From NCBI GenBank assembly GCA_963717145.1, contig OY970325.1:1696001-1760000 (forward strand): a DNA stretch of 64,000 nucleotides, read 5' to 3'. The position numbers were made by a program, and so were the translations under genes. The DNA comes from an uncultured Armatimonadetes bacterium. GTDB taxonomy: Bacteria > Armatimonadota > UBA5829 > DTJY01. The notes under the pieces are model-generated. The model was given only the letters and a program-made list of their open reading frames with translations, was not told where the DNA came from and did no database searches. This document shows positions 1-64,000 of the stretch, one piece after another (the stretch's first letter is position 1; every line of letters starts with the position of its first letter).

Positions 1-1163
1 CGAGCTACATGTCGCCCGAGCAGGTCGCCGGACAGCCACTCGACTTGCGGACCGACCTGTTCTCCCTCGGCGTCATGCTGTTCGAGATGCTCACGGGCAA
101 GAAGCCGTTCACCGGCGATACCGTGGTCACGATCACCTACAACATCATTAACCATCAGGTCATGATCCCGCCGTCCGTGCCTCCGTACATCGAGCGCGTC
201 ATCCTCAAGGCGCTCTCGAAGGAGCCGAGCCAGCGATATGCCACCGCCGATGAGATGTTGGCGGACATGGACGCGAAGAGCTTCAACGGCCCGTTTCAGT
301 CACAGCCGGACCCGTTCGGCGCGACGATGAGTTCGCCGGGGCCATTGTACGGACCGCAGCCACAGTATCCGGGACAGCAGCAGTATCCGGGGCAACCGGG
401 ATATGGCGCACAGACTCCTCCCCCGCAACCGGTCGCCGATCCGTTTGGCGGGCTGCAGCCGGATGCATTCAGGCTACCGAAGATGCCGAAGACACCGGCC
501 ATCTCTCAGGAGGCAAAGTACTTCCTGAAGGTGATGTTCGGGGTGATTCTGATCTGCGGCGCGCTGATCGGCTTCGTGTGGATGTTCAGTTCGGCATATC
601 GGGGCTATCAGCATCAGGGGGGCGAGCAGCAGATCAACATCCACCTGGAGAATGGCAAGCGATACTTCGAGAATCAGAGCTACCAGGCGGCGATCGAGGA
701 GTTCAACCAGGTCCTCAAGGTCGCCGTCGATCCGAAGCTCGTCAAGGTGACTCGCAGGAATGTCGCGGCGTGTTATCTGCAGATCGGCATCCAGAACGAG
801 AACTCCGGACGGGCCTATGATGCCATCGGGAACTACAAACAGGCTATGCAATACGATCCCGCCTATGCCGATCCGTACCTGTTCCTCGGAAACGCGCTGG
901 AGAAGATTAGCCAGAATGACGCCGCATTCGCCGCGTGGGAGAATGCATGGAAGGCCGAGCCCGGGAGTCAGGCTGCGACCACTGCGAAGGAGAATACGGC
1001 GACCCTGTACTGCAAGATCGGCGACCAGGCGTATGGAGGTGGCCGGAGCGACGAGGCCATTCAACATTGGCGCAAGGCGATGGAAACCGCCCCTGGGACG
1101 AAAGGAGCGATTGCCGCCCAGGAGCGAATCGAGCAAGCGACGGGCACCGGCCGCTCCAACTGA
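1..1163 (+). CDS. Ser/Thr protein kinase (5'-truncated) with TM helix and C-terminal TPR repeats
   Basis: Frame is open at the window edge. Motifs [26 protein letters not shown] and RYATADEM, then a Pro/Gln-rich linker, a hydrophobic helix and TPR-like repeats. Confidence 0.9.
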
Positions 1164-1187
1164 TTCGTACTCTCGACTTCTTCTCGC

Positions 1188-1259
1188 CATGTAGTGGCCG
1201 TGCCTCCGTGCCGGCCATCACGAGGCCCATGGCCGGCACGGAGGCACGGCCACTACATG
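1188..1259. repeat. REPIN-like palindrome, GTAG family A (GTAGTGGCCGTGCCTCNGTGCCGGCC)
   Basis: Perfect 31-bp inverted arms with a 10-bp spacer, between convergent genes. Related copies at 9067 and 27958. Confidence 0.9.
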
Positions 1260-1282
1260 GCGAGGGCGGGGATCGGGAACGG

Positions 1283-2155
1283 TCATTCCTGATAGACGAA
1301 GGAGATGTACGCGCCGGCCGCGAGGACGAGGATCGCGCCGAGGAGTATCCGCAGGCTGAACGGGTCGCCGAACAGGAGGATCCCAGCCGTCGAGGAGTAC
1401 ACGACCGTCGTCATCTGGATGATCCCCGATTCCCCCGCCCCGGACCACCGCATCGCGTAGGTCATCGCCAACTGCCCGAATGTGCTCGATACCCCCATCA
1501 ACACCAGCAGCCACCAGCCGAACGCATCGGGCCAGACCGGGTGCTGTGCAAACATCGCGATCAACCCGGCGGTTGCACCGAATACGCACAGTGAGAAGAA
1601 GACCGACACGGCGGACTCCGTCTTCCTCAGCTCCCGGATGATCACGATCGCGACAGCCGAGGTGATCCCCGCGAAGAATCCATAGAAGTCACCCGCGCGC
1701 AACCCTCGGAGATCCGGTTGAGCGACCAGATAGAGGCCGAACAGGGCGACGACAACCATCACCGCCGTGCTGGGACGCAGTCGCTCCCGGATGAGGAGCG
1801 CTCCGAATAGCGGCGCATAGATGAAGTAGGAGTTCCCCAGGAAGACGCTGTTCGTCAGGGTAGTCGCACCCTCTCCCTTTGCGGCGGCAAGGCTGAGGAA
1901 GTACAGGAGTATCGCTATCCCGCCGAAGAAGCCTCTCGCGGCAAGTAGCCAGCGCCGGTCGAGCTTGATCTGAGCCCTCCCTGACTTGTGGAGAACACCC
2001 AGGACCGCCAGCCCAAACAGGAAGCGCACGAGCGTGGTCTCCGAGCCGGGGATATCGTGCAGGCCCGCCACTCGTACCGAAACAGCCATGACCGCGAAAC
2101 TCATCGACGACATGGTGAGCCAGAACGGACCGTTCGTTCGCAGTCCTCGGCGCAT
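1283..2155 (-). CDS. DMT/EamA family transporter
   Basis: About 10 hydrophobic helices and an EamA-type LLIRERL motif. Start placed at MRRGLRT (uncertain). Confidence 0.85.
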   Translation of the reverse strand: MRRGLRTNGPFWLTMSSMSFAVMAVSVRVAGLHDIPGSETTLVRFLFGLAVLGVLHKSGRAQIKLDRRWLLAARGFFGGIAILLYFLSLAAAKGEGATTLTNSVFLGNSYFIYAPLFGALLIRERLRPSTAVMVVVALFGLYLVAQPDLRGLRAGDFYGFFAGITSAVAIVIIRELRKTESAVSVFFSLCVFGATAGLIAMFAQHPVWPDAFGWWLLVLMGVSSTFGQLAMTYAMRWSGAGESGIIQMTTVVYSSTAGILLFGDPFSLRILLGAILVLAAGAYISFVYQE

Positions 2156-2312
2156 GGGTGTCCTAACTTGGTTGTCAGGTGCTCCTGCTTGCATGGGCCA
2201 TGATAGCATGGCCTTTCAAGCGGCGGCAAATCGTCTATTGCCTGTCAGCCGGTCATCTGATATAATCCTCGGGCAATACGTTCTACTCTAACCCCTCAGG
2301 AGGACAAACGTC

Positions 2313-3059
2313 ATGCCCGCCGGCCGAAATCCCAACCGCACATCCGGTTTCACCATCATCGAATTGCTGGTGGTCATCGCCGTTATTGCCATACTGTCAG
2401 GCATTCTGCTCCCAATATTCCTCTCTGCCAAGGAATCTGTCCGTAACTCGCAATGCCAGGCGAACCTCAAGCAACTCTACGTCGCATTCGAGCTGTATGC
2501 CGACAATTGGAATGGCGTCTGGCCTGGCCCCGGCGGATACAAGGGCGACAACTGCTACTGGGCACAGGAGAGCGGAGGGGGCGTGGATGCGTACCTCAAG
2601 AACCAGGAGAAGGGCGGAGAGAGCGTCTTCTGCTGCCCATGCTACACAGGCGTATATGCCTCGCCATGGTCGCCACGGACCTATGGCATGAACTCGTTCC
2701 TGCGGACGATGCGGAAAACTTATTCTTACCCACAGTATCTGAAGTTCCCGGGGATCAGAGAGACTAGCATCCTGTACCCAGGCCGCACGATCCTGCTCTA
2801 TGAAGGCATGCCCGAGGATAAGACGAATACCAACGGCGAGGGATATGTGTATCGCTGCGGTGACTGGACACTGGTGCGAGGATATACCAAGTATAAGCAC
2901 TACCAGAAGTCAGATAGGCCCTGGCATCGCGGGCGGAACAACTACCTCTTCTGTGATGGACACATCGAATCACGTGTGCCGGAGGAATCTGGCGCCGAGT
3001 TGACCTCGCCGGACAATGACCTTTGGACCGTTCGTAAGGACAGATACCCTATGAGGTAA
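2313..3059 (+). CDS. Prepilin-type N-terminal cleavage/methylation protein with H-X9-DG motif (DUF1559-like)
   Basis: [25 protein letters not shown] and [23 protein letters not shown]. Confidence 0.9.
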
Positions 3060-3067
3060 GCGGGCCG

Positions 3068-3547
3068 CTACATTCCGGCCACTCGGTCGAGAACGTCCTG
3101 CAGCTTCTGCCTGATCGCGGCCGCCAGGTCATACAGTTCCGAGCCGTCCACGAGCCTGAACTGCTCGATGGGATCGACCGCTGCGACCGCGGTACCCTCG
3201 GCTCGCTCGAAAACAACGACGTTGTGCGGCATCACAAGCCCTGCATCCATGTCGGCCATCAGCGCCTGCCGAGCGTAGGTCGGATGCCAGGCCTCGAGTA
3301 TGACGTACCTTGGAAACTGAACACTCGGATCGGCACGGAGTGCCTCGGCGACGTCGATCTCGCCCGCAATGTCGAACCCCTCGGCGTCAAGCGCCCGTCG
3401 GACCGCGCCCAGCGTCTCATCGAAGGGGGTGTCCATCCACATCTTGGTGCCGAACACCGACTCCTCGGGGGTGCATATGCTTGGTCCCTCTGCGACCTCG
3501 GTTATTCCAGATTCGCACTGCTCATCCACGGTGTGATCCTCCTGCAC
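3068..3547 (-). CDS. DUF302 domain protein
   Basis: Pattern FDETLGAVRRALDAEGF...IDV...AGLVMPHNVVV...AAVDP. Confidence 0.8.
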   Translation of the reverse strand: MQEDHTVDEQCESGITEVAEGPSICTPEESVFGTKMWMDTPFDETLGAVRRALDAEGFDIAGEIDVAEALRADPSVQFPRYVILEAWHPTYARQALMADMDAGLVMPHNVVVFERAEGTAVAAVDPIEQFRLVDGSELYDLAAAIRQKLQDVLDRVAGM

Positions 3548-3559
3548 GTTTATATCGGG

Positions 3560-3586
3560 TTACCCTGAGGCCGAGGAGTTCAAACC
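3560..3586 (-). promoter_or_regulatory. Possible sigmaB/sigmaF-type promoter for the DUF302 gene
   Basis: Minus strand GGTTTGA-N14-GGGTAA. Confidence 0.35.
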
Positions 3587-3623
3587 GCGACTCCGGGTCA
3601 CCTCACCGACGGCGGCGACGATC

Positions 3624-4007
3624 CTACTCGAGATCTATCACCAGTTCGGGCAGTGAGCAGAGAGTCGCGTGGATGAGGCAACTGCCGGCAACCTTCTTGA
3701 CCGCCTGCCGACGGTTCTCGGGGATGCCCTTCGGCACTTTGACTTTGGCATGCAGGCGCCCGATCCGCATGGGGTCCTTCACGATATCCGAGGCGACATC
3801 GACCGTCATCCCCTCGCAGTCGATCCCGGCCTGTTCGCAGTACGCGGTCACGTACACGCCGATGCACGTCCCGAGCGAGGCCGCAAGAAGCTCGGGGGGC
3901 GTCATTGCCGTATCAGTGCCGCCCTTCTCAGGTGGCAGATCGGTCGTGATCTTGTGTCCGCGTGTCTCGGCGGTGAACTTGGTCCCGCCTTCGTAGGAAA
4001 TCTTCAT
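3624..4007 (-). CDS. OsmC family protein
   Basis: TDLPPEKGG...TPPELLAASLGTC, second Cys in CLIHATL. Confidence 0.9.
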   Translation of the reverse strand: MKISYEGGTKFTAETRGHKITTDLPPEKGGTDTAMTPPELLAASLGTCIGVYVTAYCEQAGIDCEGMTVDVASDIVKDPMRIGRLHAKVKVPKGIPENRRQAVKKVAGSCLIHATLCSLPELVIDLE

Positions 4008-4024
4008 GTGTGTCCTCCCTTTTC

Positions 4025-4134
4025 TGGAGTGCGGAAGCGGAGTCTCCTAGATCCTGAATCAAGTTCAGGATGACAACGGGCGCTGTCATCCTGAACTTGA
4101 TTCAGGATCTAGGAGACTCCGCTTCCGCACTCCA
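4025..4134. repeat. Composite perfect palindrome: TGGAGTGCGGAAGC arms enclosing GTCATCCTGAACTTGATTCAGGATCT units
   Basis: Perfect 51-bp arms (4025-4075 and 4084-4134) with an 8-bp spacer. Confidence 0.9.
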
Positions 4135-4136
4135 TA

Positions 4137-4301
4137 TCAACCGGCCCGATCCAGGGCCAGCAGCAATCCGATGACGGCGCCGATTACGACGCTGACATAC
4201 GGATTGCAGACGAGCTTTCACCCGCCGCCCATCGATCGGCTGAGAAGGCTGAGCAGATAGCCCAACGCTCCGCCGATGACGATTCCCATTGCCATTTTCA
4301 T
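4137..4301 (-). CDS. Small two-helix membrane protein (DUF6132-like) with in-frame UGA, candidate selenoprotein
   Basis: MKMAMGIVIGGALGYLLSLLSRSMGGG*KLVCNPYVSVVIGAVIGLLLALDRAG. GGAG RBS, UGA at 4218-4220, second TM helix continues in frame. Confidence 0.7.
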
Positions 4302-4351
4302 ATACTCACTCCGTAAGAAAGCCGATGACCACCGGCTCATTGTCGGGGCTT

Positions 4352-4534
4352 TCACCCGCTTGGCTTGCATCCGGCTTCGATGTACGCGCGAAGGGCTGCA
4401 AACGTCGACATCAGCCTATTTGTCTCCTTCGACCCGCATTTCGGACACTCCTTCACGTCCTTCGATTCGCTCAGCGGTTCCAGAATCGAGAACTTGTGTC
4501 CGCAGCTACTGCATTTGAACTCATGTATGGGCAT
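4352..4534 (-). CDS. FmdB family zinc-ribbon protein; terminal UGA may be Sec (extension to 4337)
   Basis: MPIHEFKCSSCG...ECPKCGS...RLMSTFA. Ends GCKPSG-UGA followed by a hairpin. Confidence 0.85.
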   Translation of the reverse strand: MPIHEFKCSSCGHKFSILEPLSESKDVKECPKCGSKETNRLMSTFAALRAYIEAGCKPSG

Positions 4535-4549
4535 GTGATTCACCTCTTG

Positions 4550-4810
4550 TCATGCAAGCTTGAGGAAGAGCTTCATCGCATCTTCCAGGGATTCTTCTTT
4601 ACCCGCTTTCTGTTCGAGGCATTCCGCCATGTGGCGGCTCAACATGAGAAAGCCAACTCGGTCGAGCGCGCCCCTGACGGCGGAGACCTGAGTGATGATC
4701 TCGGTGCAGTCGGACTGATCCTCGACCATCCGCTGGAGGCCGCGCACCTGCCCCTCGATCCTCCGCAGCCTGTTCAGAAGCTCCCGACACGTCTCGGATC
4801 TATCCTGCAT
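4550..4810 (-). CDS. csoR: CsoR/RcnR family metal- or sulfur-sensing repressor
   Basis: LLNRLRRIEGQVRGLQRMVE, with C...HMAEC ligand fingerprint. Confidence 0.85.
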   Translation of the reverse strand: MQDRSETCRELLNRLRRIEGQVRGLQRMVEDQSDCTEIITQVSAVRGALDRVGFLMLSRHMAECLEQKAGKEESLEDAMKLFLKLA

Positions 4811-4830
4811 CGTGTCACCTCGCAACGATT

Positions 4831-4846
4831 ATACCCCTGGGGGTAT
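4831..4846. promoter_or_regulatory. CsoR-type operator
   Basis: ATACCCC-TG-GGGGTAT 7-2-7 palindrome with C/G tracts, between the promoter and the csoR start. Confidence 0.8.
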
Positions 4847-4856
4847 CCTTGGAAAC

Positions 4857-4885
4857 ATTGTACTCGAGCATAGCCCGCCTGTCAA
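4857..4885 (-). promoter_or_regulatory. sigma70 promoter of the csoR operon
   Basis: TTGACA-N17-TACAAT. Confidence 0.75.
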
Positions 4886-4925
4886 GGGTTTTGTGATGCA
4901 ATCCAGGGGTCAGAGCGCCCGAACA

Positions 4926-5195
4926 TCACAATGCAGTGGCCAATCGTTCGTGGAGTTGTTCGTCAGTAAGGCCGTCGATCTCGAAGGTCTTCTGGCGGCT
5001 GGTATGGCCTGAGACCAGAGTGATCTGCGACTTCTTGATGCCGAGTTGGTCCGCGAGGAACTCGATGGCGGCCTTGTTCGCGGCGCCCTCGACCGGCGGC
5101 GCGGTGAGCTTGATACTCAGCACGCCGTCCTCCCACCCGGTGATCTGGCTGCGGGAACTGCGCGGGTTGATTCGGACTCGGAGCAGGGTCTTCAT
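4926..5195 (-). CDS. DUF167/YggU family protein
   Basis: TAPPVEGAANKA and SGHTSRQK motifs. Confidence 0.9.
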   Translation of the reverse strand: MKTLLRVRINPRSSRSQITGWEDGVLSIKLTAPPVEGAANKAAIEFLADQLGIKKSQITLVSGHTSRQKTFEIDGLTDEQLHERLATAL

Positions 5196-5214
5196 AGCAT
5201 GTGACAGGACCAGA

Positions 5215-5311
5215 TCGGGAGGGCGAGGCTCCGTCCGAGCCGGATGCTTCGGCAGCAGAACGAAGTGCCGCTACCGAAGCATCCGGCTCGGACGGAGCCT
5301 CGCCCTCCCGA
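5215..5311. repeat. REPIN-like palindrome (CGGGAGGGCGAGGCTCCGTCCGAGCC family)
   Basis: 38-bp inverted arms. Second copy at 40837. Confidence 0.9.
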
Positions 5312-5316
5312 CCTGA

Positions 5317-5682
5317 TCACCTCTTCACCATCCTCTGATAGATGTCTTCCCAGCCCTCACCCTCGGGCCGGGGCTCGAAGTCTTCGAACTTGTCGCCGCG
5401 CAGGTGGAGAGTGCCTCGCTGACCCGTGCGCGAGGAGGCGTAGATCGCCTCGACGACCTCGAATTCCTGCTGGCGGCCATCGTACTCGATGGTCAGATAG
5501 TAACGGCCGCCCTGAGGGCTCTCATCTTTTCGCCGGTCCATGATTCCGGCCTGGATCTCCCGGAGCTTCTGGAGACGGTTGGCCTTCCATTCTCGATAGC
5601 CCCGCTGCCAGACGAGCGCGACCATTATCCACATCAGGATCGCATATATCGCGAGGGCAATACCTATTGTCAGGGGGCTCAT
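5317..5682 (-). CDS. Membrane-anchored DUF2500-like protein
   Basis: N-terminal TM helix, then YYLTIEY...EFEV...Y...GQRGTL...G..FEDF. Confidence 0.6.
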   Translation of the reverse strand: MSPLTIGIALAIYAILMWIMVALVWQRGYREWKANRLQKLREIQAGIMDRRKDESPQGGRYYLTIEYDGRQQEFEVVEAIYASSRTGQRGTLHLRGDKFEDFEPRPEGEGWEDIYQRMVKR

Positions 5683-5736
5683 AACTCTATTCTCGCAGAA
5701 AAAAGGTCGGCACGGAGGCGCGGCCACTGCATGTGA

Positions 5737-7155
5737 TCATCCAGCCAGAATGAACAGCAGAGCGAATGCGACCGCGTTCGTACACGCATGGGCGACCATG
5801 TTCGGCAGCAGTGACCCGCGCTCCCTAAAGACTACCGCAAAGACCGCGCCGAGCACAAGTATCGGGAGCAGGCCGACCGGAAGCGGATGAACAAGGCCGA
5901 AGACGACGGCTGAGACGATCACTCCGGCGGCGACCCCCCATTTGGCCCTCAGGCTGTTGAAGAGGACACCGCGGAAGAACAACTCCTCGAAGAAGGGCGC
6001 TGCCACAACTGCCAGCATGAAGAGCGCCAGTTTGGCAACCCATGATTCGGACTCGATGAACAGCGGAACGATCGGATTCTCGTGCGATGGGATGAATCGA
6101 CTGACCCACTGCAGGATGAATATGCTCAACAACACGAGCGGGAGCGCCGCCGCATAGCCAGCGATCCCGGCGAACACATCGGCGAGTGGCCGTCGTGACC
6201 TCAGTCCGATCGACTCCCAGGTCATTCCGGCAGCGCGAAGGCGGTCGGCGAGTACGAAAACAGCCAGCAGCCCGGAAAGGACATAAGCAGTGGCGGCGAA
6301 GATCACATCGCCGGTCGCGCTGAGCTTCACCCCGGCAGCGGCGAGCCAGATTCCACCGAGCAACTGCACAACGACGATCGCCAGCATGTATCCCACGAAC
6401 GCTTCGAGCAGGTATCCGGACACCCTCGCCCGCACGACGGGATCGTCGCTCGCGGATGGCAGATCGGCGCTTCCGACGCCCTTCGGCGTCTTGCCGGCGT
6501 ACCAGATGAGCAACCCGATGCCGACAAGCCCGAGAGCGCCGAGCACCAGGATCAGCACCACCGCGTATACAAGTGTGTGCAAAGCTTCACTCCCTGCGAT
6601 CCCCTTCTGTTCCTGCGCCTGCTCACTCAGGCCTGCACGTGCGTAGAGATGGCTCAGAGCTATGTGCTCGTACCAGCCAAGGTGGAGCCGCCGGATGCGC
6701 TGCTGATAGACGGCTACCTTGGAGAGATCGATCTTGTCTGCCAGATAGATGTCCCTCCACATCGCCGATTCCGACGGACTGAGTTTCCCGAGGTGTTCGG
6801 TCGCTTTGCGCGAAGATTCATGGCTCAGGATGATCAACCGCCGATAGACATCGGGACTGGGATCTTCGCGGATGGACCGCTCGTAAAGCTCAGCAGCAAG
6901 GGTGTAGGCCTGCCCGGCATTCGCTCTCAGGAGAGGGAAGGAGTGAGAATAGTAATATGCTGTCTTGGCCTGGAGGTCGCCCTGCAGAGTTTTCTCGGAT
7001 ATCGAGGCCGGTTCGACAACCCGCATCCCTTCGAACTGCGCGACCGCTATGCCGATCAGGATGACGGCCAGAAGAGCCAGAAGCAGTATGAACCTGCCCT
7101 GAGGGTATCCCCTGCCCTGCTCCGGGTTCTCCACCGGTTGGTCGCTGAGTTCCAC
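5737..7155 (-). CDS. CPBP/CAAX family intramembrane metalloprotease
   Basis: APFFEELFFRG, FGLVH and HACTN motifs. Confidence 0.9.
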   Translation of the reverse strand: MELSDQPVENPEQGRGYPQGRFILLLALLAVILIGIAVAQFEGMRVVEPASISEKTLQGDLQAKTAYYYSHSFPLLRANAGQAYTLAAELYERSIREDPSPDVYRRLIILSHESSRKATEHLGKLSPSESAMWRDIYLADKIDLSKVAVYQQRIRRLHLGWYEHIALSHLYARAGLSEQAQEQKGIAGSEALHTLVYAVVLILVLGALGLVGIGLLIWYAGKTPKGVGSADLPSASDDPVVRARVSGYLLEAFVGYMLAIVVVQLLGGIWLAAAGVKLSATGDVIFAATAYVLSGLLAVFVLADRLRAAGMTWESIGLRSRRPLADVFAGIAGYAAALPLVLLSIFILQWVSRFIPSHENPIVPLFIESESWVAKLALFMLAVVAAPFFEELFFRGVLFNSLRAKWGVAAGVIVSAVVFGLVHPLPVGLLPILVLGAVFAVVFRERGSLLPNMVAHACTNAVAFALLFILAG

Positions 7156-7172
7156 TTATGCTTACACTGCCC

Positions 7173-7469
7173 CTACGGCCTCCACACTGGGCCCCACCAC
7201 AACCGGTTGATCAACCCCTGGATGACACCGAGCGCGACAATCGCCAACAACGGCGAAAGATCGAGGCCTCCGGTGTTATACCGAGAAAGCACTCGGCGGA
7301 ACGGCCGGATCACCGGATCGGTGATCCGATCGAGCAGCCGCATGAAGTCCGGATACTTGCGGCTAAGGTCCGGTACCCAGGACATGATCGCCCTGACGAT
7401 GATCAGGACGGTGAGTACGGTTATGGCTTTGTCTACCAGATACAGGACTATGCCAAGCATCGGATTCAC
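7173..7469 (-). CDS. YggT family membrane protein
   Basis: RAIMSWV...ITDPVIRPFRR...GLDLSPLLA. Confidence 0.9.
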   Translation of the reverse strand: MNPMLGIVLYLVDKAITVLTVLIIVRAIMSWVPDLSRKYPDFMRLLDRITDPVIRPFRRVLSRYNTGGLDLSPLLAIVALGVIQGLINRLWWGPVWRP

Positions 7470-7511
7470 GGTGTACCTCCCGCAGTAGCAAAATCCCCCG
7501 ACCTGATGGCT

Positions 7512-7577
7512 GTAGCCTAGCCCCTTGTGGGCGTCCGGCTCTGGTCTCAGTCGAACGCCCACAAGGGGCTAGGCTAC
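7512..7577. repeat. REPIN-like palindrome (GTAGCCTAGCCCCTTGTGGGCGT)
   Basis: Perfect 23-bp inverted arms starting with GTAG. Confidence 0.8.
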
Positions 7578-7632
7578 GGGTGTCAGGCCAGGGGAACATC
7601 AAACCTGGTATGCCTCGATCACGCACGAATGA

Positions 7633-8451
7633 TCAGCTCTTCGATGCGTTACCGATCGCCTTCGACCTCACGGTCGCAGCGGTGACCGCCCTCATCAGGG
7701 AGGACCGGAAACCTGCTTCTTCCAGGGCGGCGATGCCTGCGATAGTAGTGCCGCCGGGAGTCGTGACCTTGTCTCGAAGCTCGGCCGGATGCTCGCCGGT
7801 CTCGATCACCATCTTCGCGGCGCCGAGGACCGTCTGGGCTGCCAGAGTCAATGCCGCGTCGCGAGGAAGACCAACCTGGATGCCGCCCGCCATGAGCGCT
7901 TCTATCATCATGTAGACATAGGCCGGCCCGCTCCCACTCAGCCCGGTCACGGCGTCCATCTTGTCCTCGGTCACACGAACGACCACACCACACGCGCTGA
8001 ATATCTCTGCGGCCAGGTCCATCTGATCGGGAACGGCGCGTCTGCCCGGAGCGATGGCGATCGCTCCCTCGCTGATGAGACACGGAGTGTTCGGCATCAC
8101 GCGGATGACGGAGACCTCCTCCTCGAGCATCTGCTCGATCGTGGCTGTAGTGATGCCGGCCGCGATCGAGATGACCAATTGCCTCGGCGTGACTACATTG
8201 CCCAGGCTCTCGAGCGCGTCAGCCATCACGAACGGCTTCACCGCCAGGATGAGGATGTCGGACGATTCGGCGACGGACCGATTGTCGGCGACGGCTCTGA
8301 TTCCCATTCCGCTGAACAGAGCGCGTCTCTTCTCGTCGGGGTCGAACGCCGTAACGGCATCTGACGAGACTCCCGCTTTGAGGAGGCCGCGAGCGATGGC
8401 CTCGGCCATCATCCCCGCGCCTATGAAACCGATCTTCTTGCCTTGCAGCAT
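7633..8451 (-). CDS. proC: Pyrroline-5-carboxylate reductase
   Basis: IGFIGAGMM, RVMPNTP, GLSGSGPAY, VTTPGGTT. Confidence 0.95.
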   Translation of the reverse strand: MLQGKKIGFIGAGMMAEAIARGLLKAGVSSDAVTAFDPDEKRRALFSGMGIRAVADNRSVAESSDILILAVKPFVMADALESLGNVVTPRQLVISIAAGITTATIEQMLEEEVSVIRVMPNTPCLISEGAIAIAPGRRAVPDQMDLAAEIFSACGVVVRVTEDKMDAVTGLSGSGPAYVYMMIEALMAGGIQVGLPRDAALTLAAQTVLGAAKMVIETGEHPAELRDKVTTPGGTTIAGIAALEEAGFRSSLMRAVTAATVRSKAIGNASKS

Positions 8452-8480
8452 GGTGTCAATCCCCTGCGGGCCAGCGCCTA

Positions 8481-8558
8481 CGATGTTGGGTCTGGAGTTG
8501 GACTCCAGACCCCTCCGTCGGGTACGCGGTCCGGAGTCCAACTCCAGACCCAACATCG
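8481..8558. repeat. REPIN-like palindrome (GGGTCTGGAGTTGGACTCCAGACC)
   Basis: 31-bp near-perfect arms, each internally palindromic. Confidence 0.8.
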
Positions 8559-8571
8559 CAAGCGACGGCCA

Positions 8572-9021
8572 CTACACTCCGGTATCGAAGATGCTCGTGC
8601 TGACTTTGCGCAGGTCGTCGGGCACCTCGATCACGACGTTACTCGGGGCGAACAGATAGACCCGATCGCCGACCTTCTCGACGAACCCGTTGAGCGCGTA
8701 TGTGACGCCGTTCAGGAAGTCGATGATCCGCTCGGACATCTCCTGGGGCGTCTTCTCGAGGTTGACTATCTGCTGCCGGCCTTCCTTGAGACCGTCGGCA
8801 GCGAGTCGCGCGTCTTCGAATGTGACCGGCAGCCTGATTGACACGTGACTTACCCTCGTGGACTGGAGTCGAAGAGTGACGGGCCGCCTGCGGGCTTCGT
8901 CTCCCGGATGGCCGTCGTCCTCGTAGTCATCCTCTTCGACCTCTGAGATGCCGATCAACCCCTTGATCGTCGTCAAGAAGCCACGCTTCTCGAGATCATC
9001 CGTGGACATATGATTGTTCAT
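8572..9021 (-). CDS. sepF: Cell division protein SepF
   Basis: FEDARLAAD..K...IVNL...RIIDFLNGVTYALNG...YLFAPSNV. Confidence 0.92.
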   Translation of the reverse strand: MNNHMSTDDLEKRGFLTTIKGLIGISEVEEDDYEDDGHPGDEARRRPVTLRLQSTRVSHVSIRLPVTFEDARLAADGLKEGRQQIVNLEKTPQEMSERIIDFLNGVTYALNGFVEKVGDRVYLFAPSNVVIEVPDDLRKVSTSIFDTGV

Positions 9022-9066
9022 CGCGGGCACTCCTTCTTCCTCTAAGACCAACCGTGCAATCTATCC

Positions 9067-9139
9067 GTAGTGGCCATGCCTCTGTGCCGGCCATGCTCTG
9101 CGGCTGTCCCAATGGCCGGCACAGAGGCACGGCCACTAC
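9067..9139. repeat. REPIN-like palindrome, GTAG family A
   Basis: Arms match the element at 1188, with a different spacer. Confidence 0.9.
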
Positions 9140-9152
9140 AATCTGTCGCTGA

Positions 9153-9824
9153 TTACCGACGCGGGCCGAAGATGGCTGTGCCGATTCGCACCATGTTGGA
9201 GCCTTCCTCGATTGCCGCCTCGAAATCCGAGGTCATTCCCATTGATAACCATTTCCGGTTATCGGTGGGAAGTTCCTCCCAAAGTTTTCTGAGTTGCGAA
9301 AATGATCGGCAGATCGCGGCTTCGTCGTCGGTGAACGGAGCGATCCCCATCATCCCCAGCACTTTCACGCCGGGGAGCGCTGAGACGTCTCCCGCAAGCC
9401 CGAGTGCCTCATCCGGCGAGATGCCGGTCTTGGTCTCCTCCCCGGAGATGTTGACCTCGACGAGCACGTGCTGCGTCTTTCCGATCGAGGAGGCCCTCTT
9501 CCCGATCTCCTGCGCGAGCGGGAGGTTGTCGACACTCTGGATCAGGTCGAACACCCTGACGGCGTGCCCGGTCTTGTTCCGCTGGAGATGACCGATCATG
9601 TGCCATCGAACCTGGCCGCCAATGATGTCATACTTAGCGACCGAATCCTGGACATAGTTCTCCCCGATATCAGTCACACCGTCGGCGATCGCTTCCTGGA
9701 TGGCCACCGCATCGACCGTCTTGGTGACGGCAACCAGAACGATATCCCCGGGATCCCTGCCGGCACGTTCCGCGGCTGTGACGATACGCTCTCGAACACG
9801 GAGCAGGTTGTCGGCGATTGACAT
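9153..9824 (-). CDS. yggS: PLP homeostasis protein YggS
   Basis: LVAVTK, GENYVQ, WHMIGHLQRNK, LSMGMTSDF, VRIGTAIFG. Confidence 0.95.
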   Translation of the reverse strand: MSIADNLLRVRERIVTAAERAGRDPGDIVLVAVTKTVDAVAIQEAIADGVTDIGENYVQDSVAKYDIIGGQVRWHMIGHLQRNKTGHAVRVFDLIQSVDNLPLAQEIGKRASSIGKTQHVLVEVNISGEETKTGISPDEALGLAGDVSALPGVKVLGMMGIAPFTDDEAAICRSFSQLRKLWEELPTDNRKWLSMGMTSDFEAAIEEGSNMVRIGTAIFGPRR

Positions 9825-9910
9825 ATCCGGACACCTGTAACACTTGCTCAGTTGGCGGCATTATAGCACAAAGGGACTGCTCGAACAACGGACTGCCGGT
9901 CTTGGTGACG

Positions 9911-9982
9911 GCTGTCATTCTGAGCGTAGCGAAGAATCTGTCTGCGCACGGCCAGATTCTTCGCTACGCTCAGAATGACAGC
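9911..9982. repeat. REPIN-like palindrome (TGTCATTCTGAGCGTAGCGAAGAATCT)
   Basis: Perfect 30-bp inverted arms. Confidence 0.85.
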
Positions 9983-9990
9983 GGCGGCGA

Positions 9991-10775
9991 TCACGTTTTT
10001 CTCCCCACGAAGAAAGCCCGATCGCTCCTCTTGCTTGCCGGTCGGAACGAGTAGCCGTTGTAGACGGCATCGACTTCGATGCCGGAGGTCCGAAGCATGG
10101 CGCAGATCTCCTCTATGTCGTATGCGCGCTGGTAGTGGACAAGCTCGATCTCCCTCGGCTCGGGGCCTCTGCGGTACAGGAATCTCATGTCGATGCGGCA
10201 TATGCGGGTAAGGCTGTTGTAGGAGCTTTTCCAGTCATAGAGGACCGGCCCCAGGAAACGGCGTTACTCTGATCGAAGAACCCGGCGGCGAGTGCGAACT
10301 CCGTATTCATGTCGAATATGAAGAGCCCGTCATGCTCGAGGTGCGCAGAAACACGGTCGAATGCCTGCTGGAGCTTGTCGGCTTCGAGGATGTAGTTCAG
10401 GCTGTCGAACAGCGAGATCACGAGGTCGAACTTCCCCGGGATCGAGAGCTTTGACGCATCGCCCACGTGGAATTCGATCTCTCGCCCGGCCTTCCGCGCC
10501 TTCGACCGAGCGATCTCGATCATCTCGGGCGAAATGTCGACACCGGTCACATCAAAGTGGCGCTCGGCCATCAGGATGCTCGCGCTCCCCGTCCCGCAGC
10601 AGAGATCGAGCACACGGCCCGGTTTGCGGCCCGCACGGCGCAGGATGCGCTCGACGTAGTTGACCCACTCGGAGTAAGGCACTCCCGTCATCAACTCGTC
10701 GTAAAGGAAAGCGATCTCGTCGAACTGCGCGGAGATCGATGCAGGCTCATCCAGTCCCTTGGGCTTCATGAGCAC
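9991..10775 (-). CDS. Class I SAM-dependent methyltransferase, frameshifted near 10250
   Basis: VLDLCCGTG and SLFDSLNY. One extra G in a G-run joins ...SWGPVLYDWKSSY... to the 9991-10188 ORF. Confidence 0.8.
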
Positions 10776-10816
10776 AGTCTACCACAGGCGGAGGGGAAGT
10801 GAACAGGGGACGGTCG

Positions 10817-12502
10817 TCAAGCGGAACGGAGGATCGGCGCTGAACGACCGCGCTCGGCATCGGCGGTCATCCTCTCGATGATCAGCGAGGGCGGGATGGC
10901 CCCGAAGCTGAGGAACTCGTCATGGAAGCGTTTGAGGTCGAACCGGCTGCCGAGTTTGCGCTTCACCTGGTCCCTCAGATCGAGGAGCATCAGCTTGCCG
11001 ACCACATAGGTCATCGGCTGAGTAGGGCTCATCGCGTAGCGTTTCACCTCGGCGGCAGCGCACGCTTCATCAATACATGCCTTATCCACCAACATACCGA
11101 CCGCCTCTTCGAACGTCATCCCGCCCGTATGCAGGCCCACGTCTATGATCACCCGGCATGCGCGCCATAGCATGTCCTTGAGCTGGAACAACTCGATTCG
11201 GGGGTCATTGTAGAACCCCTCGTCCTGCATCAACTCCTCGCAGTAGAGCGCCCAACCTTCCATCAAGAGGCTGTTCAGCATCTGCCTCCGCAGGGGGTAC
11301 GGCGAGTCCATCGCCCTGGTGAGTTGGAGATGATGGCCCGGGAACCCCTCGTGAAGCGCGATGATCGGGATAGAGTAGACACAGTGCTCCAGAAGCTGTG
11401 CTTTCTGCTGCTCCTCTGTCGCCGTCTCGTCGATCGGTGTCACCCAGATGCAGCCGTTCTTCTTGTCACTGAAGGGCGCCGGTGGGAAGTATGCGGCGTA
11501 GGGCATCACGTTGCGTTCAACCTCGGGAGTGATGCCAACGTCCAACGGTGCGTCGTCAGGAACAGTGACGAGATCGTGCTCCAGGATGAAATCCCTTGCG
11601 GATTCGAATGCTTTGCGGTACGCGTCCACCAGGTCTCCCTTCGAAGGGTGGTCGTGCTTCAACCTGGATATCAATGCCGGCCAGGGAACGGATGGATCGA
11701 TGGCGGCGGAGACCTCGGCAATCCGGGTCTGAGTTTCGAGCAGAACTCTGGTCCCCAGTGCCACCAGATCGCTCGAAGTACAGGTCATGCAATGCTCGTG
11801 GTGGAGCATCTGCTCGTAGACATCGCCACCGACAGCCAGATCGCCGTGTGCGTTCGGGAGCACCTCTCCCCGGAGCCATTTATCATAGGATTCGAATGCA
11901 CGGATGACCGTCTCATTGGCAGTCAGGGTCTCCCGCTCAATCCGAGTACCGGCGGAGATCGCGGGCAATTCGTCGCGGAAGAACGCAAGCGCTCCCCGGT
12001 TGACGCCGAGCGCGATCTCGACAAAGACGGACGCAGGGTTGCGAATGCTCTCCTTCGAAATCGACAGCATCTCGGGGATCTCCCGCATCCTCTCCAGCAT
12101 GAGGGGCAGCACCTCTTGCGGTGAGCCGGGATTCCTCATCAGCAGGCTCAGGCAGCCCCATACAGCCTGAGAACCGTACAGACTGGGGTTGTTCTCCCAT
12201 GAGCGCTGCTCGTCGAGCATGCAAAGATAGCTGTGGGCAAGGGCAATCGCGAGCCGACGATTGAGTTCCTGATCGACGTCAAGCATTGAGGGATCGACAT
12301 CCGTTTCGAGCCCCTTGACGCACCTGCTCAGCGAACTGCAGTAACCTTTGATGGCGTGAGAGGAGAGGTCCCCAAGGGTGTGATCATACTTCTGGACGCC
12401 AAGTATGGTTGCGCCGACCGTATTGGACTGCCAGATCGTCTCAAGAATGCAATTGGAAAGGTGTTCCAGGCGTTCAGTGTTCTCATTGCCGGGTATGGAC
12501 AC
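10817..12502 (-). CDS. DUF885 family protein
   Basis: HEGFPGHHLQ, EGWALYCE, WRACRVIIDVGLH, EVKRY...PTQ..TY.VG. Confidence 0.9.
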   Translation of the reverse strand: MSIPGNENTERLEHLSNCILETIWQSNTVGATILGVQKYDHTLGDLSSHAIKGYCSSLSRCVKGLETDVDPSMLDVDQELNRRLAIALAHSYLCMLDEQRSWENNPSLYGSQAVWGCLSLLMRNPGSPQEVLPLMLERMREIPEMLSISKESIRNPASVFVEIALGVNRGALAFFRDELPAISAGTRIERETLTANETVIRAFESYDKWLRGEVLPNAHGDLAVGGDVYEQMLHHEHCMTCTSSDLVALGTRVLLETQTRIAEVSAAIDPSVPWPALISRLKHDHPSKGDLVDAYRKAFESARDFILEHDLVTVPDDAPLDVGITPEVERNVMPYAAYFPPAPFSDKKNGCIWVTPIDETATEEQQKAQLLEHCVYSIPIIALHEGFPGHHLQLTRAMDSPYPLRRQMLNSLLMEGWALYCEELMQDEGFYNDPRIELFQLKDMLWRACRVIIDVGLHTGGMTFEEAVGMLVDKACIDEACAAAEVKRYAMSPTQPMTYVVGKLMLLDLRDQVKRKLGSRFDLKRFHDEFLSFGAIPPSLIIERMTADAERGRSAPILRSA

Positions 12503-12538
12503 TACTGATACTCCTTCTATTCAACACCCCGAGTTTTC

Positions 12539-12569
12539 GGGCGACCGTAGAAGGATCGCCCCTACGGAC
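12539..12569 (-). repeat. Single REP (GTAGGGGCGATCCTTC family D)
   Basis: Matches the units at 51194-51321. Confidence 0.75.
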
Positions 12570-12665
12570 TGACGTACATGCACGCTCGCAGCCCGCGCCG
12601 GCGCTGAGAGGACTACATCAATTATCGGTATACTTGCCTGGGTCTTTAGCCACAAAGCGGGGGAA

Positions 12666-12780
12666 ATGGTTGATGGTGAATGGTTGATGGTTGATGGTTC
12701 ATGGTACATGGTTGATGGGGGACGGTCTCCATTCCCCATTACCCGCCCCCAATAACCATTGACCATCAACCGTTTACCAT
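12666..12780. repeat. Heptamer tandem repeats (ATGGTNN)x7 with a degenerate inverted set
   Basis: ATGGTTG-type units at 12666-12714 and CCATNNN units at 12729-12780. Confidence 0.75.
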
Positions 12781-14250
12781 ACCCACGAAGCGGGCGTAGG
12801 CGTCCTCGATCGCGTCGTCGGGCTGCGGCTCGTAGGCGATGACCTCGAACGAGTTGCGAACGATCTCCCTGCCCTGCTCGAGGGAGCCGATATGCCCGAG
12901 CCCGATGGCCTGAACGATGATGTTCCCGATCGCGGTGGCCTCGATCGGGCCTGCGATGACCGGGCGGCGCATCGCATTGGCGGCGAGTTGGCAAAGAAGT
13001 CTGTTCTGCGTGCCTCCGCCGACCATATGTATCCGATCGAGCCGATGACCGGTCAGCACTTCCAGGCGTTCCAGCACCCAGCGGTACTTCAGGGCGAGGC
13101 TGTCGAGCGCGGTCCGCACGATCGAGCCGACATCCTCCGGCACGGGCTGATTCGTCCGCTTGCAGAACTCCCGGATGCGCGACGGCATATCACCCGGAGG
13201 GAGGAACGACTGATCGTCAGGGTCCACGAGCGACTTGAGAGACTCGGCTGAGGATGCCATGTCGGTCAACTCGGCGTATGAGTAGTCCCTGCCCTCTTTC
13301 TGCCACGTCCGGCGGCACTCCTGAACGAGCCAGAGGCCCATGATGTTCCTCAGCACGCGGAACGTGCCTGCGACACCGCCCTCGTTGGTAAAGTTAAGCT
13401 TCTGGGTCGTATCATTGATGATCGGCTGCTTCGACTCGATGCCCATGAGCGACCAAGTCCCGGAGCTGATGTACGCGTAAGACTCCGTGGTGCATGGGAC
13501 GGCGGCGACGGCGGATCCGGTATCGTGGGTCGCCGGCGCGATGAACGGAATCGCACCCGAGCCGATCTCATCCGCCACCGACTGCCGGATGTTGCCGAGG
13601 ACCGTGCCAGGCTGCACGATGTCGGCGCTCAGGAAGTGACTCGGGATGCCGAGCTTCTCGAGCATCTCCTTCGCCCACGTGCCGGTTCGCGGATTGTAGA
13701 ACTGCGTGGTCGTCGAGTCGGTGAACTCGTTTGCCTTGACGCCCGTGAACCAGAAGTTGAGCAGGTCGGGCATCATCAGCATCGTCTTCGCCACATCGAG
13801 GATCCACCGCTCAGTTCGGGAAGCGGCGAACATCTGGAACAGGGTGTTCAACTGCATGAACTGGATGCCGGTCTGCGCGTAGATCTCGCTCTTCGGAACG
13901 ATCTTCGCGGCCTCTTCGACCATCCCGTTGGCTCGAGGATCGCGGTAGGCTCGGGGGTTCTCGATAAGGATATCATCCGGGCCGAGGAGACCATAGTCCA
14001 CGCCCCAGGTATCGACTCCGGCTCCGGCGACATCCTTGCCGTGCTCCTGGACCGTCGCGCGCAGGCCGTGCTTCATCTCGCTGAAGAGCCGTAGCGCATC
14101 CCAATACAGGCGGTCACCCAGCCACACGGGCGTGCTCAGCCAGCGATGTGTCTCGGTAAGGGACAGCTTCCCTTCATCCAGCAACCCGAGCACCGATCTT
14201 CCGCTCTCCGCCCCAAGGTCGAACGCCACGAATTTGAGTCCGCCTGCCAT
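12766..14250 (-). CDS. rhaB: Rhamnulokinase
   Basis: FDLGAESGR, DTWGVDYGLL, HDTGSAV, ISSGTWSLMG, NIMGLWLVQEC. Confidence 0.92.
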   Translation of the reverse strand: MAGGLKFVAFDLGAESGRSVLGLLDEGKLSLTETHRWLSTPVWLGDRLYWDALRLFSEMKHGLRATVQEHGKDVAGAGVDTWGVDYGLLGPDDILIENPRAYRDPRANGMVEEAAKIVPKSEIYAQTGIQFMQLNTLFQMFAASRTERWILDVAKTMLMMPDLLNFWFTGVKANEFTDSTTTQFYNPRTGTWAKEMLEKLGIPSHFLSADIVQPGTVLGNIRQSVADEIGSGAIPFIAPATHDTGSAVAAVPCTTESYAYISSGTWSLMGIESKQPIINDTTQKLNFTNEGGVAGTFRVLRNIMGLWLVQECRRTWQKEGRDYSYAELTDMASSAESLKSLVDPDDQSFLPPGDMPSRIREFCKRTNQPVPEDVGSIVRTALDSLALKYRWVLERLEVLTGHRLDRIHMVGGGTQNRLLCQLAANAMRRPVIAGPIEATAIGNIIVQAIGLGHIGSLEQGREIVRNSFEVIAYEPQPDDAIEDAYARFVGMVNG

Positions 14251-14314
14251 GACAACCTCCCCAGTAAGCAATCCTGGGCAATTCTACCAGAATCCTTCCG
14301 GGCGGTAAAGGCTC

Positions 14315-14474
14315 TGGAGTGCGGAAGCTACGCGGACTCCGCTTCCGCACTCCAAAGGACTTGCTCGGCCATATGTCGAACTCCCCCTTTGGAGTGCGGT
14401 GGCTTGACACCGCTCTTGACTCCGTATCACAGTGCGAGATGGTGGTCAAGGCGGTGTCAAGCCACCGCACTCCA
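14315..14474. repeat. Two TGGAGTGCGG-family palindromes (14315-14354 and 14390-14474)
   Basis: 14-bp and 24-bp inverted arms. The first matches the outer arms at 4025. Confidence 0.85.
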
Positions 14475-14496
14475 GAGGGCCCAGGAGGTCGGGGAC

Positions 14497-15933
14497 ATGG
14501 ACAAGCCGTGTGATTGCATGATGAACCGGCGGAGGTTCCTTCAGGCGGCGGGTGGCACACTCGCATGCTGGTCACTTCTTCCGCTGACAGAGTCAATGGT
14601 CTGCGCTGGCCCACTTAGCCGTACACCGGTCTTCCCGAAGTCGAAAGCCAAAGTGGGACTGGTATTCTGCCACGTTCCATCAGGACATCCTACCTGGCCG
14701 ACGAAGGACTACGACTACGACGCCCGAGCGAAGGAACTCACCACCAAATTGACGGAAGAATGCCCGCAGGTTGATTTCATAGTGAAGGATGCGCACAACG
14801 CGGGCGAGGCCGCTGCCATCCTCAAGGAGCTGCCCGACGTGGATGGCTTCCTGGTTTACGTGATCGGCATCTGGACGAACGTGCCGAATGCCATCATGCG
14901 ATCCGGCAAGCCCGTCGTGCTGGTAGACGACCTCTATGCCGGATCGGGTGAGGTGCTGATCCAGAGCGGCGTCGCTCGCAGGGAGAAGCTTCCGGTCGCC
15001 GTCGTCAGCTCGTCCGAGATTCACGACGTGGCTGATGCGGCCGATCTCTTTGTGGTCATCCACTCCATGAAGGAAACGCGGATACTCGATGTGGTCGACT
15101 ACGATATTACGGCCGCGTCTGGCAAGATCAAGGAGACCGTCGGCGCGACGGTGATCAAAATGGACTCCCAGGAGATGGCGTCCTACTACTCCAGGGCCGA
15201 CGAGAAGGAGGCCGCTCAATGGGCCGACCTCTGGATCGGCCAGGCGAAGAGGGTCGTCGAGCCGTCGAGGGACGAGCTGATCAAGTCGGGCAGAATGTAC
15301 CTCGCCCTGAGCAGCGCGTGTGCCGAAAAGAGGGCCGATGCCGTGAGCATGGATTGCCTCGGCATGTTCTACACGGGCCGGGTGACCGCATACCCATGCC
15401 TCTCCCACTTCCAGTTCAACAACGACGGCGGCACCGGCGTCTGCGAGGGAGACCTCAACTCGACGTGCACTCAGCTCATGATGCGATACATGACGGGACG
15501 GCCGGGATACGTTTCCGATCCGGTGATCGATACCGCGACGGATGAGATCATATATGCCCACTGCGTCGGCTCGAACCGCATGTTCGGTCCGAAGGGCAAG
15601 GCGAACCCGTATATCATCCGCTCGCACGCGGAGGACCGGAATGGCGCGTCGATCCAGTCGCTCATGCCCTCGAATGAGCCGATCACGACGCTGGCCTTCG
15701 ACGTGTGGAGCAGGACCATCGTGCTGCATACGGCGAGGACGACCCGTAACATCGATGAGTCGAAGGCATGCCGAACGAAGCTGGCCGCGAAGACGAATGC
15801 CCAGGCGGTCCTCGACAATTGGAGCATGGGCTGGCACCGCGTCACCGTCTACGGCGACTGGCGCAAGCAGGTGATCAACCTGGCGCGGCTCTGCGGCATG
15901 ACAGTGGTCGAGGAAGACAAGGTCGCCGGATGA
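14497..15933 (+). CDS. L-fucose/L-arabinose isomerase-like protein with Tat signal
   Basis: NRRRFLQ twin-arginine signal, CEGD, SDP, AHC and GWHRV motifs. Confidence 0.7.
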   Translation: MDKPCDCMMNRRRFLQAAGGTLACWSLLPLTESMVCAGPLSRTPVFPKSKAKVGLVFCHVPSGHPTWPTKDYDYDARAKELTTKLTEECPQVDFIVKDAHNAGEAAAILKELPDVDGFLVYVIGIWTNVPNAIMRSGKPVVLVDDLYAGSGEVLIQSGVARREKLPVAVVSSSEIHDVADAADLFVVIHSMKETRILDVVDYDITAASGKIKETVGATVIKMDSQEMASYYSRADEKEAAQWADLWIGQAKRVVEPSRDELIKSGRMYLALSSACAEKRADAVSMDCLGMFYTGRVTAYPCLSHFQFNNDGGTGVCEGDLNSTCTQLMMRYMTGRPGYVSDPVIDTATDEIIYAHCVGSNRMFGPKGKANPYIIRSHAEDRNGASIQSLMPSNEPITTLAFDVWSRTIVLHTARTTRNIDESKACRTKLAAKTNAQAVLDNWSMGWHRVTVYGDWRKQVINLARLCGMTVVEEDKVAG

Positions 15934-15935
15934 GG

Positions 15936-15963
15936 AACCACGGAGGCACGGAGGGCACGGAGA
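15936..15963 (+). repeat. Short tandem CACGGAG repeats
   Basis: AACCACGGAGGCACGGAGGGCACGGAGA. Confidence 0.5.
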
Positions 15964-15971
15964 AGGGGAGG

Positions 15972-18752
15972 ATGAGGCTGATAGGTACAATGCTCTTCGT
16001 TCTCCTGATTGGGATGGCGGCGGCGGATGGGAAGGAGACAGGCGTGTTCTATCCCGAGAAGATGGTCCAAGAGGCCAGGGCGAACATGGACAAGGACCCA
16101 TGGGCCGCCAAGCAGCGGAAGTTGATCGTCCAGGCGGCCGAGCCGTGGGCGAAGATGTCGGACGACGAGCTGTGGGGGCTCATGTTCGGGCCGACGATCC
16201 ATCGCTCGTGGATGGTCTTGTCGGACGGCAATTGCCCGTCCTGCAAGCAGGCTGTCGTCATGTACGACTGGATCGTGGACGCGATCAACCAGCCGTGGAA
16301 GATGCGATGTCCCAGGTGCCAGGAGCTTTTCCCCAAAAACGACTTCGGCAAGTTCTACCGCTCCGGCCTCGATGAGCACGGCATCTTCGATCCGAAACGG
16401 GCCGATAGATCGCTGCTCTTCAACGCCGAGCACGCGGACCCCAAGGATCCGCTGCACATGTTCGGCGTGGATGACGGGACGGGCTACCTCCAGGACGGCA
16501 AGAAGTGGCAGTTCGTGAGCGCGTACCTGATCTATGGCCAGTGGAAGCAGGCCGTGCTCGGCGGCATCCGAAACCTGTCGACGGCCTATATCGTCACCGG
16601 CGACAGGAAGTATGCCCACAAGGCGGCGATCCTCCTCGACCGCGTGGCCGATCTCTACCCCACTTTCGACTACATGACCCAGGCGGACCTCTACGACGAT
16701 CGCAACCACAGCCACGGATATGTCTCCGTCTGGCACGATGCCTGCGAGGAGACCCGCGAGCTTGCTTTGGGCTATGACATGATCTTCGACGGCATCAAGG
16801 GCGACAAGCCGCTCGTCACATTCCTCGCCGCCAAGTCGAAGACACACGGCCTGGAGAATCCGAAGGCCTCCACAGCGGACATCACCCGGAACATCGAGGA
16901 CCGCGTACTCAGAGACTCGCTGAAGAACCGACCCAAGGTCGAGTCGAACTACCCTCGCACCGACGTGATGTATGCCATCATCGAAGCGGTGCTCGGCTGG
17001 CCGAATGACAAGGACCACGTGTATGCGATCCTCGATCCGATGCTCGAGCGGGCGACCGCCGTCGATGGCGTGACCGGCGAGAAGGGCCTATCCGGGTACT
17101 CGAGCTTCACGATCCGAGGCGTGGCGAACATGCTGGCCCAGTTCTCGCGCGTCGATCCCGAGTTCCTGGGCGACCTGTTGAAGCGCCATCCCAGAATCCA
17201 TGATATGTACCGCTTCCACATCGACACATGGTCGTTCGGGCGGCACTATCCGCTCATTGGCGACGCGGGCTGGTTTGGCGAGAACATCGAGACGTATGTC
17301 GGCATGGACCTCTGGAAGGGCTTCCAGGAGAATCCGATCATGTACTATTTCGCACTGGCGCCATCAACGTTCAGGCTCCTGTGGGACCTGTACGAGACGA
17401 CCGGCGACACGGCGTTCGTCCAGATGGCATATCTCGCGAACAACAAGAAGCTCGATGGCCTGCCATATGACCTGTTCAGCGACGACCCGAAGGCGTTCCA
17501 GCAGAAGGTCGGCGACGTGATCGCGAAGGTCGGCGCGTACCCTGAGCAGGTCAGCGTGAACAAGCAGCAGTGGCACCTCGCCACACTTCGGTCGGGCGAC
17601 ATGAACACCGGCCGGGCGCTCTGGCTTCTGTATGACTCATTGGGCGGCCACGGACATGCGAACCACATGACTCTCGGGCTATATGCCAAGGGCCTCGACC
17701 TGATGCCTGACTTCGGCTACAAGCCCGTGAACTTCGGCGGCTGGGGCGCACCGAAAGCCGTCTGGTATGGCATGTCGGCATCGCACAACACGGTCGTCGT
17801 GGACGGCATTGACCATGGCAACGGCTTCGGCGCGACGACCCTCTGGGCCGACGGGAGGCAGTTCCGCGCAATCCGGGCGTCCGGCCCCCAGCCGATGGGC
17901 GGGCAGCAGTTCGAGCGGACCGCGGCTCTGATCGACATACCGGACAAAGACTCATACGTCCTCGATGTCTTCCGGGTGATCGGCGGCAAGGATCACGCGA
18001 AGTTCATGGGCAGCCACTATGGGCCGATCACGACCGAGGGGCTGAATCTCGAACCGGCGCCGGATTACGGATACGGCACGCTGATGCGCAACTTCCGGGT
18101 CGATCACTCGCCCGCGCCGGGATGGAGCGTCGATTGGGATGTCGAGGACCGCTATAAGTATCTCCCCGAGGGGTCGGATGTCCATCTGCGGTACACCGAT
18201 CTGACCGTCGGCGCACAGGCATACACCTCCGAAACGTGGATCCAGGCGGGGAACTTCAACACGAACAACGAGGAGTGGATTCCCCGCATAGTGACCCGCC
18301 GCCAGTCGTCCGATGCGCCGCTCGCCTCCACGTTCGTTGCGATCATCGAGCCATACGAGGTAAAGTCGAGCATCAAGGGCATTCGCCGGTTGGCGCTTCA
18401 GACGGCGGATGGAGAGGCATACCTCGATAACAATGCGGCGATCGAGGTGCGATTGGCGGGAAACCAGCGTGACCTCCTGGTCTTGATGGATGCCGAGAAC
18501 CCGCTTGGTCGGAAGCCGGCCGCCGGTATCGCCGTCCAGAAGGATTGGAAACTGCGCACTGACGCCGAGTTATGCCTCGTGCGCCGGAACGCATACGGCA
18601 AGATCAGCCGGATCGTAATCTGCAAGGGAAGCTTCCTCGAGATCGGCGAGACCTCGATCAAGCTCAAGGGCAAGACCGACTTCATCGAAATCACCATCGA
18701 GAATGGGAAGCCCATCGCAGTATCCGGTGATCAGAGCGCACTGATTCGGTAG
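15972..18752 (+). CDS. Secreted heparinase II/III-like protein with CxxC-CxxC insert
   Basis: Signal peptide, CPSC and CPRC, GHGH, SHNTVVVDG. Confidence 0.75.
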   Translation: MRLIGTMLFVLLIGMAAADGKETGVFYPEKMVQEARANMDKDPWAAKQRKLIVQAAEPWAKMSDDELWGLMFGPTIHRSWMVLSDGNCPSCKQAVVMYDWIVDAINQPWKMRCPRCQELFPKNDFGKFYRSGLDEHGIFDPKRADRSLLFNAEHADPKDPLHMFGVDDGTGYLQDGKKWQFVSAYLIYGQWKQAVLGGIRNLSTAYIVTGDRKYAHKAAILLDRVADLYPTFDYMTQADLYDDRNHSHGYVSVWHDACEETRELALGYDMIFDGIKGDKPLVTFLAAKSKTHGLENPKASTADITRNIEDRVLRDSLKNRPKVESNYPRTDVMYAIIEAVLGWPNDKDHVYAILDPMLERATAVDGVTGEKGLSGYSSFTIRGVANMLAQFSRVDPEFLGDLLKRHPRIHDMYRFHIDTWSFGRHYPLIGDAGWFGENIETYVGMDLWKGFQENPIMYYFALAPSTFRLLWDLYETTGDTAFVQMAYLANNKKLDGLPYDLFSDDPKAFQQKVGDVIAKVGAYPEQVSVNKQQWHLATLRSGDMNTGRALWLLYDSLGGHGHANHMTLGLYAKGLDLMPDFGYKPVNFGGWGAPKAVWYGMSASHNTVVVDGIDHGNGFGATTLWADGRQFRAIRASGPQPMGGQQFERTAALIDIPDKDSYVLDVFRVIGGKDHAKFMGSHYGPITTEGLNLEPAPDYGYGTLMRNFRVDHSPAPGWSVDWDVEDRYKYLPEGSDVHLRYTDLTVGAQAYTSETWIQAGNFNTNNEEWIPRIVTRRQSSDAPLASTFVAIIEPYEVKSSIKGIRRLALQTADGEAYLDNNAAIEVRLAGNQRDLLVLMDAENPLGRKPAAGIAVQKDWKLRTDAELCLVRRNAYGKISRIVICKGSFLEIGETSIKLKGKTDFIEITIENGKPIAVSGDQSALIR

Positions 18753-18755
18753 GAG

Positions 18756-18844
18756 GGATTTTCCGGGATGGTTCGTGCCCGGTAATCCCGAACGGTCGAC
18801 CCATACGATCGGGATTACCGGGCACGAACCATCCCGGAAAATCC
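18756..18844. repeat. Long intergenic palindrome
   Basis: Perfect 36-bp arms GGATTTTCCGGGATGGTTCGTGCCCGGTAATCCCGA. Confidence 0.8.
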
Positions 18845-18873
18845 TACATCACTTTCGAATGAATGGGACTGCC

Positions 18874-19794
18874 ATGACGACGCGGCGAGAGTTTCTGAAA
18901 CAGACGGCCGGTCTCCTGATCGCAGGATCGGGAGCTGTCATGGCCGATACTGGGAGGGAGAACATGCCTGAGGACAATATAAAGCTCCCGGCGAGCTATT
19001 ATCAGCAGTTCGACGCCGACTTCAAGCGCGATGTGCCCGGCGAGGGATACGGCGGCTGGAACAGAGCCGACATCGAGATCTCCCGCGAGCACTCCGCGCT
19101 CGTCGTCATGCACGCGTGGGACATGGGCACTCCCGAGAAGTACCCGGGATGGCATCGGGCGGTCGAGTACATCCCGCGCGCCGACAAGATCTGCCGAACG
19201 GTCTTCCCGAAGCTGCTATCGTCTGTACGGAAGTCGGGCTTCAACCTCTTCCACGTCGTCGGCGGCGGCGACTACTACGACGACCTCCCAGGCCACAAGC
19301 GCGCGGTGATGCTCGCAGGAGATGAACCCCCCGCACTCGAGCAGGCCAAGGTCGATCCGGCACTCCAGCGGCTGAACGAGTTCCGGGCGGAACACGTCTT
19401 CGTTGGAAAGCACAATGAAGCGGATGTCGAGCGTGGGTTCAAGCACCTTGGATTCCCACCGGAGGCCCGTCCTCTCGGGGATGAGGGAGTCGCGGAGAAC
19501 GCGCACCAACTCCACGCATTGTGCAGGGATTCAGGCGTGAACCACCTGATCTACGCCGGATTCGCGATCAACTGGTGCCTGCTCCTTTCCCCCGGCGGGA
19601 TGCTCGACATGTCCCGACGCGGATACATGTGCTCGGCGGTCCGGGATGCGACGACGGCAGTCGAGAACCGGGAGTCGGCGCGGACGGAGTCGCACAAAGA
19701 GGCGGCCCTCTGGCGCGTCGCCCTCGCATACGGCTTTGTGTTCGATGCGGATGATCTCGTCTCCGCGCTTGCCGAACATGGGAATGGAGGTTGA
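18874..19794 (+). CDS. Isochorismatase/cysteine hydrolase-like protein with Tat signal
   Basis: TRREFLK, LVVMHAWD, LIYAGFAINWC, RDATT. Confidence 0.6.
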   Translation: MTTRREFLKQTAGLLIAGSGAVMADTGRENMPEDNIKLPASYYQQFDADFKRDVPGEGYGGWNRADIEISREHSALVVMHAWDMGTPEKYPGWHRAVEYIPRADKICRTVFPKLLSSVRKSGFNLFHVVGGGDYYDDLPGHKRAVMLAGDEPPALEQAKVDPALQRLNEFRAEHVFVGKHNEADVERGFKHLGFPPEARPLGDEGVAENAHQLHALCRDSGVNHLIYAGFAINWCLLLSPGGMLDMSRRGYMCSAVRDATTAVENRESARTESHKEAALWRVALAYGFVFDADDLVSALAEHGNGG

Positions 19795-20504
19795 TCGTGC
19801 AGACGCTCGTCATCATCCCGACCTACAACGAGAGGGAGAATATCGAGAAGCTGCTCTCGGAGGTCTTGCGGCAACCGGACGTACACGTGCTTGTCGTCGA
19901 TGACAACTCGCCGGATCTTACGTTCGAGCTAGTGGAGGAGCTTCAGCGCACGCGATACCCCGATCAGCTCCATCTGCTCAAAAGGGCCGGCAAAATGGGC
20001 CTCGGAACGGCATATGTCGAGGGGTTCCAGTGGGCGCTGTCCCGCGATTACGACTACATCATGGAGATGGATGCCGATTTCTCGCACAACCCCGCCTACC
20101 TGCCGGACTTCCTGCGCGCGATCGAGAAGAGCGATCTCGTCCTGGGCAGCCGATATGTCCCCGGCGGCGCGATCAAGGGCTGGGGAATGCTCCGGCACTT
20201 GGTCAGCACCGGGGGGAACCTCTATGCCCGCATGGTCCTCGGGCTGCCATATCACGACATCACCGGCGGGTACAAGTGCTTTCGACGCAGTGTTCTGGAA
20301 GCGATCGACCTGGACGCGATCCACGCGAAGGGATACGCCTTTCAGATCGAGACAACGTATCGTGCGCTCTTGAAGGGATTCACTGTTGCCGAGATCCCCA
20401 TAGTCTTCGAAGACCGCGTTCGAGGGAAGTCTCAGTTCTCCTGGGGCATCTTCCTGGAGGCCGCGACCATCGTCTGGGGACTACGGAGACTGACTCGTGA
20501 GTAG
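19791..20504 (+). CDS. Polyprenol monophosphomannose synthase (GT2)
   Basis: IIPTYNERENI, VDDNSPD, EMDADFSH, GSRYVPGG. Confidence 0.92.
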   Translation: MIVQTLVIIPTYNERENIEKLLSEVLRQPDVHVLVVDDNSPDLTFELVEELQRTRYPDQLHLLKRAGKMGLGTAYVEGFQWALSRDYDYIMEMDADFSHNPAYLPDFLRAIEKSDLVLGSRYVPGGAIKGWGMLRHLVSTGGNLYARMVLGLPYHDITGGYKCFRRSVLEAIDLDAIHAKGYAFQIETTYRALLKGFTVAEIPIVFEDRVRGKSQFSWGIFLEAATIVWGLRRLTRE

Positions 20505-21888
20505 AAGAAGCTCCCTGCTGCTGCTGATCGTCACGGTGTTCAACCTCGTCTACAATGCGTTTCTCCCCCTGCATCCCGACGAGGCGTACTACTGGACCTG
20601 GTCGAGACATCTCGAGCTGTCGTACTTCGATCATCCGCCGATGATCGCGTACATGATCCGGGCCGCGACACTCATGGGCAACAGCGAGTTCTTCATCCGG
20701 CTGGTGGCGGTGGTCTGCATGACCGTCGCCGGCTGGTTGATCTATCGGCTGGCTCGAGGGCTCTTCAACGAGTGTGTGGCGGATATCGCCCTTCTCATTC
20801 TGCTCTTCATGCCCGTCACCCAGGCAGGATACCTGGTGGTGACTCCCGACTCCCCACTCGTCCTTTTCTGGTCGCTCACCGTGTACTGCCTGTACAAAGC
20901 GCTGTGGACCGACAACCGAAGCTTCTTCTATTGGGCGGGTATCAGCGGCGGATGCCTGCTGCTGTCGAAGTACACGGGAGTGCTCCTCCTCCCGGCGGTC
21001 CTCCTGTTCCTGTTAACGTCGCGCTACCGGACGGTCCTGCTCAAGCGCGAGGTCTACATCACGGTGCTGATGGCGTTCCTGTTGTTCACACCCGTCATCG
21101 TCTGGAACGCGCAGCACGAATGGGTTTCGTTCCGCTTCCAACTGGTGCACGGGATGGGCGGCGAGAAGACGCTGAAGCTCGCGAACCTCGGCGATTTCCT
21201 TGCAGGTCAGGGCCTCGTCATGAACCCCATCTTCCTGTTGGCGCTGCTCTATTATGCGATCCGGCACGCCAAGATCAACTTCCGGGATGAACGCCTCGCA
21301 TTCCTGACTTGGCCATTCGTCCTCACCTTTCTCTTCTTCCTGTACGGCGGACTGTCCAAGAAGAGCGAGGCGAACTGGGCGGTTCCCGCATATCTCACCG
21401 GCGCTGTCCTGCTCGCGTATTGGCTGGAGAAGCTCAACCGCCGATGGGTCTATTACGCAGGCATCGCGCTCACGGTCGTGATGGTCGTGATGATCAAGTT
21501 CCCCGAGGTCTTCCCCACCCTGCCGAAGAACCTGGTGATGAAGAAGCAGTTCCTGGGCTACAAGGAGATATTCGAGCGAGGGAAGCAATATATCCGGGAC
21601 CCGGAACTCGTCATCCTGAGCGACGACTATCAGGACGCCTCCGAGGCCTGGTATTACTTCGGCGGTACACGGGAGGTCTTCATCCTGAGCCCGGGGCGCG
21701 TCACGGAATACGATTTTCGCCGGGGAGATCTGGCCCGATCTCCAAAGGATGCAGTTTTCTTCGGAGACGAGGAGGACGCCGCATCCATGGGTCACATCTA
21801 TCGCCGGATCGAGCTGGTGGATATCCTGCGCTATCGGAACCGATTCGTCGAGCGAGAGATGAGGGTCTACCGATGCAGCACGAAGTAG
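20497..21888 (+). CDS. ArnT/PMT-like membrane glycosyltransferase
   Basis: DEAYYW, YFDHPP, TPDSP, LSKY, multiple TM helices. Confidence 0.88.
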   Translation: MSRRSSLLLLIVTVFNLVYNAFLPLHPDEAYYWTWSRHLELSYFDHPPMIAYMIRAATLMGNSEFFIRLVAVVCMTVAGWLIYRLARGLFNECVADIALLILLFMPVTQAGYLVVTPDSPLVLFWSLTVYCLYKALWTDNRSFFYWAGISGGCLLLSKYTGVLLLPAVLLFLLTSRYRTVLLKREVYITVLMAFLLFTPVIVWNAQHEWVSFRFQLVHGMGGEKTLKLANLGDFLAGQGLVMNPIFLLALLYYAIRHAKINFRDERLAFLTWPFVLTFLFFLYGGLSKKSEANWAVPAYLTGAVLLAYWLEKLNRRWVYYAGIALTVVMVVMIKFPEVFPTLPKNLVMKKQFLGYKEIFERGKQYIRDPELVILSDDYQDASEAWYYFGGTREVFILSPGRVTEYDFRRGDLARSPKDAVFFGDEEDAASMGHIYRRIELVDILRYRNRFVEREMRVYRCSTK

Positions 21889-21890
21889 GG

Positions 21891-22685
21891 ATGCATGGGC
21901 CCATGACAATGAAGAGAAGACGCGGCTTACACCTGCTGGATGTGCTGGTAAACGGGTTCCTCGCCCATGCCGGGATGGAGCGAATCGTGCCTCCACCGGG
22001 GTATATTGCCCTCGATCCGCACGTACACAGCCTGTTCTCGGGATGCAGCCTGTCATCCATCGAGCGCATCCTGATCCGAGCCGCTGAAGTGGGCCTGTCA
22101 GCGATCGCGATCATGGACCACAATGACCTGCAGAGCGCCGCCGTCGCGGCCGCCTGCGCGCGGGACCTCAAGAACCGAAAGCTGATCCCCGACGAATTCC
22201 TGGTGATCCCGGGCGTCGAGGTCAAGTCCGACGGCGGACACATCGGGGCGCTCTTCGTCGATCAGCCGATCCCCAAGAGGGTCAGCGTGTTGGAGACCGT
22301 GCAGAGGATCCACGAAGCGGGAGGCTTGGCTGTTGCGGTACACCCCTACCTTCGGTCGGGCATTGGTGATGCGCTGTTCGATGCGCCCTTCGATGCGGTG
22401 GAGATAGAATCGGGATCGGTTTTCAGCCGGATAGCCGCCGAGCGAGGGTACAAGCTGCTCGACGACGAGCGGCTCACGAGAGTGGCGAAGCTCGGATCGA
22501 GCGACGCGCACTACGTCGGGGCTGTGGGTATCTGCTACACACTGGTCAAGGTAAGCGAGGTCACGCCCGAGTCGATCCGGGCCGCCTTGATGCAGGGGGC
22601 GACAACCGCTCATGCGTCCGACGCTTTCCCGAGGTTCAGGAGAATGCTCGGTTGGGTACCCATGGCGGGACAGGCCCCGCTCTGA
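21891..22685 (+). CDS. PHP domain phosphoesterase
   Basis: DPHVHS, MDHN, PGVEV, HPY, GSSDAH. Start uncertain. Confidence 0.85.
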   Translation: MHGPMTMKRRRGLHLLDVLVNGFLAHAGMERIVPPPGYIALDPHVHSLFSGCSLSSIERILIRAAEVGLSAIAIMDHNDLQSAAVAAACARDLKNRKLIPDEFLVIPGVEVKSDGGHIGALFVDQPIPKRVSVLETVQRIHEAGGLAVAVHPYLRSGIGDALFDAPFDAVEIESGSVFSRIAAERGYKLLDDERLTRVAKLGSSDAHYVGAVGICYTLVKVSEVTPESIRAALMQGATTAHASDAFPRFRRMLGWVPMAGQAPL

Positions 22686-22762
22686 CGTGCCCAGGCAGGA
22701 GTCGGGATTGCAGGCGTCGAACCTCGGGGTGAAAGCAACCAACGGACGAAAGGATTGTCACT

Positions 22763-24001
22763 ATGGCGGATAAGTACATGGCTGAATTCGAGCTACTGGC
22801 CGAGCGGCTCGAAGCACGCGGCCTCGATGTGAACAAGATCAAGCAGCGATTGAAGAACCAGAAGATCGAGACCCCATCCTGGGGCTACTCGAATGCCGGG
22901 ACGCGATTCGGCACGTTCAAGCAGGACGGCGCGGCGATGACGATCGAAGAGAAGGTCGCCGACGCGGCCCAGGTCCACAAGTTCACCGGCGTCGCGCCGA
23001 CAGTCGCGGTCCATGTGCTCTGGGATTTCCCGAACGGGCTGGACGACTGCAGGAACCTCTCGTCCTACTCCGAATCACTCGGCGTGAAGATCGGCGCGAT
23101 CAACCCGAACGTCTTCCAAAACCAGGTCTACGCGTTCGGCAGCATCACCAGCGAGGAGCCGGCGGTCCGCAAGAGGGCGATCGATCACATGATCGACTCG
23201 ATCGAGATCGGCAAGGTGGTCGGCTCGGATGTGCTCTCCCTCTGGTTTGCCGATGGGACCGACTACCCCGGTCAGGGCGACTTCCGGCGCAGGAAGCACT
23301 ATGCCACCGAGTCGCTCCAGGCGGTCTACATCGCGATGCCGGCGAGCATGCGGATGGTGATCGAGTACAAGCCGTTCGAGCCGGGGTTCTACCACACCGA
23401 CATCGCCGACTGGGGAATGTCGTACAACTTCTGCCGGAAATGCGGCGATCGGGCTTACGTGCTGGTCGACCTCGGCCATCACTTCAACGGCCAGAACATC
23501 GAGCACATCGTGGCGTTCCTGCTCGACGAGGAGCGGCTCGGCGGATTCCATTTCAACAACCACAAGTACGCCGATGACGACCTGACCGTCGGCTCGATCA
23601 ACCCCTATGAGCTGTTCCTGATCTACAACGAGCTTGCGAAGGCCGAGGACGCCCCGAACGGCAATCCCGAGGTCGCCTACATGGTCGATCAATGCCACAT
23701 CGCAAAGTCGAAGATCGACGCGATGATCCAGACGATCGAGCACATCCAGGGCGCATATGCCAAGTCTCTGTGCATCAACCGCAAGAGGCTCCACGAGGCG
23801 CAGTTGGCAAAGGACATCGTGTCGGCGGAGGTCTGCATGACCGAGGCGTTCAATACCGACGTTCAACCGCTGCTGAAGGTCGTCCGCGAGGAGATGGGGA
23901 TCGACCCGAACCCGCTGGAGGCATTCCGTGCATCGGGCTACTGGACGAAGGTCTCGAAGGAGCGCGCCGGCCGCAAAGGCGGCGGCGGCGTCGGCGCGTA
24001 G
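22763..24001 (+). CDS. rhaI: L-rhamnose isomerase (RhaI type)
   Basis: IETPSWGY, WFADGTDYPGQ, EYKPFEP, DLGHH, KYADDDL. Confidence 0.88.
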   Translation: MADKYMAEFELLAERLEARGLDVNKIKQRLKNQKIETPSWGYSNAGTRFGTFKQDGAAMTIEEKVADAAQVHKFTGVAPTVAVHVLWDFPNGLDDCRNLSSYSESLGVKIGAINPNVFQNQVYAFGSITSEEPAVRKRAIDHMIDSIEIGKVVGSDVLSLWFADGTDYPGQGDFRRRKHYATESLQAVYIAMPASMRMVIEYKPFEPGFYHTDIADWGMSYNFCRKCGDRAYVLVDLGHHFNGQNIEHIVAFLLDEERLGGFHFNNHKYADDDLTVGSINPYELFLIYNELAKAEDAPNGNPEVAYMVDQCHIAKSKIDAMIQTIEHIQGAYAKSLCINRKRLHEAQLAKDIVSAEVCMTEAFNTDVQPLLKVVREEMGIDPNPLEAFRASGYWTKVSKERAGRKGGGGVGA

Positions 24002-24021
24002 GCCTCACATCGATCAGATAG

Positions 24022-26212
<2,191 letters not shown>

Positions 26213-26240
<28 letters not shown>

Positions 26241-27292
26241 TTCCTGGTCTGATACTCCTCGACCATCGCCTCGTCGAGCGGGTAGACGCCGAACTCGTGG
26301 GCGGCTTCGACCATCGTGCGGTAGTTCTCCGGGTTGACGCCGGGATGGATCGAGTTGCTCGACGCGATCACGTGCCCGCCGCCGGGGGAGGCCTTCGCGA
26401 TCGTCTCCTTCACCGCGTCAATCACCTGCTCCTTCGAGCCGTATGAGAGCAGATTCCCGCAGTCCACGTTCCCCACGACCGCCACTCGGTCGCCGTACTT
26501 CGCCTTCACAACGCCGATGTCCATCCCCGCGATCGGCTCGAGCGGGTCGATCGCATCGACCCCCGCGCCGACGATCAGGTCGATGATCGGCCAGATATTG
26601 CCGTCGGTGTGCTTGATGAACGGGATGCCCCTGCGATGAGCGACCTCGATCATCTCCTTCATGTACGGCAGGGCGAACTCCTCGAAGAGCGCCGGCGACA
26701 TCAGAGGCGCGGTCCGGAATGCGTAGTCGTCGCCCCCGACGACCGCGTCGATCCCCTCGTCGATCGCGCGCTCGAGCACAGCCTTCTTGTACTCGATCAC
26801 CTTCCGAGCGAGACGATGCGCGAACTCGGGGGCTTCGATGTAGGCCATGAGCAGGTTGTCCATGCCGTAGAGGTAGTGGGAGAACTCGAACCCCTCGTGA
26901 CCACAGAGGACGATCGCCTTCTCGCCCTTGAAGCGGCGGACGGCCTCCTTGAGCGTGTCGAAGCGATGGTCGGCATGGGGATCGGGGGGCGCGTAGGCAT
27001 CGAGGTCGGCCTCGGACTTGATCGGGCCACCGATGGGATAGAACACGCCGCACGGTTCGAGCCCCCACTTGATGCCCCACTCGTCCTTCGAGACGCCGTT
27101 GCCCTCATCGGTCGTGTGATGGTTCTCGAAGACGGTGACCGCATCGAGGCCGAGCTTTTCCGCGAGCGCGAAGTAGCCGATGTTGCCGTAGATGCCCGAG
27201 AGCGTGGGCTCGTTGATGATCAGTTCCCAGACGGGCACTCGGTCGGGCTGCTCCCTCCTGAGGGCGGTGAGGAATCGTTCTTTGCCGGTCAT
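26213..27292 (-). CDS. Uroporphyrinogen decarboxylase/MtaA-like family protein
   Basis: PDRVP, DEWG, GDDYA, HTDG, GGGHVIASSNSI. Confidence 0.85.
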
Positions 27293-27310
27293 CGGTCCTT
27301 CCTTTCTGCG

Positions 27311-27407
27311 CCCCTCCTTACGAAGGAGGGGCCGGCCAGCAGGCCGGGGGAGGTTCGCAGACCCAAAACCCCCTCGGCCCAGAGGCCGGTCCCCCTTCGT
27401 AAGGGGG
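27311..27407. repeat. Imperfect palindromic repeat (CCCCTCCTTACGAAGGAGGGG type)
   Basis: Two inverted, internally palindromic units. Confidence 0.65.
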
Positions 27408-27421
27408 ACATTCCGATGCTC

Positions 27422-27943
27422 CTACAACTCGATGCCGAGGCGGGCGGGGTGGTTCGGGTGCTTCACCTCGACCATCTCGGTGACGAGGTCCGCCGCCTCG
27501 ATGAGCCAGTCCGGCGCGTGACGGCCGGTGATGACGATGTCCACGTTCTCCGGGCGGTTCACTAAGACGGGAAGAACCTCATCCTTCTCCAGGAAACCGT
27601 AGAAAAGGGCGATATTCAGCTCGTCGAGCACAATGAGATCGTACTCGCCCGAGGAGATCAGGTCCGCCGCGCCGTCGAAGTTCCGGCGGCTCTCCTCGCG
27701 CAGGACGAGGGAGTTCCGCTGATCCCCCGCCGCGTCATACGGTGAGGTTTCTCCGAACACCTCGATCGCCGGCGCGAGCTTCTCAGCGGCGATTACCTCG
27801 CCGGACGTGTTCGGCTTCATGAAACGCACCACGGCGACTTTCCAGCCCCGTCCGACCGCGCGAAGAGCCTGTCCCCACGCGGCACTCGTCTTCCCCTTGC
27901 CGTGTCCCGTGTAGACCTGGATGATTCCGCGATTGCTCTTCAT
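27422..27943 (-). CDS. cobO: Cob(I)alamin adenosyltransferase CobO/BtuR
   Basis: YTGHGKGKTSAA, LDE, ITGR, ADLVTEM..VKHP. Confidence 0.9.
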   Translation of the reverse strand: MKSNRGIIQVYTGHGKGKTSAAWGQALRAVGRGWKVAVVRFMKPNTSGEVIAAEKLAPAIEVFGETSPYDAAGDQRNSLVLREESRRNFDGAADLISSGEYDLIVLDELNIALFYGFLEKDEVLPVLVNRPENVDIVITGRHAPDWLIEAADLVTEMVEVKHPNHPARLGIEL

Positions 27944-27957
27944 AGTCACACCATCAT

Positions 27958-28093
27958 GTAGTGGCCGTGCCTCAGTGCCGGCCTGCGGACCGTGCGCTGT
28001 AGGGGCGTGCCTTGTGCCGCCCGCAACCGTGGTACCGGGCGGCACAAGGCACGCCCCTACAGCTACAAGGCGGGCACTGAGGCCGGCCACTAC
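27958..28093. repeat. Nested REPINs: family A outside, GTAGGGGCGTGCCTTGTGCCGCCC inside (27996-28063)
   Basis: Two concentric pairs of GTAG...CTAC inverted arms. Confidence 0.85.
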
Positions 28094-29157
28094 AGGTAGT
28101 CCTCCATGTTCAGTTCCTTCAGCGAGTCCACAATCTTCTTCACGTCCTGCGCGCGGTCCCTGCGGGCGATCAGGAGCGCCCCCTCGGTGTCTACCACAAT
28201 GAGGTCCTCGATCCCGATGGTCGCGATGACCTTCCCTTCCTGGCCCATGATGAGCGAGTTCTTCGTGTCTATGCCGAGGTGCATACCTTTGACAGAATTG
28301 CCCGACTCGTCCGAGGCCGCCAGTTCGTGAACCGTCGTCCAGCTTCCGACGTCGTTCCAGCCGAAGTCTCCCGGGATAACGAGGATCTCGTCGAGCTTCT
28401 CCATGATGCCGTAATCAACCGAGATGCGCTGCATGGCCTCATACTCGCACAGGAGCACCTTGTGCTCGGATTCAGTGCCGATGGAGTCACGGATGCGAAG
28501 GAGGTGCTCATACACTTCCGGTAGGTGCTTCTCGAACAGGCTGAGGATCGTCGGAATGCTCCAGACGAACATCCCACTGTTCCAGAGATACTGCCCGCTC
28601 TCGACGTATTCCTTCGCTGTTTCGAGGTTCGGCTTCTCGGCGAACCTCTTGGCATAGTGGACTTCGAGACCATCCATCGTGCGGAACGATCTGTCGAGTT
28701 CGATATAGCCGTAGCCTGTCTCAGGGCCGGTAGGTTTGATGCCTATGGTGACGACATGACCTTCAGCGGCAAGCTGCTCTCCGACTTTCACGACTCGCCC
28801 GAAGTCATCGGGACAGCCAATGTAGTGGTCAGCCGCGAAGACACCCATCACTCCGTTCGGGTCGATCAGGCTGAGGTAGACAGCGGCCAGGCCGACACAC
28901 GGCGCCGTATCTCGCCGGTAAGGGTCGATCAGGACTCTATCGTGCAGTTCGGGGAGAAGGTCCTCGATGGGCTTGGCATGATGAGCATTCGTGATGACAT
29001 ATACGTTATCGACGCCGACTATGTGCGCCAGGCGGTCGACCGTCTCGTGGACCAGCGCTTTCTCGCCGGCAAGGGCGTGCATCTGCTTGGGATTGTTCTC
29101 TCGGGACTTAGGCCATAGCCTGGTGCCGCCGCCGCCGGCCATTATGACAGCAAACAT
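28090..29157 (-). CDS. manC: Mannose-1-phosphate guanylyltransferase
   Basis: AGGGGTRLWP.SR...PKQ, ETGYGYI, EKP, WNSGMF, WNDVGSW. Confidence 0.93.
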   Translation of the reverse strand: MFAVIMAGGGGTRLWPKSRENNPKQMHALAGEKALVHETVDRLAHIVGVDNVYVITNAHHAKPIEDLLPELHDRVLIDPYRRDTAPCVGLAAVYLSLIDPNGVMGVFAADHYIGCPDDFGRVVKVGEQLAAEGHVVTIGIKPTGPETGYGYIELDRSFRTMDGLEVHYAKRFAEKPNLETAKEYVESGQYLWNSGMFVWSIPTILSLFEKHLPEVYEHLLRIRDSIGTESEHKVLLCEYEAMQRISVDYGIMEKLDEILVIPGDFGWNDVGSWTTVHELAASDESGNSVKGMHLGIDTKNSLIMGQEGKVIATIGIEDLIVVDTEGALLIARRDRAQDVKKIVDSLKELNMEDYL

Positions 29158-29415
29158 CGTGTTTGGGTCTCCTTATGTGGAAGTGATCTTGGCTCGCGAA
29201 CGAGGATCGGCGAATATTATACCACGATGAGCGAGGCATGTCGCACAAACATAAGCGGGGCGCGGTAGTGCTCCGAGCTACCACGCCCCTGCGGTTGGGC
29301 AACCGATCAGTGTGCTCCCTTGCTCCGTCGTAAGATCGAAGTCAGAAGCTATGCGAAACGTACTAACACGTATTCTGTTCCCGTTCGCGGGATCTTTGAA
29401 ACCCGCTTGTACAAA

Positions 29416-29835
29416 TCAAAGCACACTTGCGCGCCGATTCTCGGTTGGGCCCGTGGTCCGAAGTGGGAGCGTATTCTTCACGCCGCCCGAGAGATCGCTC
29501 CTCGCAGGGCTGCCGTTCCTCGAAACGATGATGGTGAACAAGTTCATGAGCCCTGTGATCTCGAACACTCGGTATATCCGCTGACTCCTGCAGGAAATGA
29601 CCATCGACACTCCCTGTTCCTTGGCGTTCACCCACATCGCCACAAGAGCACTCAATCCGGTGCTGTCGATATACTCGAGATCATCCAGGTTCACGATCAG
29701 GTTCTTGGACTTCCTGAGCCATCCCTTGCCGTACTTAGACAGCCTGGGGCTGGTGAATGAGTCCAGATCACCCGAGAGCTTGAGCACCGTCGTCCCGGCG
29801 TTGTCCAGAACGCCGATTTTCAGCACATCATCCAT
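29416..29835 (-). CDS. STAS domain anti-sigma factor antagonist
   Basis: SGDLD, YIDSTGL, RVFEITGL. Confidence 0.9.
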   Translation of the reverse strand: MDDVLKIGVLDNAGTTVLKLSGDLDSFTSPRLSKYGKGWLRKSKNLIVNLDDLEYIDSTGLSALVAMWVNAKEQGVSMVISCRSQRIYRVFEITGLMNLFTIIVSRNGSPARSDLSGGVKNTLPLRTTGPTENRRASVL

Positions 29836-29889
29836 GATATGTGGCCTCCTTTTTTTTTCCGGAGCGCCGAACTGACGGGCGGGCCGCGT

Positions 29890-30651
29890 CTACTGGATGA
29901 GGTAGGTCAGCGTGATTGAAGCGCTCACGGTCACTTCACCCGGGAAGATCGGCGTAGGGGCGCCGGCATCGAGCGCCATCGACCGCACAGGATACGGCGG
30001 CGGCACTACTCCGACCCCGCCCTGCTGGACCTGATATACCTTCACCATTCTGACCTTCAGCGCTTCTGCCATCGTCTTCGCGTTAGCGGCGGCATCATCG
30101 ACCGCCTGCTTGAGTGCGTTCTGCCTGGCACTGCGATCATCCTTGAGCCGGAAGTCCACGCTCTCCACAGTGTTCGCTCCTGCGCCGACTGCGGTGTCGA
30201 TGATCCTCGGCACAAGGTTCAGGTCTTCAGTCCGGGTACTGATAATATTCACAACGCTGTAGCCTACGATCGGCGGCTCGCCCTGTGGCTTCTGGTCGTC
30301 CTCGAAGCGCCTGATCGGATAGATCTGGAAAGACGATGTCTCGATCTGGCGCTCCGGGATGCCGAGAGCCTTCAGCGCATTGATGACTTTGGTAACGATT
30401 GCAGCATTCTGCTCGCGGGCCTGACCGGCGGTCTTGGCCTCGGTCTGCATCCCCAGCCTGACCACGGCCAGATCGGGCCGAACTCGCACCTCGCCGTTAC
30501 CAACGGCGGTCAACGTGCTGGGTTGAGCGCTATTCTGAGCCTGAGCGAATCCGTAACTGGCGGCCAATAGAACAGCCGACACGACAAGCAACAAGGTGAT
30601 ACCACGCTGTAATGACAACTTATCGGTGTTCAGCATCATCGTATCTCTCAT
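29890..30651 (-). CDS. SIMPL (DUF541) protein
   Basis: Signal peptide, G.GEVRVRPD.A, GAN, PGEVTVSASI. Confidence 0.9.
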   Translation of the reverse strand: MRDTMMLNTDKLSLQRGITLLLVVSAVLLAASYGFAQAQNSAQPSTLTAVGNGEVRVRPDLAVVRLGMQTEAKTAGQAREQNAAIVTKVINALKALGIPERQIETSSFQIYPIRRFEDDQKPQGEPPIVGYSVVNIISTRTEDLNLVPRIIDTAVGAGANTVESVDFRLKDDRSARQNALKQAVDDAAANAKTMAEALKVRMVKVYQVQQGGVGVVPPPYPVRSMALDAGAPTPIFPGEVTVSASITLTYLIQ

Positions 30652-30972
30652 CCTTTGCGGGTACAGTTATTCCCAGACGTTCCATCGCCATCTCTGGAAT
30701 CGGTGGGCTTCAGTCAGTTGCATCGGATGAGTACCCAACACTTCGGGAGCGTCAAACTACCCTCGCGACACATTCACCCCCGGACTCTGCTAGCCTGGAA
30801 GGCCTTCAGGCATTCGCACACGCCGCGGGGCCCGACGAATTGGGGTTTACACAGGATGAATACTGGACATACCCATGATAGTGCCAGCCTACTGCTAGCA
30901 ATAACTCGCACAACGCTGGATCGTACGAGTAGATCCTGACTCGCGTTGCCAATCGCGGAGGTAAACAGCAGA

Positions 30973-31713
30973 ATGCCACATAGAGGGGCATTGATGTTCC
31001 TGTGGTTGGCTCTCACAATCGGCGGCTCCAGTCCCTGCCACGCGATTGGAGAGCCGGCGATCAGTGTCGACATGGATATCTCGCTGATGAGCAAGTATGT
31101 ATGGCGCGGCCTGGTCTACAATGAGGATGTGGTTGTCCAGCCATCCCTGACGATCAGCCAGTCGTCCGGATTCAGTTTCAACCTGTGGAGCAGGTTCGAC
31201 ACAACAGATTCCTGCGGGACCAGAGCCAGATGCAGCGAACTGGATTACACTCTCGGGTATGACTGGGAGTCCGGTGGGAGGGGTTATTCTCTTGCCTATG
31301 CAGTCTACACGTACCCGAACACTCCCTTCGCCGGTACCAGCGAAATAACCGCCGGCGTTGATCTTGGCGGTCCACTCGGCGCCAACGTATGGATATACTG
31401 GGATGTGGTGGAGGCCAGGTCGCTCTATATCAGCTTGGGATGGGCCAGGACCGTAAGTCTGAGTGGAGTATCGGTGGATCTCAGCGGTGAGTTCGGTCTG
31501 GCGGACAAGCGTCACTCGAACTACTACTATGGGGTGGCGAGCGCGGGGCTTACTGATGCATCGGCATGTCTGGAGATCCCGCTTGATCTCAGAGGCGGTT
31601 GGTCAGTCGTTGGATCGCTCACCTACACAAGCGTTCTGAAGGGATCACTGCGAGAATCGGTGGAGCACCCGGACAACTTTGTGTTCGGTGTCAGCGTCGC
31701 CAAGACACTATGA
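30973..31713 (+). CDS. Outer-membrane beta-barrel protein (TorF-like putative porin)
   Basis: Signal peptide, SKYVWRG, VVQPS, ELDYTLGY, alternating beta-strand pattern. Confidence 0.65.
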   Translation: MPHRGALMFLWLALTIGGSSPCHAIGEPAISVDMDISLMSKYVWRGLVYNEDVVVQPSLTISQSSGFSFNLWSRFDTTDSCGTRARCSELDYTLGYDWESGGRGYSLAYAVYTYPNTPFAGTSEITAGVDLGGPLGANVWIYWDVVEARSLYISLGWARTVSLSGVSVDLSGEFGLADKRHSNYYYGVASAGLTDASACLEIPLDLRGGWSVVGSLTYTSVLKGSLRESVEHPDNFVFGVSVAKTL

Positions 31714-31753
31714 ACCAGTGAGCCGAGACGCACATCACCAGGGAGCAAGAGCA

Positions 31754-42778: not shown

Positions 42779-44107
42779 TCACCTCCGAATGTTATCCTCG
42801 CTCGCGGTCAAATCGTAGTGCGTCGCTTCCGTGACGGTCGCTTGAACGATCTCGCCCGGAGCGGCGCACGATCCATGAACGTACACGACTCCATCTATGT
42901 CAGGCGCATCGCGATGGGATCTACCAATCCGCATATCCCCATCGATGCGCTCGATCAAGACCTGAATTCTACTACCCACAAGTGCGCGGTTATTCTCCAG
43001 CGAGATGCCCTGCTGCAAGGCCATCAGTTTGCGAAGTCGGCTCTTCGCCGTCTTCGAGGGAACCCTTCCCGGCAGTTCCGATGCGGGAGTCCCGTCCTCC
43101 CTGGAGTACTCGAACGCGCCCATCCGGTCGAACCGCATCTCGGCGACAAACTCCGCCAACTCCTCGAACTCCGCCTCGGTCTCGCCGGGGAATCCGACGA
43201 TGAACGTCGTCCGAAACGCCACCGACGGGCAGGCGTCTCTGATCCGCGCGATCAGGTCGCGGTACTCGGGCCCGCTGCCCGGACGCCGCATCGCCCGCAG
43301 GATCCGCTCCGAGCAATGCTGGAGCGGGATGTCCACGTACTTGCAGACCTTGTCGTTCCCGGCGATCGTCCGAATCAACTCGTCCGTGACCCGGCTCGGG
43401 TACAGGTATAGCAGCCGAATCCGGTCGATTCCCTGGATCTCCGACAGCCGATCGAGTAGTCCCGGAAGCGCCAGACGCCCGTACATATCGAGCCCATAGC
43501 GGGTGACATCCTGTGCCACCAGATTGATCTCCCGAACCCCCTGGCCCGCCAGTCCCCGCACCTCCGAGATGATGCTCTCTTCGGGACGGCTGGCGAATCC
43601 CCCGCGGATGTCGGGGATCGCGCAGTACGAGCACCTGTTGTCGCACCCGTCGGCGACTCGGACGTATGCCGTCCAGGGCGCGGTCGAGAGTACCCGACTC
43701 CGGCTCTCGGTCCACCAGGAGGTCGGCCTATCGAGGCTCAGCACGCGATTGCCACCGAGCGTCCGACCGATCACGTCCGCGATCTCGCCACTGTGCCCGA
43801 CGCCGATGAACGCATCGGCCTCCGGGATCTCCTCCGCCAACTCTGCGCCGTATCGCTGAGCCAGGCAGCCGGTCACTATCACTGAACGGCAAGCGCCATC
43901 CGTTTTGAAGCGAATGGCGTCGAGTACCGCGTCGATCGATTCGTGTTTCGCGCTCACGATGAAGCCGCAGGTGTTGACGATCAGCACATCCGCCAGCCCC
44001 GGATCAGTCTCGATCACATGCCCCGCCTTCACGGCTTCACCGAGTATCTCCTCAGCATCGATGGTGTTCTTCGGACACCCGAGGCTGATAAGTCCTATCT
44101 TTGCCAT
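42779..44107 (-). CDS. rimO: Ribosomal protein S12 methylthiotransferase RimO
   Basis: SLGCPKN, VNTCGF, CDNRCSYC, C-terminal TRAM (DAPDIDG). Confidence 0.95.
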   Translation of the reverse strand: MAKIGLISLGCPKNTIDAEEILGEAVKAGHVIETDPGLADVLIVNTCGFIVSAKHESIDAVLDAIRFKTDGACRSVIVTGCLAQRYGAELAEEIPEADAFIGVGHSGEIADVIGRTLGGNRVLSLDRPTSWWTESRSRVLSTAPWTAYVRVADGCDNRCSYCAIPDIRGGFASRPEESIISEVRGLAGQGVREINLVAQDVTRYGLDMYGRLALPGLLDRLSEIQGIDRIRLLYLYPSRVTDELIRTIAGNDKVCKYVDIPLQHCSERILRAMRRPGSGPEYRDLIARIRDACPSVAFRTTFIVGFPGETEAEFEELAEFVAEMRFDRMGAFEYSREDGTPASELPGRVPSKTAKSRLRKLMALQQGISLENNRALVGSRIQVLIERIDGDMRIGRSHRDAPDIDGVVYVHGSCAAPGEIVQATVTEATHYDLTASEDNIRR

Positions 44108-44134
44108 GCTGTTACGAACCAAGGATCCGCTAGT

Positions 44135-44252
44135 CCTGAGTATGCCGGTGAATGACGGCATGTAACGAAGGACGGTGGCGACGACTCCACCCAACCCTCG
44201 GTTCTCCGCAGCCGCCCTTCGTTACATGCCGTCATTCACCGGCATACTCAGG
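44135..44252. repeat. Long intergenic palindrome between ftsK and rimO
   Basis: Perfect 37-bp arms CCTGAGTATGCCGGTGAATGACGGCATGTAACGAAGG. Confidence 0.85.
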
Positions 44253-44280
44253 GCTGACGGGGTTCCACACTCATGACCCC

Positions 44281-46563
44281 TCACTTCTCCTCGTCTTCCT
44301 CCACGAACTCGTCTTCTTCGACCGGCTCGTCGTTCAGTCCGTCCTGGAACATCGGAGTGCCGAACATGCGGTCCACATCGTCTATGCTCACGAGAACATC
44401 GCGGGGTTTCGCCCCATCAGGCGGACCGACGAGCCCCTGCTCTTCCATCGCATCCACCAGGCGCGCCGCCCGCGTGTACCCGATCCTGAATTTCCGCTGA
44501 ATCATCGAGGTCGACGCGTACCCATTGCTCACGATCAAGCGAACCGCGGGCTCGTACATCTCGTCGGCCATGACGTCTTCCTGACCGCCGGCCCGACCGC
44601 CGCCCTCACCGACCTGGAGCGCCTCGATGGTGTAATCCGGCGTCTCCTGCTCCTTCAGATACTTTACCAGGTCCTCGGTCTCCTTCTCGCTGATCCAAGT
44701 CCCCTGGATGCGCATCGGCTTGCTGGCGTCGATCGGCTTGAAGAGCATGTCCCCGCGCCCGATGAGCCTCTCCGCGCCGTTCCCATCGAGAATCGTGCGG
44801 CTGTCGATGTGCGACGTGACCGCGAACGCGATTCGCGACGATATGTTCGCCTTGATCGTGCCGGTGATGACGTCGACCGACGGGCGCTGAGTCGCGATCA
44901 CGAGATGGATCCCTGTCGCGCGGGCCAACTGCGCGAGTCGGCAGATCGCAAACTCGACCTCCGGCGCGGACTGCATCATCAGGTCGGAAAGCTCGTCGAC
45001 AACGATCACCAGGTACGGTATCTTCTGCTCGGGCTTGACCTTCGCATTGTAACTGTCAAAGTTTCGCGCGCCAACCTGCACAAATAGATCGTATCTATGC
45101 TCCATCTCCTTCAGAGCCGCGCGGAGTATCCCGGCGGCCTGGCGAGCATCCCTTACGACCGGCGAGCACAGATGCGGTATCCCGTCGAACAGGCTCAGCT
45201 CCACGCGCTTCGGGTCGATCAGGATGAACTTCACCTCGCGCGGAGTCGCCCGGAAGAGCAGGCTTGCGATGAGCGAGTTCAGGCACACGCTCTTCCCCGC
45301 GTTCGTCGCGCCGGCAATGAGCATGTGCGGCATCTTCGTCAGGTCCGCGTACCTCGTCTGGCCGGCGACATCCTTCCCGAGCGCGAAGGTCAGCTTGGTC
45401 GGCGCGTTCCAGAACTCCTCCGTGTCGAGGACCTCCCGCAGCGAAACGATCGCCGGATTGCTGTTCGGCACCTCGACGCCGATCGCCGACTTGCCCGGGA
45501 TCGGGGCCTCCACGCGTACGTCGATCGCCGCCAGCGCCATCGCCAGGTTGTCGGCGAGGCTCACGATCTTGTTGACCTTGATGCCCGGCGCGAGTTGGAT
45601 CTCGTACCGAGTGACCGTCGGACCGTGTGCGATCTCGACGACATCGGCGTCTATCTTGAATTCCTCGAGCGTTCGCTCGATGATGTCGATCTTGTAGTTA
45701 AGCTCGGCCTCGACGCGCTTCGGCGGCGGCGGTGGCTCACTCAGTAGCGTGATCGGCGGGAGCGTGAAATCCGAGTCGGAGTGGACCACCTGCTGCTTCG
45801 ACGGCTTGACGGCCGGCGGCGGAGTCGGCATCTTCACGACAACCGCTCCCTTCGGCCGGTCCTCACCGTTTTCGTCCTTCGAGCCCAGAAGCAGCCTGCG
45901 CTTCAGGATGCTCAGCGGCTCGGCTTTCGGCTTGCCCCGGACTTGATCCGGGGTATCCTCATCAGCGACGGCAAGCCGCCGCTTCTTGTCATCCAGGCCG
46001 ACGATCTTCTTCTTTGCCTGCTTCTCATCGCTCCCACGGAACAGCGCGATCACCGGGCTGACGAACGCCATGAACGGCACGCCGGTGATCAGAATCATCG
46101 CGACGACCATCCCGCCGGTGAGCACGATATAGCTGCACACACGCCCGAGCGCGCGGTCCATCATGTACGCAAGACCGAGGCCGAGGTACCCGCCCCCGCG
46201 CTGGAGGTCGAGGATCGGCATCGTCTCACGGCTCGCCAATTCCCTCAGATCGGGCGTATGGATGAACTGGCAGCCGCTGATGAAGGCTACGAACAGGACC
46301 GAGAACCCGATGATCGCATTAGTGGTCGTCGTTCGCTGCGAGCCGGCGAGCAGGATGCATCCCACAAACACGAAGAGGGCCGGCACGATGAACGCACCAA
46401 GACCCACCAGGCTCCTCAGCAGCGTCCCGACAAACCGTGGGAATGCGCCGCTGTTCGGGGCGACGATTCCGACCAGAAGCACGATGCCGAGGGTGATCAA
46501 GCCCACGGCCACGATATCCTGAATGAGGGGATCGGGATCGGGTTGCCTACGTTTTCTCGCCAT
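44281..46563 (-). CDS. ftsK: DNA translocase FtsK/SpoIIIE
   Basis: N-terminal TM helices, GATNAGKS, IDPKRVEL, ATQRPSVDVITG, gamma domain IGYTRAAR. Confidence 0.97.
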   Translation of the reverse strand: MARKRRQPDPDPLIQDIVAVGLITLGIVLLVGIVAPNSGAFPRFVGTLLRSLVGLGAFIVPALFVFVGCILLAGSQRTTTTNAIIGFSVLFVAFISGCQFIHTPDLRELASRETMPILDLQRGGGYLGLGLAYMMDRALGRVCSYIVLTGGMVVAMILITGVPFMAFVSPVIALFRGSDEKQAKKKIVGLDDKKRRLAVADEDTPDQVRGKPKAEPLSILKRRLLLGSKDENGEDRPKGAVVVKMPTPPPAVKPSKQQVVHSDSDFTLPPITLLSEPPPPPKRVEAELNYKIDIIERTLEEFKIDADVVEIAHGPTVTRYEIQLAPGIKVNKIVSLADNLAMALAAIDVRVEAPIPGKSAIGVEVPNSNPAIVSLREVLDTEEFWNAPTKLTFALGKDVAGQTRYADLTKMPHMLIAGATNAGKSVCLNSLIASLLFRATPREVKFILIDPKRVELSLFDGIPHLCSPVVRDARQAAGILRAALKEMEHRYDLFVQVGARNFDSYNAKVKPEQKIPYLVIVVDELSDLMMQSAPEVEFAICRLAQLARATGIHLVIATQRPSVDVITGTIKANISSRIAFAVTSHIDSRTILDGNGAERLIGRGDMLFKPIDASKPMRIQGTWISEKETEDLVKYLKEQETPDYTIEALQVGEGGGRAGGQEDVMADEMYEPAVRLIVSNGYASTSMIQRKFRIGYTRAARLVDAMEEQGLVGPPDGAKPRDVLVSIDDVDRMFGTPMFQDGLNDEPVEEDEFVEEDEEK

Positions 46564-46583
46564 GGGAAAGCCTCATGAGGCAG

Positions 46584-46613
46584 ATTATAGCAGGAAATCT
46601 CCACCCCGGTCAA
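46584..46613 (-). promoter_or_regulatory. sigma70 promoter of ftsK
   Basis: TTGACC-N18-TATAAT with TG extension. Confidence 0.65.
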
Positions 46614-46629
46614 GAAAAGCGCGACCGGC

Positions 46630-48062
46630 GGGTGGAATTCCTCAGAGTGGGTAGAGCACGGCTCAGGCGGCACGTGCTGCGTGCTCGATCCGAGCCAGTT
46701 CGCCGCTTAGGAGGGCAGTTCTCACCGCGAGCACTGCATCTGCGCCGTCCTTCGTCCATCGCATCCCGGCTTGCTTTAACCTCTGGCCTACTATCACCTT
46801 GCACGCCGCTTCCACCGGACCGCTGCCTATCATCATCCCCTTGGCCCTGTATGCCGGGTAGTTCATGTACTTGCGGTACTTTCTGAAGTAGCCTGTCTCG
46901 ATCCGAAGCGCTTCCCTCTCAGAATCGTTTCGTGCTCTGCGCCGCTTCATGGCTCTAAGCAGACTCCCCGGCCCCTTCTCTTTAAGCTTCCGGCAGTGTT
47001 CGTTTGCCCAGCGCTTCCCTTTGGGATTCCCCTCTCCGTAGAGTGTCCGCGCCAAGCCGTATATGTGCTCACAGGCATGCCAGTAGTCGATGATCTTGAT
47101 GCTCTCCGGCAGATGATTCCTGACCTCTCTCCATATCCAGTCTGCGCCGTCGGCGATCACTATACGCTCTTTTGCCCCGTCATAGCCGGCTTGCAGTGCT
47201 CTGGTGTATACCCGTCTCCCGAACTCGTCGCTCGTCTCTTGCGCCGCTATGTAGCGCGAGTTGGTGACGGTATCCGTGTCTTTGCCTGCAGCCGGAACGC
47301 CTTCGTATACCACCATGGTCTTGATGTCATGCCACTGGCCATCGGTGTGCGCTTTGGCCGCGTCTATGCCAATGTAGAGCCTCTGTGGCGTCGCCTCGCA
47401 GGAGACCTCTTCACCTGTGTCTACCACAGAGATGATCGCTTCCTGCTCCTCTCGGCGGAGGCATTCCCCAACATCCCGGACTATCTCTTCTTCGCTGCTC
47501 TCTTCGATCGCAATACCCGTGGTTCGCTCGATCAGCCTTGCGGCTGCTTCATATGGAAGCGCGGCGCAGATCGAGGCGGTGAGTTCCTTCACTCTGGCGG
47601 TCCATACTCTCTCGGACAGCCCCTGCTCGCGGTCCCATGGAATGTAGCCCCGCCTGCAATGGTCGCAACGGTAGTATGACCTCTCGACCTCTATGTCTCC
47701 GTGCAAAGTCCGAATGAAGCGTTTCCGGTATCCCTTGAACCTGGCCAGTCTGCCGCATTCGCATTCTATCCCAACACCCTTGTAGGTGGGCTTTCCGCTC
47801 ATCTTGGCGGCAACCTCACTCATCATTGCGCCGGCAATCTGACGCGCCAGGATCTGAATACGCTCCTCGGCTGACCCTAAGTCCGTGCAATCGATGTAGC
47901 TACGCGCAAAGTCGCGAGCGGCCTGAAGGAGGGAGTCTGTGTGCAAAAGTGTAAGCATTCTCTGGGAGTCTCCTTTCGGAATGTTTGTCCTTCAACAAAC
48001 CATTACCGACTATTACAGGAGACTCCTTCCTTACTTGCTACCCACTCAACGCGAATGCACCC
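46630..48062 (-). mobile_element. Insertion sequence, ISKra4/ISLre2-like (1433 bp)
   Basis: 25-bp imperfect TIRs (GGGTG...GAGTGGGTAG, 18/25 match). 9-bp direct repeat GCGACCGGC at 46621-46629 and 48063-48071. Confidence 0.9.
46663..47958 (-). CDS. DDE transposase (ISKra4/ISLre2-like)
   Basis: YYRCDHC, IGIDA, IADGADWIW, IDYWHACEH, IGSGPVEAACK. Confidence 0.92.
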   Translation of the reverse strand: MLTLLHTDSLLQAARDFARSYIDCTDLGSAEERIQILARQIAGAMMSEVAAKMSGKPTYKGVGIECECGRLARFKGYRKRFIRTLHGDIEVERSYYRCDHCRRGYIPWDREQGLSERVWTARVKELTASICAALPYEAAARLIERTTGIAIEESSEEEIVRDVGECLRREEQEAIISVVDTGEEVSCEATPQRLYIGIDAAKAHTDGQWHDIKTMVVYEGVPAAGKDTDTVTNSRYIAAQETSDEFGRRVYTRALQAGYDGAKERIVIADGADWIWREVRNHLPESIKIIDYWHACEHIYGLARTLYGEGNPKGKRWANEHCRKLKEKGPGSLLRAMKRRRARNDSEREALRIETGYFRKYRKYMNYPAYRAKGMMIGSGPVEAACKVIVGQRLKQAGMRWTKDGADAVLAVRTALLSGELARIEHAARAA

Positions 48063-48073
48063 GCGACCGGCGC

Positions 48074-48142
48074 TTGACGTTGGCGGGGCGGATTGTTACA
48101 ATGCCTAGGACATTGCAGATAAAGTCCGAGGCTTTGTAACAA
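48074..48142 (+). promoter_or_regulatory. sigma70 promoter and inverted-repeat operator of the abiE operon
   Basis: TTGACG-N17-TACAAT. A 19-bp inverted repeat (48093-48111 and 48124-48142, 17/19 match) overlaps the -10. Confidence 0.75.
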
Positions 48143-48745
48143 ATGGCTAAGTCATACGTCAGTACCATCCTTCGGATGGCTAGAGAGAAGCGGGTGATAC
48201 GGCCCCGAGATCTTGAAGCCGAAGGAATACCTCGCACCTATCTCACCAGACTCACCGAGAAGGGGGCTCTGACACGCACGGCGCGCGGAATGTACGCCCT
48301 GCCGGAAACGGAGATCACCGAACTCCATGATCTCGTTGAAGCAGCTCGCCAGATACCTAAGGGGATCATCTGTCTTCTTTCCGCACTGCGTTTCTATGAT
48401 CTGACCACCCAAAACCCCTTCGAGGTCTGGATGGCAATAGGCAAGAAACAATGGACGCCAAAGGTAGAGTATCCCAGTATGCGGTTCATTCGCAGCTCCG
48501 GAGCAGTTCTGGAGTACGGCATCACAGAGCACGAGATCGAAGGGGTTGGCCTCCGGGTCTACAGCCCGGCCAAAACCGTTGCCGACTGCTTCAAGTATCG
48601 AAACAAGATCGGCCTCGATGTTGCACTCGAGGCCCTTCGCGACTGCTGGAGGCAACGGAAGGCGACAATGGACGAGATATGGGCAGCGGCCAAGATCTGC
48701 CGGGTTGCAAACATCATGAGGCCCTATCTGGAGTCGCTCACATGA
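48143..48745 (+). CDS. abiEi: Type IV toxin-antitoxin AbiEi family antitoxin
   Basis: wHTH R.ARGMY, ICLLSALRFYDLTTQ, PAKTVADCFKYRNKIGLDVALEAL. Confidence 0.9.
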   Translation: MAKSYVSTILRMAREKRVIRPRDLEAEGIPRTYLTRLTEKGALTRTARGMYALPETEITELHDLVEAARQIPKGIICLLSALRFYDLTTQNPFEVWMAIGKKQWTPKVEYPSMRFIRSSGAVLEYGITEHEIEGVGLRVYSPAKTVADCFKYRNKIGLDVALEALRDCWRQRKATMDEIWAAAKICRVANIMRPYLESLT

Positions 48746-49677
48746 GTGACAAACCAGTGAAGGATACTCCGGCATCCATTCGGCAGCGACTTCTGAACCT
48801 GCGTGGTGAGATTGGTGAGAACTTCATGCTCATCCTCAACCGGTATGCGCGCGAGAGGCTGCTGTATCGAATCGGCATCTCTGCGCATAGTGAACGTTTC
48901 GTGCTGAAAGGCGCTACTCTCCTCACTGCATGGGATGATCAACCGCACCGGATGACGCAGGACATCGATCTCCTGGCATCGGGCGCGAGTGCCATCCCGG
49001 AACTCATTCGGCTCTTCCAGGAGATCAGCTCCGTGCAAGCAGCCGATGACGGACTGCGCTATCCTGCCGATGAGATCACCGGCGAGGAGATCAGAGAGGA
49101 TCAGGTATACGGCGGCATCAGGATCAGGCTAAGCGCATATCTTGGCAAGATGCGCATTCCCCTCCAGGTCGATATCGGATTCGGCGACGCCATAACCCCC
49201 GGGCCAGTGGAGGTTAGCCTTCCATCACTCCTCGACTTACCCTCCCCGAGATTGCGAGCGTATCCACGCGAAACCGTCATTGCCGAGAAGACCCAGGCCA
49301 TGGTGGCTCTGGGCATGGCGAATAGCAGGATGAAGGACTTCTATGACCTTTGGTTCCTGGCCCAAAACCATGAGTTTGACGGTCGTGTCCTGTCCGAGGC
49401 CTTGAGTGCAACGTTCGCAAGACGTCGCACGGTGATGCCGCAAGATGTGCCGATAGGACTTTCCGAGGAGTTCGGCGCAGACGAGAGCAAGCGCGTGCAA
49501 TGGCGGGCGTTTGCGCGCAAGTCCGGTGTGGGGGCTGATATGCCCGAGTTTGCCGCAGCAATCAAGATCATACGGGAGTTCCTTCTACCACCGATGGACG
49601 CAGCGCGAGAGGATCGTTCCTTTGCTCTGCAGTGGTATTCAGGCAGAGGATGGTCGACCCTGACGGGCAAGGACTGA
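48742..49677 (+). CDS. abiEii: AbiEii/AbiGii nucleotidyltransferase toxin
   Basis: FVLKGA, R.TQDID, DIGFGD, AEK, NSRMKDFYD. ATGA overlap with the antitoxin. Confidence 0.9.
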   Translation: MSDKPVKDTPASIRQRLLNLRGEIGENFMLILNRYARERLLYRIGISAHSERFVLKGATLLTAWDDQPHRMTQDIDLLASGASAIPELIRLFQEISSVQAADDGLRYPADEITGEEIREDQVYGGIRIRLSAYLGKMRIPLQVDIGFGDAITPGPVEVSLPSLLDLPSPRLRAYPRETVIAEKTQAMVALGMANSRMKDFYDLWFLAQNHEFDGRVLSEALSATFARRRTVMPQDVPIGLSEEFGADESKRVQWRAFARKSGVGADMPEFAAAIKIIREFLLPPMDAAREDRSFALQWYSGRGWSTLTGKD

Positions 49678-49689
49678 TGGGTGTGAAGT

Positions 49690-50838
49690 CTAGCCGATCC
49701 TGATTGCTGTCTGATACGCGTCGAGCATGCGGTGGGCCATTTCGGCGGGGCGGAAGCGGCGGGAGTTCTCGACCGCGCAGGCCGAGAACCGGCGGCGGAG
49801 GTCGGTGTCGGTGAGCAGGAGGTCGATCCGGGCGGTGAAGTCGCGGGCGTCGTTCTCGCAGAGGAAGCTGTCCTCACCGTGACGGACCATCTCGGGACTC
49901 CCGCCGGCGTTGACCGCCACGCACGGAAGCCCGGCCGCGAGCGCCTCACCGAGCACGAGGCCCTGGGTCTCCGTGGTCGAGGGGAACACGAAGATGTCGC
50001 CCGCGCAGTATACGCGCCCGACCTTCTCACGCGGGACCATGCCGACCACGATCGCCCGGTCGGAGAGCCCCCGATCGGCGAGTTCCTTCCTCAATCCATC
50101 CTCATACGGCCCGCCGCCGACGAATACCTGACAGAGGCCCGCGTGCTTCTTCGACAGCTCCTCGAACGAATCGAGCAGGAGCGCGAGGTTCTTCTCCCGG
50201 GCCAGTCGCCCCACGCAGAGCAGAACGGTGGCATCACTTGATACGCCCCACTGCTTCCGAACCGCCTCACGGGTCGCCTCGTCCCGCGCGATATCGAGTG
50301 CGTTCCCGGTCGGCACGACGCTGATCTCCCGACGGACGCCATAGCCGAGGAGGATATCCTTGTTCGCCTGCGAGGGAGTGATCACGAGGTCGCACGAATC
50401 ATAGTACCGGCGGAGCATCCATATCACGGCCGCCCTGCTCCAAGAGACCGGCGCAAGCGGGAAGTAGTGCGTGTATTCGGCGTACTGCGTGTGGTTCGTG
50501 GACACGACCGGTATCCCGAGCCGCCGTCCGAGCCGGAGCCCGGCCCATCCGAGCATGAACGGCGTCTGCGTGTGGATGATGTCGAGCTTCAGGTCGCGCG
50601 CGAGGGAGAGCAGTCCGGGCTTGAAGGGGAACGCGAGCGGGTAGTCGCGGGCCGTCGGCGGGCGGATGGATGGAAACCGGAATACGTTCGGGTCCGTGTC
50701 GCAGTGGCCGTGATATCCCGGCGCGAACACGAACGTCTCGTGGCCAAGCTCCCCGAGGGCGTCCCGGAGCGTCCGGATCGATGTCGTCACGCCGTTGAGT
50801 ATCGGCTCGAAACTCTCGCTGAAGATGGCTATTCGCAA
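49690..50838 (-). CDS. GT4 family glycosyltransferase
   Basis: NGVTTSI, HTQTPF, GRLAREKN, ETQGLVLGEA. Confidence 0.9.
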   Translation of the reverse strand: MRIAIFSESFEPILNGVTTSIRTLRDALGELGHETFVFAPGYHGHCDTDPNVFRFPSIRPPTARDYPLAFPFKPGLLSLARDLKLDIIHTQTPFMLGWAGLRLGRRLGIPVVSTNHTQYAEYTHYFPLAPVSWSRAAVIWMLRRYYDSCDLVITPSQANKDILLGYGVRREISVVPTGNALDIARDEATREAVRKQWGVSSDATVLLCVGRLAREKNLALLLDSFEELSKKHAGLCQVFVGGGPYEDGLRKELADRGLSDRAIVVGMVPREKVGRVYCAGDIFVFPSTTETQGLVLGEALAAGLPCVAVNAGGSPEMVRHGEDSFLCENDARDFTARIDLLLTDTDLRRRFSACAVENSRRFRPAEMAHRMLDAYQTAIRIG

Positions 50839-51173
50839 GCTTCCAGTTGATCTCCTACCTCGATTGCCGCAGCCGAGATGGTACCCGGTCGCAGCTCGAT
50901 GGCATAGGCCGCTTTCGGACAATAGGGCCCGAACCGCCAGGGTGATACGCAGCGCCTGGTACAGAGCACACGCCAATCGCCGTCGACGTACACCACATCG
51001 ATCGCAAACCGCATGAGGAACGTGTGGACCTGATGGACTCCCGGCAGTACGAGCGCTGTGCCCCTGGGTATGTCCTGCCTGCCCATGAGACCGATCAGCC
51101 GCCGGGTGGTGGTATCGGCGACCTCGGCTTCATCGGCAAGTATGGCTCCGGTGCGCTTCATCGTTATCCGCAT
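50829..51173 (-). CDS. DUF192 family protein
   Basis: VADT...RLIGLMGR, VHTFLMRFAIDVVY.D, IEL.PG. Confidence 0.85.
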   Translation of the reverse strand: MRITMKRTGAILADEAEVADTTTRRLIGLMGRQDIPRGTALVLPGVHQVHTFLMRFAIDVVYVDGDWRVLCTRRCVSPWRFGPYCPKAAYAIELRPGTISAAAIEVGDQLEACE

Positions 51174-51193
51174 GGGTATCGTATTCGCCGGTG

Positions 51194-51321
51194 GTAGTCC
51201 GTAGGGGCGATCCTTCAACGGTCGCCCGTCGATGCGAACCAGAGGCGGGCGACCATTGAAGGATCGCCCCTACGGACTACAGCAGGCGGGCGACCGTTGA
51301 AGGATCGCCCCTACGGACTAC
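51194..51321. repeat. REP cluster (GTAGGGGCGATCCTTCAACGGTCGCCC family D): one forward unit and two tandem reverse units
   Basis: Units at 51194-51227, 51247-51280 and 51288-51321. Confidence 0.9.
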
Positions 51322-51341
51322 CGGCCTGCAAAGGAAGGGGA

Positions 51342-51926
51342 TCATTCCTGCGGAAGGCCTGACTGCTGCTCCAGGAATGCCAGCACGTCCGACAGACGGA
51401 ACCGGCGCTGGTTGCCCGCGGTCCGATGATGCGCGATCGCCCCACTGTTCGTATACCGGCGCACGGTCGTCGGGCAGACGTTCAGGATGCGCGCGACCTC
51501 CTCCAGTGAAAGGATCGGATCGACCAGCCGCTGGATGAGTTCCTCGCGCGACTCCTTGAAGGTCTTGTACGACGAACCGGCGATCTCGCGCTCCCCGATC
51601 GACTCGGTCTTCAGATCGACCGGCAGGCGCTTCCTGAGGTTCACCGCCTTCGCAACGGTCTTGGTGTCCACACGAGGTTCGGGCGCCGGCTTCGGCGTCG
51701 CAGGCGGCTCCACGGCCTGCGCGGGCGGCGCGGGTCTTTCCGGCGCGGGACGTTCGACTCGGAGGAAGGCGGGCACGTCCTCCTCCTCGGCCCTCATCGT
51801 CGGCTGCTCGACAGGCGCGGGCGGAGCGATCTCCTCCTGCACCTTCGGCTCCGGTCCCCTCGGAGAATCCTGCAGGTCGTGCTCCTGCTCTTCGAGATAA
51901 CGTGTCCAATCCTGTAGACTGCGCAT
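51342..51926 (-). CDS. Excisionase/BldC-like HTH DNA-binding protein with Pro-rich N-terminus
   Basis: LSLEEVARILNVCPTTVRRYTNSG...RTAGNQRRFRLSDV. Confidence 0.85.
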   Translation of the reverse strand: MRSLQDWTRYLEEQEHDLQDSPRGPEPKVQEEIAPPAPVEQPTMRAEEEDVPAFLRVERPAPERPAPPAQAVEPPATPKPAPEPRVDTKTVAKAVNLRKRLPVDLKTESIGEREIAGSSYKTFKESREELIQRLVDPILSLEEVARILNVCPTTVRRYTNSGAIAHHRTAGNQRRFRLSDVLAFLEQQSGLPQE

Positions 51927-51951
51927 GGAATACCCCCCTTTGAGGAGTGAG

Positions 51952-52101
51952 AAGCACGAAATTCGAAGCTCGAAATTCGAAACAAATCCGAAACCGGAAA
52001 TCCAGAAAAGCAGACTGCCTACCGACTGAATGATCTCCCAGTTTGGCCCTTTTTCTCCATTTGCCTCTTGTTTCGAGTTTCGCGCTTCGAGTTTCGTGCT
52101 T
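51952..52101. repeat. Inverted sets of CGAAATT-type heptamer repeats
   Basis: 51952-51985 is complementary to 52068-52101. Confidence 0.7.
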
Positions 52102-52118
52102 TTTCTGACTCTTGCTCC

Positions 52119-53135
52119 TTATATGATCAGCATCGCGTCGCCGAAGCTGAGGAAGCGGTAGTGCTCCCGTTTTGCTTCCTCATAGGCCACCATGATCCTG
52201 TCCCGCCCGGCAAACGTCGAGATCAGGATCAGCAGCGTCGACTTCGGCATATGAAAATTCGTGATGAGCCCGTCGAGCACTTTGAACTCGTATCCGGGCG
52301 TGATGTAGAGGCCGGTTTCGCCCAGGATCGGCGCGACTCGCCTCTTCCCCACCGCGGCGCTCTCCAGGACGCGGGCGGTCGTGGTGCCGACCGAGATGAT
52401 GCGCCCCGTCGCGGAGTTGATCGTCTCGGCGGCTTCCGGAGAGACCGAGACTCTCTCTTTGTGCATCACGTGTTCGGTAATATCCTCCGTCCGCACCGGC
52501 CGGAACGTCGCGATCCCTACCTGAAGCGTGACGGTCGCGGTACAAATGCCTCTGCCCCTCAGATCGTCCAGGAGCCTCGGAGTGAAATGCAGGCCGGCGG
52601 TCGGCGCGGCCGCGGAACCGGGCGATTCGGCATAGACCGTCTGGTATCTTGCGGCCTCCTCGAGCTTCTTCAGGATATACGGCGGAAGGGGTACCTCCCC
52701 CACCCGATCGATCTCCTCCGCCACATTCGGAGCGTCCCCGAAGTCGAGGATCCGGCCGCCGTCCTCCGTGCGGTCGACGACCTCCGCGCGAAGGTCGCAG
52801 TCAAAGTGAATCGCTGCCCCGACGGCCACACGCCGTCCGGGCTTGACGATGGCTTCCCACCTGTTCCGCCCCACCTGCCGAATCAGGAGCGCCTCGACTT
52901 TCCCACCGGTCGGCTTCACGCCATAGAGACGCCGGGCGGTGACCCTCGTATCGTTCATAACGAGGAGGTCGCCCGCCACCAGGTACTCCGGCAGGTCGAA
53001 AAACCGTCTGTGTTCGATCTCGCCGGTATCCCGATGCAACACCAGCAGCCTCGACCGGTCACGTTCCGGCAGCGGATCCTGAGCGATGAACTCGGGAGGC
53101 AGGACATAATCGTAATCGCTGAGACGAGTGGTCAT
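52119..53135 (-). CDS. queA: tRNA preQ1 SAM ribosyltransferase-isomerase
   Basis: IAQDP, NDTRV, PLPPYI, AAPTAGLHFT, TNFHMPKSTL, FLSFGDAM. Confidence 0.97.
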   Translation of the reverse strand: MTTRLSDYDYVLPPEFIAQDPLPERDRSRLLVLHRDTGEIEHRRFFDLPEYLVAGDLLVMNDTRVTARRLYGVKPTGGKVEALLIRQVGRNRWEAIVKPGRRVAVGAAIHFDCDLRAEVVDRTEDGGRILDFGDAPNVAEEIDRVGEVPLPPYILKKLEEAARYQTVYAESPGSAAAPTAGLHFTPRLLDDLRGRGICTATVTLQVGIATFRPVRTEDITEHVMHKERVSVSPEAAETINSATGRIISVGTTTARVLESAAVGKRRVAPILGETGLYITPGYEFKVLDGLITNFHMPKSTLLILISTFAGRDRIMVAYEEAKREHYRFLSFGDAMLII

Positions 53136-53138
53136 CGC

Positions 53139-54671
53139 TCACGATCCGATCCCTTTGCGGAATTCCTCGAGTTCCGACTTCGCCTCTTCACGGAACAGGG
53201 AAGCCTGCTCCGAGTAATCCTGCTTGTCAGTCTCGAGATACAGAACCAGTGAACCCGCGGACTGAGATAGCAGGTTCACGCAGAGTACGGCGTGTGAATG
53301 AGCAGACTTGAGGCTCTCCGGCGCTGTCTGGGTCGACATGAACGACGCCAAACCGTCTATCCGAGCGACCATGTCGGTGCAATCACGGTAGTAATCCTCG
53401 CGAGTCAGTTGCTTGTCCTGGTACTCGGCCCAGGAACTGTCAAGCTTGGCGAGAATCTCCGTCAGTTGGGTGTCGATCAACCCGGCCGAGAGCTTGTATC
53501 GGGCGACGGGATCCATCTCGGCGCCACCCGGCTTGCCGGCTATGAGATGCTCGATCGCCAGGGCATAGTTCCTGCGCGCCCAGTAGAGCTTGAACAGACG
53601 CTCATGCGGAAGCGTATTGGCAGGATCGATCTTCGCGGCCTCCTCGAAAACGGCAGCCGCCTCGTCCAGTTTATTCTGATTCCAAAGGATGTTCCCCACG
53701 GAGACACGGGCCTGCACACTCGTCGGGTCGAGGCGGACCACCTCGCGGAACTGATCGGCTGCCTCTCTCAGCGCCCCATTGGCCAGGTATAGCTGCCCAA
53801 GAGCGTCATAGATGGCAGGTTCGTCAGGCCTGAAGAGGAGCGCCCGCTTCAGTTCGTCGGCAGCGTCTTCCGGCATTCCGGCAGCGGAATAGGCCTCGGC
53901 GAGCTTGAGCCGCACGCTGGCCGTCTTCGGCTCGATGTTAACTGCCTGGCGAAGCTCATAGATGACGTTTCGCTGATCGTCCCGCTTCGCATAGGCATCA
54001 GCCGCGTTCATGTGCGCTGTGAACTCGGCCGTCAGGTCTCTCGTCGTGGGCTGTTCCACGGGAACGGCGGGGGCAGCGGGTGTCAGCGTCGAAGGGGGCT
54101 CCGTGACCACAAAGCCGGATTTGGGCTTGAGCTTGTCGAAGGCGGCGATATCGATCTCGGAAACCGCCGCACTGGCTGCGGTGTTGATGGCATTCCTGCG
54201 GCTGATCACACCCTGAGGACCGTCATTCTGGGCGATTCCACTCTCGGCTCCCGCTGTCCACTCCCCTTTGCCGGAGGTCGGGATCAGGCGCAGGGCGATG
54301 AGCGCCGCATTCGGCCTGAGTTCGCCATGGACGCTCAGTATGTAGTCTGCCTTGAGCAAATCGGCTATCTCTTTGGCGGTCTTGGGGTCGGAAATCTTGT
54401 TGAGCCAATCATCCCCGAACTTGCGCTCCAGGATGTACCGAGCGATCGTGGGATTCTCGAGGTCGAAGGCAACTACAGTGACCTTGCCGATCGCCGACAG
54501 ATATGTGCTGACGGCCGCCACCGACTCGAGGTCTCCTGCAGCCGCGCCCTCGCCCACTGTGCCGGGCATAACCAGCACTACGGGGGCACGATCCTCCTCG
54601 GCCCATCCGCCGACTACGGAGATCATCATCAAGAATATGAAAACCAGTGTGAGCCTTCGCCCGCCCGCCAT
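53139..54671 (-). CDS. Secreted TPR protein
   Basis: Signal peptide and tandem TPR-like repeats. Confidence 0.8.
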   Translation of the reverse strand: MAGGRRLTLVFIFLMMISVVGGWAEEDRAPVVLVMPGTVGEGAAAGDLESVAAVSTYLSAIGKVTVVAFDLENPTIARYILERKFGDDWLNKISDPKTAKEIADLLKADYILSVHGELRPNAALIALRLIPTSGKGEWTAGAESGIAQNDGPQGVISRRNAINTAASAAVSEIDIAAFDKLKPKSGFVVTEPPSTLTPAAPAVPVEQPTTRDLTAEFTAHMNAADAYAKRDDQRNVIYELRQAVNIEPKTASVRLKLAEAYSAAGMPEDAADELKRALLFRPDEPAIYDALGQLYLANGALREAADQFREVVRLDPTSVQARVSVGNILWNQNKLDEAAAVFEEAAKIDPANTLPHERLFKLYWARRNYALAIEHLIAGKPGGAEMDPVARYKLSAGLIDTQLTEILAKLDSSWAEYQDKQLTREDYYRDCTDMVARIDGLASFMSTQTAPESLKSAHSHAVLCVNLLSQSAGSLVLYLETDKQDYSEQASLFREEAKSELEEFRKGIGS

Positions 54672-54682
54672 AGATACACCTG

Positions 54683-55897
54683 CTACTTCATGTTGCGGCT
54701 GACTTCGATTCCGGCCTCGCAGGCACGGATGCCGTTCTGAACCTCGGTCTGGCTTCTGCCGGATGCCAACTGGTCGCGATACGCCTTGATGCCCCGGTTG
54801 TAGTTGTCGATGGCGGCGTCATGTTGACCCATCCGCTGATACGACATCGCCATCTTCTGGTACACGCCCGCCGGATCGCTCGTCTGATTGAGGGCTTCCT
54901 TGTAGGCGACTATCGCGTCATCGTACTTGCCCAGGCGATGAAGTTGCACGCCTCGCTGCTCGGCGTTCTTCGCAGACTGAGCAGGGGCAGTCGTGCTCGG
55001 CGGCGACGGAGCCGGTTTCGGTGGAGTGGCATTCGCCGGCGGCTTGGTGGTTGGGCCGAGGATCGGAGTTATGATCGGCTTATCCGCGCCGGGAGTCTTG
55101 TCCTCCGGCTTCACGAGCGGCTGAGCGCCTGCTCCCGGTCGGACCGCGGGTATACCGGGCTTCGCCTTCTTCTCAGCCGGCGTAACGGTTCCGGTCGCTT
55201 CCTCGTCCTGCTGTGCACCAGCCGGCGACTGAACGCCGGGCTGCTGCTGACCCGTGGCGGTCTGATTCGGACCCAATGCACTCGGACCGTAGGGAGACGG
55301 CTGACCGGGAATGCCGGTGGTAGGACCGGCCATGGGTTTGCCCGTCTCGGTACGCAGACCGGCGTTCTTACCCGACCCGCCTCGAAGGATCAGGCCGCCC
55401 ACCACCACGAACAGCCCGAATGTGAGGATAGCAGTGACCCATGGAATCGCCGCCTGACGGTTCCGCAACCACTTGATGTCACCAAGCCGGAACTTGGGCG
55501 ACGGCGTCACATCGATCGGGATCGGCGCTAAGAGCCGGGCACGGAGCTGTTCGAGCTTCCGTCTGTCCTCGAGGCTCCCAGGCTCGAGCGAGACAACTCG
55601 TTCGTACTCGTAGATCGCACGAGCGAGGTCGCCCTTGCGGTCGTAGAGCGATGCCAGGAGCGAATGGGTTGCGGGATTGGCGTGGTTGATGGCCAGCGCG
55701 CCCTCGCATGCCTTGATTGCATTCTCCAAGTGGCCCGCCTCGCTCTCCCTGTAGGCGAGGTAAACAAACTCCCCGACTTTCAGGTGCTCGTCGAGGGTGA
55801 GCCCACTCGTCTTGGAGGAATCGGGAAGCCCGTTTCCGCATTCTTTGCAGTATTTGCTGCCGGCGTCATTTGCCGTGCCACACTTGTCGCAGTTCAT
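54683..55897 (-). CDS. Zinc-ribbon/TPR membrane protein
   Basis: CDKCG...CKECG, TPRs on both sides of a TM helix, Pro-rich linker. Confidence 0.8.
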   Translation of the reverse strand: MNCDKCGTANDAGSKYCKECGNGLPDSSKTSGLTLDEHLKVGEFVYLAYRESEAGHLENAIKACEGALAINHANPATHSLLASLYDRKGDLARAIYEYERVVSLEPGSLEDRRKLEQLRARLLAPIPIDVTPSPKFRLGDIKWLRNRQAAIPWVTAILTFGLFVVVGGLILRGGSGKNAGLRTETGKPMAGPTTGIPGQPSPYGPSALGPNQTATGQQQPGVQSPAGAQQDEEATGTVTPAEKKAKPGIPAVRPGAGAQPLVKPEDKTPGADKPIITPILGPTTKPPANATPPKPAPSPPSTTAPAQSAKNAEQRGVQLHRLGKYDDAIVAYKEALNQTSDPAGVYQKMAMSYQRMGQHDAAIDNYNRGIKAYRDQLASGRSQTEVQNGIRACEAGIEVSRNMK

Positions 55898-55977
55898 AGT
55901 CAAAAGTCGAAGCTCCACATTCAAGGTTCAAGCCCACTTACAGGTACGCTCAACATCGGCATTGCGTTTCCTCAAAA

Positions 55978-56006
55978 ACCGTAGGGGAGGCCTTCAACGG
56001 CCTCCC
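55978..56006 (+). repeat. Single REP, family C
   Basis: Identical to the 29-bp arm within gltX. Confidence 0.85.
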
Positions 56007-56029
56007 GCGGGGCAACCGAACCGGCGTCT

Positions 56030-56908
56030 CTAGTAGATCACCTTGTTCAATGGGTACTCCACGAGTCCCTCTGCGCCCGCATGCCGAAGCTTGGGAATCA
56101 GATCCCTCACGGTCTCCTCGTTTATGACGGTCTCAACCGCCACCCAGGTTTCATCTGCGAGCGGAGATAATGTCGGCCTGTTCAGCGCCGGTAGGATCGC
56201 CGTGATCTTGTCGAGATCGGCCCTGCGCACGTTCATCTTGAGTCCGACGAGTCGCTCGGCATTCAGCGCACCCGTGAGAAGCATGCTGATCTGTTCCATT
56301 TTCCCATGCTTCCAGGTGTCCTCCCACGCTGCCTTGTTCGCGATCAGCCGGGCCGTCGATTCCAGGATCGTCTCCATTATGCGAAGGTTGTTCGCCCGGA
56401 TCGAGCTTCCGGTCTCGGTGTTAACAACGATAGCATCGGCGAGTTGAGGGACCTTCATCTCGCAGGCGCCCCATGAGAACTCGACCTGCGCGGTGACACC
56501 ATTCTCGGCCAGCCAGCGCTTGGTGAGATTCACATACTCGGTCGAGATGCGCTTGCCCTCGAGGTCTTTTGCGGACCGGATGCTTCCGGCTTCCTCGACC
56601 GCCACGACAACACGGAGCGGTCGGGTCGTCGTCTTGTTGTAAGAAAGATCGGCGACCTCCACGACATCGGCATCGTTGTCGACAACCCAGTCCCGTCCTG
56701 TCAGCCCGGCATCGAGCACGCCGTCCTGGACGTATCGTGGGATCTCCTGGGGCCTGACCAGCAGGGCATCGATCTCCTCATCGTCGCAAGATGGGGCATA
56801 CGACCGGCCACCGACCCGGAAGTCCCAGCCAGCTTTCTTGAACATCGCAAATGTGGATTCCTGGAGGCTGCCCTTCGGAAGCCCGATCTTCAGTTTCAAA
56901 TGAGTCAC
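56030..56908 (-). CDS. hisG: ATP phosphoribosyltransferase (long form)
   Basis: GLPKGSL, RPQEIP, DAGLTG.D, TETGSS..ANNL, C-terminal regulatory domain. Confidence 0.95.
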
Positions 56909-56974
56909 CTCGGTTGGATGTCGACTTCGTTCTCACGCGCTTACAACTCTCGTTGGGGCGGGAGGCGCATACAG

Positions 56975-57003
56975 AGTATACAGAAAACCGGATGCGGGGT
57001 CAA
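56975..57003 (-). promoter_or_regulatory. sigma70 promoter of hisG
   Basis: TTGACC-N17-TATACT. Confidence 0.6.
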
Positions 57004-57147
57004 GGTTTATGCCCGTAAACATATACATAGGCTGGTTTCGTTGGAGAAAGCAGGTCAGCCTTATGAAACTGAACGGCTCATCCGATAATCAAAGCTGGAA
57101 GCGCTTGGCAGTCTATCCGAGGAATATCACCGACAGGAAGTGCTGGA

Positions 57148-57657
57148 ATGACGGAAACCGTGTACGCAATTGACATAGCCCTGGAGTCACTGATCGCCGG
57201 GATGTGCGATCGAAATCCCGACGAGTGGCACCACTGTCGAAGGGTCGAGCGGATCTGCGGCCTGGTTGCCAGAGAACTCGACTGGGAGACTGAGAAGATC
57301 GCCAACCTGAAGCTTGCGGCGCTTCTGCATCATCTGGACAGGTCTCATGTGCCTGAAGCGGCGCTGACGACACCCGTGGCCGCATACCTGCACCAGTTCG
57401 CGGAACGCATGCAGCAGGCCGAGCAGTCCCAGCGCAGGGACCCCTCGCATGAGGATGAAGCCGCCGAGATCATCGCGGTGGCCGACTCTTTCGACCGTCT
57501 GGTCTCGCCGCAGAGATACCGCAGGCCGATCGTGGAGACGGATGCGATCAAGGTGCTCCGTTACGATGCCGGCGGGGTCTTCTCAGAAGCGGTGGTCGAT
57601 GCGTTCTGCCGAGTGTATGACGTAGGATTCGAGACGCCCGAATCGAAAGCTGCATAG
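57148..57657 (+). CDS. Degenerate HD-GYP-like protein
   Basis: HCRRV, AALLHH, IIAVADSFD, RYR. No GYP motif. Confidence 0.7.
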   Translation: MTETVYAIDIALESLIAGMCDRNPDEWHHCRRVERICGLVARELDWETEKIANLKLAALLHHLDRSHVPEAALTTPVAAYLHQFAERMQQAEQSQRRDPSHEDEAAEIIAVADSFDRLVSPQRYRRPIVETDAIKVLRYDAGGVFSEAVVDAFCRVYDVGFETPESKAA

Positions 57658-57670
57658 CCCATTCCGCATT

Positions 57671-58751
57671 TCACCACAGCGGTGGCAGCGCCGATCCCGA
57701 GTCGTCGTCGCCCTTCGGAAGCACTATCGTGAACGTGCTCCCCTTGCCCACTTCGCTCTCGACCTTCACCCGACCGCCATGCGCCTCGACGATGTTCCGC
57801 ACGATCGCGAGCCCGAGCCCGGTTCCGCCGAGTTTGCGGGATCGAGCCTTGTCGACGCGGTAGAACCGCTCGAAGATGCGGTCCAGGTCCTGAAGCGGGA
57901 TACCGAGGCCGGTGTCCCGCATCGAGACACTGACGAAGTCGTCCGCCTCCCTGCCGAAGATCTCGATCGATCCGCCGCTGGGCGTGTACTTGATCGCGTT
58001 ATCGAGCAGATTGACCATCACCTGCTTGAACTGCCGGCGGTCGACGAGCGCAGTCAAGTCGTTGCGCAGGCTGACGGAGACGCTCAGCCCGCCGACCTCT
58101 GCGCTGCTCCGGAGGTCGCGCACGGCCTCCTCGACCAAGGGTCGCAGCGGCACTATCGTCCTGACCAGATCCGTCTTCCCGGATTCCAACTCTGAGAGGT
58201 CCAGCAGGTTCTCGAGCAGCAGCGAGAGCCTCTCGATCTCGGAGTCGAGGTTGCCGATGAACCGAGCGGCCGCCTCGGGGTCATCCATCGCTCCGGACTG
58301 CAGAGCGCCGACGACCGCACGCACCGCGGCCACCGGGGTGCGTAGTTCGTGGCTCACGTTGGCCACGAAGTCTTGACGCATCTCGACGAGACGCCGGTAC
58401 TCCGTGATGTCCCTCAGCACGACCACCCCGCCCGCGATATTCCCCTCCTGATCGTTGAATGGTGAGGCGTAGGCGTTGTACTGCTCGACGCACCGGCATG
58501 CTCACCTCGATCTCTTTCCGAACCATCTTGCCGCCCTCGAGGGCCTGCCTGATGATTGAATCGACGTCGTGGAGTGCGCTGTACTCGCCGGGAGTGTGGC
58601 CGGTGATCCGATCCTGCGTAATGCCGAACACTCGCTCGGATGCGGGGTTGAAGAGGGTGACCCGACACTCAGCATCGGTGACGATGATCGGATCGGCCAT
58701 GGTGGAGAGAATCACATCGAGTAGGAAGCCGACATCCGCCATTGGTCTCAC
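57671..58751 (-). CDS. PhoR-like PAS histidine kinase, frameshifted near 58488
   Basis: The PAS ORF continues after a one-base shift as QYNAYASPFNDQEGNIAGGVVVLRDITE. FVANVSHELRTP, RIFERFYRVDKARSR. Confidence 0.85.
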
Positions 58752-59449
58752 TGCTCATCGCTCGGGGTGACGAACATGTAGCCGACGCCGCGAACGGTGA
58801 CGATCCGCTTCGGCGCGCTCGGGTCGTCTTCCACTTTCTCGCGGACCCATCGAATGTGGACGTCCAACGTGCGGGTACTGCTGCGCCCTTCGTCCGACCA
58901 TACGGATTTCAGCAGTGCGCTTCGCGTCATCACGCGGTCGCGGTTCTTGACCAGTGCGCGCAACAACTCGAATTCTTTCAGAGAGAGGTGTACCGGTTGG
59001 CCGCCGACCATGACCTGGCGGCGTCGGTGGTCCACGGTCAGGTTGCCAACGCTCATAACGTCCTGGGGCGTATCGTCGGGCAGCATTCGAGAACGTCGCA
59101 GCACGGATTTCACACGGGCGATGAGTTCCCGCATGCTGAAAGGCTTGATCACGTAATCGTCCGCGCCGAGTTCGAGGCCCACGACGCGGTCGATCTCCTC
59201 GCCGCGAGCAGTGAGCATGATGATCGGCGTGCTGCCCTCCGCCCGGATCGCACGGCAGATGTCGAATCCATCCATCGAAGGCAGCATGAGATCGAGCAGG
59301 ATGAGGTCGGGGGCAAGCTCGCGTGCCTTCGCCAGACCCTCAGCGCCGTCCTGGACGCTGCTGGCATCGTAGCCCTCCCGGCGAAGCGCATAGGCTACCG
59401 AATCGGCGATCAGAACCTCATCTTCGATTATCAGGATTCGCTCGTTCAC
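58748..59449 (-). CDS. OmpR/PhoB family response regulator
   Basis: IEDE, LDLMLP, GADDYVIKPF, DVHIRW.R.K, TVRGVGY. Confidence 0.95.
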   Translation of the reverse strand: MNERILIIEDEVLIADSVAYALRREGYDASSVQDGAEGLAKARELAPDLILLDLMLPSMDGFDICRAIRAEGSTPIIMLTARGEEIDRVVGLELGADDYVIKPFSMRELIARVKSVLRRSRMLPDDTPQDVMSVGNLTVDHRRRQVMVGGQPVHLSLKEFELLRALVKNRDRVMTRSALLKSVWSDEGRSSTRTLDVHIRWVREKVEDDPSAPKRIVTVRGVGYMFVTPSDEQ

Positions 59450-59488
59450 GCATTCACTCCACGTCCGCGAAACTCATTTTCGAGTTCA

Positions 59489-59517
59489 AATATACGCCTG
59501 TTTGATATCCTTGTCAA
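59489..59517 (-). promoter_or_regulatory. sigma70 promoter of the response regulator operon
   Basis: TTGACA-N17-TATATT. Confidence 0.7.
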
Positions 59518-59519
59518 GC

Positions 59520-59546
59520 AAAAGGAGGCCGTTTCCGGCCTCCTTT
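59520..59546 (-). terminator. Intrinsic terminator after the PEP-CTERM gene
   Basis: AAAGGAGGCC/GGCCTCCTTT hairpin with T-tract. Confidence 0.7.
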
Positions 59547-59608
59547 GCAGCGTCAGTATCGTCAGACGGCCGTGCTTCCATGCCGGCCATCGAGGTGTGA
59601 GTGGCGTA

Positions 59609-60280
59609 TCAGGATCGGCGATATCTCATGGCCAGACCGAGCAGTCCGGGAATGCCGGTCAGGAGTGCAAGCAGACCGGAGGGCTCGGGGACCGGAGTGT
59701 AGTCGTATCTCACGGTGGCTTCGGCTGATGCCAGCGTGTTGAACTGGAGAAGCAGATTGCCCGCGCCGCTGCCGGATGAGAAACCCTCGGCGTTGACCGG
59801 AAGCACGATGTTGCCCGTCCCGCTGAACAGGGCGAAGTCGGAAACCGGCGGAGGGCTGACCGCGCTCTCTGAGTGATTGGCGGACAGGTTCTCGTGGGTG
59901 CGTCCGGAAAGACCGCCGAAATCCGTTATCCCGTCGAAAGCCGAGATCAACTCGGTGACGGATGCCACAGGAATGGTGACGACGATCACACTCATGTCCG
60001 GGCGCATCAACGTCAGCTTGGCGGAAAGGTCTACAGTCACGTTGGCGGGAACGGTCTCCAGGCTCTCGAGCCTGGCAGCTCCCTCGACGTGCCCGGCAAG
60101 AATGAACGTGATCTGGTCAAGGGTTCCGAGCGTCGTGTCGAACTTGGGGATGGATATGGTGTTCGCCCAGTTCGTCGTCGACAGCGAGATAGTGTCAGTG
60201 TAAGTCAGTTGCGCGGCGTCGACACATCCAAGGGATACTGCGATCATCAGCAAGCAAAATACGGTGATTGTTCTACTCAT
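59609..60280 (-). CDS. PEP-CTERM sorted protein (choice-of-anchor E-like)
   Basis: Signal peptide, PKFDTTLGTL, C-terminal VPEPSGLLALL...RYRRS. Confidence 0.85.
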   Translation of the reverse strand: MSRTITVFCLLMIAVSLGCVDAAQLTYTDTISLSTTNWANTISIPKFDTTLGTLDQITFILAGHVEGAARLESLETVPANVTVDLSAKLTLMRPDMSVIVVTIPVASVTELISAFDGITDFGGLSGRTHENLSANHSESAVSPPPVSDFALFSGTGNIVLPVNAEGFSSGSGAGNLLLQFNTLASAEATVRYDYTPVPEPSGLLALLTGIPGLLGLAMRYRRS

Positions 60281-60363
60281 ACTCTTCCTCCATGTTTATC
60301 TGCTCGAGTCGGTGTCTTGGCCAGGCCCGGCTCGGCGATATTCCTTGTACACGGTCAAATGAG

Positions 60364-60380
60364 TGCAAGATTCGTGCCAA
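60364..60380 (-). promoter_or_regulatory. sigma54 (-24/-12) promoter upstream of the PEP-CTERM gene
   Basis: TTGGCACGAATCTTGCA matches TGGCACG-N4-TTGC. Confidence 0.75.
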
Positions 60381-60550
60381 AACGCTGATTAAGCTACCTT
60401 ATCAGCGTTTTCTAGTATTTATACCTGGTAGTTGTAGTGGAGACCATGACGCCGAGGAGTAACAGGAGGATTACTCTCGCTCGCGCTTAACTGTGAGAGG
60501 AAGATTCACGCCGGTTCAGCCGGCATATCAAACTCACAGGAGCATATTCA

Positions 60551-61555
60551 ATGAGCGAGCGCAAGGTGAAGGCAGCAGTGGTGGGATACGGCGCGTCCTT
60601 CAATATGGGCAAAAACCACGCACAGTGGATGAATGACTCGGGCCGCATCCAGACAGTGGCCGCATGCGACATCGATCCATCGAGAATGGTCGCCGCCGCC
60701 GCGGACTATCCAGGCGTCAAGACCTATCCCCACATCGACGATCTGCTGAAGAAGAGCGACGCCGAGTTGGTGGTCGTCATCACGCCGCACAACACGCACG
60801 CCGAACTCGCAATTGCGGCTCTCAATGCCGGGCGGAGCGTCGTGACCGAGAAGCCGATGTGCTGCTCGGTCGCTGAGGCCACCGCGATGATCGAGGCGGC
60901 GAAGAAGAACAAGGTGACGCTCACCGTCTTCCATAACCGCAGGCACGACGGCGACTTCAAGGCAATCAAGACGGTCATCGACAAGGGCACCATCGGCGAA
61001 GTCTTCCAGCTCGAGGCGTTCATGGGCGGGTTCAGCCGGCCGGGCAACTGGTGGCGCTCGGACAAAAGGATCTCCGGGGGATGCCTGTACGATTGGGGCG
61101 CGCATTTCGCCGACTGGATCCTCAACTTCATGCCTGGCGAGATGGAGAGCGTGACGGGTTTCTTCCACAATCGCGTGTGGCATGAGTTCACGAATGAAGA
61201 TCAGACCCAGGCGATCATCAAGTTCAAGAACGGCGCGACCGCCAACCTGACGATCTCGACGATCGCCTATGCCGGGAAGCCGCGGTTCCGCATCCTGGGA
61301 ACCAAGGGCGCGATCGTCGACCACTGGGGCGGAAGCTTCAAGGTGCAGACCGAGGTTGATGGGTTGCGCGTCGAGGGCGACGTGAAGTACCAGGAAGGCA
61401 CATGGCCGCTGTACTACGTGAACTTGGCGGCTCATCTGCTCGACGGCGCGCCTTTGGAGGTGACCCCTGAGTCGGCGCGGCGCACGATCGTCATCTTCGA
61501 GACGGCGGAGAAGTCGGCAAAGAGCGGGAAGACTGAGCCGGTGCCATTCGCGTAA
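60551..61555 (+). CDS. Gfo/Idh/MocA family oxidoreductase
   Basis: VVGYG, TEKPM, HNRR, GGCLYDWGAH. Confidence 0.92.
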   Translation: MSERKVKAAVVGYGASFNMGKNHAQWMNDSGRIQTVAACDIDPSRMVAAAADYPGVKTYPHIDDLLKKSDAELVVVITPHNTHAELAIAALNAGRSVVTEKPMCCSVAEATAMIEAAKKNKVTLTVFHNRRHDGDFKAIKTVIDKGTIGEVFQLEAFMGGFSRPGNWWRSDKRISGGCLYDWGAHFADWILNFMPGEMESVTGFFHNRVWHEFTNEDQTQAIIKFKNGATANLTISTIAYAGKPRFRILGTKGAIVDHWGGSFKVQTEVDGLRVEGDVKYQEGTWPLYYVNLAAHLLDGAPLEVTPESARRTIVIFETAEKSAKSGKTEPVPFA

Positions 61556-61570
61556 CCAATCACCGCGAGC

Positions 61571-61671
61571 AACCGCCAAGATCGCCAAGGAATCAAGAAG
61601 GTTCCTTGGCGATCTTCAGAGCAGCGGATGAATATGCTGGTTCGGGCGGATTTGTAATCCAGCCCGAACCA
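61571..61671. repeat. Two hairpins between convergent genes (CGCCAAG repeat hairpin; GGTTCGGGCGGATTTGTAATCC REP-like)
   Basis: Inverted repeats at 61578-61616 and 61638-61671. Confidence 0.55.
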
Positions 61672-61685
61672 ACACTTTGGGGTGG

Positions 61686-62535
61686 CTATCCGATAGACAA
61701 AACCGCGTTGTCGATCAGGCGCGTGCGGCCGATACGGACGGCCAGGGCGACCAGGACTCGATCGCCTATCCGATCGACCGGCTGAAGGGTCTCGGGATCG
61801 ACGACCGTCACGTAGTCGATGTCCGCAAGCGGCTCACCACCGATGAACTCCTGGACGCGGTCGCACAGCTCGCGACCGTCCCTCAGTCCGTCAGCGCACC
61901 AACTCCTGCGCGTGATCCAGCGACTTCCGCAGGATGAGCGCCGCCTCACGTTCCTCGGGGCTCAGATACGAGTTGCGGGATGACATCGCCAGGCCGTCGG
62001 GCTCGCGGACGGTCGGGACCGGCACGATCTCGAGCGGCATATCGAGGTCCTTGACCATCCGCTCGATGACCTTGAGCTGCTGCACGTCCTTCATCCCGAA
62101 GTAGGCTCGATCCGGCTGAACGATGTTGAACAGCTTGGCGACGACCGTGGTCACACCCCTGAAGTGATGCGGCCTCGACGCGCCGCAAAGCCCATCGGTG
62201 AGCCGTTCGACCTCGACATATGACGAGTACCCTTCGGGGTACATCTCCTCGACCGACGGATTGAAGATCACGTGCGCGCCGACGCTCTTCGCCATCTCGG
62301 CATCTCGGTCGAGGTCACGCGGATAGCTATGGAAGTCTTCGTTCGGGCCGAACTGGGTGGGGTTGACGAAGAGGCTGACGACCACGAGAGCGTTTTGCTT
62401 CCCAGCCGCCCTCATGAGAGCCAGATGTCCCTCGTGGAAGTAGCCCATCGTCGGGACGAGCCCGACGCGATTGGCCGTGGACCTCGCGTGCCTGACATAG
62501 CCCCGCATCTCTGAAATAGTGTGAAGGATGATCAC
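61686..62535 (-). CDS. panC: Pantoate-beta-alanine ligase, frameshifted near 61896
   Basis: VPTMGYFHEGH, FVNPTQF, GMKD.QQ, DGLAMSSRN. The C-terminal TRLIDN is in the shifted frame. Confidence 0.9.
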
Positions 62536-62606
62536 CGGTTTCCACCCGCCTTGGCGCCAATTCTGCCACAGACGAGCGGGCGAAAGCAAGTCCGGCGTTG
62601 AAGCGG

Positions 62607-64000: not shown

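Follow-up and report, generated by a model that had tools for sequence, protein, structure and literature searches.

A probable new selenoprotein of the small membrane protein family DUF6132, with a UGA codon in place of the invariant cysteine

The Pfam family DUF6132 (PF19628) comprises small proteins, of unknown function, that have two helices and a loop of the form G-x-C-P-[LI]-T-x-N-P. Among membrane redox systems, CcdA and DsbD are transmembrane thiol-disulfide relays of six or more helices, and the eukaryotic selenoproteins SELENOK and SELENOS, which have a redox role, are tiny and anchored in the membrane. For prokaryotes, a review of May 2026 lists 119 selenoprotein families or subfamilies in its Table 1 (PMC13188914), FmdB (UxxU), OsmC-like (UxxT), DUF1858 and YeeE/YedE among them; neither DUF6132 nor any small membrane protein with a UxxxC motif appears there. 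These four listed families also turn up as gene neighbours, in the window or in Bacteroidota, the window being the whole 64,000-nucleotide stretch of DNA that was analysed. In the main texts of the literature that we searched, 'DUF6132' occurs only in an unrelated context and 'PF19628' is absent; supplementary tables may use another name. Within the scope of these main texts, Table 1 of the review, passages of the deep-Sep paper (PMC12013277) and NCBIfam release 20.0, the gene described below would stand for a selenoprotein family that is genuine and new but of a familiar type, with Sec substituted for a redox Cys.

The gene lies on the minus strand, where it starts with an ATG at 4301-4299, contains an in-frame TGA at 4220-4218 (codon 28) and stops with a TGA at 4139-4137, the frame being MKMAMGIVIGGALGYLLSLLSRSMGGG-UGA(4220-4218)-KLVCNPYVSVVIGAVIGLLLALDRAG-UGA(4139-4137). 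The original prediction of a 54-codon gene with an in-frame UGA at 4137-4301 was correct in coordinates and residues, with the minus strand as the coding one, and the GGAG ribosome-binding site that it named is indeed seen at 4312-4309 of that strand; GGAG-like purine runs are also found upstream of most orthologues. Read on the plus strand, 4137-4301 yields a meaningless translation. The gene had also been said to be missing from the ORF track, and in fact no full-length frame exists under translation table 11; the ORF list holds only a 50-residue frame, 4218-4370, that terminates at the codon-28 TGA. Gene callers stop at TGA, and the lack of a full-length frame in the ORF list is what one would also expect of a nonsense pseudogene or an assembly error, that is, of a former Cys-form DUF6132 gene now ending at codon 28. 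The features of the locus are collected in Table 1.

Table 1. Features of the DUF6132 selenoprotein locus in the window, in the order of the minus strand
Feature	Position	Strand	Evidence
Sigma-70-like promoter match TTGACA-17-TACAAT, 11/12, upstream of repressor gene	4857..4885	minus	Consensus scan only
CsoR/RcnR-family metal-sensitive repressor, first gene of the apparent operon	4550..4825	minus	Pfam PF02583, 98.4 bits
FmdB-family zinc ribbon, Cys form (CxxC...CxxC)	4352..4543	minus	Zn_ribbon_8, 56.4 bits; TIGR02605, 61.4 bits
Ribosome-binding site GGAG, 7 nt ahead of ATG	4309..4312	minus	Direct sequence reading
Putative DUF6132 selenoprotein CDS, 54 residues	4137..4301	minus	Translation and Pfam match
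In-frame UGA, codon 28, predicted to be read as selenocysteine; invariant Cys column of the family	4218..4220	minus	Homologue alignment
SECIS-like hairpin, begins 10 nt past UGA	4163..4207	minus	Fold, orthologue consensus, covariation
Palindromic repeat, nested, 115 nt, between selenoprotein stop and OsmC gene	4023..4137	.	Sequence
OsmC-like protein, Cys form	3624..4007	minus	Pfam OsmC, 58.6 bits
DUF302 protein, next downstream gene	3068..3547	minus	Pfam DUF302, 51.8 bits

With C written for U, the read-through product matches the Pfam DUF6132 model at 26.2 bits (cut-off 23.2) over residues 1-50, and the match therefore spans the stop at codon 28. The resemblance to DUF6132, which the original prediction had proposed, is thus backed by a score above the family cut-off; in a six-frame search of the genome that reads through the stop, the score against the same model is 20.6 bits. 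We built a profile from 13 orthologues and searched 1.84 billion protein representatives with it at E <= 0.001, which returned 139 proteins. In the column of the Sec residue these carry C in 131 cases, W in three, R in one, G in one and a gap in three, the gapped rows being two stubs of 27 and 28 residues that end just ahead of the column and one spurious hit. No columns other than G10 and the Sec column are invariant in an alignment of 86 sequences. At the partner position (Cys32 in the window protein) the library members have C (63), S (37), A (22) or G (8), and in 67 of them a second Cys precedes the invariant one by five residues. A search of a protein atlas with a natural Cys-form representative found DUF6132 clusters only. 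With the read-through protein, a word-based index of called proteins gave 13 candidates, none of them scored, which has no bearing on the existence of relatives since such an index depends on gene calls; in genome contigs the single protein gave 600 pattern matches, of which none was confirmed.

Alignments and structural model agree on the hallmarks of DUF6132 membership, namely two hydrophobic glycine-rich helices around a loop with the invariant Cys and an N-P. According to AlphaFold2, run on the 86-sequence alignment, the protein would form a helix of residues 2-23, a loop of residues 24-33 (MGGGUKLVCN) and a second helix of residues 34-53; with a pLDDT of 69.1, confidence in this two-helix model of the 54-residue protein is only moderate. 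The loop motif between the helices, GGG-U-KLV-C-NP, contains Sec28 and its partner Cys32. The protein has no Pfam match to the thioredoxin family and is modelled as two helices, without a thioredoxin fold. In NCBIfam release 20.0 there is no relevant model for it at E <= 1, and at E <= 0.01 nothing was matched by two Cys forms or by six Sec forms taken from other subfamilies.

The local motif varies with the lineage. UxxxC-N-P is found in the class of the window's genome and in several other families, and the other lineages show CxxxxU-P-M-T-S-N-P, S-G-U-I-S-C-x-x-P-A-V-P or CxxU-G-I-T-x-S-P-V-G. The S-G-U-I-S-C and CxxU-G-I-T subfamilies (families f13 and f32) had no Pfam DUF6132 match at E <= 0.01 in any of the four members tested. 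They match the orthologue profile only, at E values of 1e-4 to 1e-6, and their membership is therefore weaker, so that we call them DUF6132-like.

Could the UGA be a mere nonsense mutation? A six-frame, stop-reading search of related genomes detected the gene in 14 of 61, in 12 of them with one TGA and in two without. When the orthologue profile was run against genomes of the same phylum, 68 of 401 had a match, with exactly one TGA in 57 and none in 11. All 68 genes were extracted: each of the 57 TGAs falls in the invariant Cys column, each of the 11 stop-free genes carries Cys in that column, and no match contains an internal TAA or TAG. The UGA had been predicted to sit at a conserved Cys position, and this is what TGA in 57 genomes, together with Cys in 11 genomes and in 131 of 139 database representatives, indicates. 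As a control, 301 Bacteroidota genomes contained 72 DUF6132 matches in 66 genomes, and the number of internal stops was 0 of 72.

Conservation continues beyond the UGA. Compared to seven orthologues, the sequence differs in the same manner before and after codon 28, most often at third and least often at second codon positions. Of the 13 further genes found in the first search, nine stop at the position of the window gene's stop with TAA or TAG and two do so with TGA; of the remaining two, one stops a codon earlier (TAG) and one is truncated. As the orthologues mostly end at this position, the second TGA, 4139-4137, is taken to be a true stop. The original prediction had looked to homologues for Cys or a conserved TGA at codon 28 and for conservation beyond it, and the homologues have both, conservation running to the common stop position.

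The genome, a single contig of 5.37 Mb, encodes the complete set of Sec components. We found selA (567 bits) with a tRNA-Sec gene (70.6 bits) ~0.9 kb downstream of it, selB (383 bits) and selD (392.5 bits), the last with an in-frame TGA of its own within GGGUGCK; an FdhA-like gene has a TGA within CARTUHAP. A genome without selABC, in which the original prediction would have read the gene as a pseudogene, is thereby ruled out. The tRNA and Rfam scans of the window itself found none. Across the phylum, selA was found in 215 of 401 genomes. It is present in 54 of the 57 genomes with the TGA form, and the other three, drafts of 220, 120 and 280 contigs, contain selB above the cut-off; only one of the 11 Cys-form genomes has selA. 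This cross-tabulation was made by hand, and because related genomes are not independent no statistical test was applied to the association between selA and TGA.

These distributions weigh heavily against a pseudogene, in which neither the recurrence of the same TGA in so many genomes of many families, nor the conservation and third-position-biased substitution downstream, nor the tracking of TGA with selA or selB would be anticipated, and in which TAA or TAG should have been met at this codon or elsewhere in some match. Two contigs from the samples of two other studies also span the gene (4129-4600, ~94% identity to the window); nine listed differences fall inside it, eight of them at third codon positions, and none of the listed differences affects 4218-4220, which lends weak support from other samples. 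Two observations would suit a broken gene, the two library stubs of 27 and 28 residues and three of the 57 TGA copies (L037, L124 and L133) that diverge or stop shortly past the CNP motif and appear damaged downstream. These three may be decaying genes or assembly errors. For the window gene, we regard the chance of a pseudogene or assembly error as close to negligible.

The original prediction saw only a weak hairpin downstream of the UGA and was in doubt about a SECIS element. Our analysis speaks against both points: the 86-nt segment 4225-4140 has a folding energy of -47.8 kcal/mol (z = -5.28; none of 200 shuffles was as stable), and a strong hairpin that is conserved and covarying starts 10 nt after the UGA. 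Its lower stem is formed by 8 bp between GCAAUCCG and CGGAUUGC, and its apical stem is GCGUCG-UAAU-CGGCGC, with the apical loop at +34 to +37 from the UGA. A consensus fold of 11 orthologues keeps the 8-bp lower stem and a 4-bp upper stem. Pairing in these orthologues reaches 92.4% of cells (96.6% in the lower helix), where shuffles give 86.7% and slid registers 26.5-49.2%, and the covariation score of 0.300, compared to 0.180 in shuffles, was reached by none of 500 shuffles. The covarying pair connects the third bases of an Asn/Lys codon and a Gly codon (U-A 5, C-G 2, G-C 2, U-G 2). In the 35 sequences of the UxxxC subfamily, where 237 of 280 cells are paired as against 70-149 of 280 in slid registers, a second covarying pair connects the third positions of Pro and Ile/Leu codons (G-C 15, C-G 9).

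Stability in excess of that dictated by the codons was assessed by codon shuffling. The 57 Sec forms have a mean z of -1.91 (28 of them below -2), compared to -0.47 in nine Cys forms from this phylum and -0.66 in 26 Cys forms from Bacteroidota (four below -2), with a one-sided Mann-Whitney p of 0.0004 that is overstated since the genomes are related. The stem consists of codons for conserved residues, and in three of the four closest Cys-form genes the 8-bp lower stem still pairs at 7 of 8 positions; because Cys-form genes retain these pairs, part of the lower stem may be a codon constraint or a relic. The UAAU loop of the window hairpin lacks a GGUC-type motif and differs in this from the GGUC-type loop of the FdhA-like gene. 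By our reading of the folds, all 18 sequences of the divergent f13 and f32 subfamilies have a short GC-rich hairpin ~15 nt past the UGA, with a 3-nt loop beginning with G; these hairpins resemble the GGUCU-loop hairpin behind the FdhA-like UGA in the window's genome. No Rfam family matches the window hairpin, a permissive scan of 4120-4240 giving chance-level miRNA and snoRNA matches only.

A strong, conserved hairpin downstream could also be viewed as an RNA element in its own right. The UGA would then be a true stop, the product would be a single-helix peptide of 27 residues, and the conservation behind it would belong to the RNA element or to a separate peptide; small single-helix peptides do exist. 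Against this, the downstream half can be aligned position for position to Cys-form proteins made as a single chain, the Pfam match covers both halves, the substitutions in the downstream half are of the coding type, and the first in-frame start in that half comes no earlier than codon 46. We therefore judge a short peptide to be very unlikely.

It is also hard to reconcile the data with a UGA that is read through without selenocysteine, for example through a near-cognate tRNA for Trp or Cys or through a local change of the code, and we rate this as extremely improbable. The W found in the Sec column of three library proteins, which may stem from a TGA called as Trp or from a real TGG, is the observation in its favour. 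On the other hand, TGA normally serves as a stop codon in this genome: of the 29 long ORFs without overlap in the window it ends 22, and it ends the selenoprotein gene as well. Moreover, the TGA form occurs almost exclusively together with selA or selB and the Cys forms where selA was not found, and the hairpin lies at SECIS distance.

On the strength of these sequence comparisons, we estimate the probability that the window gene is a functional selenoprotein gene with its UGA decoded as Sec at about 0.9. The UGA at 4220-4218 would be decoded by SelB and tRNA-Sec under the guidance of the hairpin 10 nt downstream, which is located inside the sequence for the second helix. The gene is predicted to yield a DUF6132 membrane protein of 54 residues, folded as a helical hairpin, with Sec28 taking the place of the invariant Cys in the inter-helix loop. 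A redox-active selenenylsulfide is probably formed between Sec28 and Cys32, a pair that would trade electrons with thioredoxin, and in this genome the protein probably serves a stress-responsive operon with a CsoR-type repressor, FmdB, an OsmC peroxidase-like protein and DUF302. The explanation as a whole, centred on Sec decoding, appears to us highly probable, its redox part less so.

The link to thioredoxin comes from fusions and gene neighbours. About 15 family members are long, and in six of the seven scanned the DUF6132 hairpin is followed by a Thioredoxin domain at the C-terminus. Of 28 loci in the phylum of the window's genome, 16 have a gene for a WC[GA]PC thioredoxin directly next to the homologue and in the same orientation; in 14 of them it precedes a Sec form and in two it follows a Cys form. 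Eleven of these 16 loci are from one genus and the rest from three other families, and they are not independent. Some of the neighbouring thioredoxins have lipoprotein-like or membrane-anchor leaders. The 110 neighbouring ORFs of 30 Cys-form genes in Bacteroidota include Thioredoxin (23), AhpC-TSA (13), Redoxin (11), Rhodanese (10), Glutaredoxin (5), DUF1858 (4), Sulf_transp (3), DUF302 (2) and GSHPx (2). Thioredoxin is thus the commonest neighbour of DUF6132 in two phyla. From fusions and neighbours together, we consider it reasonably likely that the protein constitutes a thioredoxin-linked selenol/thiol redox centre at the membrane.

In the window, the genes for the CsoR-type repressor, FmdB, the DUF6132 selenoprotein, OsmC and DUF302 follow one another on the same strand in an apparent operon; no thioredoxin gene is present among the window ORFs scanned, 3068 to 5727. 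The best NCBIfam models for the repressor (RicR, FrmR and RcnR) all score under their cut-offs. Among 13 related loci, an FmdB gene is located upstream in six, an OsmC gene downstream in four and a DUF302 gene downstream in two, and DUF302 also adjoins Cys-form DUF6132 in two Bacteroidota loci. The OsmC-like protein matches NF041052, OsmC-related (seleno)protein, weakly (31.1 bits, cut-off 95). The 115-nt repeat belongs to a dispersed family with 76 matches in the genome, both strands counted.

The repressor is also the starting point for the main alternative to a thioredoxin-linked role, in which the selenoprotein would bind a soft metal, Cu(I) or Hg(II), in the membrane instead of taking part in thioredoxin thiol-disulfide exchange. 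The apparent operon opens with a CsoR-family repressor whose Cys40, His65 and Cys69 are spaced like the residues that bind Cu(I) in CsoR. A C-x4-C-P motif is found in half of the wider family, PF02583 in two of 102 neighbouring ORFs of relatives, and several of the listed selenoprotein families are metal transporters or chaperones (PMC13188914, Table 1). On the other hand, the main neighbours in both phyla are thioredoxin, peroxiredoxin, rhodanese and glutaredoxin rather than metal pumps, and the recurrent fusion partner is thioredoxin. Persulfide sensors, too, belong to the CsoR family. We consider metal binding of the Cu(I) type unlikely and the thioredoxin-linked redox centre the better account of the protein.

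A bolder version of the redox role can be envisaged. The fusions put thioredoxin after helix 2, on the side opposite to the loop, and in the family alignment the loop carries Cys-Pro and Asn-Pro motifs. The side of the fusions, the leaders of the thioredoxins and these loop motifs make it possible, though possible only, that the protein is a minimal two-helix membrane relay, whose Sec/Cys pair, carried by a loop reaching into the bilayer, passes on reducing equivalents or bound S, Se or Cu(I) species. These would travel between a thioredoxin at one membrane surface and targets that lie either inside the bilayer or at the opposite surface. The protein would then be the functional counterpart of CcdA/DsbD in only 54 residues; throughout one phylum it would have been upgraded with Sec, and here it would be subject to a stress sensor of the CsoR type. 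We regard this relay as speculative and rather improbable.

If the thioredoxin-linked selenoprotein is confirmed, it would add a family to the known bacterial selenoproteins that standard annotation does not see, because gene callers stop at codon 27. The TGA form is frequent in one phylum, with 57 of 401 sampled genomes and about a quarter of the selA-bearing ones. In practice, selenoproteins would be under-counted in the genome annotations of this phylum and inventories should include PF19628. For DUF6132, a widespread family of unknown function, the findings would offer a first functional handle: since evolution swaps the invariant Cys for Sec, this Cys is, judged from sequence, a catalytic-type redox residue, and fusion and neighbourhood tie the family to thioredoxin in two phyla. 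The protein, being so small, could also serve as a tractable model of a selenol/thiol redox centre embedded in the membrane, and its gene as a case of a SECIS lying inside the coding sequence of a membrane helix.

How does the window protein compare to the systems already described? It shares with Pfam DUF6132 (PF19628) the length, the two glycine-rich hydrophobic helices and the loop with an invariant Cys column and N-P, and with the Cys forms of this family the thioredoxin and redox neighbour genes. It differs from the Cys forms in that the invariant Cys is encoded by UGA; furthermore, its partner Cys is located four residues downstream (UxxxC), and in many Cys forms it is located five residues upstream (CxxxxC).

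The UxxC/CxxU redox selenoproteins, such as Sec thioredoxin, glutaredoxin, peroxiredoxin, DsbA-like and AhpD-like proteins, offer a close parallel: Sec stands for a redox Cys near a partner Cys, Cys homologues are abundant, a SECIS-like hairpin directly follows the UGA and the context is centred on thioredoxin. In contrast to them, the window protein is predicted to be membrane-embedded, with two helices, 54 residues and UxxxC spacing. Membrane selenoproteins (MerT-like, YeeE/YedE, the SaoP permease and the SO_0444 Cu/Zn efflux transporter) likewise have Sec in or near membrane helices and a tie to sulfur or metal, and YeeE/YedE (Sulf_transp) is itself a neighbour of Cys-form DUF6132 in three of 110 Bacteroidota ORFs. 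The window protein has no Pfam or NCBIfam match to these proteins; it is much smaller than they are and no multi-pass transporter.

CcdA and DsbD resemble the window protein in a Cys pair beside prolines in or near membrane helices and in thioredoxin-like partners. The window protein differs from them in its two helices, Pfam and NCBIfam detected no homology, and electron transfer across the membrane would be conjecture. With SELENOK and SELENOS it is not known to share homology; unlike them it is bacterial and two-helical, with Sec in the loop between the helices rather than near the C-terminus and a putative in-frame bacterial SECIS. The putative DUF6132 selenoprotein is unusual in its size, in its membrane location and in a putative SECIS that lies within the coding sequence of a membrane helix.

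The genome that carries the DUF6132 selenoprotein gene has in-frame TGA codons in two further genes, one for selD, itself a selenoprotein, and one for an FdhA-like molybdopterin enzyme, the latter followed on its 3' side by a hairpin with a GGUCU loop (see the table). On the basis of these sequences we infer that this genome holds at least three selenocysteine (Sec) genes, with a predicted hairpin that differs in each.

Features of the window and other Sec genes of the same genome
Feature	Position	Strand	Detail
Prepilin-type N-terminal methylation motif, then start of DUF1559 (H-X9-DG-type protein)	2313-3059	+	
Nested palindrome, 115 nt	4023-4137		almost perfect; between selenoprotein stop codon and OsmC start
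CsoR/RcnR-family repressor	4550-4825	-	Cys40, His65, Cys69
Sigma-70-like promoter match	4857-4885	-	11/12; upstream of the repressor gene
selD, itself a selenoprotein gene (L010)	G000:C1:4140327-4141253		TGA in GGGUGCK
FdhA-like molybdopterin enzyme gene (L186)	3207160-3207945 (own genome)		TGA in CARTUHAP

The palindrome would form, on the mRNA, a predicted long hairpin immediately 3' of the selenoprotein stop codon. Further copies of its outer arms and of its inner core are present in the genome (76 matches, both strands counted), and the part at 4042-4113 has a very high summed depth of stacked contigs from other samples. The element resembles dispersed repeats of the REP or MITE kind.

Among the homologues, the Cys-form genes of family f19 (L120, L125, L126, L137 and L141) lie inside long open frames of 202-232 codons, and selA was not found in the genomes that hold them. 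About 14 nt 3' of their Cys codon there is a hairpin of the CGCCC-UGG-CGGGCG type, formed by the codons for CSPWRA, which may be due to chance or may be the relic of a SECIS element. Three library proteins of the DUF6132 alignment (P0006, P0013 and P0075) have Trp in the Sec column, and this residue could be a TGA that the gene caller rendered as Trp under another genetic code. The TGA-form homologues L037, L124 and L133 (genomes G025, G065 and G366, respectively) diverge or stop shortly past the CNP loop motif; these genes may be in decay, or their sequences may have been misassembled.

The thioredoxin genes L031, L032 and L038, located upstream of a homologue, encode an N-terminal leader that is lipoprotein-like or hydrophobic, whereas the neighbouring thioredoxins of genus g46 are without such a leader; the side of the membrane occupied by the partner thioredoxin may thus differ between lineages. 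Two related genomes have a copy of the DUF1559 gene, 67% identical, close to their DUF6132 homologue. Proteins of this prepilin-motif/DUF1559 type are characteristic of Planctomycetota, Verrucomicrobiota and Armatimonadota. The CsoR/RcnR-family repressor is encoded by the first gene of the row to which the selenoprotein gene belongs, and the spacing of its Cys, His and Cys residues is that of the Cu(I) ligands of CsoR.
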